DNA of 64,000 bases from Patescibacteria group bacterium. GTDB lineage: Bacteria; Patescibacteriota; Patescibacteriia; Buchananbacterales; UBA6539. Every line of letters begins with the position of its first letter. Position 1 is the stretch's first letter. Where the stretch lies: positions 38,552 to 102,551 of the forward strand of contig JBAZSB010000003.1 in the NCBI GenBank assembly GCA_041662625.1, given 5' to 3'. A program made the position numbers and the translations under genes. Shown here piece by piece: positions 1-64,000 of this stretch. Below the pieces are notes generated by a model that was not told the origin of the DNA, made no database searches, and worked only from the letters and a program-made list of their open reading frames with translations.

Positions 1-262
1 GTGTGCCTGGGACACCGCTTAATTTTTTTGCCTGAACTTCCCAAAGAGTCGCGCAGCCGATGATATCCCCGCAGATTGGACAAGTATTATAGCAGGTTAC
101 AGCATCTTCTTCGTCCAAGGTGCATTTCAACGGTTGGGAACCTAAAATCAGTAGGCCGGCATCTTTACCACCAAATGATTGAGCAGTAATTGCCCAGGCC
201 GCCAGGCCGGCGACAATTGCAATAACTAAAATAGCGATGAAAATATTAATTTTTCTGTGCAT
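1..262 (-). CDS. partial CDS (N-terminal part; continues past window start): small membrane-anchored Cys-rich protein
   Basis: ATG at 262..260 (minus), open to the window edge. Translation MHRKINIFIAILVIAIVAGLAAW...CTLDEEDAVTCYNTCPICGDIIGC has an N-terminal TM helix and a CxxC-type Cys cluster. Absent from the ORF track because it has no stop in the window. Confidence 0.3.
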   Translation of the reverse strand, partial: MHRKINIFIAILVIAIVAGLAAWAITAQSFGGKDAGLLILGSQPLKCTLDEEDAVTCYNTCPICGDIIGCATLWEVQAKKLSGVPGT

Positions 263-422
263 TAGGCCTTCAAAGTAAATCATAATACTTTGATTATAGC
301 ATAGAATAAGAAATTAAGAAAATAAAAAATTAAGAAATTATTTTAAGGGTAACCCGACTTTGGTCGGCCTTTAAAGCCAACTAAAGTTGGTAGCATTTTA
401 TTGTCATTTGTTAAATATTGAG

Positions 423-517
423 GAATCAAGAATCAAGAATTATGAATCAAGGGGGATAAATCGAGAGTGAAGATTTAGTTTAAGCAACCATAATTCTTAA
501 TTCATGATTCATAATTC
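423..517. repeat. two inverted arrays of 4 tandem heptamers (GAATCAA-type at 423-450; ATAATTC-type, the reverse-complement form, at 490-517) flanking a 39-bp spacer
   Basis: Direct reading: gaatcaa gaatcaa gaattat gaatcaa ... ataattc ttaattc atgattc ataattc. The right array overlaps the first annotated ATG of rsmA. Confidence 0.6.
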
Positions 518-1370
518 GATAGCTATGCCTAACTCAGCTATTAACCAAGTTAAACAAATCTGCCGTGCTTACAATATCAATCCCTCGCGCCAAAAGGGTC
601 AGAATTTTTTAATTAATCCGGAGATAATCGAAAAAATTATCCAAGCCGCTGATCTCAAGAAGAGTGATACGGTTTTAGAAGTTGGCCCAGGTTTAGGAAT
701 TTTAACTGAAGAGTTAGTCAAACGAGTTAAAAAGGTAATCAGCGTTGAGCTGGATAAAAAACTTTTTGATTTTTTAAAGGTAAAATTCGCTGGGGTAAGT
801 AACTTGGAATTAATCAATGCCGATATTTTACGGTCACCGGTTACCGGTTGCCGGTTACCGGTTTATAAAATCGTTTCTAACCTGCCTTACAACATTACCT
901 CGCATTTTCTTAGGAAATTTTTAACGGCTAAAAACCGGCCGGCTGGAATGACTCTTTTGATTCAAAAAGAAGTGGCTCAAAGGATTTGTGCCCCAGTTGG
1001 GCAAATGAGCCTTTTGGCTTTGTCAGTTCAATTTTATGGCCAGCCAAAAATTATTGATTTTGTTAAACGGGATAATTTTTGGCCGACGCCAGAGGTCGAT
1101 TCAGCAATCTTGACAATCAGTAAGATTAAAAATCAACAAGCAGTGGATAACTATTTAGCCGGAGTAAACGAAGAATTCTTTTGGCGAGTTATTAAAATTA
1201 GTTTTTCGGCTAAAAGAAAACAAATACATAATAATTTGGCCGCCGGCCTGCATTTACCTGATGAGGAAATAAAAAAAATGCTTAAAAAAGCCAATTTTGA
1301 CCCGAAAATTCGTGCCCAAAATCTTAGTTTGGCTGATTGGCTTGCGCTAGTCAAAAGTTTAAGCCTCTAG
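504..1370 (+). CDS. rsmA: 16S rRNA (adenine1518/1519-N6)-dimethyltransferase RsmA/KsgA
   Basis: GQNFLINPEII motif, SAM-binding VLEVGPGLGILT, NLPYNITS motif. The real start may be the ATG at 525 (MPNSAINQ...). Confidence 0.85.
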   Translation: MIHNSIAMPNSAINQVKQICRAYNINPSRQKGQNFLINPEIIEKIIQAADLKKSDTVLEVGPGLGILTEELVKRVKKVISVELDKKLFDFLKVKFAGVSNLELINADILRSPVTGCRLPVYKIVSNLPYNITSHFLRKFLTAKNRPAGMTLLIQKEVAQRICAPVGQMSLLALSVQFYGQPKIIDFVKRDNFWPTPEVDSAILTISKIKNQQAVDNYLAGVNEEFFWRVIKISFSAKRKQIHNNLAAGLHLPDEEIKKMLKKANFDPKIRAQNLSLADWLALVKSLSL

Positions 1371-1393
1371 TTTATTAATGGCCCTAAAAACCC

Positions 1394-1422
1394 TTGCTTT
1401 ATTAGAGGTTTTTCTGCTATAA
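1394..1422 (+). promoter_or_regulatory. sigma70-like promoter (TTGCTT-17-TATAAT, TGc-extended) upstream of the 1485 operon
   Basis: cTTGCTTtattagaggtttttctgcTATAATat read directly from the sequence. Confidence 0.4.
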
Positions 1423-1484
1423 TATACTTAAGTCAAAGTAAAGATTCCTTTCGGATTTTAGCTTTAATTTTAAAGAAAAAAGAG

Positions 1485-2333
1485 ATGGCTTTCCGTAGTG
1501 GAAAAAAAGAAAAGTTTACCATTTTAGAGGAAATTTACCACGATGATACGTCTCCAAAAAAGTCAAAAAGGTTATTTCGGGACTATTTCCAAAACGCAAA
1601 ATTGGTTAATAATCTATTGGTCTCTGGCATTCTTTTTTTTGGCCTAGCCGCACTGGTGCTAGGTTTTTTTCAATTTCGCTACCAAATTAATAAGGATATT
1701 TTTGCTAAATTTCAGCCAAATGCAGCAGTTAGTGGGCCGGAAGATTTATTGGGACTAAAAGATAAAGATACTGACCAAGACGGGCTTTCTGACTATGATG
1801 AACTATATGTTTACCTTTCCAGTCCTTATCTCCAAGATACTGATTCTGATGGCATTAATGACCAAAAGGAAGTAGCGATAGGCAGCGATCCAACTTGCCC
1901 CGAAGGCCAGAACTGTTTTGCCTTTTGGAATCCCGGTTCGGCATCCACTCAAACTAATGATGCCAGCGATTTATTCTTAAGTAATCAGATATCTTCGCTT
2001 CAGTTGCGTGAAACCTTAAAACAAGCAGGAATGACTGATGATGAGTTGGCTCAATTCACCGATGAAGAATTGATGCAGTTATATCAAGAAGCCTTGGCTG
2101 GGATGCAATCAGGCAGTGAACAAACCGACACTGCAGCCGTTGATTTATCAGTGACTAATCCGGCGGATTTGACCCCGGATCAAATTCGGCAATATTTAAA
2201 AGAAGCTGGAGTTTCTAGCACTCTTTTAGATCAAGTCACTGATGAAGAGTTGATGAATCTGGCTAATGAATCTTTAGAGGCGCAAAATCCGGCCGCTTCG
2301 TCAAATCTGTCTAATACGAATGCGAATCAATAA
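1485..2333 (+). CDS. membrane-anchored hypothetical protein with thrombospondin-type-3-like Asp-rich Ca-binding motifs and two internal TDEELM repeats
   Basis: TM helix LLVSGILFFGLAALVLGFF; DTDQDGLSDYDE and DTDSDGINDQKE motifs; repeated xTDEELMxLxxE(A/S)L segments. First gene of the operon encoding the giant protein. Confidence 0.5.
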   Translation: MAFRSGKKEKFTILEEIYHDDTSPKKSKRLFRDYFQNAKLVNNLLVSGILFFGLAALVLGFFQFRYQINKDIFAKFQPNAAVSGPEDLLGLKDKDTDQDGLSDYDELYVYLSSPYLQDTDSDGINDQKEVAIGSDPTCPEGQNCFAFWNPGSASTQTNDASDLFLSNQISSLQLRETLKQAGMTDDELAQFTDEELMQLYQEALAGMQSGSEQTDTAAVDLSVTNPADLTPDQIRQYLKEAGVSSTLLDQVTDEELMNLANESLEAQNPAASSNLSNTNANQ

Positions 2334-2335
2334 AA

Positions 2336-5300
2336 ATGATAAAAGAAATTAAGCCAAAACTGAATTTGCCCGCCGCTACTCAGGAAGCTGACCAAACCAT
2401 TTCAAACAAATGGTTTTTAGCGTTTAAAAAAATCGTCACGGAAGTGGTTCTGGTGAGTATGGTTTTAAGTTTAATTACGCCAGCATTGATCTACCCGGAG
2501 CCGGCACGGGCATCTAATCCAACTGGTGCCCCGCCAGTGACCAAGCAATACCCGCCTAAGCCGACTGAAGTGCAAGTTCATGATGCTAGCGGGGTTAAAG
2601 TTATTCAAGATGAATCAGGTAAGACGCAAGCAGAAGTTAAAAAAGGGACTGATAATGTTACCGAAGCCCAAAAAAAAGATACCAAAGAGCTCACTAAATG
2701 GGAAGTTTTTAAGAAAAATTTGGATAAGATGTACCAGAAGTTAAGAAATGCTGTTAAAGTCGCGGCGGCTGAAGCTTTCAGTTATATGTTGAATACCTTT
2801 GCTTATGATACGGCGACTTGGCTGGCTTCTGGTGGTGAAGGCCAGCAGCCGATGTTTTTTACCGAAGATTGGGGTGAATATTTGACCAATTTGGTTGATA
2901 ACGCGGCTGGTACATTTTTAGAAAAGTTAGGTAACAATAGTTGGATCAATCTTAACCTTTGTACCCCTTCACTCGGCCTTAAAATTAGTATTGGTTTAGG
3001 CTTAGGTAATCTGCGGCGGCCTAAACAGCCAGATTGTACCGTCACTAAGATGATTAAAAATTGGAAGAGCTGGGCCGAGAGTCCTAATTTTTTGAGTCAA
3101 TTTGATGATATTTTTGATCCTAAGAGCAATGATATTGGCATTGCTGCGAAGGCTTTTGGTCTTTATTACCAAAAAGTCGAGGAAGATTGGTTAGCTGGTA
3201 TTTTTAGGCGCAAAGAAGGTGAAGGCTTCAAGTCAGTGGGTGATTCAATCGCCGATACCATTCTTACTCCCGGTACCGTAACAGCTGAAGGCGCTAAACA
3301 ATTAACGCGAACAGAAACCGGGTCAAAAGGGGAAGAAGTTAAAGTTGAGTATGGTAATATTTTCAATATCGCCATCGCGACTTTTATTAATACTTTATTG
3401 GGTAAACTTTTCGAACGATTATTTAAGAAAGGATTAGTCAGTTCAAAGGACGACAAGACCATTGATCTTTCCGGCCTTGGTAACCTTTTGGCCCGAGGGG
3501 CGACTAATCAGGATTTATATACAGGCGAGTCAGGTATTGAACTTTATAGCGGCGAAAAAGCGGCTCGATTACGCTTTCTTGATTTATTGCAAGCCGGTGC
3601 CAAGCAAGGTGGGGCTTATGATGTCTTAACCAAATTAGTTTATTGTTCTGATCCGGAGAATCCCGGACCGGATGAATGTGCGATCAAACAAGATTTTCGT
3701 TCAGCCATAGAAAGGAAATTAACTTTAAGAGAGGCAATTGATCAGGGTTTAATTGATGGCAATGCTCCTTTTGGTTTTATGGATTGGGATGCTAGTGCTC
3801 TTTACCGGGGTATATCTTATCGGAGCATTACGATTTTACGGACTTTTCGTGTGGTTCCAGTCGGCTGGGAAATTGCCGCCCAAACTATAAATAAATTTGA
3901 CCCTGGTAAGACTTATAGCTTGAATGATTTAATTGCTCGCTTCGCGGATGAAAGTTCAGATAATCTTTTCTATGGTTTAATTGACCCAGAATGGGTTTTA
4001 ACCTTGCCTGACCATTTTTGCAAATTGGAAGGTTACGGTTCGAAAGTTGTTTATGAAGGTGTAATTGGTGGTGATGATGCCAATAGTGATGGTGATTTTA
4101 CTGATGCTAACGATGTCCCACCCCAACGGACGGTTGGGCGGGCGGAATACTGCGCGGATTATCAAAGCTGTCTCCAAAAAGACGAGAGTGGTAATTGCCA
4201 GTATTATGGTTATTGTACTGAAGAAAGACGAATTTGGGATTTACAAGGTAAAGGCTGTAAACCCTACTTTAATACTTGTCAGACTTTTCAGCGCAGCGAT
4301 AATAAAGTTTTTAGTTTTTTGGAAAATACCTTGGACTTTAATGGCTGCAGCGCTGATAATGCCGGCTGCCAATGGTATTGTCAGGTCTTTAATCCTAGTA
4401 GTGATATTTGGACCTGTACTAATGAGCATATTGTAATTGATCCGGCCACCGGCGCAATTGATGCTGAACGTGTCTTAAAGCCCTGTAATTTGGCTGGCGG
4501 TTGTCTGGTTTCTACTAGTTGTGAAATAGCGGAAGGTGACAGTAGCTGTGTCGACAACACCAATGGCACTAATCTTTCTATTAGCAATTCTTGTAATTCC
4601 GGGTCAAGATGGTGGGTGGGTGATAAATGTATAATTAATCCTGCTGATGCTTTGTGTACGATTAAGCAGGGTGATGTGGGCTGTACTCTTACTGGCTGTG
4701 AATCGTTTGCTAATTTATTGCTTAATCCAAGTTTTGAAACCGCTGCTTCGCCTGGCAATCTAGCTGATAAATGGAGTACCAGTAGCGGTAGTTTAACTTA
4801 TTTTGAACGCGCAGCCGGGGCCAGTGAAAGAATCCATGCTGGGAAAAATAGTTTACGCTTTTTTAGCTACGGTTTATCTGTTAATGAAACAGTTAGTGCC
4901 GCTGAATTAGAACTACCAGTCGGCAATTATTATACTTTTTCCGGTTACGTTTATGATTATTTAAATGCCGGGGCAATTACTTTGGAAGTGGGAGGAAGTG
5001 GTGTTACCTCAGCTCAAAGCCGGGTGAGCACCAAAGGCAATGGCTGGCAGTTACTAACTTTTGATTTTTTAGTCGATAAGGAGAGTTCACCTGGCAGCGG
5101 CAAAGGAAAAGTTCAAGTAAAAATTATTGTTAGCGGTGATCAGGTCGGCGGGACAGCTTGGTTTGATGATTTCAGAATTACTCAAAGTTGTGTTGTGGAA
5201 AATGTCACTTTAACTTTGATTGGCACTGTTGGCGTCAATGAAAGTAAAATTCATCTAGATCGTGATGCCCAAAGTTGTGATGCCCAAAATGTCGGCTGTT

Positions 5301-8300
5301 CTGAATTAATCCGGACACTCCCGAATTTTGGCACTAATTTGGTGCCTAATTCCAGTTTTGAAGATTGGTCCGATCCTAGCGGCGTACCCCAAGGCTGGCA
5401 AACCGGTGAAAATTGGAACAGCGCTAACACTAGTTTCGAGCAGGCTGAAGGATATAGTGATAACTATAGTCTGAAATTGATTAAAAAAACCATTAGCACT
5501 AATGATGATAATTTTTCCCGAGATTTTGAAATTCCACTTTTTGCTTTAAAGCCCAATACTACCTATCGTGTTTCCTTTATGGCTAGGTCTGACCAAGATG
5601 CGGCTGCTAGTGACAGACTTTGGTATACAGAGATTTTATCAAACCATAATCCTGATTATTATTGCAGTTTGGATCAAGCTGAAAATTGTTACATCGGTAC
5701 GGTAGACGAAAATGAAGCACACTGTACCAGTCTTAATAAAGGGCATTGTGTATTTGATTATGATGGGGTGTTTATAGGCAGCCAGAGATTATTCCCACTC
5801 ACCGACGAGTGGCAGCAATTTGTTTCTGCTTCATTTACGACTCGTCACTTTAGTTATGATTTTAAATTTTCGATTTCGAGTCACTATACTAACCCAGCTA
5901 AACCACTTTATATCGATAATGTTCAAGTTGAAGAAGTGGAAACTAACAATGCGGCCGTTTCTAGTTACAGTGATTATGGCACGAAAAATTTAGTTTATCT
6001 TAAAAAACCGCCGGCCACTTTAGCCTGCCATGGCTATACTATTGACCGACCCAGCCCGGATGTTTTAACTGGTGTCAACCAAACCCAATGTAACGGAGAA
6101 AATATGGTCTGGCGGAAGTTCTGTGCGAATGCGACTGATGCCACTGACGCTGGTGAAGCTTGCACTAATAACGGTGAATGTGACAGCAACAGATGCAATC
6201 CCCAAGGCGCCAACGGCTGTGATGCTTCGGGTCAATTCTGTTGTCATTATACTGATTGGCCCGAGTGTTCTAATTTTGCCATGTACTGTCAGGAAGATGA
6301 AGTGGGCTGCGAACTTTACCGGCCTGTACTTGGCGGTCAGTCAATCCCCGCCAAAGTATCAATTCAAGATTATTGTCCGGCTGAATGCGTGGGTTACGAA
6401 GCTTATAAACAATCAACTAGTCATTTTGAAAGCCAGGAATCTTTGGAGTATTTTATTCCAAAAACAGCTAAAAGTTGTACGGCTAGCCAGGTTGGCTGTA
6501 CTGAATTTACCAATTTAGATGAGGTCGCTCGAGGTGGGGAAGGTAAAGAATATTATCAATATTTGCGTCAGTGCCGTAAGCCGGATCAGTCTGATGCCAA
6601 TTGCCAAAATTTTTACAATTGGCAGGGCTCGGATGAAACTGGTTACCAGTTGAAATTATATAATCTGACCGGCCAAACCCCAAGCGGGGGAGCACCCTTA
6701 GAGGTCAATACTGATCCGACGTTGTGGCCGACTTATTGGTGTGAGGTCAAAACCGATAGTGGTACTAATGGTCCCGATTGCTGTGATGGCCCAGAAGATT
6801 TAGCTGCTAATCCGTTCTGTAAAGAATTTTATGCCGCTAGTGGTGAGATTTATTATCGAATCTATGCCAATACCATCAGCTGCTCGGATGATTGTCATCC
6901 GTTGCGCCAGACGCGTTTGGAAAAAGATGAAAGTTTAGCTCGAGCTAATTGTGATAATACTAAGGGTACATGGGAGGGAGATGCCTGTGTTTATCACGCA
7001 ATACCGCAAGAAGGAACTCGTTGTTCAGCTAGCGCGGCTGGTTGCCGGGAATATCGCGGTAATGCGGGTGGCAATATTTTCACCGCTTTTGCCGATAATT
7101 TTGAATCCGGCGATACAGTTGGTTGGCGTTTTGGCGCCATCAGCAGCGAGGCTTTAAGTATTACCGGCCATTCAATCAAAACCCAATTACTCGGTTCTGA
7201 CACTGATAGTAATGGCACGATCGATACTTATGACAAAAGGGTAGTAACTTCTTGGGCCAGTTTATGGAAAGCCGGAACAACTGAATACATTAACGCTAAT
7301 ATTGTCTCCTGTACTGATACCAATTCAACCGACGTTCCATTTTGTGATACTACTCATACCAGTAATTGTTATGATCTGCAATTGGGTAAGTGTATTGCCA
7401 AGGAAACGGAGAATAATGAGACTTGCTACGTGGCTTTGGGTGAAAAAAGTTGTGGTGTAATGGGTAATGTTTTATTACCTAGTCGGACCTATCTGATTTC
7501 TTTCTGGGCCAAGAATGCCAGTGGGGTGGCAGATATCACCCTTGATTTGCTGGGAGCGGTTGATCCAGCGCCATTAGCTACTATCAGTCTCAGTCCCGAA
7601 TGGAATTATTATAGCCTCGGCCCATTTACTACTAGAGCTCAGCCTGATTTTGACTTAAGCGCCCGCTTGCGTTTCATAGGCTCAGTGAGAGACAGTAATC
7701 CCGATAGCCCTAGTCTTGTTGATTTTTATGTTGACAACGTGGAAATTAAAGAAGTGGCTGATTATGTTTATGTCATTAAGAATTCCTGGCAGACGCCAGC
7801 CAGTTGCGACACTAATCCTTGGACTTTGCCCCAGCCAACTCCCGCCCCGCAATTTATGCTTGGCTGTAAACAATATCTTGATTCTTATAGCCGGACCCAT
7901 AATTTAAAATCTTTTACCAATCTATGCCGCCTTGAGGCCGTTGGCTGTGAAGCTTTAATTGATACCTTTAATTTAACTTCACCTTTTGCCAAAGTCTTTA
8001 ATGAAAATGATGCTAATTCTGATGTCAGTATTCCGGCCGATCGGTTAGTTTATTTGGTCAATCGGACTAATTATCAGTGTCCTTCGACCAAGAAAGGCTG
8101 CCAAGCCGTTGGCCAGCCGACTATTAATGTTAATCAGGAAGCAGTTAATTATAAAACCGCTTATTTAATTAATGATCCCAATCAGTATAGTTCTTCCTTA
8201 TGTTCTAATCCTGAGGTGGGTTGTGAAGAATGGAGTACTGGCAATGGCTTTTCTTATTTCAAAGATCCGGGCCAACGGGTTTGTGAATACCGTTTAGCTC

Positions 8301-11300
8301 CAGGCCAAACTCAATCTAACTGGTTTAAATTTGGTTCAAGCGCTCAAACCGGCGATTGTCCTTTGGTTCAGCCATCCGTTGGTGTGCCACATCCGACTGA
8401 CAACTGGGTTGGCCTCTGTGCATCTGAAGCCAGCTCCTGTAACCAATTTATTGATCCGGTGAGTTTAATGAGTAAGAATTTAGTCTTCAATGCTGATTTC
8501 AAAACTAATGTGGTTACAACCGATACGCCTGATGTGCCGGACGGCTGGCAGGCTAATCTGACGACCGACGGTTTAGTTCAGTCTCTGAGCCTTCAACATG
8601 GTAATTTGTATACCTTGAGTTTTACCAGCAATAAGAATCTTTCTCTGGCAGATAATGATTTACATTTTGAAATTAGGAATTGTCCGCAAATTACTTCTTT
8701 TGATCATTCCTTAAATAACGTTTGTATTAATACTGTTACGGGGGAGCCGGTTCAGCCGCAGAAACTTTGTCAGAGTGATGACAATTGTGATGTGACTAAT
8801 CATCAAATTTGTTCGACTAATGTTTTGGTGATTTCACAAGGGGCTTATACCGGGGATAGTCGGACTTCCACTCAAATCGATAACTTTCCCCAAAATCAGA
8901 TCAGTTATTCTGGCAGAGTTTTTGTCACGCGTGATTGCAACGCTAAAATTATGATTACCAATGTGGGTGGGACGATTGAGAGTATTATTGGTACTGCCGC
9001 TAACAATTATACCGACGGACTGGTCAAAGAAGTAGCCTTAAGAAAAACCGACATTAATTATGTTTTAGCTGATTCGGTTGATAAGCGTAGTTGTAATGGC
9101 ATTGTTGATCCGGAAAGATATTGCGTTTTATTTAATGATCGCAGTGAGGTTAATTATAAATTGGGTGAAGATGACTTTAGTTACTTAGGTTTTGATGCTG
9201 ATGTGAGCGGTATTAATGTCAATAATGGTCTGCCGGTTTTACAATGCGCGGGTAACTGCGATTCTAATGCCGTTTTAAATGTTAGACCCGATCGAACCTG
9301 CGAAACCTGGCTGGCTTGTAACAGTTATGCCACCGTCGTTAACGCCGAAGGCGGGGAAGAAAGGCAGTGTTTAAACCTTGGCCTCTGTAATCTTTTGGCC
9401 GATGACGGTAGCTGTCTTAACTTTTTGGAAACTAGCCACGGCGACGCCCGAAAAGATTTTTATCAAGAACCCGAACAAATCCAAAATCTAAGCGGCTACA
9501 GTAAAGCAGGCTTGGAAGTCAGCGATACCTTTAATAAGACTATTTATGGCTATTACCCTTATGTGGAAATGTCCCAGGAAGGGGGAGCAACTAGTATTAC
9601 TAATAGCAACTTTGATTCAGTCTTTTCCGAAGGCAAAGAGCCGCTGGGTTGGGCCGAGTATGAATCTAAGGACAGCCAAGGTTGGCAAAATTTTAAATAT
9701 ACTATTGGTACTGATTTTAACTCGGCTTTGGAAGGTGGCTATTTGCAACTCAACACTTTTTATCAGGTTGTTTCCGAAGACGTTGATTTGGAAAAAGGAA
9801 CCAATTATATTTTGGGCGGCTGGATTAACACTTTGGAATTAAAGCATAACAACCTTAATGATTCCCAGCTTTTCACTCAGATTTGCTATAAACTTAATAA
9901 TCAGCTTGATTTAACTTGTCCGCCGGAATTGAAAGTTTTTGCTGGTTTAGGTTGGCAATATGTGACGGCGACATTCAACTCTGCTGGTAGCACTGCTTTG
10001 AAGATCGTACTGAAAAATAATGCCGGTGATATTTTGGCTTGTCGTGACGGCCATGAGGATACGGCGTGCGCCATCAGCGGTTATTCTTTGCTTGATGAGA
10101 TTTTATTAAAGCCAGTCTTAAAGGTAAAAAATCAGACTCCTGATAATTTGCGTGATTTTATTGCCCGGAGCTGCCGGCTTTATCCAGATTTTGATTCGTT
10201 AGCCTGTCAGTATTTTGAAGAAAATGTTTTGCATCGTGGTATTTTTGGCTACTGCCTGACGCAAGATCCAAATAATTTAAAACAGTGCCTCCAGTGGTGG
10301 CCAGTTGATCAGATTGGCGGCCAGTTAACGGATGAAATTTTGGCTTATAATATTCAAAGCCCGCTTTATTATTGTGTAGAGAAAGGTGAGAGACAAATCT
10401 TTAGTGAAGATACTGAATTCTCTTTTCTAGTTTCTGATTTTTCCGGTAATTTTACCGATGCTTATGGCCTCAGTGCCCAACTTGTACCTTTTGAAATATC
10501 TGAAGATTATCGGCCAGCTTTTCGTTACCCTTATGTCCGGCAATTTAGTGTTCGCCCCCAAATTTTCCCGCGTAATGATTGGCTTATTCCAGGTGTTGGT
10601 TTTAGACTCCTGGCTTTGGGCGATACGTTAATTGAAGTTAATATTTTTGGTGATCAGGGCCTTAAGAATGATCCTTTTGATTTGACCATTGGCCCAACTG
10701 GAAATAGAGGAATTTTGTTAGCTCCTTGGGGAGTACTAGTTGCGATCCCAGTTGAAATGCTTTACGCTTTTATTGCGGCTGATCATGGAGCATTAGATAT
10801 GGATGCACACTATATTGGAGAAATGAATGAAGGGATTGAGTCTTTGGGTCTTGGTGAAATTTTACCGGATAATGCTGTTGAACTTAATCTTTATTTCATC
10901 TGGTCTTGGCCTAACGGTATAAATCCGGAAAATATCGGGCGGGCCGAAAGTACCATCCAGACTCTGCGGCAAGTTGGTGATATTGCTAAGTTACTTTTAG
11001 CCCTTGGCGGGGCGAGTGCTAATTCAGCTCAACATGATGACGCCTGGGAAGAAGAAGGTGTTCCCGTATTTGGTATTTTGGAGGGAGAGGAGACGAGTCT
11101 CAATATTGTTTTTGGGTCGCTGGTTGGTGTCAAAATAGCGACAGAGCAGGATCCAATGTATAGTGGCATTGCTGAAGATCCGGTACCTGATATCCCGGGG
11201 GATATTTATGGTGGAATAGTAGTGATGGTGGAGGAAACTACCGATGGTGATTTGGCGCCGGGAATGAAACTTGATTTCATACCAAGTGAGGCCAAAGCCG

Positions 11301-12832
11301 GGTATTGCCAGAAACTAGTCCAGGTGGTGACTACGGCCGGCAATAACAAAGCTTGGACTGGTCGGGTTCAGTCGGGTTCTTCTTATATTTTATCTGACGC
11401 TAAAAGCCAAAAGAATTATTTCTTGTATTATGATCCATTTGACTATAATGAAATGCTTGAGGCGGCGGAAGAATGCTATGGTGTATGTAATGTCAATGGC
11501 CAATATTGTGAAATCCTTGGCCCAGGCAGTGAATGTCCTTGTCCAATGGGTGCGCCCCAGCAGATTGCTCAGGAGTGTATGAATGGCAAGTGTTATGATT
11601 GGAGTGGCAGTGATGCCAATACAATACCAACCAGTTATGACTGTACCGGTGATCCTCCTATTACCTTAAATGGAGAGTGTGATACTTATTTGCCTTTGAC
11701 TAATGAAACACCAACCGGAGATTGTATTTTAGATGCCACTTGCATTGGCGGCAAAAAAGAAGGTAATAGTTGCGAGACTGATGATGATTGCACTGATTAT
11801 AGTCCAGCTTGTTTTATCTACCAATCTTCTGATTTTCAGCCATTTGGTGCTATGGTTCCGCCGGCTGAAAGCCAATACCCAGAAAACTGGGATAGCCGAG
11901 TATCCACTTACCGCCAACCATTATTCTATGAACCGCCTTTGATTTCCCTGGCTGAGCCTTATCAGGCACGGATGGGTGAAGATCATACCGCTGACAGCTT
12001 AATGCGAATCTTTTTGAAGACTTATGGTGTCTGGAGCTGGGATGAAGGCGAATCGGATCTAGCAATTGATGACCATTATGAGCCTCTTGATCCTAATGAT
12101 CCTGATGATGCGGTTGATCTTCTGAATTATTCTTGGAATATTGTCAGCGACTGGGATAATACTTCTAAATTTCCGGATGCTGGTTATTGCACCAGTAATA
12201 TTCGGCCAGTTGAACCAACTCCGCCCACTTTGGATGATGTCACTCTTTGCCGCATTCGGCCAATAATTGATCCACTTAATATTTCGATTAATAATAGCCG
12301 CTCGACTGAGATTGGTAATGGTGATCCAGATGCTGTAATCAGCGGGGCCGGTTCGATTAAATTAAGTTTCACGGTCAAAGTTGATCCAAATCAATTGCCT
12401 ATTGGCTCTTACTCCGTAGATTGGGGCGACGGCGAGGTTTCTTCAGTTAATGGTGTTTCTTTGCGTGCCCGGCCCAACGTGGATAATCCTTTAACGTTGT
12501 ACCATGCGTATGATTTCTGGCAATTGCGCCGGCGCTGTAATGATGTAGGAGCATCTTGCACTGATGAGGCGGCCTGGGATGATGGCACCAGTATGCTTTA
12601 CTGCCCGGATGAAAATTCTTGCCGAATAAGATTAAGGATCAAAGTGCGGGATAACTGGAATGCTGAGACCTGCCTACCCGGGTTATCTGAAGTAAATTGT
12701 GCAGTTTCCCGGTGCAATACTTCACTAAGGACTTGTAATTATTCTAATCCTTGTCCCTCCGGCGAACTTTGTTTACCTGACAATAAATATATTCCGTTAT
12801 TAGATTATATCTTAGTCCAGCCAAGGCAATAA
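2336..12832 (+). CDS. giant (3498 aa) Cys-rich secreted/surface protein with multiple CBM4/9-like carbohydrate-binding-type modules
   Basis: Uninterrupted 10.5-kb ORF. N-terminal signal-anchor (VVLVSMVLSLITPALIYPEP). At least 4-5 modules start with N(P/S/A)SFE/NADFK...W...GW, typical of CBM_4_9. Cys-rich segments throughout. Confidence 0.7.
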   Translation: MIKEIKPKLNLPAATQEADQTISNKWFLAFKKIVTEVVLVSMVLSLITPALIYPEPARASNPTGAPPVTKQYPPKPTEVQVHDASGVKVIQDESGKTQAEVKKGTDNVTEAQKKDTKELTKWEVFKKNLDKMYQKLRNAVKVAAAEAFSYMLNTFAYDTATWLASGGEGQQPMFFTEDWGEYLTNLVDNAAGTFLEKLGNNSWINLNLCTPSLGLKISIGLGLGNLRRPKQPDCTVTKMIKNWKSWAESPNFLSQFDDIFDPKSNDIGIAAKAFGLYYQKVEEDWLAGIFRRKEGEGFKSVGDSIADTILTPGTVTAEGAKQLTRTETGSKGEEVKVEYGNIFNIAIATFINTLLGKLFERLFKKGLVSSKDDKTIDLSGLGNLLARGATNQDLYTGESGIELYSGEKAARLRFLDLLQAGAKQGGAYDVLTKLVYCSDPENPGPDECAIKQDFRSAIERKLTLREAIDQGLIDGNAPFGFMDWDASALYRGISYRSITILRTFRVVPVGWEIAAQTINKFDPGKTYSLNDLIARFADESSDNLFYGLIDPEWVLTLPDHFCKLEGYGSKVVYEGVIGGDDANSDGDFTDANDVPPQRTVGRAEYCADYQSCLQKDESGNCQYYGYCTEERRIWDLQGKGCKPYFNTCQTFQRSDNKVFSFLENTLDFNGCSADNAGCQWYCQVFNPSSDIWTCTNEHIVIDPATGAIDAERVLKPCNLAGGCLVSTSCEIAEGDSSCVDNTNGTNLSISNSCNSGSRWWVGDKCIINPADALCTIKQGDVGCTLTGCESFANLLLNPSFETAASPGNLADKWSTSSGSLTYFERAAGASERIHAGKNSLRFFSYGLSVNETVSAAELELPVGNYYTFSGYVYDYLNAGAITLEVGGSGVTSAQSRVSTKGNGWQLLTFDFLVDKESSPGSGKGKVQVKIIVSGDQVGGTAWFDDFRITQSCVVENVTLTLIGTVGVNESKIHLDRDAQSCDAQNVGCSELIRTLPNFGTNLVPNSSFEDWSDPSGVPQGWQTGENWNSANTSFEQAEGYSDNYSLKLIKKTISTNDDNFSRDFEIPLFALKPNTTYRVSFMARSDQDAAASDRLWYTEILSNHNPDYYCSLDQAENCYIGTVDENEAHCTSLNKGHCVFDYDGVFIGSQRLFPLTDEWQQFVSASFTTRHFSYDFKFSISSHYTNPAKPLYIDNVQVEEVETNNAAVSSYSDYGTKNLVYLKKPPATLACHGYTIDRPSPDVLTGVNQTQCNGENMVWRKFCANATDATDAGEACTNNGECDSNRCNPQGANGCDASGQFCCHYTDWPECSNFAMYCQEDEVGCELYRPVLGGQSIPAKVSIQDYCPAECVGYEAYKQSTSHFESQESLEYFIPKTAKSCTASQVGCTEFTNLDEVARGGEGKEYYQYLRQCRKPDQSDANCQNFYNWQGSDETGYQLKLYNLTGQTPSGGAPLEVNTDPTLWPTYWCEVKTDSGTNGPDCCDGPEDLAANPFCKEFYAASGEIYYRIYANTISCSDDCHPLRQTRLEKDESLARANCDNTKGTWEGDACVYHAIPQEGTRCSASAAGCREYRGNAGGNIFTAFADNFESGDTVGWRFGAISSEALSITGHSIKTQLLGSDTDSNGTIDTYDKRVVTSWASLWKAGTTEYINANIVSCTDTNSTDVPFCDTTHTSNCYDLQLGKCIAKETENNETCYVALGEKSCGVMGNVLLPSRTYLISFWAKNASGVADITLDLLGAVDPAPLATISLSPEWNYYSLGPFTTRAQPDFDLSARLRFIGSVRDSNPDSPSLVDFYVDNVEIKEVADYVYVIKNSWQTPASCDTNPWTLPQPTPAPQFMLGCKQYLDSYSRTHNLKSFTNLCRLEAVGCEALIDTFNLTSPFAKVFNENDANSDVSIPADRLVYLVNRTNYQCPSTKKGCQAVGQPTINVNQEAVNYKTAYLINDPNQYSSSLCSNPEVGCEEWSTGNGFSYFKDPGQRVCEYRLAPGQTQSNWFKFGSSAQTGDCPLVQPSVGVPHPTDNWVGLCASEASSCNQFIDPVSLMSKNLVFNADFKTNVVTTDTPDVPDGWQANLTTDGLVQSLSLQHGNLYTLSFTSNKNLSLADNDLHFEIRNCPQITSFDHSLNNVCINTVTGEPVQPQKLCQSDDNCDVTNHQICSTNVLVISQGAYTGDSRTSTQIDNFPQNQISYSGRVFVTRDCNAKIMITNVGGTIESIIGTAANNYTDGLVKEVALRKTDINYVLADSVDKRSCNGIVDPERYCVLFNDRSEVNYKLGEDDFSYLGFDADVSGINVNNGLPVLQCAGNCDSNAVLNVRPDRTCETWLACNSYATVVNAEGGEERQCLNLGLCNLLADDGSCLNFLETSHGDARKDFYQEPEQIQNLSGYSKAGLEVSDTFNKTIYGYYPYVEMSQEGGATSITNSNFDSVFSEGKEPLGWAEYESKDSQGWQNFKYTIGTDFNSALEGGYLQLNTFYQVVSEDVDLEKGTNYILGGWINTLELKHNNLNDSQLFTQICYKLNNQLDLTCPPELKVFAGLGWQYVTATFNSAGSTALKIVLKNNAGDILACRDGHEDTACAISGYSLLDEILLKPVLKVKNQTPDNLRDFIARSCRLYPDFDSLACQYFEENVLHRGIFGYCLTQDPNNLKQCLQWWPVDQIGGQLTDEILAYNIQSPLYYCVEKGERQIFSEDTEFSFLVSDFSGNFTDAYGLSAQLVPFEISEDYRPAFRYPYVRQFSVRPQIFPRNDWLIPGVGFRLLALGDTLIEVNIFGDQGLKNDPFDLTIGPTGNRGILLAPWGVLVAIPVEMLYAFIAADHGALDMDAHYIGEMNEGIESLGLGEILPDNAVELNLYFIWSWPNGINPENIGRAESTIQTLRQVGDIAKLLLALGGASANSAQHDDAWEEEGVPVFGILEGEETSLNIVFGSLVGVKIATEQDPMYSGIAEDPVPDIPGDIYGGIVVMVEETTDGDLAPGMKLDFIPSEAKAGYCQKLVQVVTTAGNNKAWTGRVQSGSSYILSDAKSQKNYFLYYDPFDYNEMLEAAEECYGVCNVNGQYCEILGPGSECPCPMGAPQQIAQECMNGKCYDWSGSDANTIPTSYDCTGDPPITLNGECDTYLPLTNETPTGDCILDATCIGGKKEGNSCETDDDCTDYSPACFIYQSSDFQPFGAMVPPAESQYPENWDSRVSTYRQPLFYEPPLISLAEPYQARMGEDHTADSLMRIFLKTYGVWSWDEGESDLAIDDHYEPLDPNDPDDAVDLLNYSWNIVSDWDNTSKFPDAGYCTSNIRPVEPTPPTLDDVTLCRIRPIIDPLNISINNSRSTEIGNGDPDAVISGAGSIKLSFTVKVDPNQLPIGSYSVDWGDGEVSSVNGVSLRARPNVDNPLTLYHAYDFWQLRRRCNDVGASCTDEAAWDDGTSMLYCPDENSCRIRLRIKVRDNWNAETCLPGLSEVNCAVSRCNTSLRTCNYSNPCPSGELCLPDNKYIPLLDYILVQPRQ

Positions 12833-12835
12833 TTT

Positions 12836-15800
12836 ATGATGGCTAAGTACGGTCAAAAATTAAGAAAGGCAAAATGGCTAATTGGTTTAGTAATAGTTTT
12901 ATTATTTTTCCTGTTTAGCAATTTTGCCTTGGCAGCCGATGAACCTGGTACCGTCGAGAAAGTAGTTGCCGAATTAATTACTTGGATTTGCATGGCTTTG
13001 ATTAAATTTATTGGCGGGTTATTGGCTATTCTGATTAAAGTTTTACTTTGGCTGATGCGCTATAACGGGTTTGTGGTTTCTACAGCCGTGGCCAACGGCT
13101 GGGTGCTGGTGCGTGATATCTCGAATTTGTTTTTTGTTGTTATCTTATTAGGTATTGCCATTGGTACAATTCTGCGGATTGAATCTTATAATTTTAAAAA
13201 GTTGCTGCCCAAAGTTTTAATTATGGCAGTTTTAGTCAATTTCAGCCGAACCATCTGCGGTTTGATTATTGATGCGGCCCAGGTGGTGATGATGACTTTT
13301 GCTGCCGCTTTTGCCGGTAATGTCGGTGAGAAAGCCATAATTGGTCTTTTAAATTTAGATCAAATAGTTAATTCCGAGACCTGGAATCCTCAGCAAGGTC
13401 TCGATCAGATGACGGTCGCTGTCAGTGCGCTTCTGGCAGTTATTTTACTTCTGGTCGCTTTAGTAGCAATTGTGGTCTATATTGCCGTTCTTATGATGCG
13501 GATTGTTTATCTTTGGCTTTTGGTGATTTTTTCACCCCTTGCCTATATTGCTGCGGCTTTTCCCCAAGGTATGGGTTATGCCAAGCAATGGTGGCAGGAA
13601 TTTGGCAAATATGTCATTATTGGGCCTTTGCTTGCTTTTAATCTCTGGTTAGCTTTTTCTATAGCTGGTACTAGTGGTGGTATATCACCATTAGAGTTGA
13701 ATATAACTGAAGCTGAAGGTCAAGAATTAACTACCGCCTATGTCGGTAAAGAGGCCGCAAACCAGCATTTCATCAATGCCATTGGCGGGCCTTATCAGAT
13801 GGTTTCTTTTATTATCGCTATTGCCATGCTTTTTGTTGGGTTAGCTATGATTAATAAAGTCGGGGTGGCGGGTGGCAATTTGGCTAGTAGCGCGATGAAT
13901 AAGATGAGGCAGCTAGGTACAGCGCCTTTTAGAGCCGGAGCTACACTAGGATTAAAGGCGGCTAAATCACCTATAACTGCTTATGCTTGGGGTGCTCGTA
14001 AATTAAAAGCTGGTTCAGTACCTGCTCTGCGTTGGATGAAAGGTGTTGAGTTAAATCCAGCCAATATTTATCGGGATGTCTCTGGCGCCCTTGCCAGAAA
14101 GAAGGTAGAAGATATCCGCCGAGGTAAACTCGCCGCTGGTGAACATTTAAAATCAGGTGGCTTCCGCGGGGCGGTTTTAGGGCTTGGGGCAACCGAGTGG
14201 GGTGATAATTATTTGAAAGGTTTTATGTTTCAGCAGGGAATCAGGCGGGCTATTTATGGTAAGGCCAAGAGGGCAGGAAAATTTACAGAGCAGGCCGAAA
14301 AATATGAAAAAATCGCCGGTCAAATGACAGTTCAAGAAAGACAGGAGGCAGAAATAAAAGAACAAGAAAATTTGGGTAAAGCCCAAGCAATCCGTGGTCA
14401 TCTGAAAAGCAGAGAAGTTGATTTGAATCAACCTGATAATGAATCTTCGCAGTTGGTGAGTCAGTATATTAGCGATTTAGAAAATAATCTTGAAGCCATT
14501 GAACAAGATAGAATTGATGCAAACTCTAAAGGCAATAAGGCTGAGGTAGACAAATTGACTAAAGAAAAAGAAGGAATGGAAAAACAGCTTAAAACTTTGC
14601 GGGGTAAGGCACAAGAAGGAGGGGGAAAAATTAAATTTGATGATCTAGATAACAATACAAGATTATCAATAGAATCGCTTTTAGATGTTAAAGCAAAGGC
14701 ATATGAAGGCGGGGCAAAATCGATCCGTAAAAATATTGATCAAAGAACGCCAGAAGGCAAAACCATCACCGAAAAACAAAGAGAGCAGGCACGAGAAAAA
14801 GCAGATTATTGGCGCAAAAGAGTGGATCGGGCGGCAGCTCTTACCCCTCAAGATGCTTATACTCGTGGTGAACGGCGAAGCGCTTTTGAAGAACAGCGGA
14901 AGTTATTTGGGGAAACAACTAATGAATTTGAATTGATGGCTGCTTTCCGGAGTGCTGTGACGCGGGGTGAATTAACCGAGGCTGGCGGTATTGCTTTACA
15001 ATCAGCCCGGGTCAGTCATTTAAATGAGTTGGTTAATGATACTCGGGCAACACAGGATTATTTTTATGATAAAGAAGGAAGAATTACCACTGACAAAAAA
15101 GAAGCAGATACAAATCGTGGTCGAAATGGGGTGGCTTATGCTAAAGGTGAGAGTTTTAAAGCTGATGTTGACGGTTTACATGCTTTTACGCAAGAAGTTT
15201 TTATGCATCGGCTTGATGCCGGGAAACAAACTGCCCTTTCATTAGAAAATGATTTAAGCAACATTTCCGAAGCTAATAACTGGTGGACATTTGGCCAGGC
15301 AACTTCTGCTGATTCTGCTGGTCTTTTACAGCAGAACGCGAAAGAATTACAACAAACGAGAAGTTACGTTGAAATGACTAAAAGAGATTTTGAAAGATTG
15401 AGCCGGGAAGGTAATCGGGGAGCCTGGATGACAGAAATGTGGATTGATGACGACGACCATTCTAAGGGTCGTAAGGCAATTTTAAATCCGGTTGGCGTGG
15501 TTGGTATGGCCCAAAACTGGGAAAGCATTTTAACTAACTTGCCTCGTGGTCGTTATAATAAAAATAATGCCATTCACATGATGTCAGAAGAGAACCAAAA
15601 GATTTTGGATGCAATCGAAGAGCAATACATCCCGGACTCTAGCAAAAAGAAATGGAAACAGTTCAGAAATGAACTTGAAAAATTTGCCGGTAAAGCGACT
15701 GGTGGAGCCGGAGGATCGTTGGGTGATCGAGTCCGTGAAGAATTGGGTGAAGCCGAAGTAATCAGGCGAACAGCGGCTAAAACACAGCCAGAAGGATTTT

Positions 15801-16366
15801 TAGATTTTGTGGAGGAACACGCCGTCGTGGAAGAACACCCCGTCGTGGAAGAACACCCCGTCTCAGGCCAAGCTTCAGCGGGTCAATCACCGCAAGCACC
15901 GGCAATATCTCCTGGATTAAATTTGTCGCCAGTACCGGCAATACCTTCTGGATTCAATTTGCCGCCTGCTGCTGCTAATAGAGTTGATAATTTAATGGAT
16001 CAAATGGATGATTTAGGAAGAATCTCTGGTCTTGTTAGCGGAGCTTTATCTCCAGAAGAACAAGCAGAAGATCTAGCAAGACTTAATGATGGAATTAGTA
16101 AACTAGCCGATAATATTGAAAAACTTGGCGATCAATTAGGTGATTTAGAGCATTTGGGTAGCGTTAGTCAATCTCTTACTGATTTAGGTAAAGATATTAG
16201 AAGTCAGCAAGGTGCTAGAGGAGCGGCGGATAATCCCAATGAGGCTGTTAAGCTTTTAAGAGAAATTGAGAATACACTTGAAAATTTGCAAATGCAAAGG
16301 TCAGCCGGTGAGGAAAGTCGAGAGGATGAAGATGAAGATGAATATGAAGAATTGGGACCACTTTAG
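12836..16366 (+). CDS. polytopic membrane protein (about 8 TM helices) with a long charged coiled-coil C-terminal tail; VirB6/TrbL-like candidate
   Basis: N-terminal signal followed by multiple hydrophobic helices over about 330 aa. C-terminal about 800 aa is rich in E/K/R/Q coiled-coil and contains EEH(A/P)VVEEHPV repeats. Lies 3 bp after the giant gene. Confidence 0.5.
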   Translation: MMAKYGQKLRKAKWLIGLVIVLLFFLFSNFALAADEPGTVEKVVAELITWICMALIKFIGGLLAILIKVLLWLMRYNGFVVSTAVANGWVLVRDISNLFFVVILLGIAIGTILRIESYNFKKLLPKVLIMAVLVNFSRTICGLIIDAAQVVMMTFAAAFAGNVGEKAIIGLLNLDQIVNSETWNPQQGLDQMTVAVSALLAVILLLVALVAIVVYIAVLMMRIVYLWLLVIFSPLAYIAAAFPQGMGYAKQWWQEFGKYVIIGPLLAFNLWLAFSIAGTSGGISPLELNITEAEGQELTTAYVGKEAANQHFINAIGGPYQMVSFIIAIAMLFVGLAMINKVGVAGGNLASSAMNKMRQLGTAPFRAGATLGLKAAKSPITAYAWGARKLKAGSVPALRWMKGVELNPANIYRDVSGALARKKVEDIRRGKLAAGEHLKSGGFRGAVLGLGATEWGDNYLKGFMFQQGIRRAIYGKAKRAGKFTEQAEKYEKIAGQMTVQERQEAEIKEQENLGKAQAIRGHLKSREVDLNQPDNESSQLVSQYISDLENNLEAIEQDRIDANSKGNKAEVDKLTKEKEGMEKQLKTLRGKAQEGGGKIKFDDLDNNTRLSIESLLDVKAKAYEGGAKSIRKNIDQRTPEGKTITEKQREQAREKADYWRKRVDRAAALTPQDAYTRGERRSAFEEQRKLFGETTNEFELMAAFRSAVTRGELTEAGGIALQSARVSHLNELVNDTRATQDYFYDKEGRITTDKKEADTNRGRNGVAYAKGESFKADVDGLHAFTQEVFMHRLDAGKQTALSLENDLSNISEANNWWTFGQATSADSAGLLQQNAKELQQTRSYVEMTKRDFERLSREGNRGAWMTEMWIDDDDHSKGRKAILNPVGVVGMAQNWESILTNLPRGRYNKNNAIHMMSEENQKILDAIEEQYIPDSSKKKWKQFRNELEKFAGKATGGAGGSLGDRVREELGEAEVIRRTAAKTQPEGFLDFVEEHAVVEEHPVVEEHPVSGQASAGQSPQAPAISPGLNLSPVPAIPSGFNLPPAAANRVDNLMDQMDDLGRISGLVSGALSPEEQAEDLARLNDGISKLADNIEKLGDQLGDLEHLGSVSQSLTDLGKDIRSQQGARGAADNPNEAVKLLREIENTLENLQMQRSAGEESREDEDEDEYEELGPL

Positions 16367-16381
16367 AACTATAAAGTAAAT

Positions 16382-17773
16382 ATGACTAATGATCAAAAAC
16401 AAAAAATAAATAATCTGATTAGCAAATTAAATGCCGATTTATCGGATATTAATTTTTTTAAAAAAACGCAGGAAGAACTAACTGATTTAATTGTTCAAAA
16501 CAGCGCAGAGCAAGCTTATTATTTGGCGATTTTTCTGGATTATTTTCTTAAACAAAGAAAAAATTTTGAAAAAGATTATCCACAATTATACCGAGATTAT
16601 CAGACGATTATTAGTAAGGCCAAATGGGTTTGCCTCCCTTTACTTTCGTTGCAAGAGGTTATTGGTTTATTTGAGGAAAATTTGGCTGAAGCTTTGCTTG
16701 ATCCTGATATTGTAGTATGGGAAAAATTAAGGGCATTTTTAGTTGCCCATATTTTACTTGATGAACGCGATAATATCAAAAGGGAACTGAGGGCGACTTT
16801 ATTGAGAAATAATCAAATTTTAACCCAAGGTGATATTATAGCGGAAAATCAATCTCATTCCGGCACAATTAGTAACTGGTTGCGTGATTATAACCAAAAG
16901 TTAGGAGCGGCAAAGTTAGAAAGTAAAAATATTGAATTGTATCAATATATCACTAATGATAGCAATATTAAGAAGTTGAACCCTGAAGAAAGAAGATGTC
17001 TAATTAGTTTATTTACTTTATATGAGAGGCTAAAGGCTTCTTCTTCAGAGGTGGCTGGTTATGAAGGTTCATTAGGCATATCTGATGAAGGAGAAGGTAA
17101 ATTTGCTATTATTTCGGATGGCGAAGTAGTAAGTCTTGATAAGAGATCAGAAAAAATGATTGAGCAAGCACAAGATATCATTGATGTTGCCTTAGGTAAA
17201 AAACCAGCTTCCATTTTGAAAAAATCAAAAGTTGTTGAATCACCAATTCAGTCAGTTGATAATGAACCGCCAAAACAAACGCTGATAGAAAAGGAGATTT
17301 TGGCCGCTTATCAAGGCGACCAAAAACAGCAGCAAGCTATTGCTAAAGAAGAAGCAAAAATCACTAAAAGTTTTGGTACTGACTTGATGAAGATCCGGCA
17401 AGAGTTTTTCCTTGCCGTTCAGAATAAGAATGTTAGCCGCACTATTGCCACTCTGAATATTTTAACTAAACAAAATGATCTGGAAAACTTCGTGAAAACT
17501 GATACTAAATTAAGTCAATTTCTAACCGCGATTTGGGAGAAGCGCTATGGTAAGGAGTTTACTGCCGAGTTTAAACAAAAGCCGGGTCAACTGAAGTTCG
17601 TCCGTTTATTCCTGCGCTATGTTTTGGAAGAACGGTTGGGACTTTCAGTCAGTGAGGCGGCACGAGTGGGCTTACAACTGGGTAATATCTTTGTTAGTTT
17701 GGGCCAGAAAGATTATAATAAAATGGCGTATTTTGATGTTGAGGCGAAAGCTTTTAATTGGTTTGAGGATTAG
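16382..17773 (+). CDS. hypothetical protein (463 aa), last gene of the giant-protein operon
   Basis: Long ORF, no TM helix, no recognisable motif. Confidence 0.5.
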   Translation: MTNDQKQKINNLISKLNADLSDINFFKKTQEELTDLIVQNSAEQAYYLAIFLDYFLKQRKNFEKDYPQLYRDYQTIISKAKWVCLPLLSLQEVIGLFEENLAEALLDPDIVVWEKLRAFLVAHILLDERDNIKRELRATLLRNNQILTQGDIIAENQSHSGTISNWLRDYNQKLGAAKLESKNIELYQYITNDSNIKKLNPEERRCLISLFTLYERLKASSSEVAGYEGSLGISDEGEGKFAIISDGEVVSLDKRSEKMIEQAQDIIDVALGKKPASILKKSKVVESPIQSVDNEPPKQTLIEKEILAAYQGDQKQQQAIAKEEAKITKSFGTDLMKIRQEFFLAVQNKNVSRTIATLNILTKQNDLENFVKTDTKLSQFLTAIWEKRYGKEFTAEFKQKPGQLKFVRLFLRYVLEERLGLSVSEAARVGLQLGNIFVSLGQKDYNKMAYFDVEAKAFNWFED

Positions 17774-17958
17774 GGTGGTATAATGGTAGGAAGGTAGGAT
17801 TGTAGATTGGGAGAAAAATTAAGTTCACATACAATCAACCTGAAGAAGTAATGAAAATGCTAAATAAAATGATTAACAATAGAACGTTAGACTAGTAGAT
17901 CTGTTAGGTTGCCTAATAAATTACCAACCTACCGATCTACAGTCCTACCGATCTACTT
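17774..17958 (+). mobile_element. degraded IVS-like element: GGTAG/CTACC-rich inverted-repeat arms enclosing only the last 18 codons of a four-helix-bundle gene
   Basis: 17817-17895 matches the 5' flank (aaattaagttcacatacaatcaac) and the 3' end (gaagaagtaatgaaaatgctaaataaaatgattaacaataga...) of the intact copy at 19222-19641. The right arm cctaccgatctacagtcctaccgatctac is nearly identical to 19683-19710. Confidence 0.6.
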
Positions 17959-18001
17959 ATTAACTTCCTGCTTGGGGACAGGGCAGAAAGGAAAAGATAA
18001 A

Positions 18002-19177
18002 ATGTCAAAGACTAAAGAAAAAAACCACATTTTTACTTCGGAATCAGTCAGCGAAGGTCATCCGGATAAAGTTTGTGACCAAATTTCCGATGCCATCTTG
18101 GATGAGCTGATTCGTCAGGACAAAAATTCCCATGCCGGAATTGAAACTTTAGCTACGACCGGTCTGGTAGTGGTGGCCGGAGAAATCAGAACGAAAGGTT
18201 ATGTTGATATTGCTAGCATCGTGCGAAGAACGATTAAAGAAATCGGCTATGATGATCATACTATTGGTTTTCATTGGGAAGATTGTGGCGTGATGGTGGC
18301 AATTGATGAACAAAGTCCAGACATTGCCCAGGGCGTGGATAGCGGCCGCGGCAAATTTAAAAAACAAGGCGCTGGTGATCAGGGTTTAATGTTTGGTTAT
18401 GCCTGCAAAGATACGCCCGAATTGATGCCACTGCCCATCATGTTGGCACATCAAATTGTTCAAAGACTCTCTCAGCTTCGGAAAAACAAAACAATGCCTT
18501 ACCTGCGGCCCGATGGCAAGTCAGAGGTTGCGGTTGAATATGTTAATAATAAGCCCAAGCGAGTTGATACGATTATTGTTGCTGCCAGCCACGACTGCGA
18601 AGTTGATGAAAAGAAAGTTGAAAGAGAAGTAATCAATAAAGTCATTAAACCGATTTGTAAAAAATATATCGATCGTAAAACCCGCTATTTCGTTAATGCC
18701 ACTGGTCGTTTTGTCAAATGTGGCCCGCCGGCTGACACTGGTTTAACCGGCAGAAAAATCATTGTTGATACTTATGGTGGTCATGGTAGTCATGGTGGCG
18801 GTTGTTTTTCCGGCAAGGATCCGTCAAAAGTTGACCGCTCGGCTTCTTATATGGCAAGATACGTGGCAAAAAATATTGTTGCCGCCGGAATTGCTGACCG
18901 GTGTGAAGTTCAGATGGCCTATGTCATTGGCGTGGCCGAACCAATCAGTATTTTGGTAGATACTTTTAGTACTGGTAAAATTTCTGACGAAAGAATTGTC
19001 AGTTTAATTAGAAAGTATTTTGATTTAACCCCGGCCGGGATTATTACCAAGCTAAATCTGTTAAGGCCAATTTATAAAAAGACTGCTGCCTACGGCCATT
19101 TTGGCCGCAAGGACCCGGATTTTACCTGGGAAAAGACAGATTTAGCCAAAGTCTTAAGAAAAGCAGCAGGTTTGTAA
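18002..19177 (+). CDS. metK: S-adenosylmethionine synthetase
   Basis: [34 protein letters not shown] is the canonical MetK N-terminus, with [12 protein letters not shown] and DTYGG motifs. SD-like ggaaaggaaaagataaaATG. The ORF-track start at 17909 lies inside the upstream repeat and is rejected. Confidence 0.9.
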
Positions 19178-19179
19178 AG

Positions 19180-19712
19180 TCGGTAGAACGGTAGGTCAGT
19201 AGGTTGGTAGAACGGTAGAGAAATTAAGTTCACATACAATCAACATAGCGCGCCTAAATAATAATTTATGAAATTATGGCGTTGCTAGTCGATTATAGAA
19301 AGTTGATTGTTTGGCAAAAGGGAGTAGATTTAGTTGTTGAAGTCTACAAATTAACTGAGTTACTTCCCAAGTCAGAGTTGTACGGTTTAACTTCACAAAT
19401 AAGAAGGTCGGCAGTTTCTATTCCATCAAACATTGCCGAAGGCCGAAGAAGGTGTAGTCTAGCCGAGTATAGACATTTTCTACAAATTGCCTTTGGTTCC
19501 GGTGGCGAATTAGAAACCCAGATAGAAATTTGTAAAAGGCTGCCAGGAATAAAAGAGTTCGACTATAGATCAGTAGATTTGCTGCTTGAAGAAGTAATGA
19601 AAATGCTAAATAAAATGATTAACAATAGACAGGTGGATTAGCAGATAGGTAGAACTATAAGGTTGTTTAATAACCTACTAACCTACCGATCTACAATCCT
19701 ACCGATCTACTT
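19180..19712 (+). mobile_element. intact IVS-like element: inverted-repeat arms (GGTAG-rich left, CTACC-rich right) enclosing a four-helix-bundle protein gene
   Basis: The left arm gtcggtagaacggtaggtcagtaggttggtagaacggtag and right arm cctactaacctaccgatctacaatcctaccgatctac are imperfect reverse complements. Same architecture as the degraded copy upstream of metK. Confidence 0.55.
19276..19641 (+). CDS. four-helix-bundle protein (23S rRNA intervening-sequence protein family, TIGR02436-like)
   Basis: About 120 aa. N-terminal (Y/F)xKL(I/K)VWQK, central IAEG(R/S), C-terminal MINNR. Paralog at 62933-63289. Confidence 0.7.
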   Translation: MALLVDYRKLIVWQKGVDLVVEVYKLTELLPKSELYGLTSQIRRSAVSIPSNIAEGRRRCSLAEYRHFLQIAFGSGGELETQIEICKRLPGIKEFDYRSVDLLLEEVMKMLNKMINNRQVD

Positions 19713-20855
19713 ATGACTGATCAAAATCAAAACCAAACTGATGATTTTTTCAATCTAATCAAGGAAGAACAGAAGGTTGAAAACCCCTTCGCTAATGATG
19801 AAATTTTATTTCGTGACAAAAGTGGTCAATTGAAGGTTTTAAAAGGTGGGGTAGTTTTGGATTTTGATAAGCAAAAAGTTCCTCAGCCACCAAGCAGTGC
19901 TCAGGTTAGTCCCCAGGTTGCCATACCAGTTAAACCTGTTCAAGTTAAAACCATTGAACCAGTTGAAGAAGAACTTATCAGCAAACCATTGAAGCTTGAC
20001 GAAGAGGTGAAGCGGATAATTGATAAATCCGGAATTCAATTGGAAACAGCTGAGGCGGATCAGCGTTTTAAAAATATTATCACCGCTCGACTCAAAGATA
20101 TTAGAGATCAAGTTCAAACCAGAGATATGCTTTTGAGTTCACCTTTGGTCGGTGGCATGGGGTTTGATTCACAAAAAGCTGATTCTATCTTAGCCATTAT
20201 TAATCAGGAGTTTGATGATTTGCATAGTCAGTTGAGGCAGTCGGTTAGTAATGAGCCGTTTTCTGATCTTAAAACCGAAGCGAAAAAACTTCTTGAAGAA
20301 CCGCTGGTTGAACCACCGGAAATAGTTTTCCAGCCGGCAGGGGCCCCAGAAGCTTCTGCGTCCGCCCAGACTCAACCAAAGATAGCACCAGTGATGGAAA
20401 CGAAAACTGAAGTTGTAATTAAAGAGCCAGTTGAATTTGAACCAGTGCCAGAAAGAGTCAGCATCAGTCGGCCGTTAGTGAGTCGAGATGAAACCAAGCC
20501 AAAAATTGAAGATGTTAAATTCCAACCGCGTTTAACTGGCCCAGTTGAAGAAATTAGATCAATGACGTTGACGGATTTCCGTCGCCTCGGAACAACGCCC
20601 CAGGAGGCCATTGAAAAGATTTTAGCCAAAATTGAGCTTTTGGAAGAAGAATCATTTACGCGAAAAGTTGAAGCTATCAGAGCTTGGAAGGAAAATGAAA
20701 TTCAGCAACTTTATCTTGAATTAGGGGATCAGAGTATGGAAGAGAAAAGACCAATTGCCGAAATTATCAATCGGCGAGCGCAAGAAAATATTCCCACTTT
20801 AAGCCAAGAGGAAGTTGAATCCATCATTGAATTAAATCAGAGGTTAAGATATTAA
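19713..20855 (+). CDS. hypothetical Pro/Glu-rich protein (380 aa)
   Basis: Long ORF starting immediately after the IVS-like right arm. Acidic and proline-rich, no TM helix. Confidence 0.45.
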   Translation: MTDQNQNQTDDFFNLIKEEQKVENPFANDEILFRDKSGQLKVLKGGVVLDFDKQKVPQPPSSAQVSPQVAIPVKPVQVKTIEPVEEELISKPLKLDEEVKRIIDKSGIQLETAEADQRFKNIITARLKDIRDQVQTRDMLLSSPLVGGMGFDSQKADSILAIINQEFDDLHSQLRQSVSNEPFSDLKTEAKKLLEEPLVEPPEIVFQPAGAPEASASAQTQPKIAPVMETKTEVVIKEPVEFEPVPERVSISRPLVSRDETKPKIEDVKFQPRLTGPVEEIRSMTLTDFRRLGTTPQEAIEKILAKIELLEEESFTRKVEAIRAWKENEIQQLYLELGDQSMEEKRPIAEIINRRAQENIPTLSQEEVESIIELNQRLRY

Positions 20856-20944
20856 AATAACAATTGACAATTAACTTTTAACAAAAAATGTGTTGGCAAT
20901 CATCAGTAGTTAATTGTTAATGGTTAACTGCTAACAGTTTAATT

Positions 20945-21406
20945 ATGCAGCAATTCGTCGTGCCACAATTTATCGATGTTGAAGATAAGGTCATCGGGCC
21001 AATTACGGTCCGGCAGTTTATTATTTTGTTAGTTGGCGGTGGTTTTATTTTTATTGCTTACAAATTATCTGATTTTACTTTATTTTTAGTAGAATTTATA
21101 TTTATTTTAGCTTTGACTGTTGGTATTGCCTTTATCAAAATTAATGGTCGACCGATTCATTATTTTTTTCTTAATGTTATCCAGACTTCAAAACGGGCAA
21201 AACTGAGAATTTGGCAAAAGATATTTTCTAATGCCGAACTTAAAGTTTATAGTAAAGTCGAAGTGCCTAAACTCCCGCCGCAAATTAGAACTAAAAACCG
21301 GGTGCGAGCTTCTCGGTTGGCCGAAATGTCTTTAATTGTTGATACCGGTGGTGTTTATCAAGGTGAGAAGGAGCCGCCGAGCAGCACGCCATTAGAAATT
21401 TATTAG
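20945..21406 (+). CDS. PrgI/VirB3-like small membrane protein of T4SS
   Basis: N-terminus FVVPQFIDVEDKVIGPITVRQFIILLVGG followed by two TM helices, the typical PrgI-family pattern. Directly precedes VirB4. Confidence 0.55.
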   Translation: MQQFVVPQFIDVEDKVIGPITVRQFIILLVGGGFIFIAYKLSDFTLFLVEFIFILALTVGIAFIKINGRPIHYFFLNVIQTSKRAKLRIWQKIFSNAELKVYSKVEVPKLPPQIRTKNRVRASRLAEMSLIVDTGGVYQGEKEPPSSTPLEIY

Positions 21407-21413
21407 TTTAATT

Positions 21414-22094
21414 ATGAAATCAAAAAAATTGGCCAATAAAAAAATTAGTGCCGTTACTCAACATTATCTTGATATTGCTGAAATTAAAGAAGATACGGTA
21501 GTCTTGAAAGATGGTACTTTGCGCGCAGTGCTTTTGGTTTCTAGCCTTAATTTTTCTTTAAAATCTGAAGAGGAGCAAGAAGCAATTATTTCCGCTTATG
21601 TCAGCTTTTTGAATTTTTTGGAATTTCCTTTACAAATTGTAATCCAATCAAGAAAATTAGATATTGATGGCTATTTGGGTCGCTTAAAGAAAATTGAGAA
21701 AGAGCAGACCAATGAATTATTAAGAATGCAGACTGCCGAATATCGTCAATATATTAGTGAGCTTGTTGAAATGGGTGATATTATGAATAAGCGATTTTAT
21801 ATTGTTGTCCCTTATGACCCTCTTACTGACAAGCAGAAATCTTGGTTTCGTCGTTTTATCAGTTTATTTACCGCTGCCAAGGAAGTCAAATTGAGTCAAC
21901 AAGCTTTTATGAAACGGCGCCGTGATTTGTTTCAGCGAGTTGAGCATGTTGTTACTGGACTAGCCTCAATGAGTTTGAAATCAGTGGTGTTAGACACTCA
22001 AAGTTTGATTGAACTTTATTATAATACTTATAATCCGGATGTTTATAATCAAGAAAAGTTAGTTGAATTAAACAAAATCCAAGTCGAAGAATAA
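21414..22094 (+). CDS. VirB4/TrbE-family conjugative ATPase, N-terminal (CagE_TrbE_VirB) part; ends at an in-frame TAA
   Basis: ...HYLDIAEIKEDTVVLKDGTLRAVLLVSSLNFSLKSEEEQ... is typical of the VirB4 N-domain. Same reading frame as the next ORF; only TAA-AAT separates them. Confidence 0.6.
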   Translation: MKSKKLANKKISAVTQHYLDIAEIKEDTVVLKDGTLRAVLLVSSLNFSLKSEEEQEAIISAYVSFLNFLEFPLQIVIQSRKLDIDGYLGRLKKIEKEQTNELLRMQTAEYRQYISELVEMGDIMNKRFYIVVPYDPLTDKQKSWFRRFISLFTAAKEVKLSQQAFMKRRRDLFQRVEHVVTGLASMSLKSVVLDTQSLIELYYNTYNPDVYNQEKLVELNKIQVEE

Positions 22095-22097
22095 AAT

Positions 22098-24029
22098 ATG
22101 GCTATTAAACCACAAGAAGTAATCAGAGATGAAAAGTTGGCGGCTTTGCCAATGGAGGAAAAACTGACGCCTGAGCAAAAAAAGAAAAAAGAAGAATCGG
22201 AATTAACGGTGGCTAAAACTGTTCTGGAAGAAGAGCGCATTTATCGTGAGGGAGTTATTTCGATAAAAGATCTAATTGCTCCTGCTGCCATGGAGGTAAC
22301 GCCGACCTTTCTTAAGCTGGGCAATAGGTATGTCCGGACCATTTTTGTTGTCGGCTATCCCCGTTATATTGCTGTTGGCTGGTTTGCCCCGATTATCAAC
22401 TTGAGTGTTGCTTTAGATATTGCCATGTTTTTCTATCCGGTTAAGTCTGATATTATTTTGAAGCAGTTAAAAAATAAAGTTGGTGCTTTAGAAGCTCAGA
22501 TATTGGCTGATCGGGAAAAGGGTGCGCCACGTGATCCAATTCGTGAGACTGCCTTAAGGGACATTGAAAAATTAAGAGATGACTTGACTCAAGGTGTGGA
22601 ACACTTTTTTCAATTTGGTCTTTATGTCACTATTTATTCTGAAGATAAGGAAAAACTTGACAATTTAACTGGTGATATCGAATCTTTGTTTGGTTCGCGG
22701 CTGGTTTTTTCAAAAAAAGTTCTCTATCAGGCTGAGCAAGGATTTAATTCGACTTTACCTTTAGGTAATGATGAATTGATGATTAGTTTTAATATGAATT
22801 CTTCGCCAGTAGCGTCTTCTTTCCCTTTTATTTCTTCTGAATTAACTTCTGATGAAGGAATTTTGTATGGGATTAACCGGCATAATAACAGTTTAATTTT
22901 ATTTGATCGGTTTTCCCTGCAGAATGCTAATACTGTTGTTTTTGCCACTTCCGGAGCGGGTAAAAGTTATACCATTAAACTTGAGGTTTTAAGAACGATG
23001 ATGCTGGGGACCGATGTGATTGTGATTGACCCGGAGCGGGAATATAAACATCTTTGCGATGCAGTTGGCGGTACTTACGTTAATATTTCCTTAAGTTCTG
23101 AGAGTAAAATTAATCCTTTCGATTTACCGCGCGCCGTTGGTGAGCAGCGGCCGGCCGATATAATTCGCGGATCGGTCATTACCCTTAAAGGTTTAGTCAG
23201 ATTGATGTTAGGCCAACTTACTCATCAAGAGGATTCATTAGTTGATCGGGCTTTACTCGAGACTTATGCGAAAAAAGATATTACTGCTGACTCTGATCTA
23301 GCTAAAATTGAAGCACCAATCATGCAGGATTTTCAGGATATTTTAGACGGCATGGAAGGCGGAGCTGATTTAGCCTTACGTTTAAAGAAATACACGCAAG
23401 GGACCTTTGCTGGTTTATTTAATAATCCGACCAATGTGGATATGAAAAATCAGCTCGTGGTTTTTTCAGTCAGGGATTTAGAAGATGAGTTAAGGCCGAT
23501 GGCAATTTATACGATTGTTAACTACATCTGGAACGTAGTCAGATCGCAGCTCAAGAAAAGGATTCTGATTATTGATGAGGCTTGGTGGTTAATGCAAAAC
23601 GAAGATTCAGCCAAATTTATTTGTGCCCTAGTCAAGCGTTGCCGTAAGTATTATTTAGGGGTAACTAATATTACTCAAGATGTCAATGATTTTTTGCTTT
23701 CCCCTTATGGTCAGGCCATAGTTAATAATTCAGCCATGCAACTTTTAATGCGTCAATCGCCAGCGGCAATTAATTTGGTTCAAAAAACTTTTATCTTAAC
23801 TGAAGGCGAAAAATACTTATTGCTCGAATGTGGCGTTGGCGAAGGAATATTTTTTGCCGGTGACAAACATGCGGCAATTAAAGTCGTTGCTTCTTATACC
23901 GAAGATCAGTTAATTACTTCTGACCCGCGCCAAATTTTGGAAATTGAGGAAGCAAAAAAAGAATTTGACCGGGTAATGGCCGGTCAAATTGATCAACCAG
24001 AATCAGAAGTAGAAGCAGAGACTGTCTAA
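22098..24029 (+). CDS. VirB4/TrbE-family conjugative ATPase, C-terminal ATPase part
   Basis: Walker A VVFATSGAGKSY, Walker B/DEAW motif RILIIDEAWWLM, C-terminal motifs of the VirB4/TraC family. Confidence 0.75.
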   Translation: MAIKPQEVIRDEKLAALPMEEKLTPEQKKKKEESELTVAKTVLEEERIYREGVISIKDLIAPAAMEVTPTFLKLGNRYVRTIFVVGYPRYIAVGWFAPIINLSVALDIAMFFYPVKSDIILKQLKNKVGALEAQILADREKGAPRDPIRETALRDIEKLRDDLTQGVEHFFQFGLYVTIYSEDKEKLDNLTGDIESLFGSRLVFSKKVLYQAEQGFNSTLPLGNDELMISFNMNSSPVASSFPFISSELTSDEGILYGINRHNNSLILFDRFSLQNANTVVFATSGAGKSYTIKLEVLRTMMLGTDVIVIDPEREYKHLCDAVGGTYVNISLSSESKINPFDLPRAVGEQRPADIIRGSVITLKGLVRLMLGQLTHQEDSLVDRALLETYAKKDITADSDLAKIEAPIMQDFQDILDGMEGGADLALRLKKYTQGTFAGLFNNPTNVDMKNQLVVFSVRDLEDELRPMAIYTIVNYIWNVVRSQLKKRILIIDEAWWLMQNEDSAKFICALVKRCRKYYLGVTNITQDVNDFLLSPYGQAIVNNSAMQLLMRQSPAAINLVQKTFILTEGEKYLLLECGVGEGIFFAGDKHAAIKVVASYTEDQLITSDPRQILEIEEAKKEFDRVMAGQIDQPESEVEAETV

Positions 24030-24056
24030 AAAATTTAAAGATTAATTATTAATTAT

Positions 24057-24647
24057 ATGAGTCGACGCAATAAAATAATTATCATCGTGGTGGTGGCAGT
24101 AGTTGTTTTATTATTAATAATAATATTTGTCTGGTGGCTGGGTCAAAGACAAAAATCAATCAGTCCGGGAGAAACAAATGCCAATGTGGGCCTTAATATT
24201 CCAGCAGGACTGCCGTCAGCCTCCACTGGCTTGACCAATCAGATTGAGCCAACTGCTTCCGAACCAAATCTAGAAGCTAGCCTCAAGGCCATTGCCTCAA
24301 CTTTTGCTGAACGGTTTGGTAGTTATTCTAATCAAGGGAATTTTTCTAATCTTGATGACCTGAAGGATCTAATGACTGTAAGAATGAAGAGTGCAATTGG
24401 TGATTATAAGGCCGATCAACAAGCTTCGATGGGCGGCACTGGCTACTATGGTGTTACAACTAAGGCAATTTCGCCACAAATTACTAATTTTGAAGAAAGT
24501 TTAGGCCGAGCCGAAATAATAGTTAAAACCCAAAGGCAAGAATCTTTCGGTAATACAACTAATCCTAAAGTTTTCTACCAAGATTTGAAACTAAATTTGG
24601 TCAAGACTGAGGCGGGTTGGAAAGTTGACGTCGCGCAGTGGCAGTAG
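24057..24647 (+). CDS. membrane-anchored hypothetical protein; possible VirB8/TcpC-like (NTF2-like) component
   Basis: N-terminal TM helix IIIIVVVAVVVLLLIIIFVWWL, then a soluble domain of about 150 aa ending in GWKVDVAQW. The assignment is an inference from position and size only. Confidence 0.3.
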   Translation: MSRRNKIIIIVVVAVVVLLLIIIFVWWLGQRQKSISPGETNANVGLNIPAGLPSASTGLTNQIEPTASEPNLEASLKAIASTFAERFGSYSNQGNFSNLDDLKDLMTVRMKSAIGDYKADQQASMGGTGYYGVTTKAISPQITNFEESLGRAEIIVKTQRQESFGNTTNPKVFYQDLKLNLVKTEAGWKVDVAQWQ

Positions 24648-24736
24648 TAAAATGGTACTACTAATTATAAACCACTAAGGGCGGGGAAGTGGTATAAAAT
24701 CAACATAGCGCTGCTTAAGATTAAAGTTAACAAGCT

Positions 24737-25399
24737 ATGTTCGATTTCAAGAAGTTATTTATTGATTTACTTTTCCCGATTGAATGTTTAGGCTGTGGTG
24801 AAAAAGAGCATTGGCTTTGCCCCGCCTGCTCAGCAAAAATTGAAATCAAGTTTAAAAACCAGCCGGAAATATTTGCCCCAAATCAGAGTTTAACCGGAGT
24901 TTGGTTAGCTGCTGATTATCGTCAGCCGCTTTTAATTAAAGTTTTGCATACTTTTAAATATAGCTTTGTTGTCTGTCTGGGTCAGGATTTAGCTGAGGTT
25001 TTAATCAGATTTTTGTCATTTAAAATCAAACAAAAAGAAATTTCTGGCTTTGATTTAGTCATTGCTATCCCATTAGCAAAACGAAGGCGACTTTGGCGAG
25101 GCTTTAATCAGGCGGAAATTTTGGCTGCTGAAATCAGTCGGCATTTTAGTTGGTCGAACAAATCAGATTTACTTTTTCGAAAGTATTATAACCGGCCTCA
25201 GGTTGGCTTGAAAGCCGTTGACCGGATCATTAATGTAAAAGGAATTTTCTGTGTTCAGCGTAGTGATTTATTAAAAAACAAGAAGGTTCTATTGATTGAT
25301 GACGTGGTCACTACCGGTGCCACGATGCAGGAATGTGCTAAAGTGATTAAAGAGGCTGGCGCCAAGGAAATTTGGGGATTAGCCGTGGCGCGTGGTTAA
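24737..25399 (+). CDS. comF: ComF-family (ComFC) competence protein, phosphoribosyltransferase domain with N-terminal zinc finger
   Basis: CLGCG...CPAC zinc ribbon; PRTase motif VLLIDDVVTTGATMQECAKVI. Confidence 0.75.
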   Translation: MFDFKKLFIDLLFPIECLGCGEKEHWLCPACSAKIEIKFKNQPEIFAPNQSLTGVWLAADYRQPLLIKVLHTFKYSFVVCLGQDLAEVLIRFLSFKIKQKEISGFDLVIAIPLAKRRRLWRGFNQAEILAAEISRHFSWSNKSDLLFRKYYNRPQVGLKAVDRIINVKGIFCVQRSDLLKNKKVLLIDDVVTTGATMQECAKVIKEAGAKEIWGLAVARG

Positions 25400-25403
25400 A
25401 CTC

Positions 25404-25432
25404 TTTACAGAAATGGTTTGTGGTGATATAAT
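25404..25432 (+). promoter_or_regulatory. sigma70 promoter TTTACA-17-TATAAT for tRNA-Ser
   Basis: ctcTTTACAgaaatggtttgtggtgaTATAATatcaagg, 14 nt upstream of the tRNA. Confidence 0.5.
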
Positions 25433-25446
25433 ATCAAGGTTTTTAA

Positions 25447-25533
25447 GGAGAGGTGCCGGAGTGGTCGAACGGGACTCACTGCTAACGAGTTATCCCTTAA
25501 CCGGGATCGCGGGTTCGAATCCCGCCCTCTCCG
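25447..25533 (+). tRNA. tRNA-Ser (anticodon GCU), class II with long variable arm
   Basis: GGAGAGG acceptor stem, anticodon loop CUGCUAA, variable arm TATCCCTTAACCGGGATC, T-arm GCGGGTTCGAATCCCGC. CCA not encoded. Confidence 0.75.
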
Positions 25534-25548
25534 TATTAAATAAAATCT

Positions 25549-26073
25549 ATGGCTAATATTCAAGAAGAAAAATCAAAAGAAAAAAAGGCGGAAGAAAGCC
25601 CAGATTACGGTGAGATTTTTTTCAGTTGGAAATTTTCCGAATTTCCTCAATATCAAAGAGAAAGAAAATGGTATGTTTGGGGTACAATTGTTGTAATCAT
25701 ATTACTCATCTACTCTTTTTTAACAATCAATTTCTTGTTTGGGTTAATTACCATAATGGCGGCTTTAATTATTTTGTTATTCCAGCGTAATAATAGTGAA
25801 GTTGAATTTAAAATTACCGAAGATGGTATTTTGGTTAATAAAAAGATTTTTGACTATAAAAATCTCAAAAATTTTTATATTATTTATAATCCGCCCGAAG
25901 TTAAAACTTTATATTTTGAGCCTAAAAGCATCTTCAATCCCCGGATACCAATCGCTTTAGAAAAACAAAATCCTGTTGCTATTCGCGAAGTTCTCCGCCA
26001 ATATCTTGAAGAAGATTTAGACCGAGAAGATGAGCCAGTGTCCGAGCAAATCTCTCGAATTTTTAAGCTGTAG
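25549..26073 (+). CDS. hypothetical membrane protein (174 aa)
   Basis: ORF with two central TM helices (TIVVIILLIYSFLTINFLFGLITIMAALIILL). Confidence 0.45.
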   Translation: MANIQEEKSKEKKAEESPDYGEIFFSWKFSEFPQYQRERKWYVWGTIVVIILLIYSFLTINFLFGLITIMAALIILLFQRNNSEVEFKITEDGILVNKKIFDYKNLKNFYIIYNPPEVKTLYFEPKSIFNPRIPIALEKQNPVAIREVLRQYLEEDLDREDEPVSEQISRIFKL

Positions 26074-26085
26074 TTGATTTACTTT

Positions 26086-26162
26086 GTCCCTGTAGCTCAA
26101 CTGGATAGAGCATCACCTTGCGGAGGTGGGGGTTGCAGGTTCAAATCCTGCCAGGGACGCCA
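26086..26162 (+). tRNA. tRNA-Arg (anticodon GCG as parsed)
   Basis: GTCCCTG acceptor stem, D-arm GCTCAACTGGATAGAGC, anticodon stem TCACC/GGTGG with loop TTGCGGA, T-arm GCAGGTTCAAATCCTGC. CCA encoded. Confidence 0.65.
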
Positions 26163-26175
26163 ATAAACAAAAAAA

Positions 26176-27000
26176 ATGAAAATAGCATTATCTACCCCAG
26201 TTTCAGAAATTAGCCGAGTGGGGAAAACGACCGCCATTCGTTTAAAAAAATTAGGCATTGAGACCGCTTCTGATCTCATTTTTTATTATCCTTTTCGTTG
26301 GGAAGATTTTAGTCAGATTTCGGAAATTGCTGAACTTACTCCCAGCTCAATTGTAACAATTCGGGGCAAAATTCAGCTGATAAAAAATCGTCGGAGTCCG
26401 GTAAAAAGAAAATTTTTAACCGAAGCTTTGGTGGCTGATAAAACCGGTTCAATTAAAGTTATTTGGTTTAATCAGCCATTTTTAGCCGAAGTTTTAAACC
26501 CGGGTGAGTTGGTTTATCTGTCCGGTAAAGTTGATTTTGACCGTTATACCATGCAATTGATTAATCCGGTTTATGAAAAAGTTACTAAAGGAACTACGAC
26601 TCATACGGCCCGGCTAGTGCCAATTTATTCATTAACTAGTAATTTAACCGAAAAACAAATTCGTTTTTTGATTAAATCAGTTTTGCCTGTGGCTAAATTA
26701 ATTAAAGATTGGTTACCCGAGTCAGTTATTAAAAATAATAATTTGATTAATTTAACTTTAGCTTTAAATCAAATTCATTTTCCGGCCGATCAAAAAATAT
26801 TAGCTCAGGCAATTCAGCGGCTTAAATTTGATGAACTATTTTTATTTCAGTTGCAGATCGTTTTAAGTCGGATTGAGATGAGCTCCAGTATCGCTGAACC
26901 AATAAATTTTTTTGAGGCCAAAACCAAAGAATTCGTCAGTTCTTTACCTTTTCGCTTAACTGATGATCAAAAAAAAATAAGCTTGGCAAATTATTTCTGA
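26176..27000 (+). CDS. recG: ATP-dependent DNA helicase RecG, N-terminal (wedge/OB) part; frame lost at an A-run
   Basis: Ends ...LPFRLTDDQKKISLANYF*. The homologous RecG motif continues in the +1 frame. Confidence 0.65.
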   Translation: MKIALSTPVSEISRVGKTTAIRLKKLGIETASDLIFYYPFRWEDFSQISEIAELTPSSIVTIRGKIQLIKNRRSPVKRKFLTEALVADKTGSIKVIWFNQPFLAEVLNPGELVYLSGKVDFDRYTMQLINPVYEKVTKGTTTHTARLVPIYSLTSNLTEKQIRFLIKSVLPVAKLIKDWLPESVIKNNNLINLTLALNQIHFPADQKILAQAIQRLKFDELFLFQLQIVLSRIEMSSSIAEPINFFEAKTKEFVSSLPFRLTDDQKKISLANYF

Positions 27001-27019
27001 TTTACAAAAAAATAAGCCA

Positions 27020-28240
27020 ATGAATCGTTTACTCGAAGGCGAAGTCGGTTCAGGTAAAACAATGGTGGCAACTTTAGCTATGTTTAATGTTAGCTTAGCT
27101 AATTTACAAACGGTTTTAATGGCGCCAACTGAAATTTTGGCCGCCCAACATTATAAAACTATTAGTAGCCTACTTAAGGCAAGTGGAGTCAAAGTTGCTC
27201 TTTTAACCCGATCGCAGCAAAAAATTAATGACCAAACAGTGACCAATCATAAAATTTTAGATCAGCTTTTGGCCGGAGAGATTAAAATAATTGTTGGCAC
27301 CCATGCCTTGATTCAAGAAAGAGTCGAATTTAAAAAACTTGCTTTAGCGATCATTGATGAGCAGCATCGCTTTGGAGTGGAGCAGCGAAAATTATTAAGA
27401 GAAAAATCAGGCGATCCAAAAATTACCCCTCATTTACTTTCAATGACCGCTACCCCCATTCCGCGATCTTTAGCTTTGACTTTGTATGGTGATTTAGATT
27501 TATCGATTATTAAAGAAATGCCAAAAGAACGAAAGAAAGTAATTACCGAAATTGTTGACCCAGCCAAACGTCAGCAGACTTATAATTTTATCCGTGATCA
27601 AATCCGTGATGGTCGTCAGGCGTTTGTTATTTGTCCTTTAATTGACCTTTCAGATAAATTAGGTGTTAAGGCCGTGACTGAAGAATATGAGAAGTTAACC
27701 AAGGAAGTTTTTCCGGAATTAAAAATTGCGATGCTCCATGGTAAATTAAAGGCTGCCCAAAAAGAAAAAATAATGGCTGATTTTTTGGCTAAACAAAGCG
27801 ATATTTTAGTCTCAACTTCAGTGGTTGAGGTCGGAGTTGACGTTCCTAATGCCAGCGTGATGTTAATTGAGGGCGCGGATCGGTTTGGTCTGGCTCAGCT
27901 TCACCAATTTCGCGGTCGGGTCGGGAGAAGCAACTTCCAATCTTATTGTTTTCTTTTTTCTGATAACCCAAGTCAAAAAACTAAAACTCGTCTCCAAGCT
28001 TTAATCTCAGCTAAAGATGGCTTTGAATTAGCCGAACTTGATTTACAACTGCGGGGGCCAGGCGAAATTTATGGTACGGTTCAATCTGGTCTGCCAGTTT
28101 TTAGAATTGCTCAATTATCTGATCATGAATTGATTGTTAAAACCAAAAATGCGGCTGAGCTGGTGGCACCGCATTTGGAAAAATATCCAATTTTGCAGGA
28201 GAAAATTAATCAGTTAATCAAAGAAGTACATTTAGAATAA
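27020..28240 (+). CDS. recG: ATP-dependent DNA helicase RecG, helicase-core part
   Basis: PMNRLLEGEVGSGKT (motif I), DEQHRFGV (motif II), helicase C-terminal motifs QLHQFRGRVGR. Upstream in this frame the sequence reads AWQIISDLQKNKP, continuing the RecG linker. Confidence 0.8.
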   Translation: MNRLLEGEVGSGKTMVATLAMFNVSLANLQTVLMAPTEILAAQHYKTISSLLKASGVKVALLTRSQQKINDQTVTNHKILDQLLAGEIKIIVGTHALIQERVEFKKLALAIIDEQHRFGVEQRKLLREKSGDPKITPHLLSMTATPIPRSLALTLYGDLDLSIIKEMPKERKKVITEIVDPAKRQQTYNFIRDQIRDGRQAFVICPLIDLSDKLGVKAVTEEYEKLTKEVFPELKIAMLHGKLKAAQKEKIMADFLAKQSDILVSTSVVEVGVDVPNASVMLIEGADRFGLAQLHQFRGRVGRSNFQSYCFLFSDNPSQKTKTRLQALISAKDGFELAELDLQLRGPGEIYGTVQSGLPVFRIAQLSDHELIVKTKNAAELVAPHLEKYPILQEKINQLIKEVHLE

Positions 28241-28248
28241 CCAATTGA

Positions 28249-28307
28249 ATAGAGTGATAGAGCGATAAAGTAATAAAGTCTACTTCTTTATCGCTCTATC
28301 ACTCTAT
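28249..28307. terminator. perfect 22-bp-stem hairpin between convergent recG and mpg (bidirectional terminator candidate)
   Basis: atagagtgatagagcgataaag - 15-nt loop - ctttatcgctctatcactctat, an exact reverse complement. It overlaps the last codons of mpg. Confidence 0.5.
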
Positions 28308-28862
28308 CGCTTTGTCACTGATATAGAATCGCCAAAGTTTATCTTTGTATTTCCCGGCATAGTCAACACCAATTCGAGTTGACTTTTTTATTTGTCTCGG
28401 CAAAATTTTTACGCCTCGATCCTCAATCCAGAGTTGGCAATTTTTGCCAAAAGCTGGCTTACCGTTTAAAGACTTATCAATTTTGAATGCCCGGCATAAT
28501 TTACCCGGCCCATCGGTTTTCATTTTTGACCCTAATCCCGATATTGGTTTGACTGCCCGGAGTAAAACCGCGGCTGGATAATTTTTGTGTTCAGTTACAA
28601 TATTAAGACAATAGTACATTCCATAGATTAAATAAATATACCAAAAACCCCCTTGACCAAACATAAGTTCTGTTCTTTTAGTCCGGCCTCGGCTGGCATG
28701 GGAAGCCAAATCGTTTGGCCCGATATAATTTTCTACCTCGGTGATTTCGCCAATAATTTTTTTGTTGCCAATTTTTCGGATTAAAAATTTTCCCAGAAGC
28801 TGGGAAGCAACTTTACGGGTTGGTTGATTATAAAAACTTTGGTTAAGTCGCATCTGGTTCAA
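28299..28862 (-). CDS. mpg: DNA-3-methyladenine glycosylase (Mpg/AAG family)
   Basis: FGQGGFWYIYLIYGMYYCLNIVTE core motif of the Mpg family. Confidence 0.75.
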   Translation of the reverse strand: MNQMRLNQSFYNQPTRKVASQLLGKFLIRKIGNKKIIGEITEVENYIGPNDLASHASRGRTKRTELMFGQGGFWYIYLIYGMYYCLNIVTEHKNYPAAVLLRAVKPISGLGSKMKTDGPGKLCRAFKIDKSLNGKPAFGKNCQLWIEDRGVKILPRQIKKSTRIGVDYAGKYKDKLWRFYISDKAIE

Positions 28863-28872
28863 TTATTAATTA

Positions 28873-28899
28873 ATAAGCAGACAATTTTTATCTGCTTAT
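28873..28899 (-). terminator. hairpin downstream of the TolB-like gene
   Basis: ataagcaga-caattttta-tctgcttat, followed by AT-rich sequence. Confidence 0.3.
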
Positions 28900-28923
28900 T
28901 AGTCTCATCTAGATTCGAATTTA

Positions 28924-30186
28924 TTATTTTAATCTTATATCGTAAAGTTTGCCGTCGGTTTTACTGTTGAAATAAAGATAACTACCGTCATCAGTGACTA
29001 ATATTTTTTCAATATTATGATTGCCGTTTGGTACAGCAATTTTTGATTTGAAGCCAGTTGCCAGATCAATTTTATAAATATCGCAAGGAGCAGTATCCAG
29101 ATCGCTTCGGAAGATGCCAGCACCTGTTGTAAGATTTTGTGGTACGGCGCAATAAACCGTGTCGTTATCCGCAAAGGTACATTTATCCGCCCAAGTTTCT
29201 AGTTTAAGACCGACTCGGTTTTGGCCAATATTGTCTCCTTGAGCCTCAACAATCCAAAGTGTCGGTTTATATTCGGAGGTGCTGGAGTAAACACTATAAA
29301 GCAAACGATCGCCAGCTGTTGACCATTGTCCCACGAAGCCACGGCCTTCAGTGACGGTGGTCTTAAGATTTTCATCATTTAGGCCAACAAAATATAAATT
29401 TTGGCGATCAAAGTCTTTATCTTCGCGGTAGATAGCAATAATTTGACCGCTTGGTGACCAATCAGAGTAAACAGTGGCATCTTTGTCACCTAGTAATTCA
29501 ATTTTTTCAGCTTCTGAACCATCCGCTTTGGCCACTGCCAGCCACCGATTTTCGGCATCGGTACCCATACTTTTTAAAACCAGCTGGTCGTTGTTGGGTG
29601 AGAAACTAAAGTCCTTCCAGTGATTTGGCAAAGTTATTTGTTGGTTGGTTGCAAAATCATAGACAATATTGGCGCCATCAGGATATTCCAAAACCGCCTT
29701 CTCTTTATTAGGTGACCAAGTAATATTTTCGACATCATAAAAAACTTGATCAGTCAGTGGTGTAGCCTTGCCATCAGGAGTAATTTTATAGAAAAGGCCA
29801 GTCGTTTTGTCATAATAAATGGCATTATTACCATCGGCGGCTAAAGTGGGTTGAAAAGCCGGATTACTGGTTAAAACCTTAGTTTCGGTTAAACCGCCAG
29901 TTGCTGTTTCAGAGATTGCCCCAGTGGTAGGAGAAATTGATGGGGGAGGACCAATATTAACATTGGTGCCACCGGGTAAAGCGCCATTAACATTTCCGTT
30001 TGTGGGAATATTTACATTAACTCCGGCCTCAGGTAGTCCGCCTGGTCCAACATTAATATTCGCATTTGGCCCTGGTACTTCCGGAACCGTTGGTTTGAGA
30101 AATAAAGCATACAAAAGCCAGCCAAAAATAATAACCGCCGCGAAAAAACCGATCAAAAGTAAGATTCTTTTCCAATTTAAAGGCAT
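28924..30186 (-). CDS. membrane-anchored beta-propeller protein (TolB/PD40-like repeats) with Gly/Asn/Pro-rich linker
   Basis: N-terminal TM helix, low-complexity PGPNANINVGPGGLP linker, repeated SP(D/N)G/SPNxxxLV motifs with W/Y-rich strands. Confidence 0.5.
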   Translation of the reverse strand: MPLNWKRILLLIGFFAAVIIFGWLLYALFLKPTVPEVPGPNANINVGPGGLPEAGVNVNIPTNGNVNGALPGGTNVNIGPPPSISPTTGAISETATGGLTETKVLTSNPAFQPTLAADGNNAIYYDKTTGLFYKITPDGKATPLTDQVFYDVENITWSPNKEKAVLEYPDGANIVYDFATNQQITLPNHWKDFSFSPNNDQLVLKSMGTDAENRWLAVAKADGSEAEKIELLGDKDATVYSDWSPSGQIIAIYREDKDFDRQNLYFVGLNDENLKTTVTEGRGFVGQWSTAGDRLLYSVYSSTSEYKPTLWIVEAQGDNIGQNRVGLKLETWADKCTFADNDTVYCAVPQNLTTGAGIFRSDLDTAPCDIYKIDLATGFKSKIAVPNGNHNIEKILVTDDGSYLYFNSKTDGKLYDIRLK

Positions 30187-30199
30187 AGGTTTATAACGT

Positions 30200-30335
30200 T
30201 GCTGCCCGAATACCGAGCGCTTTAGCGCGCGGATGAAGGGCAGTATGAGTAATAATCGTCGGCGGAGCCGACTCCTCTCGTTAAGAACCCACCCTGATAC
30301 CCCACTCTTTAGAGTGGGGTTGGGTTCATTATTAA
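30200..30335. ncRNA. GC-rich structured element between two minus-strand genes (candidate small RNA or 5' leader element)
   Basis: Local GC is much higher than the flanks. Nested hairpins ctgccc...gggcag, gtcggc-gga-gccgac, ccccactc-ttta-gagtgggg, and gaaccca...tgggttc closing. Confidence 0.3.
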
Positions 30336-30447
30336 GGGTTTCTATTTAGAAGCTTACTCAATTCACTATTTTTACTTCAATTTCGAGCCTAAACTGATGG
30401 TTTAGCTAGTATCATCGTCCTCAATAGAAATTATAGCATAAAATTGA

Positions 30448-31500
30448 TTAATCCATTAAGTAGTCGGTAGCCTTGCTAAATGCGTTTTTAATAATACCCC
30501 AGCCAATATCCCAGCCAACGCCAAGTAAAACTTTTGGATTTTCAATGACATAAATTATTGATCCAAATAAGACCAGAATAAACAAGATGAGAGCAAAAAT
30601 TAACAAGCCGATTAAAAGACAGCCGATAATTTCCACCCATTCCAGAGTTTTACTGGTGGTTTTACCAATTTTTCCGGCTTTATCCGTTACTTGCTTCGGC
30701 AGCCATTCTTCACCGAAGCGGCAGAAGAGGTCAGAGAATGGTGTTAGATAAGCAGCAATAAAATGAAAAGCAATATAAAACCAAGTTAAACCAAAAGAAA
30801 TAATCAAATTAAGCCAGGCTCCTTTAAGGAGAGTGCTGCTACCTTGCCGACTTGGTGCCATCGCCATTTGTTTTATTTTGCCTTCCCCTTCTCGTTTATC
30901 GCTGATACTACCGCGGCGGAAATCGCGCGCCATCTGTCTGGTATTTCTAGCTTGATCTTTAATGCCTTTTCCAGTTCTTTCTAAGCCTTGGCCAACTTTC
31001 TCGATTCCTTGGCCTGGCGCCTGACCGATTCTTTTACCCACTTTTGAACCAGTTTTAGCTCCGGCCCTAAAGCCAGCTGCCATACCTTGTGGTCCGCCAA
31101 GAATTCCACCAACGGCGCCAACAGTGCCACCAACACCGGCGCCAATACCAGAACCTAAGGCGCCCCCTGCCACTTTGGTTCCTTTGCCAGCGTATTTCAT
31201 CCCTTTACCTTGAGTTTCTAGCGCGCTACCGGCGGCTTGGGCCGCTGTTGCCGCTTGTTCAGCTCGTCGGGCACCTCGATCTTGTCGGTCCGCTTGAGTA
31301 ATTGGACCTTCGGTTGCTGACGGATAAGTTGGTAATTGATTTCGCCTTTTATCAATCTCGGCCAAGTCCTGTTCTTGCTGTATTTTGGTTTGCCTTCTTT
31401 TCTCCTGTTCTTCAGCCAAAGCCTGATCATTTTTGTTCCTTTGCTCGAATTTTAGGCGTTCCCAATCACGCCGATTTTGATCCTCAATATTATCGGCCAT
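30448..31500 (-). CDS. hypothetical membrane protein with Gly-rich segment and N-terminal charged coiled-coil
   Basis: ORF whose ATG overlaps the clpC-like stop (TAATG). C-terminal TM helices LLIGLLIFALILFILVLFGSIIYVI. Confidence 0.45.
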   Translation of the reverse strand: MADNIEDQNRRDWERLKFEQRNKNDQALAEEQEKRRQTKIQQEQDLAEIDKRRNQLPTYPSATEGPITQADRQDRGARRAEQAATAAQAAGSALETQGKGMKYAGKGTKVAGGALGSGIGAGVGGTVGAVGGILGGPQGMAAGFRAGAKTGSKVGKRIGQAPGQGIEKVGQGLERTGKGIKDQARNTRQMARDFRRGSISDKREGEGKIKQMAMAPSRQGSSTLLKGAWLNLIISFGLTWFYIAFHFIAAYLTPFSDLFCRFGEEWLPKQVTDKAGKIGKTTSKTLEWVEIIGCLLIGLLIFALILFILVLFGSIIYVIENPKVLLGVGWDIGWGIIKNAFSKATDYLMD

Positions 31501-33995
31501 TAATTTATAATTATTTTGTTATCCTTAACTCCAACTTTGATTGTTTTACTTTTGGTGGTCAGAATTTTTCTGGCAATCTTATTTTCAATTAGTTCTTGGA
31601 TATTTTTGCGGATGGCTCGAGCACCAATTTGGGGCTGATAACTAATTTTAGCCAGTGTTTTAATTACCTGAGGTTCTATTTCGATTTTCAGCCTTTGTTT
31701 AGCTAACCGTTTTTCCAGTTCTTTAAGTTGAAGTTGAATGATTTTACTGATCGCTTGAGTAGCCAGGGGATTAAAGATGATTGTTTGATCAATTCGACTG
31801 AGAAATTCCGGCGGGAATTTATCTTGGAGTTGTTTTAAAACTTCTTGTTTGATTTCTTCAGTTTTATTTTCAGTTTGACCCTGGAAGCCTAAAGCTGCCT
31901 GGCGGTTAAAGCTTTCTGAACCCAAATTAGAGGTCATAATAATAATGGTGTTTTTGAAGCTTACCTTTTTCCCCGTGCCATCAGTTAAATAACCATCTTC
32001 TAAGATTTGTAGTAAAAGATTGAAGACTTGGCGGTGGGCTTTTTCGATTTCGTCAAATAAAACTAAAGAGTAAGGTCGGCGTTTAACTGCATCTGTTAGT
32101 TTAGTATCTTCTTTGTAGCCAACGTATCCGGCTGGCGCCCCAATTAATTTGGAAATATTAAAACTTTCAGCAAATTCTGACATGTCAATTTTAATTAGGG
32201 CTTGTTTATTGCCAAAAATAGTTTCGGCTAAAACTTTTGCCGCCTCAGTTTTACCGACGCCAGAAGGGCCGAGGAAAATAAAAGAGCCGATGGGTCGGTT
32301 GGCATCAGCAATGCCGGTTCGGGCCCGCCTGATAAACTCCGCCACTGATTTTAAAGCCTCATCTTGGGCAATAATTTTTTTGGCTAGCAATTTTTCCAAT
32401 TTTAAAAGACGATTTTTTTCGGCTAAAATTAAGTCTGTTAAAGGAATGCCGGTAATTTTAGCCACGATTTGGGCAATATCTTGGTGGGTAATTTCGGCTA
32501 AAACTTTCGGTTTTTGTTTTTTCGCCTTTAGGCTTTCCAGCTGAATTAATAGATCTTGCTCTTGCTGTCGGTATTTTAAGGCCAAACTGAATTTTTCTTG
32601 AGCAACTGCATCCATCTTTTTTTGGGAAATCTCATTGAGTTGCTGCCTTAAATCTTTAAGCCCCTTAGTTTTTTGGTCAGTTCCCATTTTAACTTTAGTG
32701 GCGGAAGCGGCCTCGTCAATTAAATCAATTGCTTTGTCCGGCAGAAAACGATCAGGAATATATCTCTCTGAAAGTTCAGCGGCGGCAATAATTGCTTTTT
32801 GGTCAATTTTTACCTGGTGAAAAAGTTCATAATTATTTTTAATCCCTTCTAAAATTTCAATAGTTTGTTCCATACTTGGCTGATTGACCATTACCGGTTG
32901 GAAACGGCGTTCCAGAGCCGGGTCACTTTCAATTTGTTTTTTATAACCTTCTAAAGTCGTGGCACCGATACAGCGAATTTCTCCCCGCGCTAAGGCCGGC
33001 TTTAAAATGTTAGCTGCATCCATTGAGCCAGCCGCTGAGCCAACACCGATAATATTATGGATTTCATCAATGAATAAAATAATGTCCGGATTTCTTTTTA
33101 CTGCCTGAATTATTTGTTTGAGTCGGTTCTCAAATTCACCGCGGAAACTGGTTCCCGCAACGACTAAACTTAAATCTAAAGTATAAATTTTTTTGTTTGC
33201 TAAAATTTCCGGCACTTCACCCAGCAGGATTTTTTTAGCCAAGCCTTCCACAATTGCTGTTTTACCAACCCCCGGATCGCCTAAAAGCAAAGGGTTATTT
33301 TTGTTCCGGCGAGAAAGAATTTGGATGACTCTTTCCACCTCCGCTTCTCGGCCAATGAGCGGATCAATTTTTTTCTGGATTACTGGGTCAGTTAAATTAG
33401 TGCCGAAAATATCTAAAATTGAAGCGGAATCAGCCGTTAGTGGTTTCTCCGATAATGAAGAAGAATAATCTTCCCAGCCTTGGTTATTTTCACCTGGCAG
33501 GAAGTTACTTTTATTATTAAAGTGTTCAGCGGCGTCAGTTAAATCGGGAAATTTGGAAGTGCTATTCAAAATCATTTCCACCTGCTGATAAATCTCTAGC
33601 ACATTTGCCCCCTTTTGCTGAAAAATTTTGGTTGTCATTCCATCTTTAATTGTCAAAATGGATGCCAGAAGATGTTCTGTACCAATATATTTGTGTTGAT
33701 TAAAGCTGGCTATTAAAAAAGCTTTTTCAAGCAATTTTTTAGTCGCTTCAGTCAAACTAATTTGAGTAATTGCTCGTTGATTAGAATTTTCTTTGTTGAT
33801 TATAGTTTTAATTTCTTCGCTTTCAATTTTTGCTCTAGTTAAAATTTGAGCGGCAATACTCCCTTTTTGTAAACTTAACCCATAAAGAATATGTTGCGGT
33901 GTAATTGTTTGGTGGCCTGAAGCTAAGGCAAAACTAAAAGCGTTTTTTAGTGCCTGTTTGGAATTAGTACTAAATTTTTGGAAAAGGGAAAACAT
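31500..33995 (-). CDS. clpC: Clp/Hsp100-family AAA+ chaperone (ClpC-like; two AAA modules, short M-domain)
   Basis: Clp_N repeats; D1 Walker [16 protein letters not shown]; D2 Walker [19 protein letters not shown]; sensor motifs. 831 aa with a middle domain of about 60 aa favours ClpC over ClpB. Confidence 0.75.
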
Positions 33996-34029
33996 TTTCT
34001 ATTTCTATTTAAATTATCGACTTGACCGT

Positions 34030-34386
34030 TTAGTTTGTCTCTTGGTTATCAGGAATTCCGTCACCGTCGCTATCAATCAGGCCTTCAGTATTTGGTTGAG
34101 TGCCATCCCCATTAATATTTGTTAAATCAGTGGGAGCAGGAGCAGTCGGAGTGGTCCCCTGATTTGTCTCTTGGTTATCAGGAATTCCGTCACCGTCGCT
34201 ATCAATCAGGCCTGGATCCAAAATATTAGTTTCTGTTGCAGTTTTTTGCTGACCCGGATTTGAGATAAATTTAGATAGCATGACACTTAAAATAATTAGT
34301 AAAGTAATCAGAATAATGAGAATTATTAGGATCAGCACTTTTTTTAATTTGTTGGTTGATTGATTTAGATTGATTTTTGGGTTCAT
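34030..34386 (-). CDS. small membrane-anchored protein with duplicated GLIDSDGDGIPDNQETN (thrombospondin-type-3-like) Ca-binding motif
   Basis: N-terminal TM helix. Two identical 17-aa motifs encoded by a perfect 50-bp direct repeat. Confidence 0.5.
   Translation of the reverse strand: MNPKINLNQSTNKLKKVLILIILIILITLLIILSVMLSKFISNPGQQKTATETNILDPGLIDSDGDGIPDNQETNQGTTPTAPAPTDLTNINGDGTQPNTEGLIDSDGDGIPDNQETN
34034..34212. repeat. perfect 50-bp direct repeat (34034-34083 and 34163-34212), period 129 bp
   Basis: tttgtctcttggttatcaggaattccgtcaccgtcgctatcaatcaggcc occurs twice. Confidence 0.8.
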
Positions 34387-34407
34387 AAATTTTTTTTAGA
34401 CTTTAGA

Positions 34408-35307
34408 TTATATCATTTTTCTTAAAGTGGCGATTCTTTCTTCAATTGGCGGATGAGTGGCAAAAAGTTGAGACATAAAATGTTTTTTTCGGCCAAAAGG
34501 ATTGGCGATATAAAGATGGGCGGTGGCATTATTGGCTTGGCGTAACGGCATACTCTCGGTCTGAATTTTCTCTAAGGCTTTGGCTAAACCCTCCGGATAA
34601 CGGGTCAATAAAGCGCTGCTAGCATCCGCTAAAAATTCTCTTTTGCGTGAAATTGCCAATTGAATTAACTTGCCAATTATTGGTGAAAGGATAAGTAAAA
34701 TAGCACCGGCGACTAATAAAATTATTTGGAGCTGACTACTTTTACTGTCGCCCTCACCCCTGCGGCCACCACCCCAAAATCTAATCCGAATAAACCAGTC
34801 AGAAAGCAGGGCGATTAAGCCGACCATGATAATGACAACAGTCATTAATAAAATATCATAGTTTTTAATATGGGAGAGCTCATGAGCGATTACACCTTCT
34901 AATTCCTCATTAGCTAATTTTTCGATTGCTCCATTAGTTACTGCTATTGAAGCATGCTTGGGATCACGGCCAGTGGCAAAAGCATTAATTGCCGGATCTG
35001 GGATAATATAAATTTTTGGTAAATCCAAACCGGCAGTAATGGTTAAATTTTCAACCAGTCGATAAAGATAAGGGTTATCAGTTTTTTGAATTGGTCCTTT
35101 AGCCCCGGCAGTCCACAAAGCAACTTTATCACCTTGGTAGTAGCTAAACAGCGAGGTAACAATAGAAATCAATGCCGCTATAACTAAGCCGGCATAACCA
35201 ATATCAGTCAGTTGAGAAAAAGCGAGGCCAATTAAAAGAATAACAACAATAAAAATGCCGATTAAAAGCGCAGTTCTTCTTTTATTGGAATCAATCTGGT
35301 TATACAT
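34408..35307 (-). CDS. htpX: zinc metalloprotease HtpX (M48 family)
   Basis: HELSHIKNYD HExxH motif, N-terminal TM helices. Confidence 0.8.
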   Translation of the reverse strand: MYNQIDSNKRRTALLIGIFIVVILLIGLAFSQLTDIGYAGLVIAALISIVTSLFSYYQGDKVALWTAGAKGPIQKTDNPYLYRLVENLTITAGLDLPKIYIIPDPAINAFATGRDPKHASIAVTNGAIEKLANEELEGVIAHELSHIKNYDILLMTVVIIMVGLIALLSDWFIRIRFWGGGRRGEGDSKSSQLQIILLVAGAILLILSPIIGKLIQLAISRKREFLADASSALLTRYPEGLAKALEKIQTESMPLRQANNATAHLYIANPFGRKKHFMSQLFATHPPIEERIATLRKMI

Positions 35308-35421
35308 AGACGCGGATAAACGCGGATTAAAACGCAGAACAACGCAGAAGGCAATTAATTTTTTGTCATTCTCACCTCACTTCCGTATATTCCGCGTTTC
35401 CTTCAGCGTTATTCTGAGATA

Positions 35422-35976
35422 TTAGAATTTTACTGCCACGTTTTCTTTTTCTCCAGCTTCGGCTTGGAAAAAATCAAATTTTTTGAAGCCGAGGATGCCG
35501 GCAACTAAATTGTTAGGGACAACTTCAATTTTAGTATTGAAGTCCCGAACGTTACCATTGTAAAAGCGGCGAGCGGCTTGAATTTTATTTTCTGTATCAG
35601 AAAGTTCATCTTGGAGTTTTAAGAAATTTTGTGAAGCTTTCAGATCAGGGTAATTTTCTGCCACGGCAAAGATTGATTTTAGTGTTTGCGAGAGCATATT
35701 TTCCGCTTTGCCTTTTTCTGTTACTCCAGAAGCGTTAATAGCGGCAGATCGGGCTTGGGTAACTTTTTCAAAAAGTTCTTTTTCATGAGTCGCATAACCT
35801 TTGACGGTTTCAATTAAGTTGGGGATCAAATCATGCCGCCGTTTGAGTTGGACATCAATATCAGAGAATGCCTCCTGGGTGCGGTTTTTTAGCCTAATTA
35901 GGCTATTAAAAACAAAAATTAGCCACAGGATAATGACCGCCACTATGACTAAAATAATCCACAGAAGATTTTCCAT
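35422..35976 (-). CDS. lemA: LemA-family protein
   Basis: N-terminal TM helix plus LemA signature (ENYPDLKASQNF...RRFYN). Confidence 0.75.
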   Translation of the reverse strand: MENLLWIILVIVAVIILWLIFVFNSLIRLKNRTQEAFSDIDVQLKRRHDLIPNLIETVKGYATHEKELFEKVTQARSAAINASGVTEKGKAENMLSQTLKSIFAVAENYPDLKASQNFLKLQDELSDTENKIQAARRFYNGNVRDFNTKIEVVPNNLVAGILGFKKFDFFQAEAGEKENVAVKF

Positions 35977-36185
35977 AGTCAGTTTTCTCCTTTGATTTAA
36001 TTGCTGGGTATTATTTATTGCCCAGAATTAATTTTTATGTTAAAATATATTTAAGAAGCTATTTCCGCTTGTTTAAATTATATAATAAAGAGGGGCTTTA
36101 GTCAAAGACACATTTTTCTTTATATACATATTTATTTAATCCCTAATGATTAGTCAAATAATCATTATAGGGCAGGAAAAAAAAT

Positions 36186-39100
36186 ATGAAAAACCGAGCT
36201 ATTTTAGCAAAAATCCTCCCCCTGATTTCTGGTTTAGTGACTGTTGTTTTGGTCACTTTTTTTATTATGGCAGCTTGGGTGTGGGCAGCCAGTAGTTGGC
36301 AAGGGCCAACTGAATCGCCACCCCAGGGTAATCCTTCTGGTTTTATTCAGGCTAGTCCACCTAGTGCCCAAGAAGCCCGGATTAATATTAATGGTGATGC
36401 CGAGGTGGGTAATTTGATAATTAAACCAACCGGATCGTTTATTTTTGGTTTAGAGGACCCGATTAGTAGTTGGCCTGACCTTTGCGCAGAAATTAGCCCA
36501 AATGTTTGTACTGGCTGGAGTGATGCCTTGATTGAGCTTATTGGTACTGGGCTTTGGCAAAAATCAGGCGGGACTGGGCCGGATATTTATTATAATACAG
36601 GTGATATTGGTATGGGGACCGAAAATCCAGGTGATGACGGCCAGGGTCGAAAAAATGTCCATATCTATTCCAATAACGGCAGTCGCTTGATTATCGATGG
36701 CGCTGGCAGCAGTGCTCTAAGTGCTGCCTTTCTGGATTTTGTCACCCGGGGTGATGGGACAAAGACTGTTAACAATGTCTCGACCCAAGGTTGGAATTTT
36801 ATGGCTTACAGCAATAGCTATCTGACGAGTAACCTTAAAAATGACTTAAGAATTCGTTATTATAATGGAACCGTGCCAACCGATGTAATTCATTTGACTG
36901 ACACTGGCAATGTCGGAATTGGTATAACGGCGCCTGACTCTTTTTTGCATGTTGAAACTGGTGATGCTCGTGGAACTTTATCAGCTGGTTATACGACTAG
37001 AGCCCTGGGAAGAAATTCAATTGCTTTAGGTAAAGGAATTGATGTTACTGGTGATAATTCTATTGGTATCAGGTTAAATACTGGCCAAAAAGATATTGCG
37101 ATGGTAACTAATCCTGGAGTTATGGCAATTTTGGATGGCAACGTTGGTATTGGTACTACCGCGCCGACGAATAAATTAGAGATTCAAGATAGCGGCCGCA
37201 ATTCAGTTAGTCTGTCAAAAATTTCAAGTGATACTGCTGATCCAGAAAATATCAATCTTTTTGTTGGCTTTGAAAGATTTTGGAATTCAGTTGATGATAA
37301 TCCTGTAATCAAGGGCTGGAATAATCGGACAGGCCAGCCAGCCGCTTTAGACTTACAAGGCCAAAATGGCGGAATTGTGATAGTGCCTTCTAGGCTCCAA
37401 GTAGGTATAGGGGCAAAGGCGCTTAATCCATCTTCAAATACCTTTTTCTTGGTTACTGATAGTGGCGCAAATTCTAATCGAGTAGCAATAGAGGGTGATG
37501 TTTACTATGGTACAGCGATAAAAGGGGCTTCTCATTATGGTTGGTCTGGTTATTTTAAATCTCCCGATTCTTCTCCTAGTCCTAGTTATAAAGGTGTCTT
37601 TATTGATAAGTTATGTTTAGGCTCGGAAACTAGTTGTCAGACCAGTTGGTCTGGTGTGGGCGGCAATACCTGGCTAGTTAATAACGGTAATGTCTACAGA
37701 AATCCTAGCTATGGTAATGTTGGTATCGGTACATCCGCGCCTTATGAAGAATTCGTCGTACAGGGTGCGGCTGGCAATCCCGCCTTTATTGCCGCAGCCG
37801 GAGGAGCAGATGAGTGGCAGTATTCAGGGGTAGATTTGTGGAATACGGGCACTAATTATGGTAGCGCCAGCTCGCCAGGGAATACTTTGTGGCGCCTGAC
37901 TCATCGGCGATCAAATTCTACCGTCAGCCCAGTCGAAGACTCTTTCCAAATTCATTACAAAGATAGTAATAATAACTGGATTAATCCGTTGACAATTTTA
38001 CCTAATGGTAATGTTGGTATTGGCACGGCCGATCCTAAGTCTAGTTTGGATATTACTGGAAACATTAAGTTAAATAGTAATCCGGCGAATGGTGGCGCCC
38101 AGGTTCAAATCGAAAGTTACTATGTTACGCCTACACCGGCGGTTCAAGGCAAAGGTTTTGGTGGTGGTTTTTGGGTTAATGAATATTACGATCCAGTGGC
38201 TGATACCATGCGTCGAACCCGGACTGGGCCGTCAGGGGTTTTCAATATGAAGGAAGATGGTCATTGGCGGCTTACTTCTTCTCCTTCAGGTGCTGCGGGT
38301 TCAGATGCGAATGTTAATGCGGTATTAGATTTATTTATTCAGAATAATGGGCAAGTTGGGATTGGTACAGCCACACTAGCATCAGGCGATAAATTAACAG
38401 TAGCCGGTAATATTAAGGCCAGCGGTACCATTTGTGCTAATAATGGTTCGGTTTGTCTTGGTGGCAGCGGGAGTACTGGCTGGACCGATGGTGGCACTAA
38501 TGTTTATTTAACTACTACTTCGGATAATGTCGGAATCGGTACAGCTAGTCCTTCAAGTAAGTTAGATGTAGCTGGTGGTGGGATTAGTGGCAATTATGGT
38601 CTCATACCTAATTATGCTAGTTGGAATAGTTACGGCACTGGTGACGGCGGCGCAGGGATTTATAATGATAGTGGCACTTTTAAAAAGTTAATGATAGTCG
38701 GTAATAATTCGGCCGGCGGGGCAGTTCCAGGTGGGCGGGAAGTCGGGATTTGGGATAATTTAACCGTTAATGGCAATACTTATGTCGCTGGTAACGTTGG
38801 TATTGGTAAGGCACCATCCAGCCAAAAGTTAGACGTGGCGGGAAATATTAACGGCACTGGACTTTGTATTGGTGGTGATTGTAAGACAAGCTGGAGCCAA
38901 GTCGGCGGATCGGCTTGGACTGATAGTGGCACGGCAATATATAACACGACTTTAACTGATAATGTTGGCATCGGTACAGCTAGCCCTTCCAATAAGTTAG
39001 ATGTTGTTGGCTTTATTGAAGCAAACGGTAGCAGCACCATCGTTAATACTTCACCACCCTCAGCTGATCAAGTTACTGGTTGGAAAATTGGGCTTTGGGG

Positions 39101-40049
39101 TAATCAATATGCTATTGGTGTAGCTGGTTATACTTTAGCCTTAAAGGCTGGGCCATGGGTTTCATTTTTTTATGGTAATCCAGTAGGAAATGGAACTGCC
39201 ACTACGCCCGATACCGGTGCTTATGCTGCTTTTTCTCCAACGACAAATTATTTGGCCGGTAATGTTGGTATCGGCAAAACCGCACCTAGTCAGAAATTAG
39301 ACGTGGCGGGAAATATTAACGGCACTGGACTTTGTATTGGTGGTGATTGTAAGACAAGCTGGAGCCAAGTCGGCGGATCGGCTTGGACTGATAGTGGCAC
39401 GGCAATATATAACACGACTTTAACTGATAAGGTTGGCATTGGCACAGCCAATCCAGTTAATAAATTGGACGTCGCTGGCGATGTTGCTATTACGGGCAAA
39501 CATGCTTTGCGTGGCAATGACTCTTGGTTAAGATTAAATCAAGACGGTGCTTTCACTTCCGGCGTGCATACTCCAGGTGTCTTTGCACCAGGCAGTTTAA
39601 ATGTCGGTGGAGCAGGCGGTTGGGGTAACCCGGGTGCCGGAAATGTCTGGATAGCTGGTAACGTTGGTATTGGTACAGCGGCGCCGGCGGCAAAATTGGA
39701 TGTTAACGGTCAGGTTAAAATATCAGGTGGTAGTCCCGGGTTAAACAAGATTCTTACTTCAGACGCCTCCGGTTTAGCCACTTGGAAAACGCTGAACTTT
39801 TTAACCTGTAATTTAAATACCTCAACGTGGACAATGGATAATGGTTGTACGGTTGGTTTTCCGGGATCCTACAAAGAACCTTTCATAATGTATTGCCCAG
39901 CCGGTTATTTTGCGATGAGCGGTGGGGTTGATTGCGGCGTTAACGATACAGTTGGAATTAGTATTCCTTATAACGGTGGCTGGAAGATAGATTGCAGTGG
40001 TATTTATTATGCTGATAGTGGCGCTTTGACTTGCGTAAAATTACAATAA
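36186..40049 (+). CDS. large (1287 aa) secreted repeat protein with reiterated NVGIGT(A/T)xPxxKLDVxG motifs (phage tail-fibre-like) and Cys-containing C-terminal domain
   Basis: N-terminal TM/signal anchor. At least 12 copies of the GNVGIGT motif. C-terminus CPAGYFAMSGGVDCG...WKIDCSG. Confidence 0.6.
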   Translation: MKNRAILAKILPLISGLVTVVLVTFFIMAAWVWAASSWQGPTESPPQGNPSGFIQASPPSAQEARININGDAEVGNLIIKPTGSFIFGLEDPISSWPDLCAEISPNVCTGWSDALIELIGTGLWQKSGGTGPDIYYNTGDIGMGTENPGDDGQGRKNVHIYSNNGSRLIIDGAGSSALSAAFLDFVTRGDGTKTVNNVSTQGWNFMAYSNSYLTSNLKNDLRIRYYNGTVPTDVIHLTDTGNVGIGITAPDSFLHVETGDARGTLSAGYTTRALGRNSIALGKGIDVTGDNSIGIRLNTGQKDIAMVTNPGVMAILDGNVGIGTTAPTNKLEIQDSGRNSVSLSKISSDTADPENINLFVGFERFWNSVDDNPVIKGWNNRTGQPAALDLQGQNGGIVIVPSRLQVGIGAKALNPSSNTFFLVTDSGANSNRVAIEGDVYYGTAIKGASHYGWSGYFKSPDSSPSPSYKGVFIDKLCLGSETSCQTSWSGVGGNTWLVNNGNVYRNPSYGNVGIGTSAPYEEFVVQGAAGNPAFIAAAGGADEWQYSGVDLWNTGTNYGSASSPGNTLWRLTHRRSNSTVSPVEDSFQIHYKDSNNNWINPLTILPNGNVGIGTADPKSSLDITGNIKLNSNPANGGAQVQIESYYVTPTPAVQGKGFGGGFWVNEYYDPVADTMRRTRTGPSGVFNMKEDGHWRLTSSPSGAAGSDANVNAVLDLFIQNNGQVGIGTATLASGDKLTVAGNIKASGTICANNGSVCLGGSGSTGWTDGGTNVYLTTTSDNVGIGTASPSSKLDVAGGGISGNYGLIPNYASWNSYGTGDGGAGIYNDSGTFKKLMIVGNNSAGGAVPGGREVGIWDNLTVNGNTYVAGNVGIGKAPSSQKLDVAGNINGTGLCIGGDCKTSWSQVGGSAWTDSGTAIYNTTLTDNVGIGTASPSNKLDVVGFIEANGSSTIVNTSPPSADQVTGWKIGLWGNQYAIGVAGYTLALKAGPWVSFFYGNPVGNGTATTPDTGAYAAFSPTTNYLAGNVGIGKTAPSQKLDVAGNINGTGLCIGGDCKTSWSQVGGSAWTDSGTAIYNTTLTDKVGIGTANPVNKLDVAGDVAITGKHALRGNDSWLRLNQDGAFTSGVHTPGVFAPGSLNVGGAGGWGNPGAGNVWIAGNVGIGTAAPAAKLDVNGQVKISGGSPGLNKILTSDASGLATWKTLNFLTCNLNTSTWTMDNGCTVGFPGSYKEPFIMYCPAGYFAMSGGVDCGVNDTVGISIPYNGGWKIDCSGIYYADSGALTCVKLQ
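38829..39430. repeat. two identical 134-bp copies (38829-38962 and 39297-39430) inside the 36186 gene, 468 bp apart
   Basis: Identical stretch ttagacgtggcgggaaatattaacggcactggactttgtattggtggtgattgtaagacaagctggagccaagtcggcggatcggcttgg...tttaactgataa. It also shows up as two identical spurious minus-strand ORFs in the ORF track. Confidence 0.85.
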
Positions 40050-40145
40050 GACTTCCAAACATTTCTTTGGCTGTAATGGGACAACCTGGAAACAGTTAGA
40101 TAATTAAATCTGCTTAGATAATTTATTGTTTAAATAGTATATCGT

Positions 40146-41954
40146 ATGAGGTTAAAGTTTTTAGCCCTAAGCCTTACCTTTGGCATTATTAGTTTAGGCA
40201 TCGTTACTTTTGTTTTTGCCGTGGAAGCTCCCCCGGCGCCAGTTTGTGGTAACGGTGTTACCGAGGCGGGTGAAGAATGTGATGACGGTAATCATACTCT
40301 TACCGATTTATGTGACACTTTTGCCGAGGCGCCCAAAAGCAATGGTGAGTGCACCCTGACCTTTTGTGGTGATGGGGCGGTTCAATCGCCTAATGGCAGC
40401 GGGGTAAATCCGAATGAAAAGTGTGATGACCAAAATGAAGAAACAGCTTTGTGCACTAGCGAATGCGGTCAAAAAATGATGGGCTGGGCCTGGTCAAGTA
40501 CTTTTGGTTGGCTTTCTTTAAATGATGATAATTGTTTAATCAAATATCTTAATCCGGATTTACAAACTGAAAATCCAGATATTTGTCGTACCCAAACAAT
40601 TGATTATTATGTTCAAATTACGGCCAATAATGAAGTCGTGGGTTATGCCTGGTCGGATAATATCGGCTGGTTTTGCTTCGGCTCAAGGTGTACTGGTAAT
40701 CCATTACCGGGTGTTTCACCAAATACCTCTTTAATTATTGATCCCCAAGCGCCGGAGAGTCCCCAAGTGAAAGGTTGGGCCAAAGCTGAGGGTTTTGGTG
40801 ATAACGGTTGGTTTTCTCTAAATTGTGAAAATGATAGTTCTTGCGGTAATGTTGAATATCAAACCCTGTTAATTAAAAGTGATTTTGATGGTACTTGCAG
40901 TAAAACTGCCTCGGATTATTGTGTTAGTAACTCAGATTGTCCGGCTGGTGAAGAATGTTTTCGCGAGCAACGCTTCACTTTAAGTGGTTGGGCTTGGAAT
41001 GATAATATTGGCGCTCCAGGTTTAGGGTGGCTGCAATTTAATCCAGTTAGTGAAATTTCCCCTTGGCTGCAAACTGAATACGGTGATATTTATGCTTTAC
41101 GTGGCATTACTGGTGGACAAGCTCCCGGTTACAATGCTACTTACCGGATTTTAGCCAATGATACAATTGTTAATTTTTCTTCTGCCCGAGGAACTGATAG
41201 TTGGTGGGTTGATCGAGAATTTGGGCCTCTTAATTTCCCAATGCCCCAAACTCGCTATTCCAATGCCCTGGGTCAGCTGGATGTCAACGGTTTGATTTGT
41301 GATTTTACCTCAGGTGGCAATACTTGTGTTAATAAATACGGTAAGACCGTAGTTGATCTTAAACAGCAGCCTTTAGCCAGTCAGCAACTTTTGGGTGGCA
41401 AAATTTATTATCATGAAGGTGATTTGACTATTGGTAGCTCAGTGGAATTTTTGAATGGCTCTGGGTTTGATGATGGCTCCGGGACAATTATTATTAAAGG
41501 TAATTTAGTTATTAATTCTGATATTACCTATGACGATTCTGATGACTTGACTCGATTTAGAAACTTGGCTTCGGTGGCCTGGATTGTTCTGGGAGATTTA
41601 AAGATTTCTCCTAATGTTCCGGCCACCACTGGCGGAAAACTCGCCGGTAATTTTATTGTGATTGGCGCAGGGGAAAATAGTTGTAGCCCTGATCCTGATG
41701 TGGAAGTGGCAGGCTGCGGTCAAATCTATAGTTGCGGTAGTTTATCAGAATGTAATAAACGCTTAACCGTTTCTGGTTTAATGATGGCCCGAAAATTTTT
41801 CTTGAAACGAACTTTTACGGAAAAAGAAGAAACACCGATTCAGGGGTCAGAAATTATTATTTATGATGGTCGACTTTTAGCCAATACGCCGCCCGGGCTG
41901 GGTGATTTTGCCAAGGCTTTGCCAATTTGGCGGTCAGGAACTTTCTCTCGTTAA
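40146..41954 (+). CDS. secreted protein with two N-terminal Cys-rich repeats (CGNG/CGDG...ECDDGN type) and reiterated GW(A)W...GW motifs
   Basis: Signal peptide. Two CGxGVxExGEECDDGN-like repeats. Four GWAWSxxxGW(F/L)S-type repeats. Confidence 0.5.
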   Translation: MRLKFLALSLTFGIISLGIVTFVFAVEAPPAPVCGNGVTEAGEECDDGNHTLTDLCDTFAEAPKSNGECTLTFCGDGAVQSPNGSGVNPNEKCDDQNEETALCTSECGQKMMGWAWSSTFGWLSLNDDNCLIKYLNPDLQTENPDICRTQTIDYYVQITANNEVVGYAWSDNIGWFCFGSRCTGNPLPGVSPNTSLIIDPQAPESPQVKGWAKAEGFGDNGWFSLNCENDSSCGNVEYQTLLIKSDFDGTCSKTASDYCVSNSDCPAGEECFREQRFTLSGWAWNDNIGAPGLGWLQFNPVSEISPWLQTEYGDIYALRGITGGQAPGYNATYRILANDTIVNFSSARGTDSWWVDREFGPLNFPMPQTRYSNALGQLDVNGLICDFTSGGNTCVNKYGKTVVDLKQQPLASQQLLGGKIYYHEGDLTIGSSVEFLNGSGFDDGSGTIIIKGNLVINSDITYDDSDDLTRFRNLASVAWIVLGDLKISPNVPATTGGKLAGNFIVIGAGENSCSPDPDVEVAGCGQIYSCGSLSECNKRLTVSGLMMARKFFLKRTFTEKEETPIQGSEIIIYDGRLLANTPPGLGDFAKALPIWRSGTFSR

Positions 41955-42027
41955 AATTTTGCTTGCTGGTTAATTCCTAAAATCCCAAATTAGCGGATTA
42001 TCTTATCTTTATTATTCCCATAGCTTT

Positions 42028-43197
42028 ATGCCATTTTTTTCTTCTCCGCAAAGTTATTTAGGCGTTGATTTTGATGCTAAAAGTGTCAAGGTTGTTGAGT
42101 TGAGAAGCGAGGGTGGCCGGCCGCGACTAGTAACTTATGGCTATGTTGATAAAGATGTAGAAAAAAGTATTGCGGATAATGATCGTGGACAAAATTTAGA
42201 AACAGCTAAACTCATTAAACAAGTCTGCCAAAAGGCCAGAACGACTACCTCTAAAGCCATTACGGCCTTGCCGGCCTATTCGGTTTTTAGTTCAATTTTG
42301 AGCCTACCGGGTATGACCAAAAAAGATTTAGCCACGGCCGTTAAATGGGAAGCCAAAAAGGTAGTTCCCTTACCAATTGAAGAGATGATTTTAGACTGGA
42401 AAGTTTTGGAAGATTTTTCCGTCGGTCCACTGATAGCCGGAGTAAAAAAAGGAGAAGAAGAGCAAAAACCCGAAGATGGTAATGGCAACGAAGAAGTAAA
42501 TACTGAGGAAGCTCGTCCGAAAGGGTTTTTAAAAATCAATCCTAAAGCTAAAAAGAGTTATACCAAAATATTACTAACCGCCGCTCCTAAAGATTTAGTC
42601 AAGCGTTATATTGAGATTTTCAAAGCGGCAGATTTGAATTTATTAAGTTTAGATACGGAAGCCTTTGCTCTGATCCGGTCGCTGGTGGGGAGTGATAAGT
42701 CAGCTTTGATGATTGTTGATATTGGTTCAGTTGTTACTAGTATTTCGATTGTTGTCAACGGGATTCCTATTTTGAATCGGAGTATTGATGTTGGTGGTTT
42801 AACAATCACCAAATCAATTGCCAATAGCTTAAATGTCAGTTTGGATCGAGCCGAGCAGTTTAAATATGATATTGGGATGAATCCCCAGCGCGTCGGACAG
42901 GGGAGTGTGCCTAAAACAATTGAGATGACGTTGGGTCCAATTGTTGATGAATTAAGGTACAGTTTAAATCTTTATAAAAATCAGGGTCAAAAAGACATTG
43001 AGAAAGTAATTTTAACTGGTGGCTCATCACTTCTTTTGAATTTACCGGAATATTTAGCAAATTTATTAGGCTTGCGGGTCTTTCTGGGTGATCCTTGGGC
43101 GCGGGTAGTTTATCCGGAAGAATTAAAACCCGTTTTAGATGAGATTGGTGCCCGTTATTCAGTCGCCATCGGTTTAGCGATGAGGGACATCTCATAA
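42028..43197 (+). CDS. pilM: type IV pilus assembly protein PilM (actin-like ATPase fold)
   Basis: N-terminal YLGVDFDAKSVKVVEL. Domain pattern of PilM/FtsA-like proteins. First gene of the pil operon. Confidence 0.7.
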   Translation: MPFFSSPQSYLGVDFDAKSVKVVELRSEGGRPRLVTYGYVDKDVEKSIADNDRGQNLETAKLIKQVCQKARTTTSKAITALPAYSVFSSILSLPGMTKKDLATAVKWEAKKVVPLPIEEMILDWKVLEDFSVGPLIAGVKKGEEEQKPEDGNGNEEVNTEEARPKGFLKINPKAKKSYTKILLTAAPKDLVKRYIEIFKAADLNLLSLDTEAFALIRSLVGSDKSALMIVDIGSVVTSISIVVNGIPILNRSIDVGGLTITKSIANSLNVSLDRAEQFKYDIGMNPQRVGQGSVPKTIEMTLGPIVDELRYSLNLYKNQGQKDIEKVILTGGSSLLLNLPEYLANLLGLRVFLGDPWARVVYPEELKPVLDEIGARYSVAIGLAMRDIS

Positions 43198-43222
43198 TAA
43201 TTATAAATTATAAATTAAATTT

Positions 43223-44353
43223 GTGCCTGAGATTAATTTACTGCCTGATGAATTGAGAGGTAAAGAGAATAAAGAGTTAAAATCGGCTCAAAAAAAGCCG
43301 AGTGAGTTTAAAGTTGAAATGGCAAGTCCGGCTAAAGAGAAAGCTACCCCACCGTTAAAAGAGTTTAAACCTTCACTTTTAAGTCGTCTTTTTGCTAAAA
43401 AGTTGGAGCCAGCTCAGACCCCGACTGCTTCCCCTTCGGAATCATTTGAAGGAGAAGCAAGACAAGCTAAAGAAGCACTGAAGCAAGAAGAAGAAAAAGT
43501 ATTGCATCTTCCTCAAATGGAAGAAGCCGAAGTTGATTTGTCTGCAGCGCCGCCCTCTTTCCAAGCTAGTAGTAATTTGGAACAAAAAAATAAAAGTCAG
43601 GATGTTGATAGCGAAAGAATAAAATCCCGAGTTTCGCCGCCGCTCTTTAAAACCACTGCTGAAGTGGCTAAACCTCCTCAGCTGCAGAAGGAATCCAATT
43701 TTTTTGATAAATTATTTTTTTGGCGTCACAAGAAAAAAATTAAGCCGGCTAAAAGCTTCGCTAAAGAAACAGTTTTAGATGTTAATTTAATCCCAGCTGA
43801 TTTAGCTAAACAGCCAGAAGCTGAATTATCTAATAAGTTATTCACGAGCGGGATAGTAGTCCTAATTTTTATTTTATTAGTCACGGCAGTTTATTTAGGT
43901 ATTAGTTGGTATCAACTCAGAGTCGTCAGACAGATTGGGGATGTCGAAGCCAAAATTGCCAGCCTGGATCAAGAAATTGCCCAGTATGAAAAAGATAAAT
44001 CATTGGCTTTGGATTTACAACAGCGTTTAGATTTAATTCATCAGCTTCTTAATGATCATATCTATTGGACTAAATTTTTTGGTCTTTTGGAGAAATATAC
44101 AATTAGTGAAGTTTACTATTCTAATTTTTCGATGACTGGTAAAGATAAATTAATTCTTTCGGCGATTGGGAAAGATTATGAATCAGTGGCTAAGCAATTA
44201 GTGGCTTTTCAGCAAGCTACTGATTTTATTAAAAGTGTTAAAATTGATGCCGCCTCAGCTCAATTTGATCCCGAAGAGCTCGCTTATTTAGGTGTAAAAT
44301 TTAATATTAGCTTAGAATTTTTACCCGATGTATTTTTGAAACCCGATAAATAA
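43223..44353 (+). CDS. pilN: PilN-like bitopic protein with extended charged N-terminal region
   Basis: Single TM helix (IVVLIFILLVTAVYLGISWY) followed by a coiled-coil periplasmic part. Position after pilM. Confidence 0.45.
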   Translation: MPEINLLPDELRGKENKELKSAQKKPSEFKVEMASPAKEKATPPLKEFKPSLLSRLFAKKLEPAQTPTASPSESFEGEARQAKEALKQEEEKVLHLPQMEEAEVDLSAAPPSFQASSNLEQKNKSQDVDSERIKSRVSPPLFKTTAEVAKPPQLQKESNFFDKLFFWRHKKKIKPAKSFAKETVLDVNLIPADLAKQPEAELSNKLFTSGIVVLIFILLVTAVYLGISWYQLRVVRQIGDVEAKIASLDQEIAQYEKDKSLALDLQQRLDLIHQLLNDHIYWTKFFGLLEKYTISEVYYSNFSMTGKDKLILSAIGKDYESVAKQLVAFQQATDFIKSVKIDAASAQFDPEELAYLGVKFNISLEFLPDVFLKPDK

Positions 44354-44374
44354 CCAATCTAATTAAGATATAGT

Positions 44375-45007
44375 ATGGCTGACGCCAAAGAAGTTAAAAA
44401 GGACAAAAAGAGAAATCCAGCTTTAATGCTGGCATTAATTCGGTATCATAAATTGATTACGGCTCTTTTAGTAATTTTGATAATTTTTTTGAGTTATCAA
44501 TTTATTCTTGAGCCAAAATATCAGCAAGTTAGTCTTGGCGGTCGATATAATTTAGCGACTTTGGAAGAAGAATTGAATAAACGAGAAACTTATTTAAATA
44601 GTTTGAAAGAATTAGCTGGAAATTATCAAAAAATTAGCCAGGAGCAGGTTGAAAATTTAAAAAAGATTTTACCAGCAGAAAAAGATATTCCGTCCCTTTT
44701 CGTTCAACTTCAAGCCTTAACGGAACAACATAATTTGATACTGGCGACAATTAGTATTAATGAAATTTCCGAGGCATCTTCGACCAAAAAAAGTAAAGTC
44801 CAAGAGGAGACGCCACCTGCTCCAGGAATCAAAAAATTGGATATTAGTTTAAATTTGATTGGTAAGGAGGGGGGAAATAACTATTTGGCAGTTAAAGAAT
44901 TTCTTACTACTTTAGAAAGTAATTTGCGGCTGTTTGATGTTAACTCAGTTTATTTTAGTCCGACATCAGCAAATTATTCAATTAATCTTTTTACCTATTA
45001 TTATTAG
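44375..45007 (+). CDS. pilO: PilO-like bitopic protein
   Basis: N-terminal TM helix then coiled-coil. Size and gene order match PilO. Confidence 0.45.
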   Translation: MADAKEVKKDKKRNPALMLALIRYHKLITALLVILIIFLSYQFILEPKYQQVSLGGRYNLATLEEELNKRETYLNSLKELAGNYQKISQEQVENLKKILPAEKDIPSLFVQLQALTEQHNLILATISINEISEASSTKKSKVQEETPPAPGIKKLDISLNLIGKEGGNNYLAVKEFLTTLESNLRLFDVNSVYFSPTSANYSINLFTYYY

Positions 45008-45019
45008 TCACTCTAGTTT

Positions 45020-45325
45020 ATGTTAGTGCAAAAGAAAATGAGGGGAGCAAAAAGAAAAATCATGATTGTGGTGGTTATTGGTGTAATTTTAGTAATTAGT
45101 TATCTGTTTTTCAATAGTTTTATCGCCGGAAAAATTCAAATTTTTAAACCTTTAGAAGTAGAACCCATAAAGAAGCTAACTGTTCCTGATTTGAACCCCA
45201 AGTTTGATTATGATTTTTTGACCAAAACACCTTATACTGAATTAAAAATGTCCTCGCGAGCTAAACTGCCAGTTGAGGTCGATAAAATTGGGAGAGAAAA
45301 TCCATTTGCGGAAATCAAATTTTAA
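45020..45325 (+). CDS. small membrane-anchored protein (PilP-like position)
   Basis: N-terminal TM helix; 101 aa; between pilO and pilB. Confidence 0.35.
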   Translation: MLVQKKMRGAKRKIMIVVVIGVILVISYLFFNSFIAGKIQIFKPLEVEPIKKLTVPDLNPKFDYDFLTKTPYTELKMSSRAKLPVEVDKIGRENPFAEIKF

Positions 45326-45365
45326 GATCAGGAAATTGACCCTAATTTAACTATCACTCATTCTC

Positions 45366-47096
45366 ATGTATAAAAATCAGGATCAACTAATCCAAGAATT
45401 GATTACGGAAAATTTATTAACTAAAGAACAAGCGGCCGACTTGCAGAGCCGAACTTTAGAAGCGGGGAAAACTCCCGAAGAATTGATTATTCGAGAGAAT
45501 TTAGTTAATGAAGATAAATTGACCCAAGTTAAAGCTAAACTTTTGAATATTCCTATTGCTGATTTGGAAGGCAAACAATTATCTCGTAAGATATTGAATT
45601 TGATTCCCCAGGAAGTAGCAGAAAATTATCAAATGGTCCCTTTCGAAAAAGTAGATAATGAAATTAAAGTCGGTTTAGTTAATCCCCAAAATTTTAAAGC
45701 GGTTGAGGCCGTTGAGTTTTTGGCCCAAAAGGCGGAATTAAAAGTCAAATATTTTCTTATCTCCCAAAGTAGTTTTTTATCCGCTTTCGGTCAGTATCAG
45801 GTTTTAGGTGAGGAGGTAAAACAAGCGCTGAAAGGTGTCAGTGAAGATTCAATGATGTCGGGGGCAGACAAAAAAGATCTTAAGGAGATGGAAGAAGTTA
45901 TTAAGAGTGCCCCGGTTTCTAAAATGGTTTTGGTAATCATTCGCCATGCCATTGACGGACGAGCTTCTGACATTCATATTGAGCCAACGGTTACTGATAC
46001 CAAAGTTCGTTATCGGATTGATGGAATTTTGCGGACCTCACTAGTTTTACCTAAATATATTCATGCCGCAATTGTAGCGCGGATTAAGGTTTTGGCTAAT
46101 TTAAAGCTTGATGAAACTCGTAAACCGCAGGATGGTCGAATCCGATTAACTATTGCTGGTCGGGATATTGATTTTCGAGTTTCAACCCTGCCTTTATTTG
46201 AGGGTGAAAAAGTAGTTTTGAGAATTTTGGATACGACCGCTCAGATTCCCGGCCTGGAGCAGTTAGGTTTTAATCCAATTTATATTGATTTAATTAAGGA
46301 ATCAATTAAAAAACCTCATGGTTTAATTTTACTTACCGGGCCAACCGGTTCGGGTAAAACCACAACTTTGTATACCATTTTGACCATGTTGAATCAGGAA
46401 GGAATTAATATTATCACTTTGGAAGATCCAATCGAATATTATATTGATGGTGTTAACCAATCACAAATTAGACCAGAGATTGATTATACCTTTGCCTCAG
46501 GCCTGCGGGCAATTTTAAGGCAGGATCCAAACGTGGTAATGCTTGGTGAAATTCGTGACAAGGAAACAACCGAATTAGTAATCCATGCCAGCCTGACTGG
46601 TCATATGATTCTTTCCACTTTGCATACTAATAGTGCTATTGGCGCCATTCCTCGCTTGATTGATCTAGGGGCAGAGCCATTTTTACTTTCCTCGGTAATA
46701 AATTTAATCATTGCCCAAAGATTGGCTAGAAAGATTTGTCCCGATTGTAAGAAAGAAGTTAAGGTTCCACCCTTGTTGCTTAAAAAAGCCAAGGAGAATT
46801 TAGCTGGCATCCCTGCTAAATATTTAGAAGGTGTCGACGTAGCTAATCCGGTATTTTTTAAAGGTGAAGGCTGTGCCCACTGTGGTAACTTAGGTTATCA
46901 AGGCCGGGTGGCAGTGGCAGAAGTTATCACTATTACTCCAGAGCTACGGGAAATTATCAATCAAGGTGGTGATACTACGGCAATCAGAAAAGCCTTGGTG
47001 AGCCAAGATTTTATTACTATAGCGCAGGATTGTCTTATTCGAGCTTTGAAAGGCATTACTACAATTGATGAAGTCGTTAGGATTTCTCAGCTTTAA
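45366..47096 (+). CDS. pilB: type IV pilus assembly ATPase PilB (GspE family)
   Basis: T2SSE_N domain; Walker A LLTGPTGSGKTTTLY; Asp/His boxes (MLGEIRD, STLHTN); tetracysteine CPDC...CAHC. Confidence 0.85.
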   Translation: MYKNQDQLIQELITENLLTKEQAADLQSRTLEAGKTPEELIIRENLVNEDKLTQVKAKLLNIPIADLEGKQLSRKILNLIPQEVAENYQMVPFEKVDNEIKVGLVNPQNFKAVEAVEFLAQKAELKVKYFLISQSSFLSAFGQYQVLGEEVKQALKGVSEDSMMSGADKKDLKEMEEVIKSAPVSKMVLVIIRHAIDGRASDIHIEPTVTDTKVRYRIDGILRTSLVLPKYIHAAIVARIKVLANLKLDETRKPQDGRIRLTIAGRDIDFRVSTLPLFEGEKVVLRILDTTAQIPGLEQLGFNPIYIDLIKESIKKPHGLILLTGPTGSGKTTTLYTILTMLNQEGINIITLEDPIEYYIDGVNQSQIRPEIDYTFASGLRAILRQDPNVVMLGEIRDKETTELVIHASLTGHMILSTLHTNSAIGAIPRLIDLGAEPFLLSSVINLIIAQRLARKICPDCKKEVKVPPLLLKKAKENLAGIPAKYLEGVDVANPVFFKGEGCAHCGNLGYQGRVAVAEVITITPELREIINQGGDTTAIRKALVSQDFITIAQDCLIRALKGITTIDEVVRISQL

Positions 47097-47129
47097 TCCT
47101 TAATGTTTAAAAATTAATAATTTAAAATT

Positions 47130-47507
47130 ATGGCAAAAAAGAAACTTATTCTCCTAGTGGAAGATGATGAATTTTTAGCTGAGCTTTATGCAACTAAACT
47201 TAATTTAGAGGGATATGAAGTGGCTTTGGCTACTGATGGTGAAAAAGGTCTGAAAATGGTCAAAGAAAAAATGCCTGATTTGATTTTGCTTGATATCATT
47301 TTGCCAAAAATGGATGGTTTTGAAATTTTAAAAAATATCAAGGCCGATAAGGCCCTGCGGAATTTACCTGTCATCCTATTGACTAATTTAAGCCAAAAAG
47401 ATGAAATTAAGAAAGGTTTAGACCTTGGGGCTAATGATTATTTAATCAAAGCTCATTTTATGCCTTCTGAGGTAGTTAAAAAAATAAAGAAAACAATTGG
47501 CGGCTAA
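47130..47507 (+). CDS. single-domain CheY-like response regulator (PilH/PilG-like)
   Basis: LLVEDDEF acidic pocket, phospho-acceptor LLDIILPKMDG, conserved T and K positions. Confidence 0.7.
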   Translation: MAKKKLILLVEDDEFLAELYATKLNLEGYEVALATDGEKGLKMVKEKMPDLILLDIILPKMDGFEILKNIKADKALRNLPVILLTNLSQKDEIKKGLDLGANDYLIKAHFMPSEVVKKIKKTIGG

Positions 47508-48591
47508 TCTAAAAAATATGGAAGCTTCACTTACTATTATTCTCAATCGTATTTTGACCGCCGCGGCTAAACGGCGGGCCTTAAACGTCCATTTGGCGGT
47601 CGGGTCTTATCCAGTTTTTCGAATTGATGATGATTTAGTTGAATTGACTGATGAAGCAGTGGTTACTTCTGATTTTATTAAAAAAATAGCTGATGATTGG
47701 TTGGATAGTGAGCAGCAGAAAAAATTGAAAGAAGAGAAAGAAATTATTTTTGTTAAAGAAATTAGTAAAAATTTTCGGGTGAAAGTCAATTTCTTTTTTC
47801 AAAAAAATCTTCTGTCAATTTCTTTGCGGTTGATTCCAGCTCGGATTCCACCTTTAGTTAGTTTAGGTTTACCCAAAGCCATTTATAGTTTAACGGATAA
47901 AAAATCAGGCCTAATTATCGTCACTGGCCCTTATGGCTCGGGTCGGACAACGACGGTGGCTTCAATGGTTGAGGAAATTAATAATAGCCGGAAAGAAAAT
48001 ATTATTACTATCGAAAAGCCAATTGAGTATATTTTTGTTAATAATAAAAGTTTAATTGAACAACGAGAAGTTGGCACTGATGTTAATTCTTTCAGCAATG
48101 CCTTGGAATATGCTCAACAAGCTGATGTTGATTTAATTGTGGTTGGCGCCACCCCTGATCCGGGAATTATTCCTTTAGTCTTAGAATTTGCTAATTCTGG
48201 TCGCTTAGCTTTTTTAGTGATGGATACGACTTCAGTCGTTCAGACAGTGGAAGAAATCTTTGCTAGCTTTAGCGGGGATGAAAAATCCCGTGGCCAGCTT
48301 TTACTTTCTGGAAGTTTGCTTGCTATTATTGCTCAACGTTTAGTGCCAAAAGCAGGGGGTGGCTTAGTTTTGGCTGCTGAAGTTTTAATGGCAACCGAGT
48401 CAGTTCGGTCCCTGATTGCCGAAAATCGGATTAAACAACTAACTACGGTGCTTCAGACTTCACGGGCCGAGGGAATGTTGAGTTTAGATCAATCACTGGC
48501 GGAATTAGTTAAATCCGGTGAAGTGTTAATCGATAAAGCAATTGAATATGCCGCTGATCCTGAAAATTTTCGGTCCAGATCAAAATCTTAG
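47497..48591 (+). CDS. PilT-like retraction ATPase paralog with degenerate catalytic motifs
   Basis: PilT-type N-domain and overall layout. Walker A reads GPYGSGRTT (Lys to Arg), Walker B ...DLIVVGATPD lacks the catalytic Glu, and the His box is lost (LAFLVMDTTS). Confidence 0.6.
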   Translation: MAANLKNMEASLTIILNRILTAAAKRRALNVHLAVGSYPVFRIDDDLVELTDEAVVTSDFIKKIADDWLDSEQQKKLKEEKEIIFVKEISKNFRVKVNFFFQKNLLSISLRLIPARIPPLVSLGLPKAIYSLTDKKSGLIIVTGPYGSGRTTTVASMVEEINNSRKENIITIEKPIEYIFVNNKSLIEQREVGTDVNSFSNALEYAQQADVDLIVVGATPDPGIIPLVLEFANSGRLAFLVMDTTSVVQTVEEIFASFSGDEKSRGQLLLSGSLLAIIAQRLVPKAGGGLVLAAEVLMATESVRSLIAENRIKQLTTVLQTSRAEGMLSLDQSLAELVKSGEVLIDKAIEYAADPENFRSRSKS

Positions 48592-48628
48592 CTTCTAGAC
48601 TTAGTTACTAAAAGCCATAAGCTACTTT

Positions 48629-49834
48629 ATGCCCAATTTTCGCTATAAAGCCACTGATGAAAATAATGAAGAAGTCGAAGGAATTGTTCAAGCTGCTTCG
48701 CCGGAGGTAGCAGCGGATATTCTAACTGATCAAGAGCTGACTATCATTTCTTTGGTGGAAGAAAAGAGCAGTTTTTTGGAGCGTTCTTTAAAAATTTTAA
48801 ATCGAGTGAAAATTAGAGATTTAGTCATTTTTTCTCGTCAGTTGTCAGTAATCGTTTCCGCCACTATCCCTTTAGTCCAGGGTTTGAGGATTTTAGTGAC
48901 CCAGACTGAAAGCACGGTTCTCAAAACTATAATTTCTGAAATGGCTGATGATGTCGAAGGGGGAGCTAAACTTTCTGCTGCCTTAAACCGCCATCCCGAA
49001 GTTTTTAGTGATTTTTTCATCAATATTATTAAATCAGGAGAAACTTCCGGTAAATTAGATGAAGTTTTAAATTATTTGGCTGATCAACAGGAAAAAGATT
49101 ATGATTTAATGTCTAAGATTAAGGGGGCAATGATTTATCCGATTTTTATTTCCTCTGGTTTAGTAGTCGTCGGAGCGTTAATGATGATTTTCGTTATACC
49201 CCAGCTAACTTCCGTTCTGACAGAAACCGGAGCGGAGTTGCCCATTTCCACTAAAATTTTAATTTTTACAAGTAATTTTCTAGCAGCTTATTGGTGGTTA
49301 TTATTGATTGCTTTGGGTCTAATTTTTGGCCTAGGCAAAATGCTACTTCAAACTCAGTCAGGCCGCCACTATTTTGATGTTTTCAAATTGAAAGTTCCTA
49401 TATTTGGCAAACTTTTTCAAAAGATAATTTTGGTTAGGTTTACTCGGAGTCTTTATACTTTGACTACGGGTGGTGTCTCTTTAACTAAAAGTTTAGATAT
49501 TGTTGCCTCAGTTGTGGGTAACGATGTTTATAAAAGATTAATTAAAGAAACGGCCGCTGAAGTTGAAGACGGCAATTCAATTGCCACGGTTTTTTTACGA
49601 AGTAAAGAGATGCCGGTAATGGTTTCCCAGATGTTAAATTTAGGGGAAAAAACCGGCCGCCTTGATGACATCCTCGATAAGTTGTCTAATTTTTACAGTC
49701 GGGAAGTATCTAATATTGTGGCTAACCTAGTTTCCTTGCTTGAACCTTTGATTATGACTTTAATGGGCGTGGCAGTAGCGGTTTTGGTTTCGGCAATAAT
49801 TTTACCAATGTATAGTTTAGCTAGTAGTTTTTAA
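48629..49834 (+). CDS. pilC: type IV pilus inner-membrane platform protein PilC (GspF family)
   Basis: Two T2SSF repeats, three TM segments, typical size of 401 aa. Confidence 0.8.
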   Translation: MPNFRYKATDENNEEVEGIVQAASPEVAADILTDQELTIISLVEEKSSFLERSLKILNRVKIRDLVIFSRQLSVIVSATIPLVQGLRILVTQTESTVLKTIISEMADDVEGGAKLSAALNRHPEVFSDFFINIIKSGETSGKLDEVLNYLADQQEKDYDLMSKIKGAMIYPIFISSGLVVVGALMMIFVIPQLTSVLTETGAELPISTKILIFTSNFLAAYWWLLLIALGLIFGLGKMLLQTQSGRHYFDVFKLKVPIFGKLFQKIILVRFTRSLYTLTTGGVSLTKSLDIVASVVGNDVYKRLIKETAAEVEDGNSIATVFLRSKEMPVMVSQMLNLGEKTGRLDDILDKLSNFYSREVSNIVANLVSLLEPLIMTLMGVAVAVLVSAIILPMYSLASSF

Positions 49835-49857
49835 AATATTAATTAAGATAAATAAAC

Positions 49858-50292
49858 ATGCCTATGTTTAAAAAGAATAAAGGCCGAAAAGGCTTTACTC
49901 TAGTTGAACTCTTAGTCGTTGTTAGTATTATTGGGATTTTGTCGACTTTGTCAAATGTTTCCGTTAATATTGCCCGGGTCCGGGCGCGTGATGCTAAAAG
50001 AAAAGCTGACATGGCTCAGGTTAAACTTGCTTTGTATCTGTATTATGATGACAATCTTCAGTTTCCCGACGCCGATGAATTGCCGGAAAATGCCATTGCC
50101 AATTGGAATAATATTTTAGTCCCGGCTTTAAATGGTAACCCACCTGAATTTGTTTATATGGTTTTAGTCCCTAAAGATCCCCTCAACAAAACCCCTCATT
50201 TTTACGGCTATAATACCCTTAGGAATGATCAAGAGTTTGTCCTTTCTTATTATTTAGAGGATGGCGGCCCGCAAGAGTTTCATGGCTATTAA
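49858..50292 (+). CDS. type IV pilin/pseudopilin (prepilin N-terminal methylation motif)
   Basis: Leader MPMFKKNKGRKG followed by FTLVELLVVVSIIGIL. Confidence 0.7.
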   Translation: MPMFKKNKGRKGFTLVELLVVVSIIGILSTLSNVSVNIARVRARDAKRKADMAQVKLALYLYYDDNLQFPDADELPENAIANWNNILVPALNGNPPEFVYMVLVPKDPLNKTPHFYGYNTLRNDQEFVLSYYLEDGGPQEFHGY

Positions 50293-50294
50293 TT

Positions 50295-50322
50295 TGTTGA
50301 TTTTGTTGTTTTTTGGTATAAT
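50295..50322 (+). promoter_or_regulatory. TG-extended -10 promoter (tTGgTATAAT) for major pilin paralog 1
   Basis: ttttttggtataatat, followed by the strong SD aaaggaaagggggtgaaaaaATG. Confidence 0.45.
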
Positions 50323-50400
50323 ATAGAAAACTGTTGATAACTAATTAAAAAATAAAAATTCGCGTAATAACGCGATCACCAAAGGAAAGGGGGTGAAAAA

Positions 50401-50874
50401 ATGAAGAAAAAAGGTTTTACACTCATTGAGTTATTGGTGGTAATTGCCATTATCGGTTTGTTATCCACCTTAGCGGTTGTGGCTTTGAATTCTGCCCGGC
50501 AAAAAGCCCGGGATGCCAAGCGGGTGGCTGATATCAAACAGGTTCAGACCGCTTTAGAGCTCTACTTTAACGACCAGAATCGTTATCCGGGTTCGGCTGA
50601 ATCAACTGGTACGGCCTATGCCGCTATCACCAGCGCTGTTTTAGGCTCAAGCAGTTATCAATGTTTAGGTACGGTGGGTTGGGCTGCCACAGGTTGTACC
50701 GGAGCTTACATGGGGTTAGTCCCATCCAATCCGACGCCGGTTAATACTGCTGTTGCCAGCTATTATTATTCCAGTACCGCAAGTAACGGCTATTCTCTTA
50801 TTTTTGCTTTAGAAGGCCAAACTGGCGGTTTGGGCGTTGGAGCGCATACGGCGACTCAAGACGGAATTCAGTAA
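50401..50874 (+). CDS. major type IV pilin, paralog 1
   Basis: MKKKG|FTLIELLVVIAIIGLLSTLAVVALNSARQKARDAKR...; strong SD; terminator immediately downstream. Confidence 0.8.
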   Translation: MKKKGFTLIELLVVIAIIGLLSTLAVVALNSARQKARDAKRVADIKQVQTALELYFNDQNRYPGSAESTGTAYAAITSAVLGSSSYQCLGTVGWAATGCTGAYMGLVPSNPTPVNTAVASYYYSSTASNGYSLIFALEGQTGGLGVGAHTATQDGIQ

Positions 50875-50904
50875 TTTTATATAACTCGGAAGCTTCCAAA
50901 TTTC

Positions 50905-50932
50905 AACCCCGCCCTTTTTTAGGGGCGGGGTT
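50905..50932 (+). terminator. rho-independent terminator after pilin paralog 1
   Basis: aaccccgccc-ttttttag-gggcggggtt. Confidence 0.6.
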
Positions 50933-51253
50933 ATATTATAATAAGATTTCAATTTGGGTGAGTGATTTCCCTTACCTTCAGGCGATAACCGTAGCAAGTG
51001 ATAAATTACCAAAACAAAATTACAAATCACATGATAAAATTTTAAGCATCAAATCACAAATATCAAACAAAGTACAATGACCAAAATTACAAATTAAAAA
51101 CGGCCGAGATTGGCATTTTGGATTTTGACCCATTCGGCAAGCTCAGGGTCACCCTGAGTTTATTGAAGGGTGAAAATTGTGATTTGAGATTTGTTTGGAG
51201 CTTGTAGTTTGGAATTTGGTGCTTATTACCCATGACTTCCAGTCGACAGTGGT

Positions 51254-51281
51254 TTGAAAAATAAGTAAAAAATGATATAAT
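51254..51281 (+). promoter_or_regulatory. sigma70 promoter TTGAAA-16-TATAAT positioned for a leaderless transcript of the 51289 gene
   Basis: The -10 hexamer ends 7 nt before the ATG at 51289. Confidence 0.45.
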
Positions 51282-51288
51282 TTAGAAT

Positions 51289-53568
51289 ATGGATTTAGGC
51301 AAAAGCCAAAAGTTTTTTCCAGTTTTGTTTCTGCTCGGTTTAGTAATCCTATTTTTCTTTCCCTACCTGACGGGTGGAAAGATTCCTTATGCTGCTGATT
51401 TGACCGGCAGCGATTTAACCGAATTGGATTTGCCATTACGTTTTTTGGCCAAAGAATCTTTCCAGCAGGGTCAAATCCCACTTTGGACTGATTTATTATC
51501 CAATGGCTTCCCGATTTTAGCCGAAGGTCAGGCTGGCATTTTTTACCCTTTTAATTTTATTCTTTTTAATCTTTTACCTTTTAATCTTGCTGTTAATTTT
51601 ACTTTGATTCTAAATTTTTTTTTGGCTGGGCTGTTTGTTTATTTTTATTGCCGGGTTTTGAAAATTAGCCAAGTCGGTTCGATACTAGCCGCTTTAGCTT
51701 TCAGCTTTAGTGGTTTTTTTATTTTTCGCTTTAAACATTTGAATTTGATTAATGCAGCGATTTGGCTGCCCTTGGAGTTTTATTTGATTGAGAAATATTT
51801 TTTGAGTAAAAGAAGACCGTTGATTATCATTGCCTTAAGTTTGGTTTTTGCCGTTCAGTTTTTTGCCGGCCATGTCCAGATTACTTATATTTCTTTAATG
51901 AGTTGTTTTATTTATTTTACCTTTAAAGTTTGTTTTCATCGGCATGAAAAGATTCGAAAAAAAATCATAGAAGTATTTTTATTTTGGTTGATTGTCGGCT
52001 TCATTACTTTTGGTTTAAGTGCCATCCAATTTTTACCAAGTTTTGAATTTGCCAAAATTTCTGACCGCCAGAGCTGGATCAGCTATGAGAATGCCACATC
52101 ATTTCAATATCATCCGGCTAATTTATTTACTTTTGTTTCACCTTATGCTTTTGGCAATCCAGCCAAAGCCACTTATCAGCAAAACAATAGAGAATTTGGT
52201 GTTTTCTGGGAAAATAATATTTATTTTGGCATTTTGCCTTTGGTTTTTTCTCTAGTGGCAATTTTTTTCTTATTTTTTAAAAGCCGAAAAGTTAAAATTT
52301 TGACATTTCTACTATTAATATCTTTTTTCTTTATTCTGGGTGATTTCAATCCTTTCTTTGGTTTATTTTGGCAATTTATTCCTGGTTTTAAATTATTCCG
52401 GTTTCCCCAAAGATTTTTACTTTTGGCGTTGATTTCTCTAGTGACTTTAAGTGGGCTGGGATTTGATTGGTTTTGGCAGAAAGCTTTGGTCTGGCAATCC
52501 AAAATTAAGTCTGAGATTAAATCTAAATTGTTATTCAAATTTTTGTTACCATTGGTATTAATTTTAATCACAGCCATTGATTTATTTGTGGTTGCTTTTA
52601 ATTATGTTGGCACCTTGGATTATGATGCTTATTTCAATAAACCAGCCAGCGTCGAATTTTTAGAACAAGACCCTGACAACTTTAAAATTCTCAGCCTCCG
52701 CTGGATGGATTCCTGGCAGCGGCTTTATGGCCTGGCCGGTGGCTGGCAAAATAATTTATCTTTATTTATTGCCGGTAGGAATTTGCTGCCGCCAAACCTT
52801 AATGTCTTTTGGGGTATTCCAACGATTGAAGACCGCTCATTATTTGAAGGCGGCTTAGGCGGTGTTGGCCGGTTTTCTCAATACCAAAATATTCTACTGG
52901 GCATCAATCAATCTTTTGAAGATACTAAGCAGATGGCATTTACTGACCAATTTTTGAAACTTTTAGGAGTACAAAACGTTAAGTATATAATTTCCTTTTT
53001 TGATATCAAAGAAACTGATAATCTAAAAGTAAAAAAAGAAGTTAAGCTGGATTTTTTAGCACCTTTGAAGATTTATGAAAATAGTTATTATTTGCCCCCC
53101 ATATTGGCTTTTTTCAAGATTCAAAAAATTAAAAATCCAGATGATATTTTACCGGTGATTTTTAATCCGGAATTTAATCCCGCCGAAACTTTAATTTTAG
53201 AAAATGACGTTGATTATCAAAATCAGGACTCAGAAATTAAAAAGCCTGATATTCAAGTTGATTATGAGCAGGTTAATAATATTAAAATCAATGTTGATTT
53301 TCCCCAAGCCGGATTTCTGTATTTAGATCAGATTTATTTTCCGGGTTGGCAGGCAAAAATCGACGGTCAGCCGGCCGAAATTTTACGGGCCAACTATACT
53401 TTTACTGCTATTCAAGTACCAAGCGGCCAACATCAAATTGAATTTTTTTATCGGCCAGCGTCCTATTTTATTGGTAAAACCATAACTTTATTGACGTTTC
53501 TTGGCTTGTTGCTATATTTAATTTATTATTTTATCTCAAGGAAAAATGAAAAACCCCTTACCAGTTAG
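51289..53568 (+). CDS. large polytopic membrane protein, YfhO-like putative GT-C glycosyltransferase
   Basis: 759 aa, at least 12 TM helices, N-terminal FFPYLTGGK, large periplasmic C-terminal region, single C-terminal TM; architecture of YfhO-family proteins. Confidence 0.45.
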   Translation: MDLGKSQKFFPVLFLLGLVILFFFPYLTGGKIPYAADLTGSDLTELDLPLRFLAKESFQQGQIPLWTDLLSNGFPILAEGQAGIFYPFNFILFNLLPFNLAVNFTLILNFFLAGLFVYFYCRVLKISQVGSILAALAFSFSGFFIFRFKHLNLINAAIWLPLEFYLIEKYFLSKRRPLIIIALSLVFAVQFFAGHVQITYISLMSCFIYFTFKVCFHRHEKIRKKIIEVFLFWLIVGFITFGLSAIQFLPSFEFAKISDRQSWISYENATSFQYHPANLFTFVSPYAFGNPAKATYQQNNREFGVFWENNIYFGILPLVFSLVAIFFLFFKSRKVKILTFLLLISFFFILGDFNPFFGLFWQFIPGFKLFRFPQRFLLLALISLVTLSGLGFDWFWQKALVWQSKIKSEIKSKLLFKFLLPLVLILITAIDLFVVAFNYVGTLDYDAYFNKPASVEFLEQDPDNFKILSLRWMDSWQRLYGLAGGWQNNLSLFIAGRNLLPPNLNVFWGIPTIEDRSLFEGGLGGVGRFSQYQNILLGINQSFEDTKQMAFTDQFLKLLGVQNVKYIISFFDIKETDNLKVKKEVKLDFLAPLKIYENSYYLPPILAFFKIQKIKNPDDILPVIFNPEFNPAETLILENDVDYQNQDSEIKKPDIQVDYEQVNNIKINVDFPQAGFLYLDQIYFPGWQAKIDGQPAEILRANYTFTAIQVPSGQHQIEFFYRPASYFIGKTITLLTFLGLLLYLIYYFISRKNEKPLTS

Positions 53569-55372
53569 TCAATCAAGGAAAAATTTTCTTTTGGCCTGTC
53601 TAGTTTTTGTTTTAGTAATGAGTGTTTATCTTTTTACTTTGGCGCCTTCAATCACCATGGAGGATAGCTCAGAATTAATAACGGCGGCTTATACTCTAGG
53701 TATTCCTCATCCACCTGGTTTTCCCTTGTATGTTTTATTGGGTAAACTGTTTACTTTTATTCCTTTAGGTACTATTGCCTGGCGGGTTAACTTAATGTCA
53801 GCAGTGTTTGGTGCTTTAACCGTTGCTTTGCTTTTTATCATTACCAACAAAATCATCATCAATCGTTTGGTTGCTTTTAGTTTTTCTTTGTTTTTAGCCT
53901 TTAGCTCAATTTTTTGGTCCCAAAGTGTTATCGCCGAAGTCTATACCCTTAATACGTTTTTATTGACGCTTCTAGTTTTACTTTTATTGGCTTGGCAGGA
54001 AAAAAGAAAAGACGGTTTTTTGCTTTGGTTTGCCTTTTTTTATGGCTTAAGTTTGACTAATCATACGATGATGATTTTGCTTGCCCCGGTTTTTGCTCTT
54101 TATATTTTAGTTATTGACAGGAAGATAATAAAAAGATGGCCCTTAATTTTAAAGATGTTTTTGCTATTTTGTCTAGGTTTAACAGTTTATTTTTATCTTT
54201 TTTTGCGGGCTTGGCAAAGAGCGGTTTATAATTGGGGACTAATTTCTAACTGGCATCATGTTTTGGCTCATATCATGCGCCGGCAATATAGTGATTTTTC
54301 TCCTTTGACTAATGCTTATGGTAAAGTTGGTTTAGTTATTTCTTTTTTCTTTGATATTTACCAGCAGTTTTTCCTGCCGACTTTGCTTTTGGCTTTAGGC
54401 GGCGCAGTTTACCTCTACAAAAAGAATCGGAGCTTTTTCGTTTTATCAATGGGCATTTTTTTGTTCAATAGTCTTGGCATAATTTATTTAAGAAAATATG
54501 GCTGGGCTTTGGGGATTGATTATACTTATCGGGTTTATTATCTGCCAGCATTTTTAGTGTTAACAATATGGCTTTCGGCAATCGTGGCTTATCTTTATGA
54601 TTTTTTACGCCAAGCCTTCAAGGCCAAAAAAGTGATTATTTTCCGGATTGTTCAGGTACTTTTCTTTTTAGTTTTACTTTCTTTACCCGTTAGTTTTTTG
54701 GTTGCTAATTATTCAGATTGTGATTTAAGCGACTTTTGGTTTAATTACGATTACTTTAATAATTTATTGGAAAGCCTGGAGCCAAACAGCGTCTATTTTA
54801 CGGCTTACGATGGGAGCTTGCAGGGTGATACGGAACTTTTTAGTCTGATTTATTTTAAAATGGTAGAAAATGTCCGGCCTGATGTTGATGTAGTGACTGA
54901 ACAAAACTTTTTTTATAAGACGGTATTTATGCAGGTGCCAAAAGAATATTTTGCTTTAACTTTTGAGAACCGGCGCAAAGAGATTTTTAATTTACTAAGT
55001 GAAGTTAAAGATCGTCCTTTCTATACTAATTATGCGATCACCTTAGCCAATAATGATTTAGGCTGGTTTAGTTTGGCTAATGGTTATGCTTATAAAATGT
55101 ATCCCAGTTTGGAAGCAGCTAAACAAGCTAGCTTACCCTTTTATGCCCACTCCATCAGGAATTTGGATGAGGTTGACGATTATAGCGATTATCCGACTGC
55201 CGGTTTAGCGGCTCACTATTACTATAATTTGGCTGCTTACTATTTAACCCAGGGAGATAAGAATCGGTCGCAACATAATTTAATCCGGGCTTTTAATTTG
55301 GATACGGCCCCATTCAGTCATGAATATCTCCGTTTTTTGGATTATCGTGTCAATTGGTTAAGTAAGGATTAA
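53546..55372 (+). CDS. DUF2723-family polytopic membrane protein (GT-C/PMT-like glycosyltransferase) with C-terminal TPR-like region
   Basis: Motif SELITAAYTLGIPHPPGFPLYVLLGKLF is characteristic of DUF2723/TMEM260-like proteins; multiple TM helices; start overlaps the upstream gene by 23 nt. Confidence 0.55.
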   Translation: MKNPLPVSQSRKNFLLACLVFVLVMSVYLFTLAPSITMEDSSELITAAYTLGIPHPPGFPLYVLLGKLFTFIPLGTIAWRVNLMSAVFGALTVALLFIITNKIIINRLVAFSFSLFLAFSSIFWSQSVIAEVYTLNTFLLTLLVLLLLAWQEKRKDGFLLWFAFFYGLSLTNHTMMILLAPVFALYILVIDRKIIKRWPLILKMFLLFCLGLTVYFYLFLRAWQRAVYNWGLISNWHHVLAHIMRRQYSDFSPLTNAYGKVGLVISFFFDIYQQFFLPTLLLALGGAVYLYKKNRSFFVLSMGIFLFNSLGIIYLRKYGWALGIDYTYRVYYLPAFLVLTIWLSAIVAYLYDFLRQAFKAKKVIIFRIVQVLFFLVLLSLPVSFLVANYSDCDLSDFWFNYDYFNNLLESLEPNSVYFTAYDGSLQGDTELFSLIYFKMVENVRPDVDVVTEQNFFYKTVFMQVPKEYFALTFENRRKEIFNLLSEVKDRPFYTNYAITLANNDLGWFSLANGYAYKMYPSLEAAKQASLPFYAHSIRNLDEVDDYSDYPTAGLAAHYYYNLAAYYLTQGDKNRSQHNLIRAFNLDTAPFSHEYLRFLDYRVNWLSKD

Positions 55373-55411
55373 GACTCTTTCCCGCAAAAGCCTTGGCTCT
55401 TTAAAATAATG

Positions 55412-55440
55412 TTTACTAAGGTTTAATATTTTGGTATAAT
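55412..55440 (+). promoter_or_regulatory. promoter TTTACT-17-TATAAT (TGg-extended) for major pilin paralog 2
   Basis: gTTTACTaaggtttaatattttggTATAAT, then the strong SD aaggaaaggaggtgaaaaaATG. Confidence 0.5.
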
Positions 55441-55508
55441 AAAATAAAGAATAATTACTTGATATAATTAAACTAAAAACCAAAAAGACAAGGAAAGGAG
55501 GTGAAAAA

Positions 55509-56048
55509 ATGAGAAAAACGAAAGGTTTTACTCTGATTGAATTATTGGTAGTAATTGCCATTATTGGGTTACTTTCTACCTTAGCCGTCGTGGCTTTAAA
55601 TTCCGCCCGAGAAAAGGCAAGAGATGCCAAGCGGGTGGCTGATGTAAAACAAGTTCAAACTGCTTTAGAACTTTATTATAATGATGCCGAGGGTTATCCG
55701 CCGGTTGCCAATGTTGTCACATTGGGTGCTAACGGTGCTGATTGTGGTGGTGCAGATTGTTTAGTTTTATGCCATGGCACAACCGATGACGGGACTGATG
55801 GCATTGTTAGCCAATCTTCTGATTGTGATGACGGTGCTAATATTTATATGGGTTTATTGCCGGCTGCTCCGGTACCACCGGGTGAGAATTCCTATGAATA
55901 TGAATCACTTGGTGACGGTGCCGCTTGCGGTAGTAGTGGTGAACTTAGTTGTCCGACTTATGAGCTGACTTTTACTTTAGAGAAGCCAACTGGTTCTTAT
56001 ACAGGCACGGCCTGTGTCGCGACGCCTGATGGTATTACTTGCAGCTAA
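55509..56048 (+). CDS. major type IV pilin, paralog 2 (Cys-rich C-terminal domain)
   Basis: MRKTKG|FTLIELLVVIAIIGLLSTLAVVALNSAREKARDAKRVADVKQVQTALELY. Nearly identical N-terminal 55 aa to paralog 1, with diverged synonymous sites. Confidence 0.8.
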   Translation: MRKTKGFTLIELLVVIAIIGLLSTLAVVALNSAREKARDAKRVADVKQVQTALELYYNDAEGYPPVANVVTLGANGADCGGADCLVLCHGTTDDGTDGIVSQSSDCDDGANIYMGLLPAAPVPPGENSYEYESLGDGAACGSSGELSCPTYELTFTLEKPTGSYTGTACVATPDGITCS

Positions 56049-56084
56049 AAATCAATTTGTAAAAAATTAGTTATTATAACCAAT

Positions 56085-56115
56085 AACAAAACCCCCAAAG
56101 GTGAGGGGTTTTGTT
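56085..56115 (+). terminator. rho-independent terminator after pilin paralog 2
   Basis: aacaaaacccc-caaaggtga-ggggttttgtt, then T-rich sequence. Confidence 0.6.
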
Positions 56116-56145
56116 ATTTATCAACTTTCAAATCTCAAAATTAGT

Positions 56146-56174
56146 TGCCTTATTTCGCGGCGCGGGGTAAAATT
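56146..56174 (+). promoter_or_regulatory. candidate promoter TTGCCT-17-TAAAAT for pilD
   Basis: Read directly from the sequence between the terminator and the pilD start. Confidence 0.3.
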
Positions 56175-56181
56175 AAGATGT

Positions 56182-56931
56182 ATGGAAGCTCTATTTGTTT
56201 TATTTTTTGGTCTAGTAATTGGTAGTTTTTTAAATGTCGTAATTTGTCGTTTGGGCCATAAAAAATCATTTATTGCGGGCCGCTCGGCTTGCCCGAAGTG
56301 TCACAAAAAAATTGTTTGGTATGATAATATCCCTTTGCTTAGTTACCTGATTTTGCAGGGTCGTTGCCGTCAATGTGGCAAAAGTATTTCCTGGCAGTAC
56401 CCTAGCGTTGAATTAGCTACTGCCATAATTTTCCTTTGTCTTTTTTTAAATTTTGGTTTATCTGCCCAATTTTTTGTTGCTTTGATTTTTAGCAGTTTTT
56501 TGTTAGTGATTTTTGTTTATGATCTTAAACATTATTTAATTTTGGATCAAGTTATTATTCCGGCGGCAGTAATTGCTTTTCTGGCTAACATTTTTTTAGG
56601 CTTTAGTATTTGGAGTTTAATTATAGCCGCTTTGGTTGGCGCAGGATTTTTTGCCCTACAGTTTATCGTCTCCTCAGGGCAATGGGTCGGTGATGGTGAT
56701 ATACGTCTTGGGGCTTTGATGGGTCTAATGCTTGGTTGGCCGCTTTTACTTGTTGCTTTATTTCTAGCTTATTTGATTGGTGCAATCTTTGGCTTAATTT
56801 TGATTGCTTTAAATAAGAAAAAGATGTCTTCACAAATTCCTTTTGGTCCATTCTTGAGCGGGGCAACATTTTTGACTTTTATTTATGGCCAAGATTTATT
56901 AAATTGGTATTTTCATTTAATCTATTTTTGA
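56182..56931 (+). CDS. pilD: prepilin peptidase PilD (A24 family) with N-terminal Zn-binding CxxC...CxxC domain
   Basis: MEALFVLFFGLVIGSFLNVV start; CPKC...CRQC; peptidase A24 TM core with conserved Asp residues. The ORF-track start at 56101 lies in the terminator hairpin and is rejected. Confidence 0.75.
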   Translation: MEALFVLFFGLVIGSFLNVVICRLGHKKSFIAGRSACPKCHKKIVWYDNIPLLSYLILQGRCRQCGKSISWQYPSVELATAIIFLCLFLNFGLSAQFFVALIFSSFLLVIFVYDLKHYLILDQVIIPAAVIAFLANIFLGFSIWSLIIAALVGAGFFALQFIVSSGQWVGDGDIRLGALMGLMLGWPLLLVALFLAYLIGAIFGLILIALNKKKMSSQIPFGPFLSGATFLTFIYGQDLLNWYFHLIYF

Positions 56932-56934
56932 TTT

Positions 56935-57564
56935 ATGTTCACCCCGCAAAAGAAATCAGGCTTTACTTTGGTTGAGTTGTTAGTTTCAACTGCCATTATG
57001 ATGATGATTTTTAGTTTTGTTTTGGCAAATTTTCGGGCTGGGGCAAGGAGCGGAGAAATCGATGTGGCTTTGAAACAGGTGATTTCGGGAATCGGGTTGG
57101 TTCGCAATTTGACTTTAGGGGGGCAGACAGTTGATAATCCGACTCCACCGCCGGATCAAATTTTTCCCCTTGGCGGCTATGGTATTCATTTTGACAAAAA
57201 TCCCACCCAATTTATTTTATTTAATCTGACTGTAGCTGACAGTAGTTATGAGTCGGGTGATGGCGTAATTTTAACCAATGGCTTAAAAAAATTTGATGAT
57301 GTTGATTTTATTCAATTTTGTGGATCAAATAGTATTGAGAGTTTGCCTTGCCAGTCGCCAGACTGGAAAGATTTAAAGCATGGCGGTGATGATTATCTTG
57401 AAATAATTTTTCCTGCCCCCGGAGAATTTTTTGCCAATTATCCTGATCTTGGGCAGGATTATGATTATGTCGGCGGAATTATTCAGCATAAAAAAACATT
57501 TCGTCGAGCTTATTTTTTATTTTCTTTAACCTCCGGTTTGCTAAGTGGAGATTTATTACAATGA
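56935..57564 (+). CDS. minor pilin/pseudopilin (prepilin-type N-terminal cleavage/methylation domain)
   Basis: MFTPQKKSG|FTLVELLVSTAIMMMIF. Confidence 0.6.
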   Translation: MFTPQKKSGFTLVELLVSTAIMMMIFSFVLANFRAGARSGEIDVALKQVISGIGLVRNLTLGGQTVDNPTPPPDQIFPLGGYGIHFDKNPTQFILFNLTVADSSYESGDGVILTNGLKKFDDVDFIQFCGSNSIESLPCQSPDWKDLKHGGDDYLEIIFPAPGEFFANYPDLGQDYDYVGGIIQHKKTFRRAYFLFSLTSGLLSGDLLQ

Positions 57565-58127
57565 GTTTAACCAATTCTCACAAAGGTCAAAGTTTAATGG
57601 AAATGATTGCCGCAATTGCAATTTTATTAATTGTGGTAACTGCAATTTTGGCTTTGACTATCTCTAATATCGTCGGTCAAAAGGAAAGTGAATTTCAAGT
57701 TTTGGCTAATAATCTAGCGCGGGAGGGGATAGAAGCGGTCAGAGATATCAGGGATTCTAATTGGCTTGGTGGCCAAGCTTGGGATACAGGCTTACAAAGC
57801 GGCGAAGCAATTGTTGATTTTATTAAAGCGGAGAATCATTGGCAGCTTGATTCTACTAGCTGTAGTGGCAATGATTTACTCTATTTTGACCCTGCTAGTG
57901 GCTTTTATAGTCATGATAGTGATGGTCAAAATTCTAGTTTTTCCCGTTGCCTAGATTTGAGTAGTATCTGTTTGGATAGTGATGGCAATGAATATATTGT
58001 TGCCGATAACGCTTGTAATAGTGATGATCAAAAAATTGGTTTAAAGGTTGAAGCTAAAGTTACTTGGCTAGAGCGGGGTAAGCATAGAGAGGTTCAACTT
58101 GATGATTTAATTTATGACTGGAGATAA
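57561..58127 (+). CDS. minor pilin/pseudopilin (PilV/GspI-like N-terminus)
   Basis: ...HKGQSLMEMIAAIAILLIVV. Confidence 0.5.
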   Translation: MSLTNSHKGQSLMEMIAAIAILLIVVTAILALTISNIVGQKESEFQVLANNLAREGIEAVRDIRDSNWLGGQAWDTGLQSGEAIVDFIKAENHWQLDSTSCSGNDLLYFDPASGFYSHDSDGQNSSFSRCLDLSSICLDSDGNEYIVADNACNSDDQKIGLKVEAKVTWLERGKHREVQLDDLIYDWR

Positions 58128-58845
58128 GAAAACAAGAAATCAAGAAATCAAGAAATCAAGAAATCAATTGGGGTTTACTTTGATGGAAGTTTTGGTTGTC
58201 CTGGGTATTTTTTCGATTTTGGGAGTTTTAATTATTGATGTTTTCTTGCTTGCTCTCCAATCGCAGCGGCAGGTTTCAGCGCGGCAGAAAACTTTATCTA
58301 ATTTACGTTATGTCATTGAGGATATGGCGCGACAGGTTAGAACTTCAGAAATCGATTATGCAAGCTATACCGGCGGCGTTATTGAGCAACCGGCGACCCA
58401 ATTAGTTTTAATTGATCAGGAAGGAAAAAGGGTTGTTTATGAACTAATTGATAATGAGGAAATTCAATTGACAGTTGATACGGAAAGCGCGCCGGTTACT
58501 AATCCAACAGAAGTCAAAGTCGAAAAACTTTCTTTTTACATTAATCCGATTACTGATCCATTTTATAGTGAAAGATGCAATGGTCCCCAGGGTAGCAATG
58601 GCTGCCTGAATAATTTAGAATGTACTATTAATGAAAGCGCCGATGAAGTTGGTTTTTGCATTTGTTCACTTGACTCTGATTGTGCGACAAAAAATTGTGA
58701 TGATCAAGAAAGTCTCTGTTTGCCGTTTAATCAGCAGCCAATTGTGACCATTGTTTTAGGCTTCAAATCAGTTGGACCAAGGCTTGAAGAAGAAAAAGTA
58801 ATTTATTTACAAACTACAGCCGTCAGCCGAGTTTATAAAAGATAA
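58114..58845 (+). CDS. minor pilin with long leader containing an 8-bp tandem repeat array
   Basis: ...RNQLG|FTLMEVLVVLGIFSILG; Cys-rich C-terminal domain; overlaps the upstream gene by 14 nt. Confidence 0.55.
   Translation: MTGDKKTRNQEIKKSRNQLGFTLMEVLVVLGIFSILGVLIIDVFLLALQSQRQVSARQKTLSNLRYVIEDMARQVRTSEIDYASYTGGVIEQPATQLVLIDQEGKRVVYELIDNEEIQLTVDTESAPVTNPTEVKVEKLSFYINPITDPFYSERCNGPQGSNGCLNNLECTINESADEVGFCICSLDSDCATKNCDDQESLCLPFNQQPIVTIVLGFKSVGPRLEEEKVIYLQTTAVSRVYKR
58126..58167 (+). repeat. tandem 8-bp repeat (aagaaaac + 4x aagaaatc) within the first 18 codons of the 58114 gene
   Basis: gagataagaaaacaagaaatcaagaaatcaagaaatcaagaaatcaattgg. Confidence 0.85.
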
Positions 58846-58857
58846 GATGATTTAAGT

Positions 58858-59766
58858 ATGTCTAAATTTACCAATCAATCAGGGATGATTTTGATCTTAG
58901 CAGTTTTAATTATTGCCGCAATTTTAGGTGCGGCGGCGATTTTTAGTAATTTGATTATCCGGGAAATTCAGCAAGTCAGGCTAATTGATCAATCAATCCA
59001 AGCATTTTACCTGGCTGAAAGCGGAGCCGAACGATCTTTACATCAGGTGCGGCGGCGGGAAGCAATCCGCGATTGCTGCCTGGTTGAAGCTAACCCTGAG
59101 GTGGCTTGTGCTAATCCTGGTAATTATTTTTGTAAAACTAACAGCCATTGTTCTAATAATAATACGATTCCTTGTATTAACCCAACCGGCAGTAGCAGCC
59201 GGGGTAGCTGGGAAATAAACGCTGCCAATGAATCCGAAACTTCGATTGTTTTAAAAAATGGTGAATCTTTCCAGATTGATTTGTTTAACCCTTATCAGAC
59301 CCAAAGTTCTAACATTAATGCGATTCAGGTTGATCGGAGTGATCCTGGGGTGGTAGCAGTTGGGGAGTTTACTAATCTGACTAAAATTCTTGGGATTAGC
59401 ACGGCGGTTAACTGCCAAGAACAGCCGCCAGTCTTTAAATATTGGCTGCCATCGCCCGATGCTTTAATTACTTCGCATGATGGTTGGAAAATTTTAGCTG
59501 CCTGCTCTTATTCTTTTAAGTTAATTTACCCTTTGGATAGTAGCGGGGAGGGTGAGACTGAGCCGCCGATTTTAGCCACAATCAGAGTCTTTAATACCGA
59601 CCCAGAGCCGGATAAACAGTTGGAAATCCCCAGTCGCTTTGTGATTGATTCCCAAGCTTCTTTTCGTAATTCGTTACAAAAAGTCCGGGTCAGAACGCCG
59701 ATTCGTTCACCACTTTCCGGACTTTATGACTTCGTGTTATTTTCTGAAGAAAGAATTGTTAAGTAA
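58858..59766 (+). CDS. PilX-like pilus assembly protein (PilX N-terminal domain)
   Basis: N-terminal TM GMILILAVLIIAAILGAAAIF, then ...AFYLAESGAERSL, typical of PilX_N; Cys-rich rest. Confidence 0.45.
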   Translation: MSKFTNQSGMILILAVLIIAAILGAAAIFSNLIIREIQQVRLIDQSIQAFYLAESGAERSLHQVRRREAIRDCCLVEANPEVACANPGNYFCKTNSHCSNNNTIPCINPTGSSSRGSWEINAANESETSIVLKNGESFQIDLFNPYQTQSSNINAIQVDRSDPGVVAVGEFTNLTKILGISTAVNCQEQPPVFKYWLPSPDALITSHDGWKILAACSYSFKLIYPLDSSGEGETEPPILATIRVFNTDPEPDKQLEIPSRFVIDSQASFRNSLQKVRVRTPIRSPLSGLYDFVLFSEERIVK

Positions 59767-59771
59767 ACTAA

Positions 59772-61802
<2,031 letters not shown>

Positions 61803-62384
61803 GAAAAAACGGCGCCTCAAGAATAGATCTCTGATCTGGGAGTGTGTCCTCTGAGAGAGGAAACACATCATTGATCCATCTGAGTTCCGGCGCCGTCATC
61901 CGGCAGAATATGGGGGGAACGAGGGGGCGCGTTCCGCCGCCAAGGGGGCTCTGCCGAAAAAACCTGATGATACCTCCATAGAAATTCAGGTATAATAGTT
62001 TAAGGTACCAAGTTGACTTGAGTTTGTCAATTTTTTTATTATCCAAGTTTTATTTCAGCTAAAAAAAGAAGGCACATCTGCGGAGTTGAGTCAGCGTAGT
62101 CTTTGGCGATAACTCGCCGTTCGACATACTTGATTCAACGCGATGTGCCTTTCCTCTTGCTGGGTTGGAACCCCTGAACAGAAGGCGCGATTCTGCAACG
62201 GCGTGGTTAAACGCAACAAGAGGGACGCCTGAGGAGGGCGGGGAAAAAGATCCTTAGGGTGGCACCAGGCCAAACTTGTGAGGGGCCGTTACTGGGGGGC
62301 GCTCCAGATATGGCTCGCCGCCATGATTGGCCTGTGGGACCGGTCATTGGAAACCGTGTGCCACCCCGGGGAAAAGGAGCAAGT
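61803..62384. ncRNA. about 580-nt GC-rich, highly structured non-coding region (one or two structured RNAs) adjacent to tRNA-Gly; class unresolved
   Basis: GC content far above the surroundings. Nested long-range helices (acggcgcc/ggcgccgt, cggcag/ctgccg, gaaggcacatc/gatgtgcctt, ggcga-uaac-ucgcc). An AT-rich promoter-like insert (TTGACT...TATTAT) at 62023-62052 splits it into two blocks. The ORFs called here are short, overlapping and on both strands. Confidence 0.45.
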
Positions 62385-62461
62385 TGGGGCAGGAGAGAGG
62401 ATTCGAACCTCCGACATCTGGATTGGAAGTCCAGTACTCTAGCCAGTTGAGCTACTCCTGC
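62385..62461 (-). tRNA. tRNA-Gly (anticodon UCC), CCA encoded
   Basis: Reverse complement GCAGGAGTAGCTCAACTGGCTAGAGTACTGGACTTCCAATCCAGATGTCGGAGGTTCGAATCCTCTCTCCTGCCCCA; anticodon loop CTTCCAA. Confidence 0.8.
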
Positions 62462-62535
62462 TTTTGTTAGTAGAAACTCTAACAAACAGACAGAATCTTG
62501 TCAAACTTAAAAAATGCTTATATACTGAGTAAGTA

Positions 62536-62590
62536 AATCCAGTAAATCCAGTAAATCAAGCAGCTTGATTCACTGGATTTACTTGTTCGC
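62536..62590. promoter_or_regulatory. tandem taaatccag repeats plus imperfect 16-bp palindrome upstream of gatC
   Basis: aaatccagtaaatcaagc-agc-ttgattcactggattt. Confidence 0.3.
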
Positions 62591-62606
62591 TGTGTTTACT
62601 AATTCT

Positions 62607-62900
62607 ATGGCTTTATCCCAAAAAGACGTTGAACATATTGCTTTGCTTGCCCGGCTTGGGTTAAGTGAAGCGGAAAAGGAGAAATTTGCTAGTCAACTTT
62701 CTTCAATTTTAGATTATGTCGAGCAGCTGAAAGAAGTTAAGACAGAAGGCGTGGAGCCGACGGCTCAAGTCACTGGTTTGGAAAATGTGATGCGGCCTGA
62801 TGGAATGTTTACTTTGTCGAAACCCGAGATGGAAAAACTGGTCAAGCTGGCACCGGAGAGTGAAGATAACCTAGTGAAGACGAAATCAGTCTTTAATTGA
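62607..62900 (+). CDS. gatC: Glu-tRNA(Gln) amidotransferase subunit C
   Basis: MALSQKDVEHIALLARLGLSEAEKEKF... is the GatC signature. The upstream in-frame extension to 62565 overlaps the palindrome and is probably not translated. Confidence 0.75.
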   Translation: MALSQKDVEHIALLARLGLSEAEKEKFASQLSSILDYVEQLKEVKTEGVEPTAQVTGLENVMRPDGMFTLSKPEMEKLVKLAPESEDNLVKTKSVFN

Positions 62901-62932
62901 CGGCTTTGAACTAAGAACTGGGAACTAAGAAC

Positions 62933-63289
62933 ATGCTATTTAGATTTAGAGAATTCAAAGTTTATCAAGATGCCCAAATTTTTAGAGCAGATATTTATAA
63001 ATTAACCAAAAAATTTCCTAAGGAGGAAACTTTCTGTCTTACCGCCCAGCTTAGAAGAGCTGTTATTTCAATAATTTTAAACATTGCTGAAGGCTCAAAC
63101 AGGCTATCAGATTTAGATTTTAGGCGTTTTTTAAATCTTTCCCTTACATCTCTAGAAGAAGTTGTCGCTTGCCTAGATATCGCTTTAGAAGAAAATTATA
63201 TAACTGAAGAAGAACGTTCGGAAAAATTAAAAGAAGCAGAAGTTTTGGGAAAACAGTTATTGGGTTTTATCAAGAAGCTAGAGAAGTAA
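62933..63289 (+). CDS. four-helix-bundle protein (IVS-associated family), inserted between gatC and gatA
   Basis: FKVYQDAQIF...LNIAEGSNR...; flanked by inverted repeats gctttgaac...gttcaaagc. Confidence 0.7.
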   Translation: MLFRFREFKVYQDAQIFRADIYKLTKKFPKEETFCLTAQLRRAVISIILNIAEGSNRLSDLDFRRFLNLSLTSLEEVVACLDIALEENYITEEERSEKLKEAEVLGKQLLGFIKKLEK

Positions 63290-63315
63290 GTTAATTGTTC
63301 AAAGCTCATTGTTCT

Positions 63316-64000
63316 ATGTTATTAAACGAACTAACAATCTCCCAAGCCCATGACGGCTTAAAGAAAAAAGACTTTAGTTCAGTTGAACTGACTAAGGCTT
63401 GTTTGGAACAAATCAAAAAAACGGATGATAAGATTAAGGCTTTTATTACTGTGACTGAAGATTTGGCTTTGCAGCAAGCTCAAGCCGCTGACCAAAAAGG
63501 GGATTTTTTAAATCCTTTAGCCGGCATTCCCAACGCGATTAAAGATTGTTTTTGCACTAAAGGCGTCAAATCAACAGCTGGTTCAAAGATTTTAGAAAAT
63601 TACGTGCCGCCATATTCCGCCACTTCAATTGAGAAGTTAGAAGCTAACGATTCAGTGATGTTAGGAAAAGTTAATTTGGATGAATTTACCATGGGCTCGT
63701 CTTGCGAAAATTCCGGTTTTTTCCCGACTAAAAATCCTTGGGATTTAGCCAGAGTCCCGGGCGGTTCTTCTGGGGGTTCAGCCGCGGCAGTTACTGCCAA
63801 TCAATGTCTTTATGCCTTGGGAACTGATACCGGCGGTTCCATCCGCGAGCCAGCCTCTTTTTGCGGCATCACCGGTTTGAAAGTCACTTACGGCCGGGTT
63901 TCGCGGTATGGCGTAATGTCTTATGCCTCTTCTTTTGATACGATTGGTGCTTTAACTAAAAATGTCGAAGACGCCGCCTTAGTTTTAAATGCCATTGCCG
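63316..64000 (+). CDS. gatA: Glu-tRNA(Gln) amidotransferase subunit A (partial, continues past window end)
   Basis: MLLNELTISQAHDGLKKKDF...; amidase signature GGSSGGSAAAV and GTDTGGSIR. No stop in the window, hence absent from the ORF track. Confidence 0.85.
   Translation, partial: MLLNELTISQAHDGLKKKDFSSVELTKACLEQIKKTDDKIKAFITVTEDLALQQAQAADQKGDFLNPLAGIPNAIKDCFCTKGVKSTAGSKILENYVPPYSATSIEKLEANDSVMLGKVNLDEFTMGSSCENSGFFPTKNPWDLARVPGGSSGGSAAAVTANQCLYALGTDTGGSIREPASFCGITGLKVTYGRVSRYGVMSYASSFDTIGALTKNVEDAALVLNAIA

Follow-up and report, generated by a model that had tools for sequence, protein, structure and literature searches.

The closest described counterparts of the locus presented here are intrinsic terminators, single or in tandem, in which a GC-rich stem is followed by a U-tract and the loop canonically measures 3-8 nt. 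A second point of comparison is offered by the 3' external transcribed spacer RNAs of tRNA units, such as 3'ETS-leuZ of E. coli, where a co-oriented structured RNA immediately follows a tRNA and precedes a terminator. Small RNAs with C-rich loops of the RsaE/RoxS type are found in low-GC Gram-positives. The large RNAs ROOL and GOLLD, and the extragenic palindromes of REP/REPIN and IS200/IS605 elements, also share some features with the locus. To our knowledge, the non-coding RNAs of the CPR phylum are almost unknown.

The spacer under study belongs to a MAG of Patescibacteria (Parcubacteria, Buchananbacteria-like) and was analysed within a 64-kb stretch of DNA, referred to below as the window. 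The gene order is ligA, spacer, tRNA-Gly, gatC, a 23S-rRNA-IVP/bAvd-like gene and gatA. The spacer is a genuine, unclassified and strongly structured non-coding locus, which fits known kinds of features, namely intrinsic terminators, a tRNA-linked trailer and a lineage-specific small RNA. What is unusual is the stem length of the putative terminators and the persistence of hairpins at the locus despite rapid sequence turnover. The features are as follows, the hairpins being given on the strand favoured below:

61800-61802, plus strand: stop codon of ligA, the upstream neighbour of the GC-rich spacer
61803-62384: the GC-rich spacer under study, between ligA (plus) and tRNA-Gly (minus)
61804-61896, minus strand: element A1, an 88-nt hairpin (61809-61896) with an 8-bp perfect closing stem, then U6 (61809-61804)
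61901-61956, minus strand: A2, a 56-nt hairpin closed by CGGCAG/CUGCCG
61957-62060, strand unassigned: AT-rich island of about 30% G+C
62061-62152, minus strand: element B1, an 85-nt hairpin (62068-62152) with a perfect closing stem of 10-11 bp, then U7 (62067-62061)
62153-62223, minus strand: B2, a closed hairpin of 71 nt with arms at 62153-66 and 62210-23
62226-62240, minus strand: B2b, a small hairpin, CGCC-CUCCUCA-GGCG
62250-62376, minus strand: B3, 127 nt, with a 9-bp closing stem (62257-65 / 62358-66)
62385-62461, minus strand: tRNA-Gly(UCC) with an encoded CCA end (ARAGORN; Rfam tRNA, 69 bits)
62476-62504, minus strand: sigma-70-type promoter-like site, TTGACA-17-TG-TAGAGT, 10/12 matches, with an extended -10 TG
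62498-62526, plus strand: gatC promoter-like site, conserved in relatives and back to back with the minus-strand tRNA-Gly site
62607, plus strand: start of gatC (Pfam GatC match)
62933-63289: 23S-rRNA-IVP/bAvd-like four-helix-bundle gene, between gatC and gatA

Like intrinsic and tandem terminators, A1 and B1 have GC-closed stems followed by U6-7 on the minus strand and lie between convergent units, and the stem base with its U-tract is the only part of the region conserved across genomes. Unlike canonical terminators, their stem-loops measure 85-88 nt and are branched or irregular, and termination is here a prediction. The length of about 580 nt, the adjacency to a tRNA gene and the high level of predicted structure recall ROOL and GOLLD, to which the first-pass annotation of the sequence had likened the region. 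This likeness did not survive closer analysis, as the region matches neither model at E<=10, forms a modular chain of hairpins, is unconserved and has no prophage context. GC-rich extragenic hairpins of about 90 nt between convergent genes, together with an IS200-like transposase in the spacer of one related genome, are reminiscent of REP/REPIN and IS200/IS605 palindromes; in contrast to these, the region occurs once in 64 kb and is missing from the other loci, and the window holds neither a conserved flanking tetranucleotide nor a RAYT/TnpA gene.

The spacer is non-coding and folded well beyond chance. The G+C content reaches 56.4% in block A (61803-61965) and 56.5% in block B (62061-62384), compared with 39.7% for the whole window, which bears out the GC-rich block of about 580 nt reported by the first-pass annotation with the exception of the AT island (29.5% over 61966-62060). 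The helices named there are all present: the 8-bp ACGGCGCC/GGCGCCGT (61809-16 / 61889-96), the 10-bp AAGGCACATC/GATGTGCCTT (62069-78 / 62142-51) and the 9-bp GGGTGGCAC/GTGCCACCC (62257-65 / 62358-66) are perfect inverted repeats, and GGAACG pairs with CGTTCC within 61916-61939. Two more perfect inverted repeats occur at 62153-66 / 62210-23 and 62266-78 / 62322-34. When folding energies were compared with those of dinucleotide shuffles (100 for block B), block B gave z = -5.5 on the plus strand and -5.7 on the minus strand, none of the 100 shuffles being equally stable, and block A gave z = -2.7 and -4.3, respectively. The minimum free energy of block B is -146.8 kcal/mol on the plus strand versus -132.3 kcal/mol on the minus strand, with 12 and 4 G-U pairs, respectively. 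The open reading frames are only short and overlapping, as had been described, and a Pfam search of six local ones gave nothing above any cut-off, in agreement with the initial view of a non-coding region; the sole weak match was to DUF1579 (14.5 bits for a cut-off of 25.2, E 0.03). The neighbouring tRNA was likewise confirmed as tRNA-Gly(UCC) and could be placed on the minus strand.

Folding the pieces separately yields six self-closed hairpin domains (A1, A2, B1, B2, B2b and B3) set apart by A/T runs and by the AT island. No credible long-range helix was found between blocks A and B. The idea of one ornate RNA of about 580 nt is therefore not retained, the domains being independently closed, divided by the island and joined by no helix across it. 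The U6 of A1 abuts the ligA stop codon. On its minus strand A2 carries three C5-6 runs, two of them predicted to be unpaired. Two plus-strand G-U pairs of B1 become A-C mismatches on the minus strand. The loop of B2b contains an anti-Shine-Dalgarno-like CCUCC with an unpaired probability of 0.78 on the minus strand. B3 starts just downstream of the 3' end of tRNA-Gly; within its closing stem lie a 69-nt hairpin (62266-62334) and a short one, and the minimum free energy of the domain is -65.1 kcal/mol on the plus strand and -58.4 on the minus strand. Altogether, five of the seven C-runs, plus the CCUCC motif, are predicted to be mostly unpaired on the minus strand. On visual inspection, B2 lends itself to a cloverleaf drawing on the minus strand. 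The tRNA covariance model gave no match to B2 at E<=10, and a tRNA pseudogene was rejected on this basis.

The AT island contains a weak AT hairpin (61962-61991), followed by U6 on the minus strand, and a plus-strand TTGAC/GTCAA hairpin followed by T7, which could be a terminator of ligA. The promoter-like hexamers announced in the first-pass annotation do exist on the plus strand, at other positions and with another spacing: TTGACT lies at 62013-18 and TATTAT at 62037-42, separated by 18 nt, and not within 62023-62052 with a 17-nt spacer. On the minus strand, no promoter within the island reaches the scan threshold.

Known RNA families were searched with Rfam 15 at gathering score over the whole window, and at E<=10 with relaxed filters over 61600-62650 (1051 nt) and 62045-62390 (346 nt). 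The gathering-score scan returned three tRNAs only. In the two relaxed searches no match was found to RNase P, tmRNA, SRP, 6S, ROOL, GOLLD, HEARO, OLE, raiA or T-box, most of which had been raised in the first-pass annotation, and the sole match at E<=10 inside the block was to a human lncRNA model and is meaningless. ROOL, GOLLD, HEARO, OLE and raiA were accordingly rejected, for lack of a covariance model match. No tmRNA was detected by ARAGORN either, permuted forms included, and the initial remark that none is visible holds with both programs; this candidate was also rejected. RNase P RNA (RF00010/RF00011) was rejected because no model matches at gathering score or at E<=10, because the RNase P-like strings noticed at first are short, out of canonical order and missing from relatives, and because syntenic spacers have no alignable core. 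6S, SRP, Y RNA, integron attC and a single-strand origin were rejected by eye on their architecture or for a missing model match. Two scans of viral contigs with 14-15-mers, bearing on a phage or mobile origin, gave only chance matches in coding regions. A self-search of the 64-kb window revealed no second copy of the region, and no transposase lies near it within the window. The description as an unclassified structured RNA stands as far as a non-coding, GC-rich and strongly folded region outside any curated family is concerned, and falls as far as a single RNA is meant. These results prevent mis-annotation, as the region is not an RNase P RNA, a tmRNA or a ROOL/GOLLD RNA.

Transcription of the minus strand, with A1 and B1 as terminators, is somewhat more likely than not from the sequence features of the locus. 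The tRNA-Gly gene is oriented in this way and has a good promoter-like site about 15 nt upstream (62476-62504). Moreover, the GC-closed hairpins A1 and B1, downstream of this tRNA, run straight into U6 and U7 on the minus strand, that is, they show the GC stem and U-tract by which an intrinsic terminator is recognized. These two features argue against the plus strand assumed in the first-pass annotation for the island promoter. In related spacers (described below), A-rich sequence occurs 26 times just 5' of long-range stems on the plus strand, which is U-rich sequence 3' of them on the minus strand, while T-rich sequence 3' of stems occurs 12 times, mostly at AT-rich stems near the gatC end. 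The pattern of an A-run followed by a GC-rich stem is present in about 13-14 related genomes. The minus-strand promoter-like site is kept without a tRNA in two of the loci (L082 and L090). The predicted exposure of the C-runs and of a CCUCC loop is a further point in favour of this strand. A point against it is that in three others (L081, L005 and L089) no minus-strand promoter-like site is placed so as to drive the hairpins, the called sites (9/12 matches) lying at or beyond the start of gatC.

The plus strand is favoured by the energy of block B, more stable by about 14 kcal/mol with more G-U pairs, and by the promoter-like hexamers of the island. The GC skew of the region equals the genome background, third codon positions of genes on both strands also showing a plus-strand excess of G, and is therefore uninformative on the strand. 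The conserved combination of U-tract and stem suggests a signal that outweighs the energy asymmetry, so that the minus strand is favoured, not proven. A1 and B1 were not called in a consensus terminator scan, because their loops and interiors of 63-72 nt far exceed 8 nt. The other terminators in the window are short hairpins, which makes those of 85-88 nt unusual.

From these features we infer transcription, termination, processing and a possible regulatory role in the region, in the form of a minus-strand tRNA-Gly trailer with stacked terminators and a lineage-specific structured RNA. Taken as a whole, this statement is tentative, and we give it slightly less than even confidence. The promoter at 62504-62476 would drive tRNA-Gly on the minus strand, and the polymerase would run on through a structured trailer of about 230 nt comprising B3, B2b and B2. 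It would stop at B1, whose 85-nt hairpin and U7 would end the tRNA-Gly unit as an intrinsic terminator with a long stem. A2 would be reached by read-through or belong to a weak second unit; in either case transcription would end at A1 (88 nt plus U6) against the ligA stop codon. A1, B1 and the weak AT hairpin with its U6 would thus be stacked intrinsic terminators, keeping the strong tRNA promoter from antisense transcription into ligA.

Processing of the tRNA 3' end could then free the trailer as a stable structured RNA, in a manner comparable to 3'ETS RNAs, since here as well a co-oriented structured RNA would sit between tRNA and terminator, immediately after the former. The likeness to 3'ETS-leuZ is positional: the trailer is much longer (about 230 nt), more GC-rich and structured, and bears no sequence relation to it. 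The exposed C-rich and CCUCC loops might pair with purine-rich ribosome-binding sites in the fashion of small regulatory RNAs. Unpaired C4-6 runs and a CCUCC loop upstream of a terminator on the minus strand are indeed reminiscent of RsaE/RoxS, but the region has neither an Rfam match nor conservation, and the resemblance is one of composition. Regulation by these loops, suggested by their composition alone, is far less probable than the statement as a whole. If the proposed arrangement is correct, a reduced CPR genome would insulate the essential ligA from a strong convergent tRNA promoter by unusually long stacked terminator hairpins, and an unclassified lineage-specific structured RNA would be added to those of the CPR.

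The same spacer was compared among 165 ligA loci, gathered by LigA-anchored searches of GTDB genomes, JGI metagenomes and Logan/ENA contigs and by exact-protein look-ups. In the collections searched the exact LigA occurs only on the source contig, and the nearest other LigA is 81-82% identical. Relatives at 69-82% LigA identity keep the order ligA-spacer-gatC, with spacers of 250-3150 nt. One locus (L004) has only about 200 nt before gatC, and another (L091, 63% LigA identity) has a spacer of 33 nt, which means that no housekeeping RNA can sit at this site. The related spacers that were read are folded, with a G+C content of 42-61% where measured, and show the same plus-strand excess of G over C as the window. 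All tRNAs in them lie on the minus strand; their identities are Gly-UCC, Gly-GCC, Lys-CUU, Thr-GGU and Ala-GGC, with Phe-AAA and Ala-AGC also called. Some of these tRNAs carry insertions of about 25-50 nt, and tRNA-like remnants are also present. In addition, an IS200-like Y1 transposase (Pfam, 1.3e-31) was identified in the spacer of L085.

Blocks A and B gave only 29-nt stem matches against the 165 loci (nhmmer and blastn), and the spacers can be aligned with each other only in their tRNA genes and in the gatC promoter region. Synonymous sites are saturated at this divergence, so the loss of alignment alone is no argument against function. The stem of B1 is the clearest link: over 62050-62078, which comprises the A-run and the 5' arm, 26 of 29 nt are shared with the hairpin that comes first after ligA in L003, with the identical core AAAAAAAGAAGGCACATC, whereas the interiors differ (63 nt versus about 170 nt). 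In L003 this stem lies directly 3' of the ligA stop codon, without a promoter. A1 (AAAAACGGCGCC...GGCGCCG) differs from its counterpart in L082 (AAAAACGGCGUC...GACGCCG) by one compensatory change from C-G to U-A, and shares the A-run with it. The 3' arm of A2 and its A-run have 13 nt in common with L083 (CTGCCGAAAAAAC). Among the relatives themselves, L001 and L082 share ...UGCCAGAGGCAAAAA, differing by a change from U-A to G-C, and L001 and L081 share GGUCGGAGCGG. Such compensatory changes in closing stems point to selection on pairing.

The interiors of the hairpins are not conserved in any related genome and only some closing stems are kept, so that B3, B2 and A2 gain no covariation support as functional RNAs; loss of the helices in related genomes had been named at the outset as evidence against a structured RNA. 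For constraint within a species, the pair L081 and L161 offers too few substitutions, and these are clustered. No k-mer core is common to 18 distinct spacers, which argues against a single host RNA with variable insertions. This candidate was rejected: the motif GTGAGGG seemed enriched, but genomes differ in whether it is paired. A locus where GC-rich hairpins are a constant presence and their sequence is quickly replaced is a testable case of structured RNA gene birth and replacement.

Several other explanations can be weighed against this evidence. The region could have no RNA function beyond termination and insulation and be a turnover hotspot of tRNA remnants and of hairpin DNA from REP/REPIN or IS200/IS605 ends, where nothing but the tolerance or selfish maintenance of stable hairpins would preserve the high G+C and the pairing. 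The different, interrupted and remnant tRNAs of the relatives would be expected at such a place, as would the transposase of L085, the lack of a core motif common to the 18 spacers, and the presence, absence or replacement of elements among relatives with 93-95% identical LigA; the drawing of B2 as a cloverleaf would also suit it. A multicopy element is however an ill fit to modules without a second copy in 64 kb or in 165 related loci, the window has no transposase near the region, and B2 is not tRNA-like according to the covariance model. Furthermore, the compensatory changes in the closing stems imply selection on pairing, and non-coding DNA in an AT-rich reduced genome should drift towards AT. 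We regard this explanation as unlikely. A plus-strand small RNA is less likely still in our view. Driven by the island promoter (TTGACT-18-TATTAT, 62013-62042), it would be an RNA of 330-420 nt made of B1, B2 and B3 that ends at or beyond the antisense tRNA, with its acceptor stem followed by UUUUGUU, block A being the ligA 3' UTR or a divergent minus-strand RNA. It would make sense of the promoter-like sites on the plus strand of the island, of the 14 kcal/mol and threefold number of G-U pairs that block B gains on this strand, and of linkers that are purine- and A-rich there. Yet such an RNA would have no terminator ahead of the tRNA and would collide head-on with tRNA-Gly transcription, no promoter separates the ligA stop codon from the B1 stem in L003, and the skew is that of the genome background. 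In addition, the hexamers TTGACT and TTGTCA double as arms of the small hairpin followed by T7, and no role is known for plus-strand A-runs ahead of the stems.

A single large ornate RNA of the ROOL/GOLLD kind, or a diverged housekeeping RNA (RNase P, tmRNA, 6S or SRP), would suit the size of about 580 nt, the adjacent tRNA gene, the GC-richness and the short RNase P-like strings. CPR RNase P RNAs are moreover divergent, escape default thresholds and need lowered ones (PMC8172020); the thresholds applied to the region were already far below the gathering scores, and no family matched at E<=10 even in the 346-nt search, nor did ARAGORN find a tmRNA. With a modular structure split by the AT island, nothing alignable at the syntenic site, no conserved core k-mers and the short spacers of L004 and L091, this explanation is very improbable. 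The least probable, to the point of being barely credible, is a plus-strand T-box-like leader of gatCAB, in which UUAGGGUGGCACCAGG (62253-62268) would correspond to the T-box AANNAGGGUGGNACCGCG and B1, B2 and B2b to Stems I, II and IIA/B. The resemblance of the motif can be read in the sequence, and the order and sizes of the hairpins are similar. In some Firmicutes gatCAB is T-box-regulated. Against this, the Rfam T-box model has no match at E<=10, all of GGGUGGCAC pairs in the 9-bp long-range helix with GUGCCACCC, which lies 92 nt away, leaving no antiterminator bulge, and the motif is followed by no terminator and is missing from relatives. The antisense tRNA gene and the conserved gatC promoter also intervene between the motif and gatC, and the T-box was rejected as a candidate.

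The minus-strand trailer with stacked terminators, which we prefer, can be compared with the more distant Magasanikbacteria-like loci (57% LigA identity; L014, L099, L107, L029 and L109), whose spacers contain between one and three branched hairpin domains, each closed and about 100 nt long. On the minus strand, every domain is preceded by a promoter-like site made of TTGACA/T, a spacing of 17-18 nt and a TAnnAT-like hexamer. A minus-strand terminator follows each domain in L107 and L029, the last one being a bidirectional terminator of ligA. These RNAs have no counterpart in Rfam. A covariance model (R1) built on three members of the minus-strand small RNA 'M1' finds those three only and nothing in the window, so the link with the region studied here is positional and architectural and not a demonstrated homology. 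The modules are absent from L111, and in L028 sequence that looks coding takes their place.

Between L107 and L029, whose LigA proteins are 95% identical (90% for the ligA nucleotide sequence and 69% at 4-fold degenerate sites), identity within the hairpin interiors falls to about 30-55% in 30-column windows, in contrast to 90-97% for the promoters and terminators. The comparison shows the ligA-gatC spacer as a recurrent site of predicted minus-strand ncRNA genes, the structured parts of which turn over faster than neutral sites. Conserved promoters, stem bases and terminators around interiors that diverge faster than synonymous sites would imply diversifying selection. By extension, the ligA-gatC spacer of many Parcubacteria might be a dedicated cassette locus for structured minus-strand RNAs and atypical tRNAs (interrupted genes, odd anticodons) under such selection, for example RNAs that act as decoys or in immunity against phage or host factors, and the region studied here would represent that cassette array in the present genome; this is a speculative and quite unlikely proposal. 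The closing stems of the Magasanikbacteria-like domains co-vary, and a single-stranded tail, CCACUU(C/A)CUAAAAAC, is conserved after the domain.

The identity of the tRNA encoded in the spacer, the interval between ligA and gatC, varies between genomes (Gly-UCC, Gly-GCC, Lys-CUU, Thr-GGU and Ala-GGC). In some relatives, these tRNA genes carry insertions of about 25-50 nt, which are far too short to be group I introns. The interrupted genes, designated by the ligA locus of each related genome, are:

L003:6708-6829, minus strand, interrupted tRNA gene
L083:5482-5605, minus strand, interrupted tRNA gene with the insertion in the anticodon loop
L164, about 5865-5975, minus strand, interrupted tRNA gene with the insertion in the anticodon loop
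L002, about 6530-6650, minus strand, interrupted tRNA gene with the insertion apparently in the D-loop

The L002 gene was detected neither by ARAGORN nor by Rfam. Two further tRNA genes were called by ARAGORN in another relative, with anticodons that are unusual in bacteria:

L133:1657-1732, minus strand, tRNA with anticodon AAA (Phe)
L133:1753-1826, minus strand, tRNA with anticodon AGC (Ala)

Finally, a tRNA-like element was identified by eye on the minus strand of L090 (about 5130-5200), harboring a perfect acceptor stem of 7 bp and a canonical T-arm (GAAGG-UUCAAAC-CCUUC) and no anticodon arm recognizable by eye; it was not called by ARAGORN and has no Rfam tRNA match at gathering score.

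Unannotated small-RNA genes, which we call M1 and M3, are present in three of the more distant, Magasanikbacteria-like loci:

L107:5098-5199 and about 5370-5465, minus strand, M1/M3 genes
L029:6100-6210 and about 6395-6490, minus strand, M1/M3 genes
L099:5114-5201 and about 5245-5335, minus strand, M1/M3 genes

Each of these genes has a promoter-like site of its own. In L107 and L029, terminators on the minus strand are present as well, and the RNAs have a common tail, CCACUU(C/A)CUAAAAAC. Between genomes with 95% identical LigA, the structured interiors of M1/M3 show 30-55% similarity (30-column windows), lower than the 69% at 4-fold degenerate sites. Both genes are absent from L111, a 93% relative.

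The spacer of another relative, L085, whose LigA is 79% identical, harbors an IS200-like Y1 transposase gene on the minus strand (L085:5121-5570; PF01797, 1.3e-31). Short perfect GC hairpins flank this gene, as do further long GC-rich hairpins.

In the window, the 5' leader of gatC contains a long, near-perfect, AT-rich hairpin composed of GTAAATCCA-like repeats (62535-62590, plus strand), lying downstream of the gatC promoter-like site and upstream of the gatC start. Rfam gave only weak nonsense matches to this hairpin. The promoter/leader stretch can be aligned in L082 and L090, and other relatives harbor AT-rich repeats or hairpins at the equivalent position. Unlike in the relatives checked (L002, L004 and L162), where gatA directly follows gatC, the two genes are separated in the window by the insertion of a gene coding for a 23S-rRNA-intervening-sequence-protein/bAvd-like four-helix bundle (62933-63289, plus strand; Pfam PF05635, 2e-31), and no reverse transcriptase was found near it.

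Elsewhere in the window, a second GC-enriched non-coding stretch with several GC hairpins (30187-30447; about 55% G+C at 30194-30326) lies upstream of a minus-strand gene (28924-30186). It has no Rfam match at gathering score and may represent a leader or regulatory RNA. A single 3498-aa ORF occupies 2336-12832 on the plus strand, with a 1176-aa ORF after it; such giant proteins are typical of CPR genomes.
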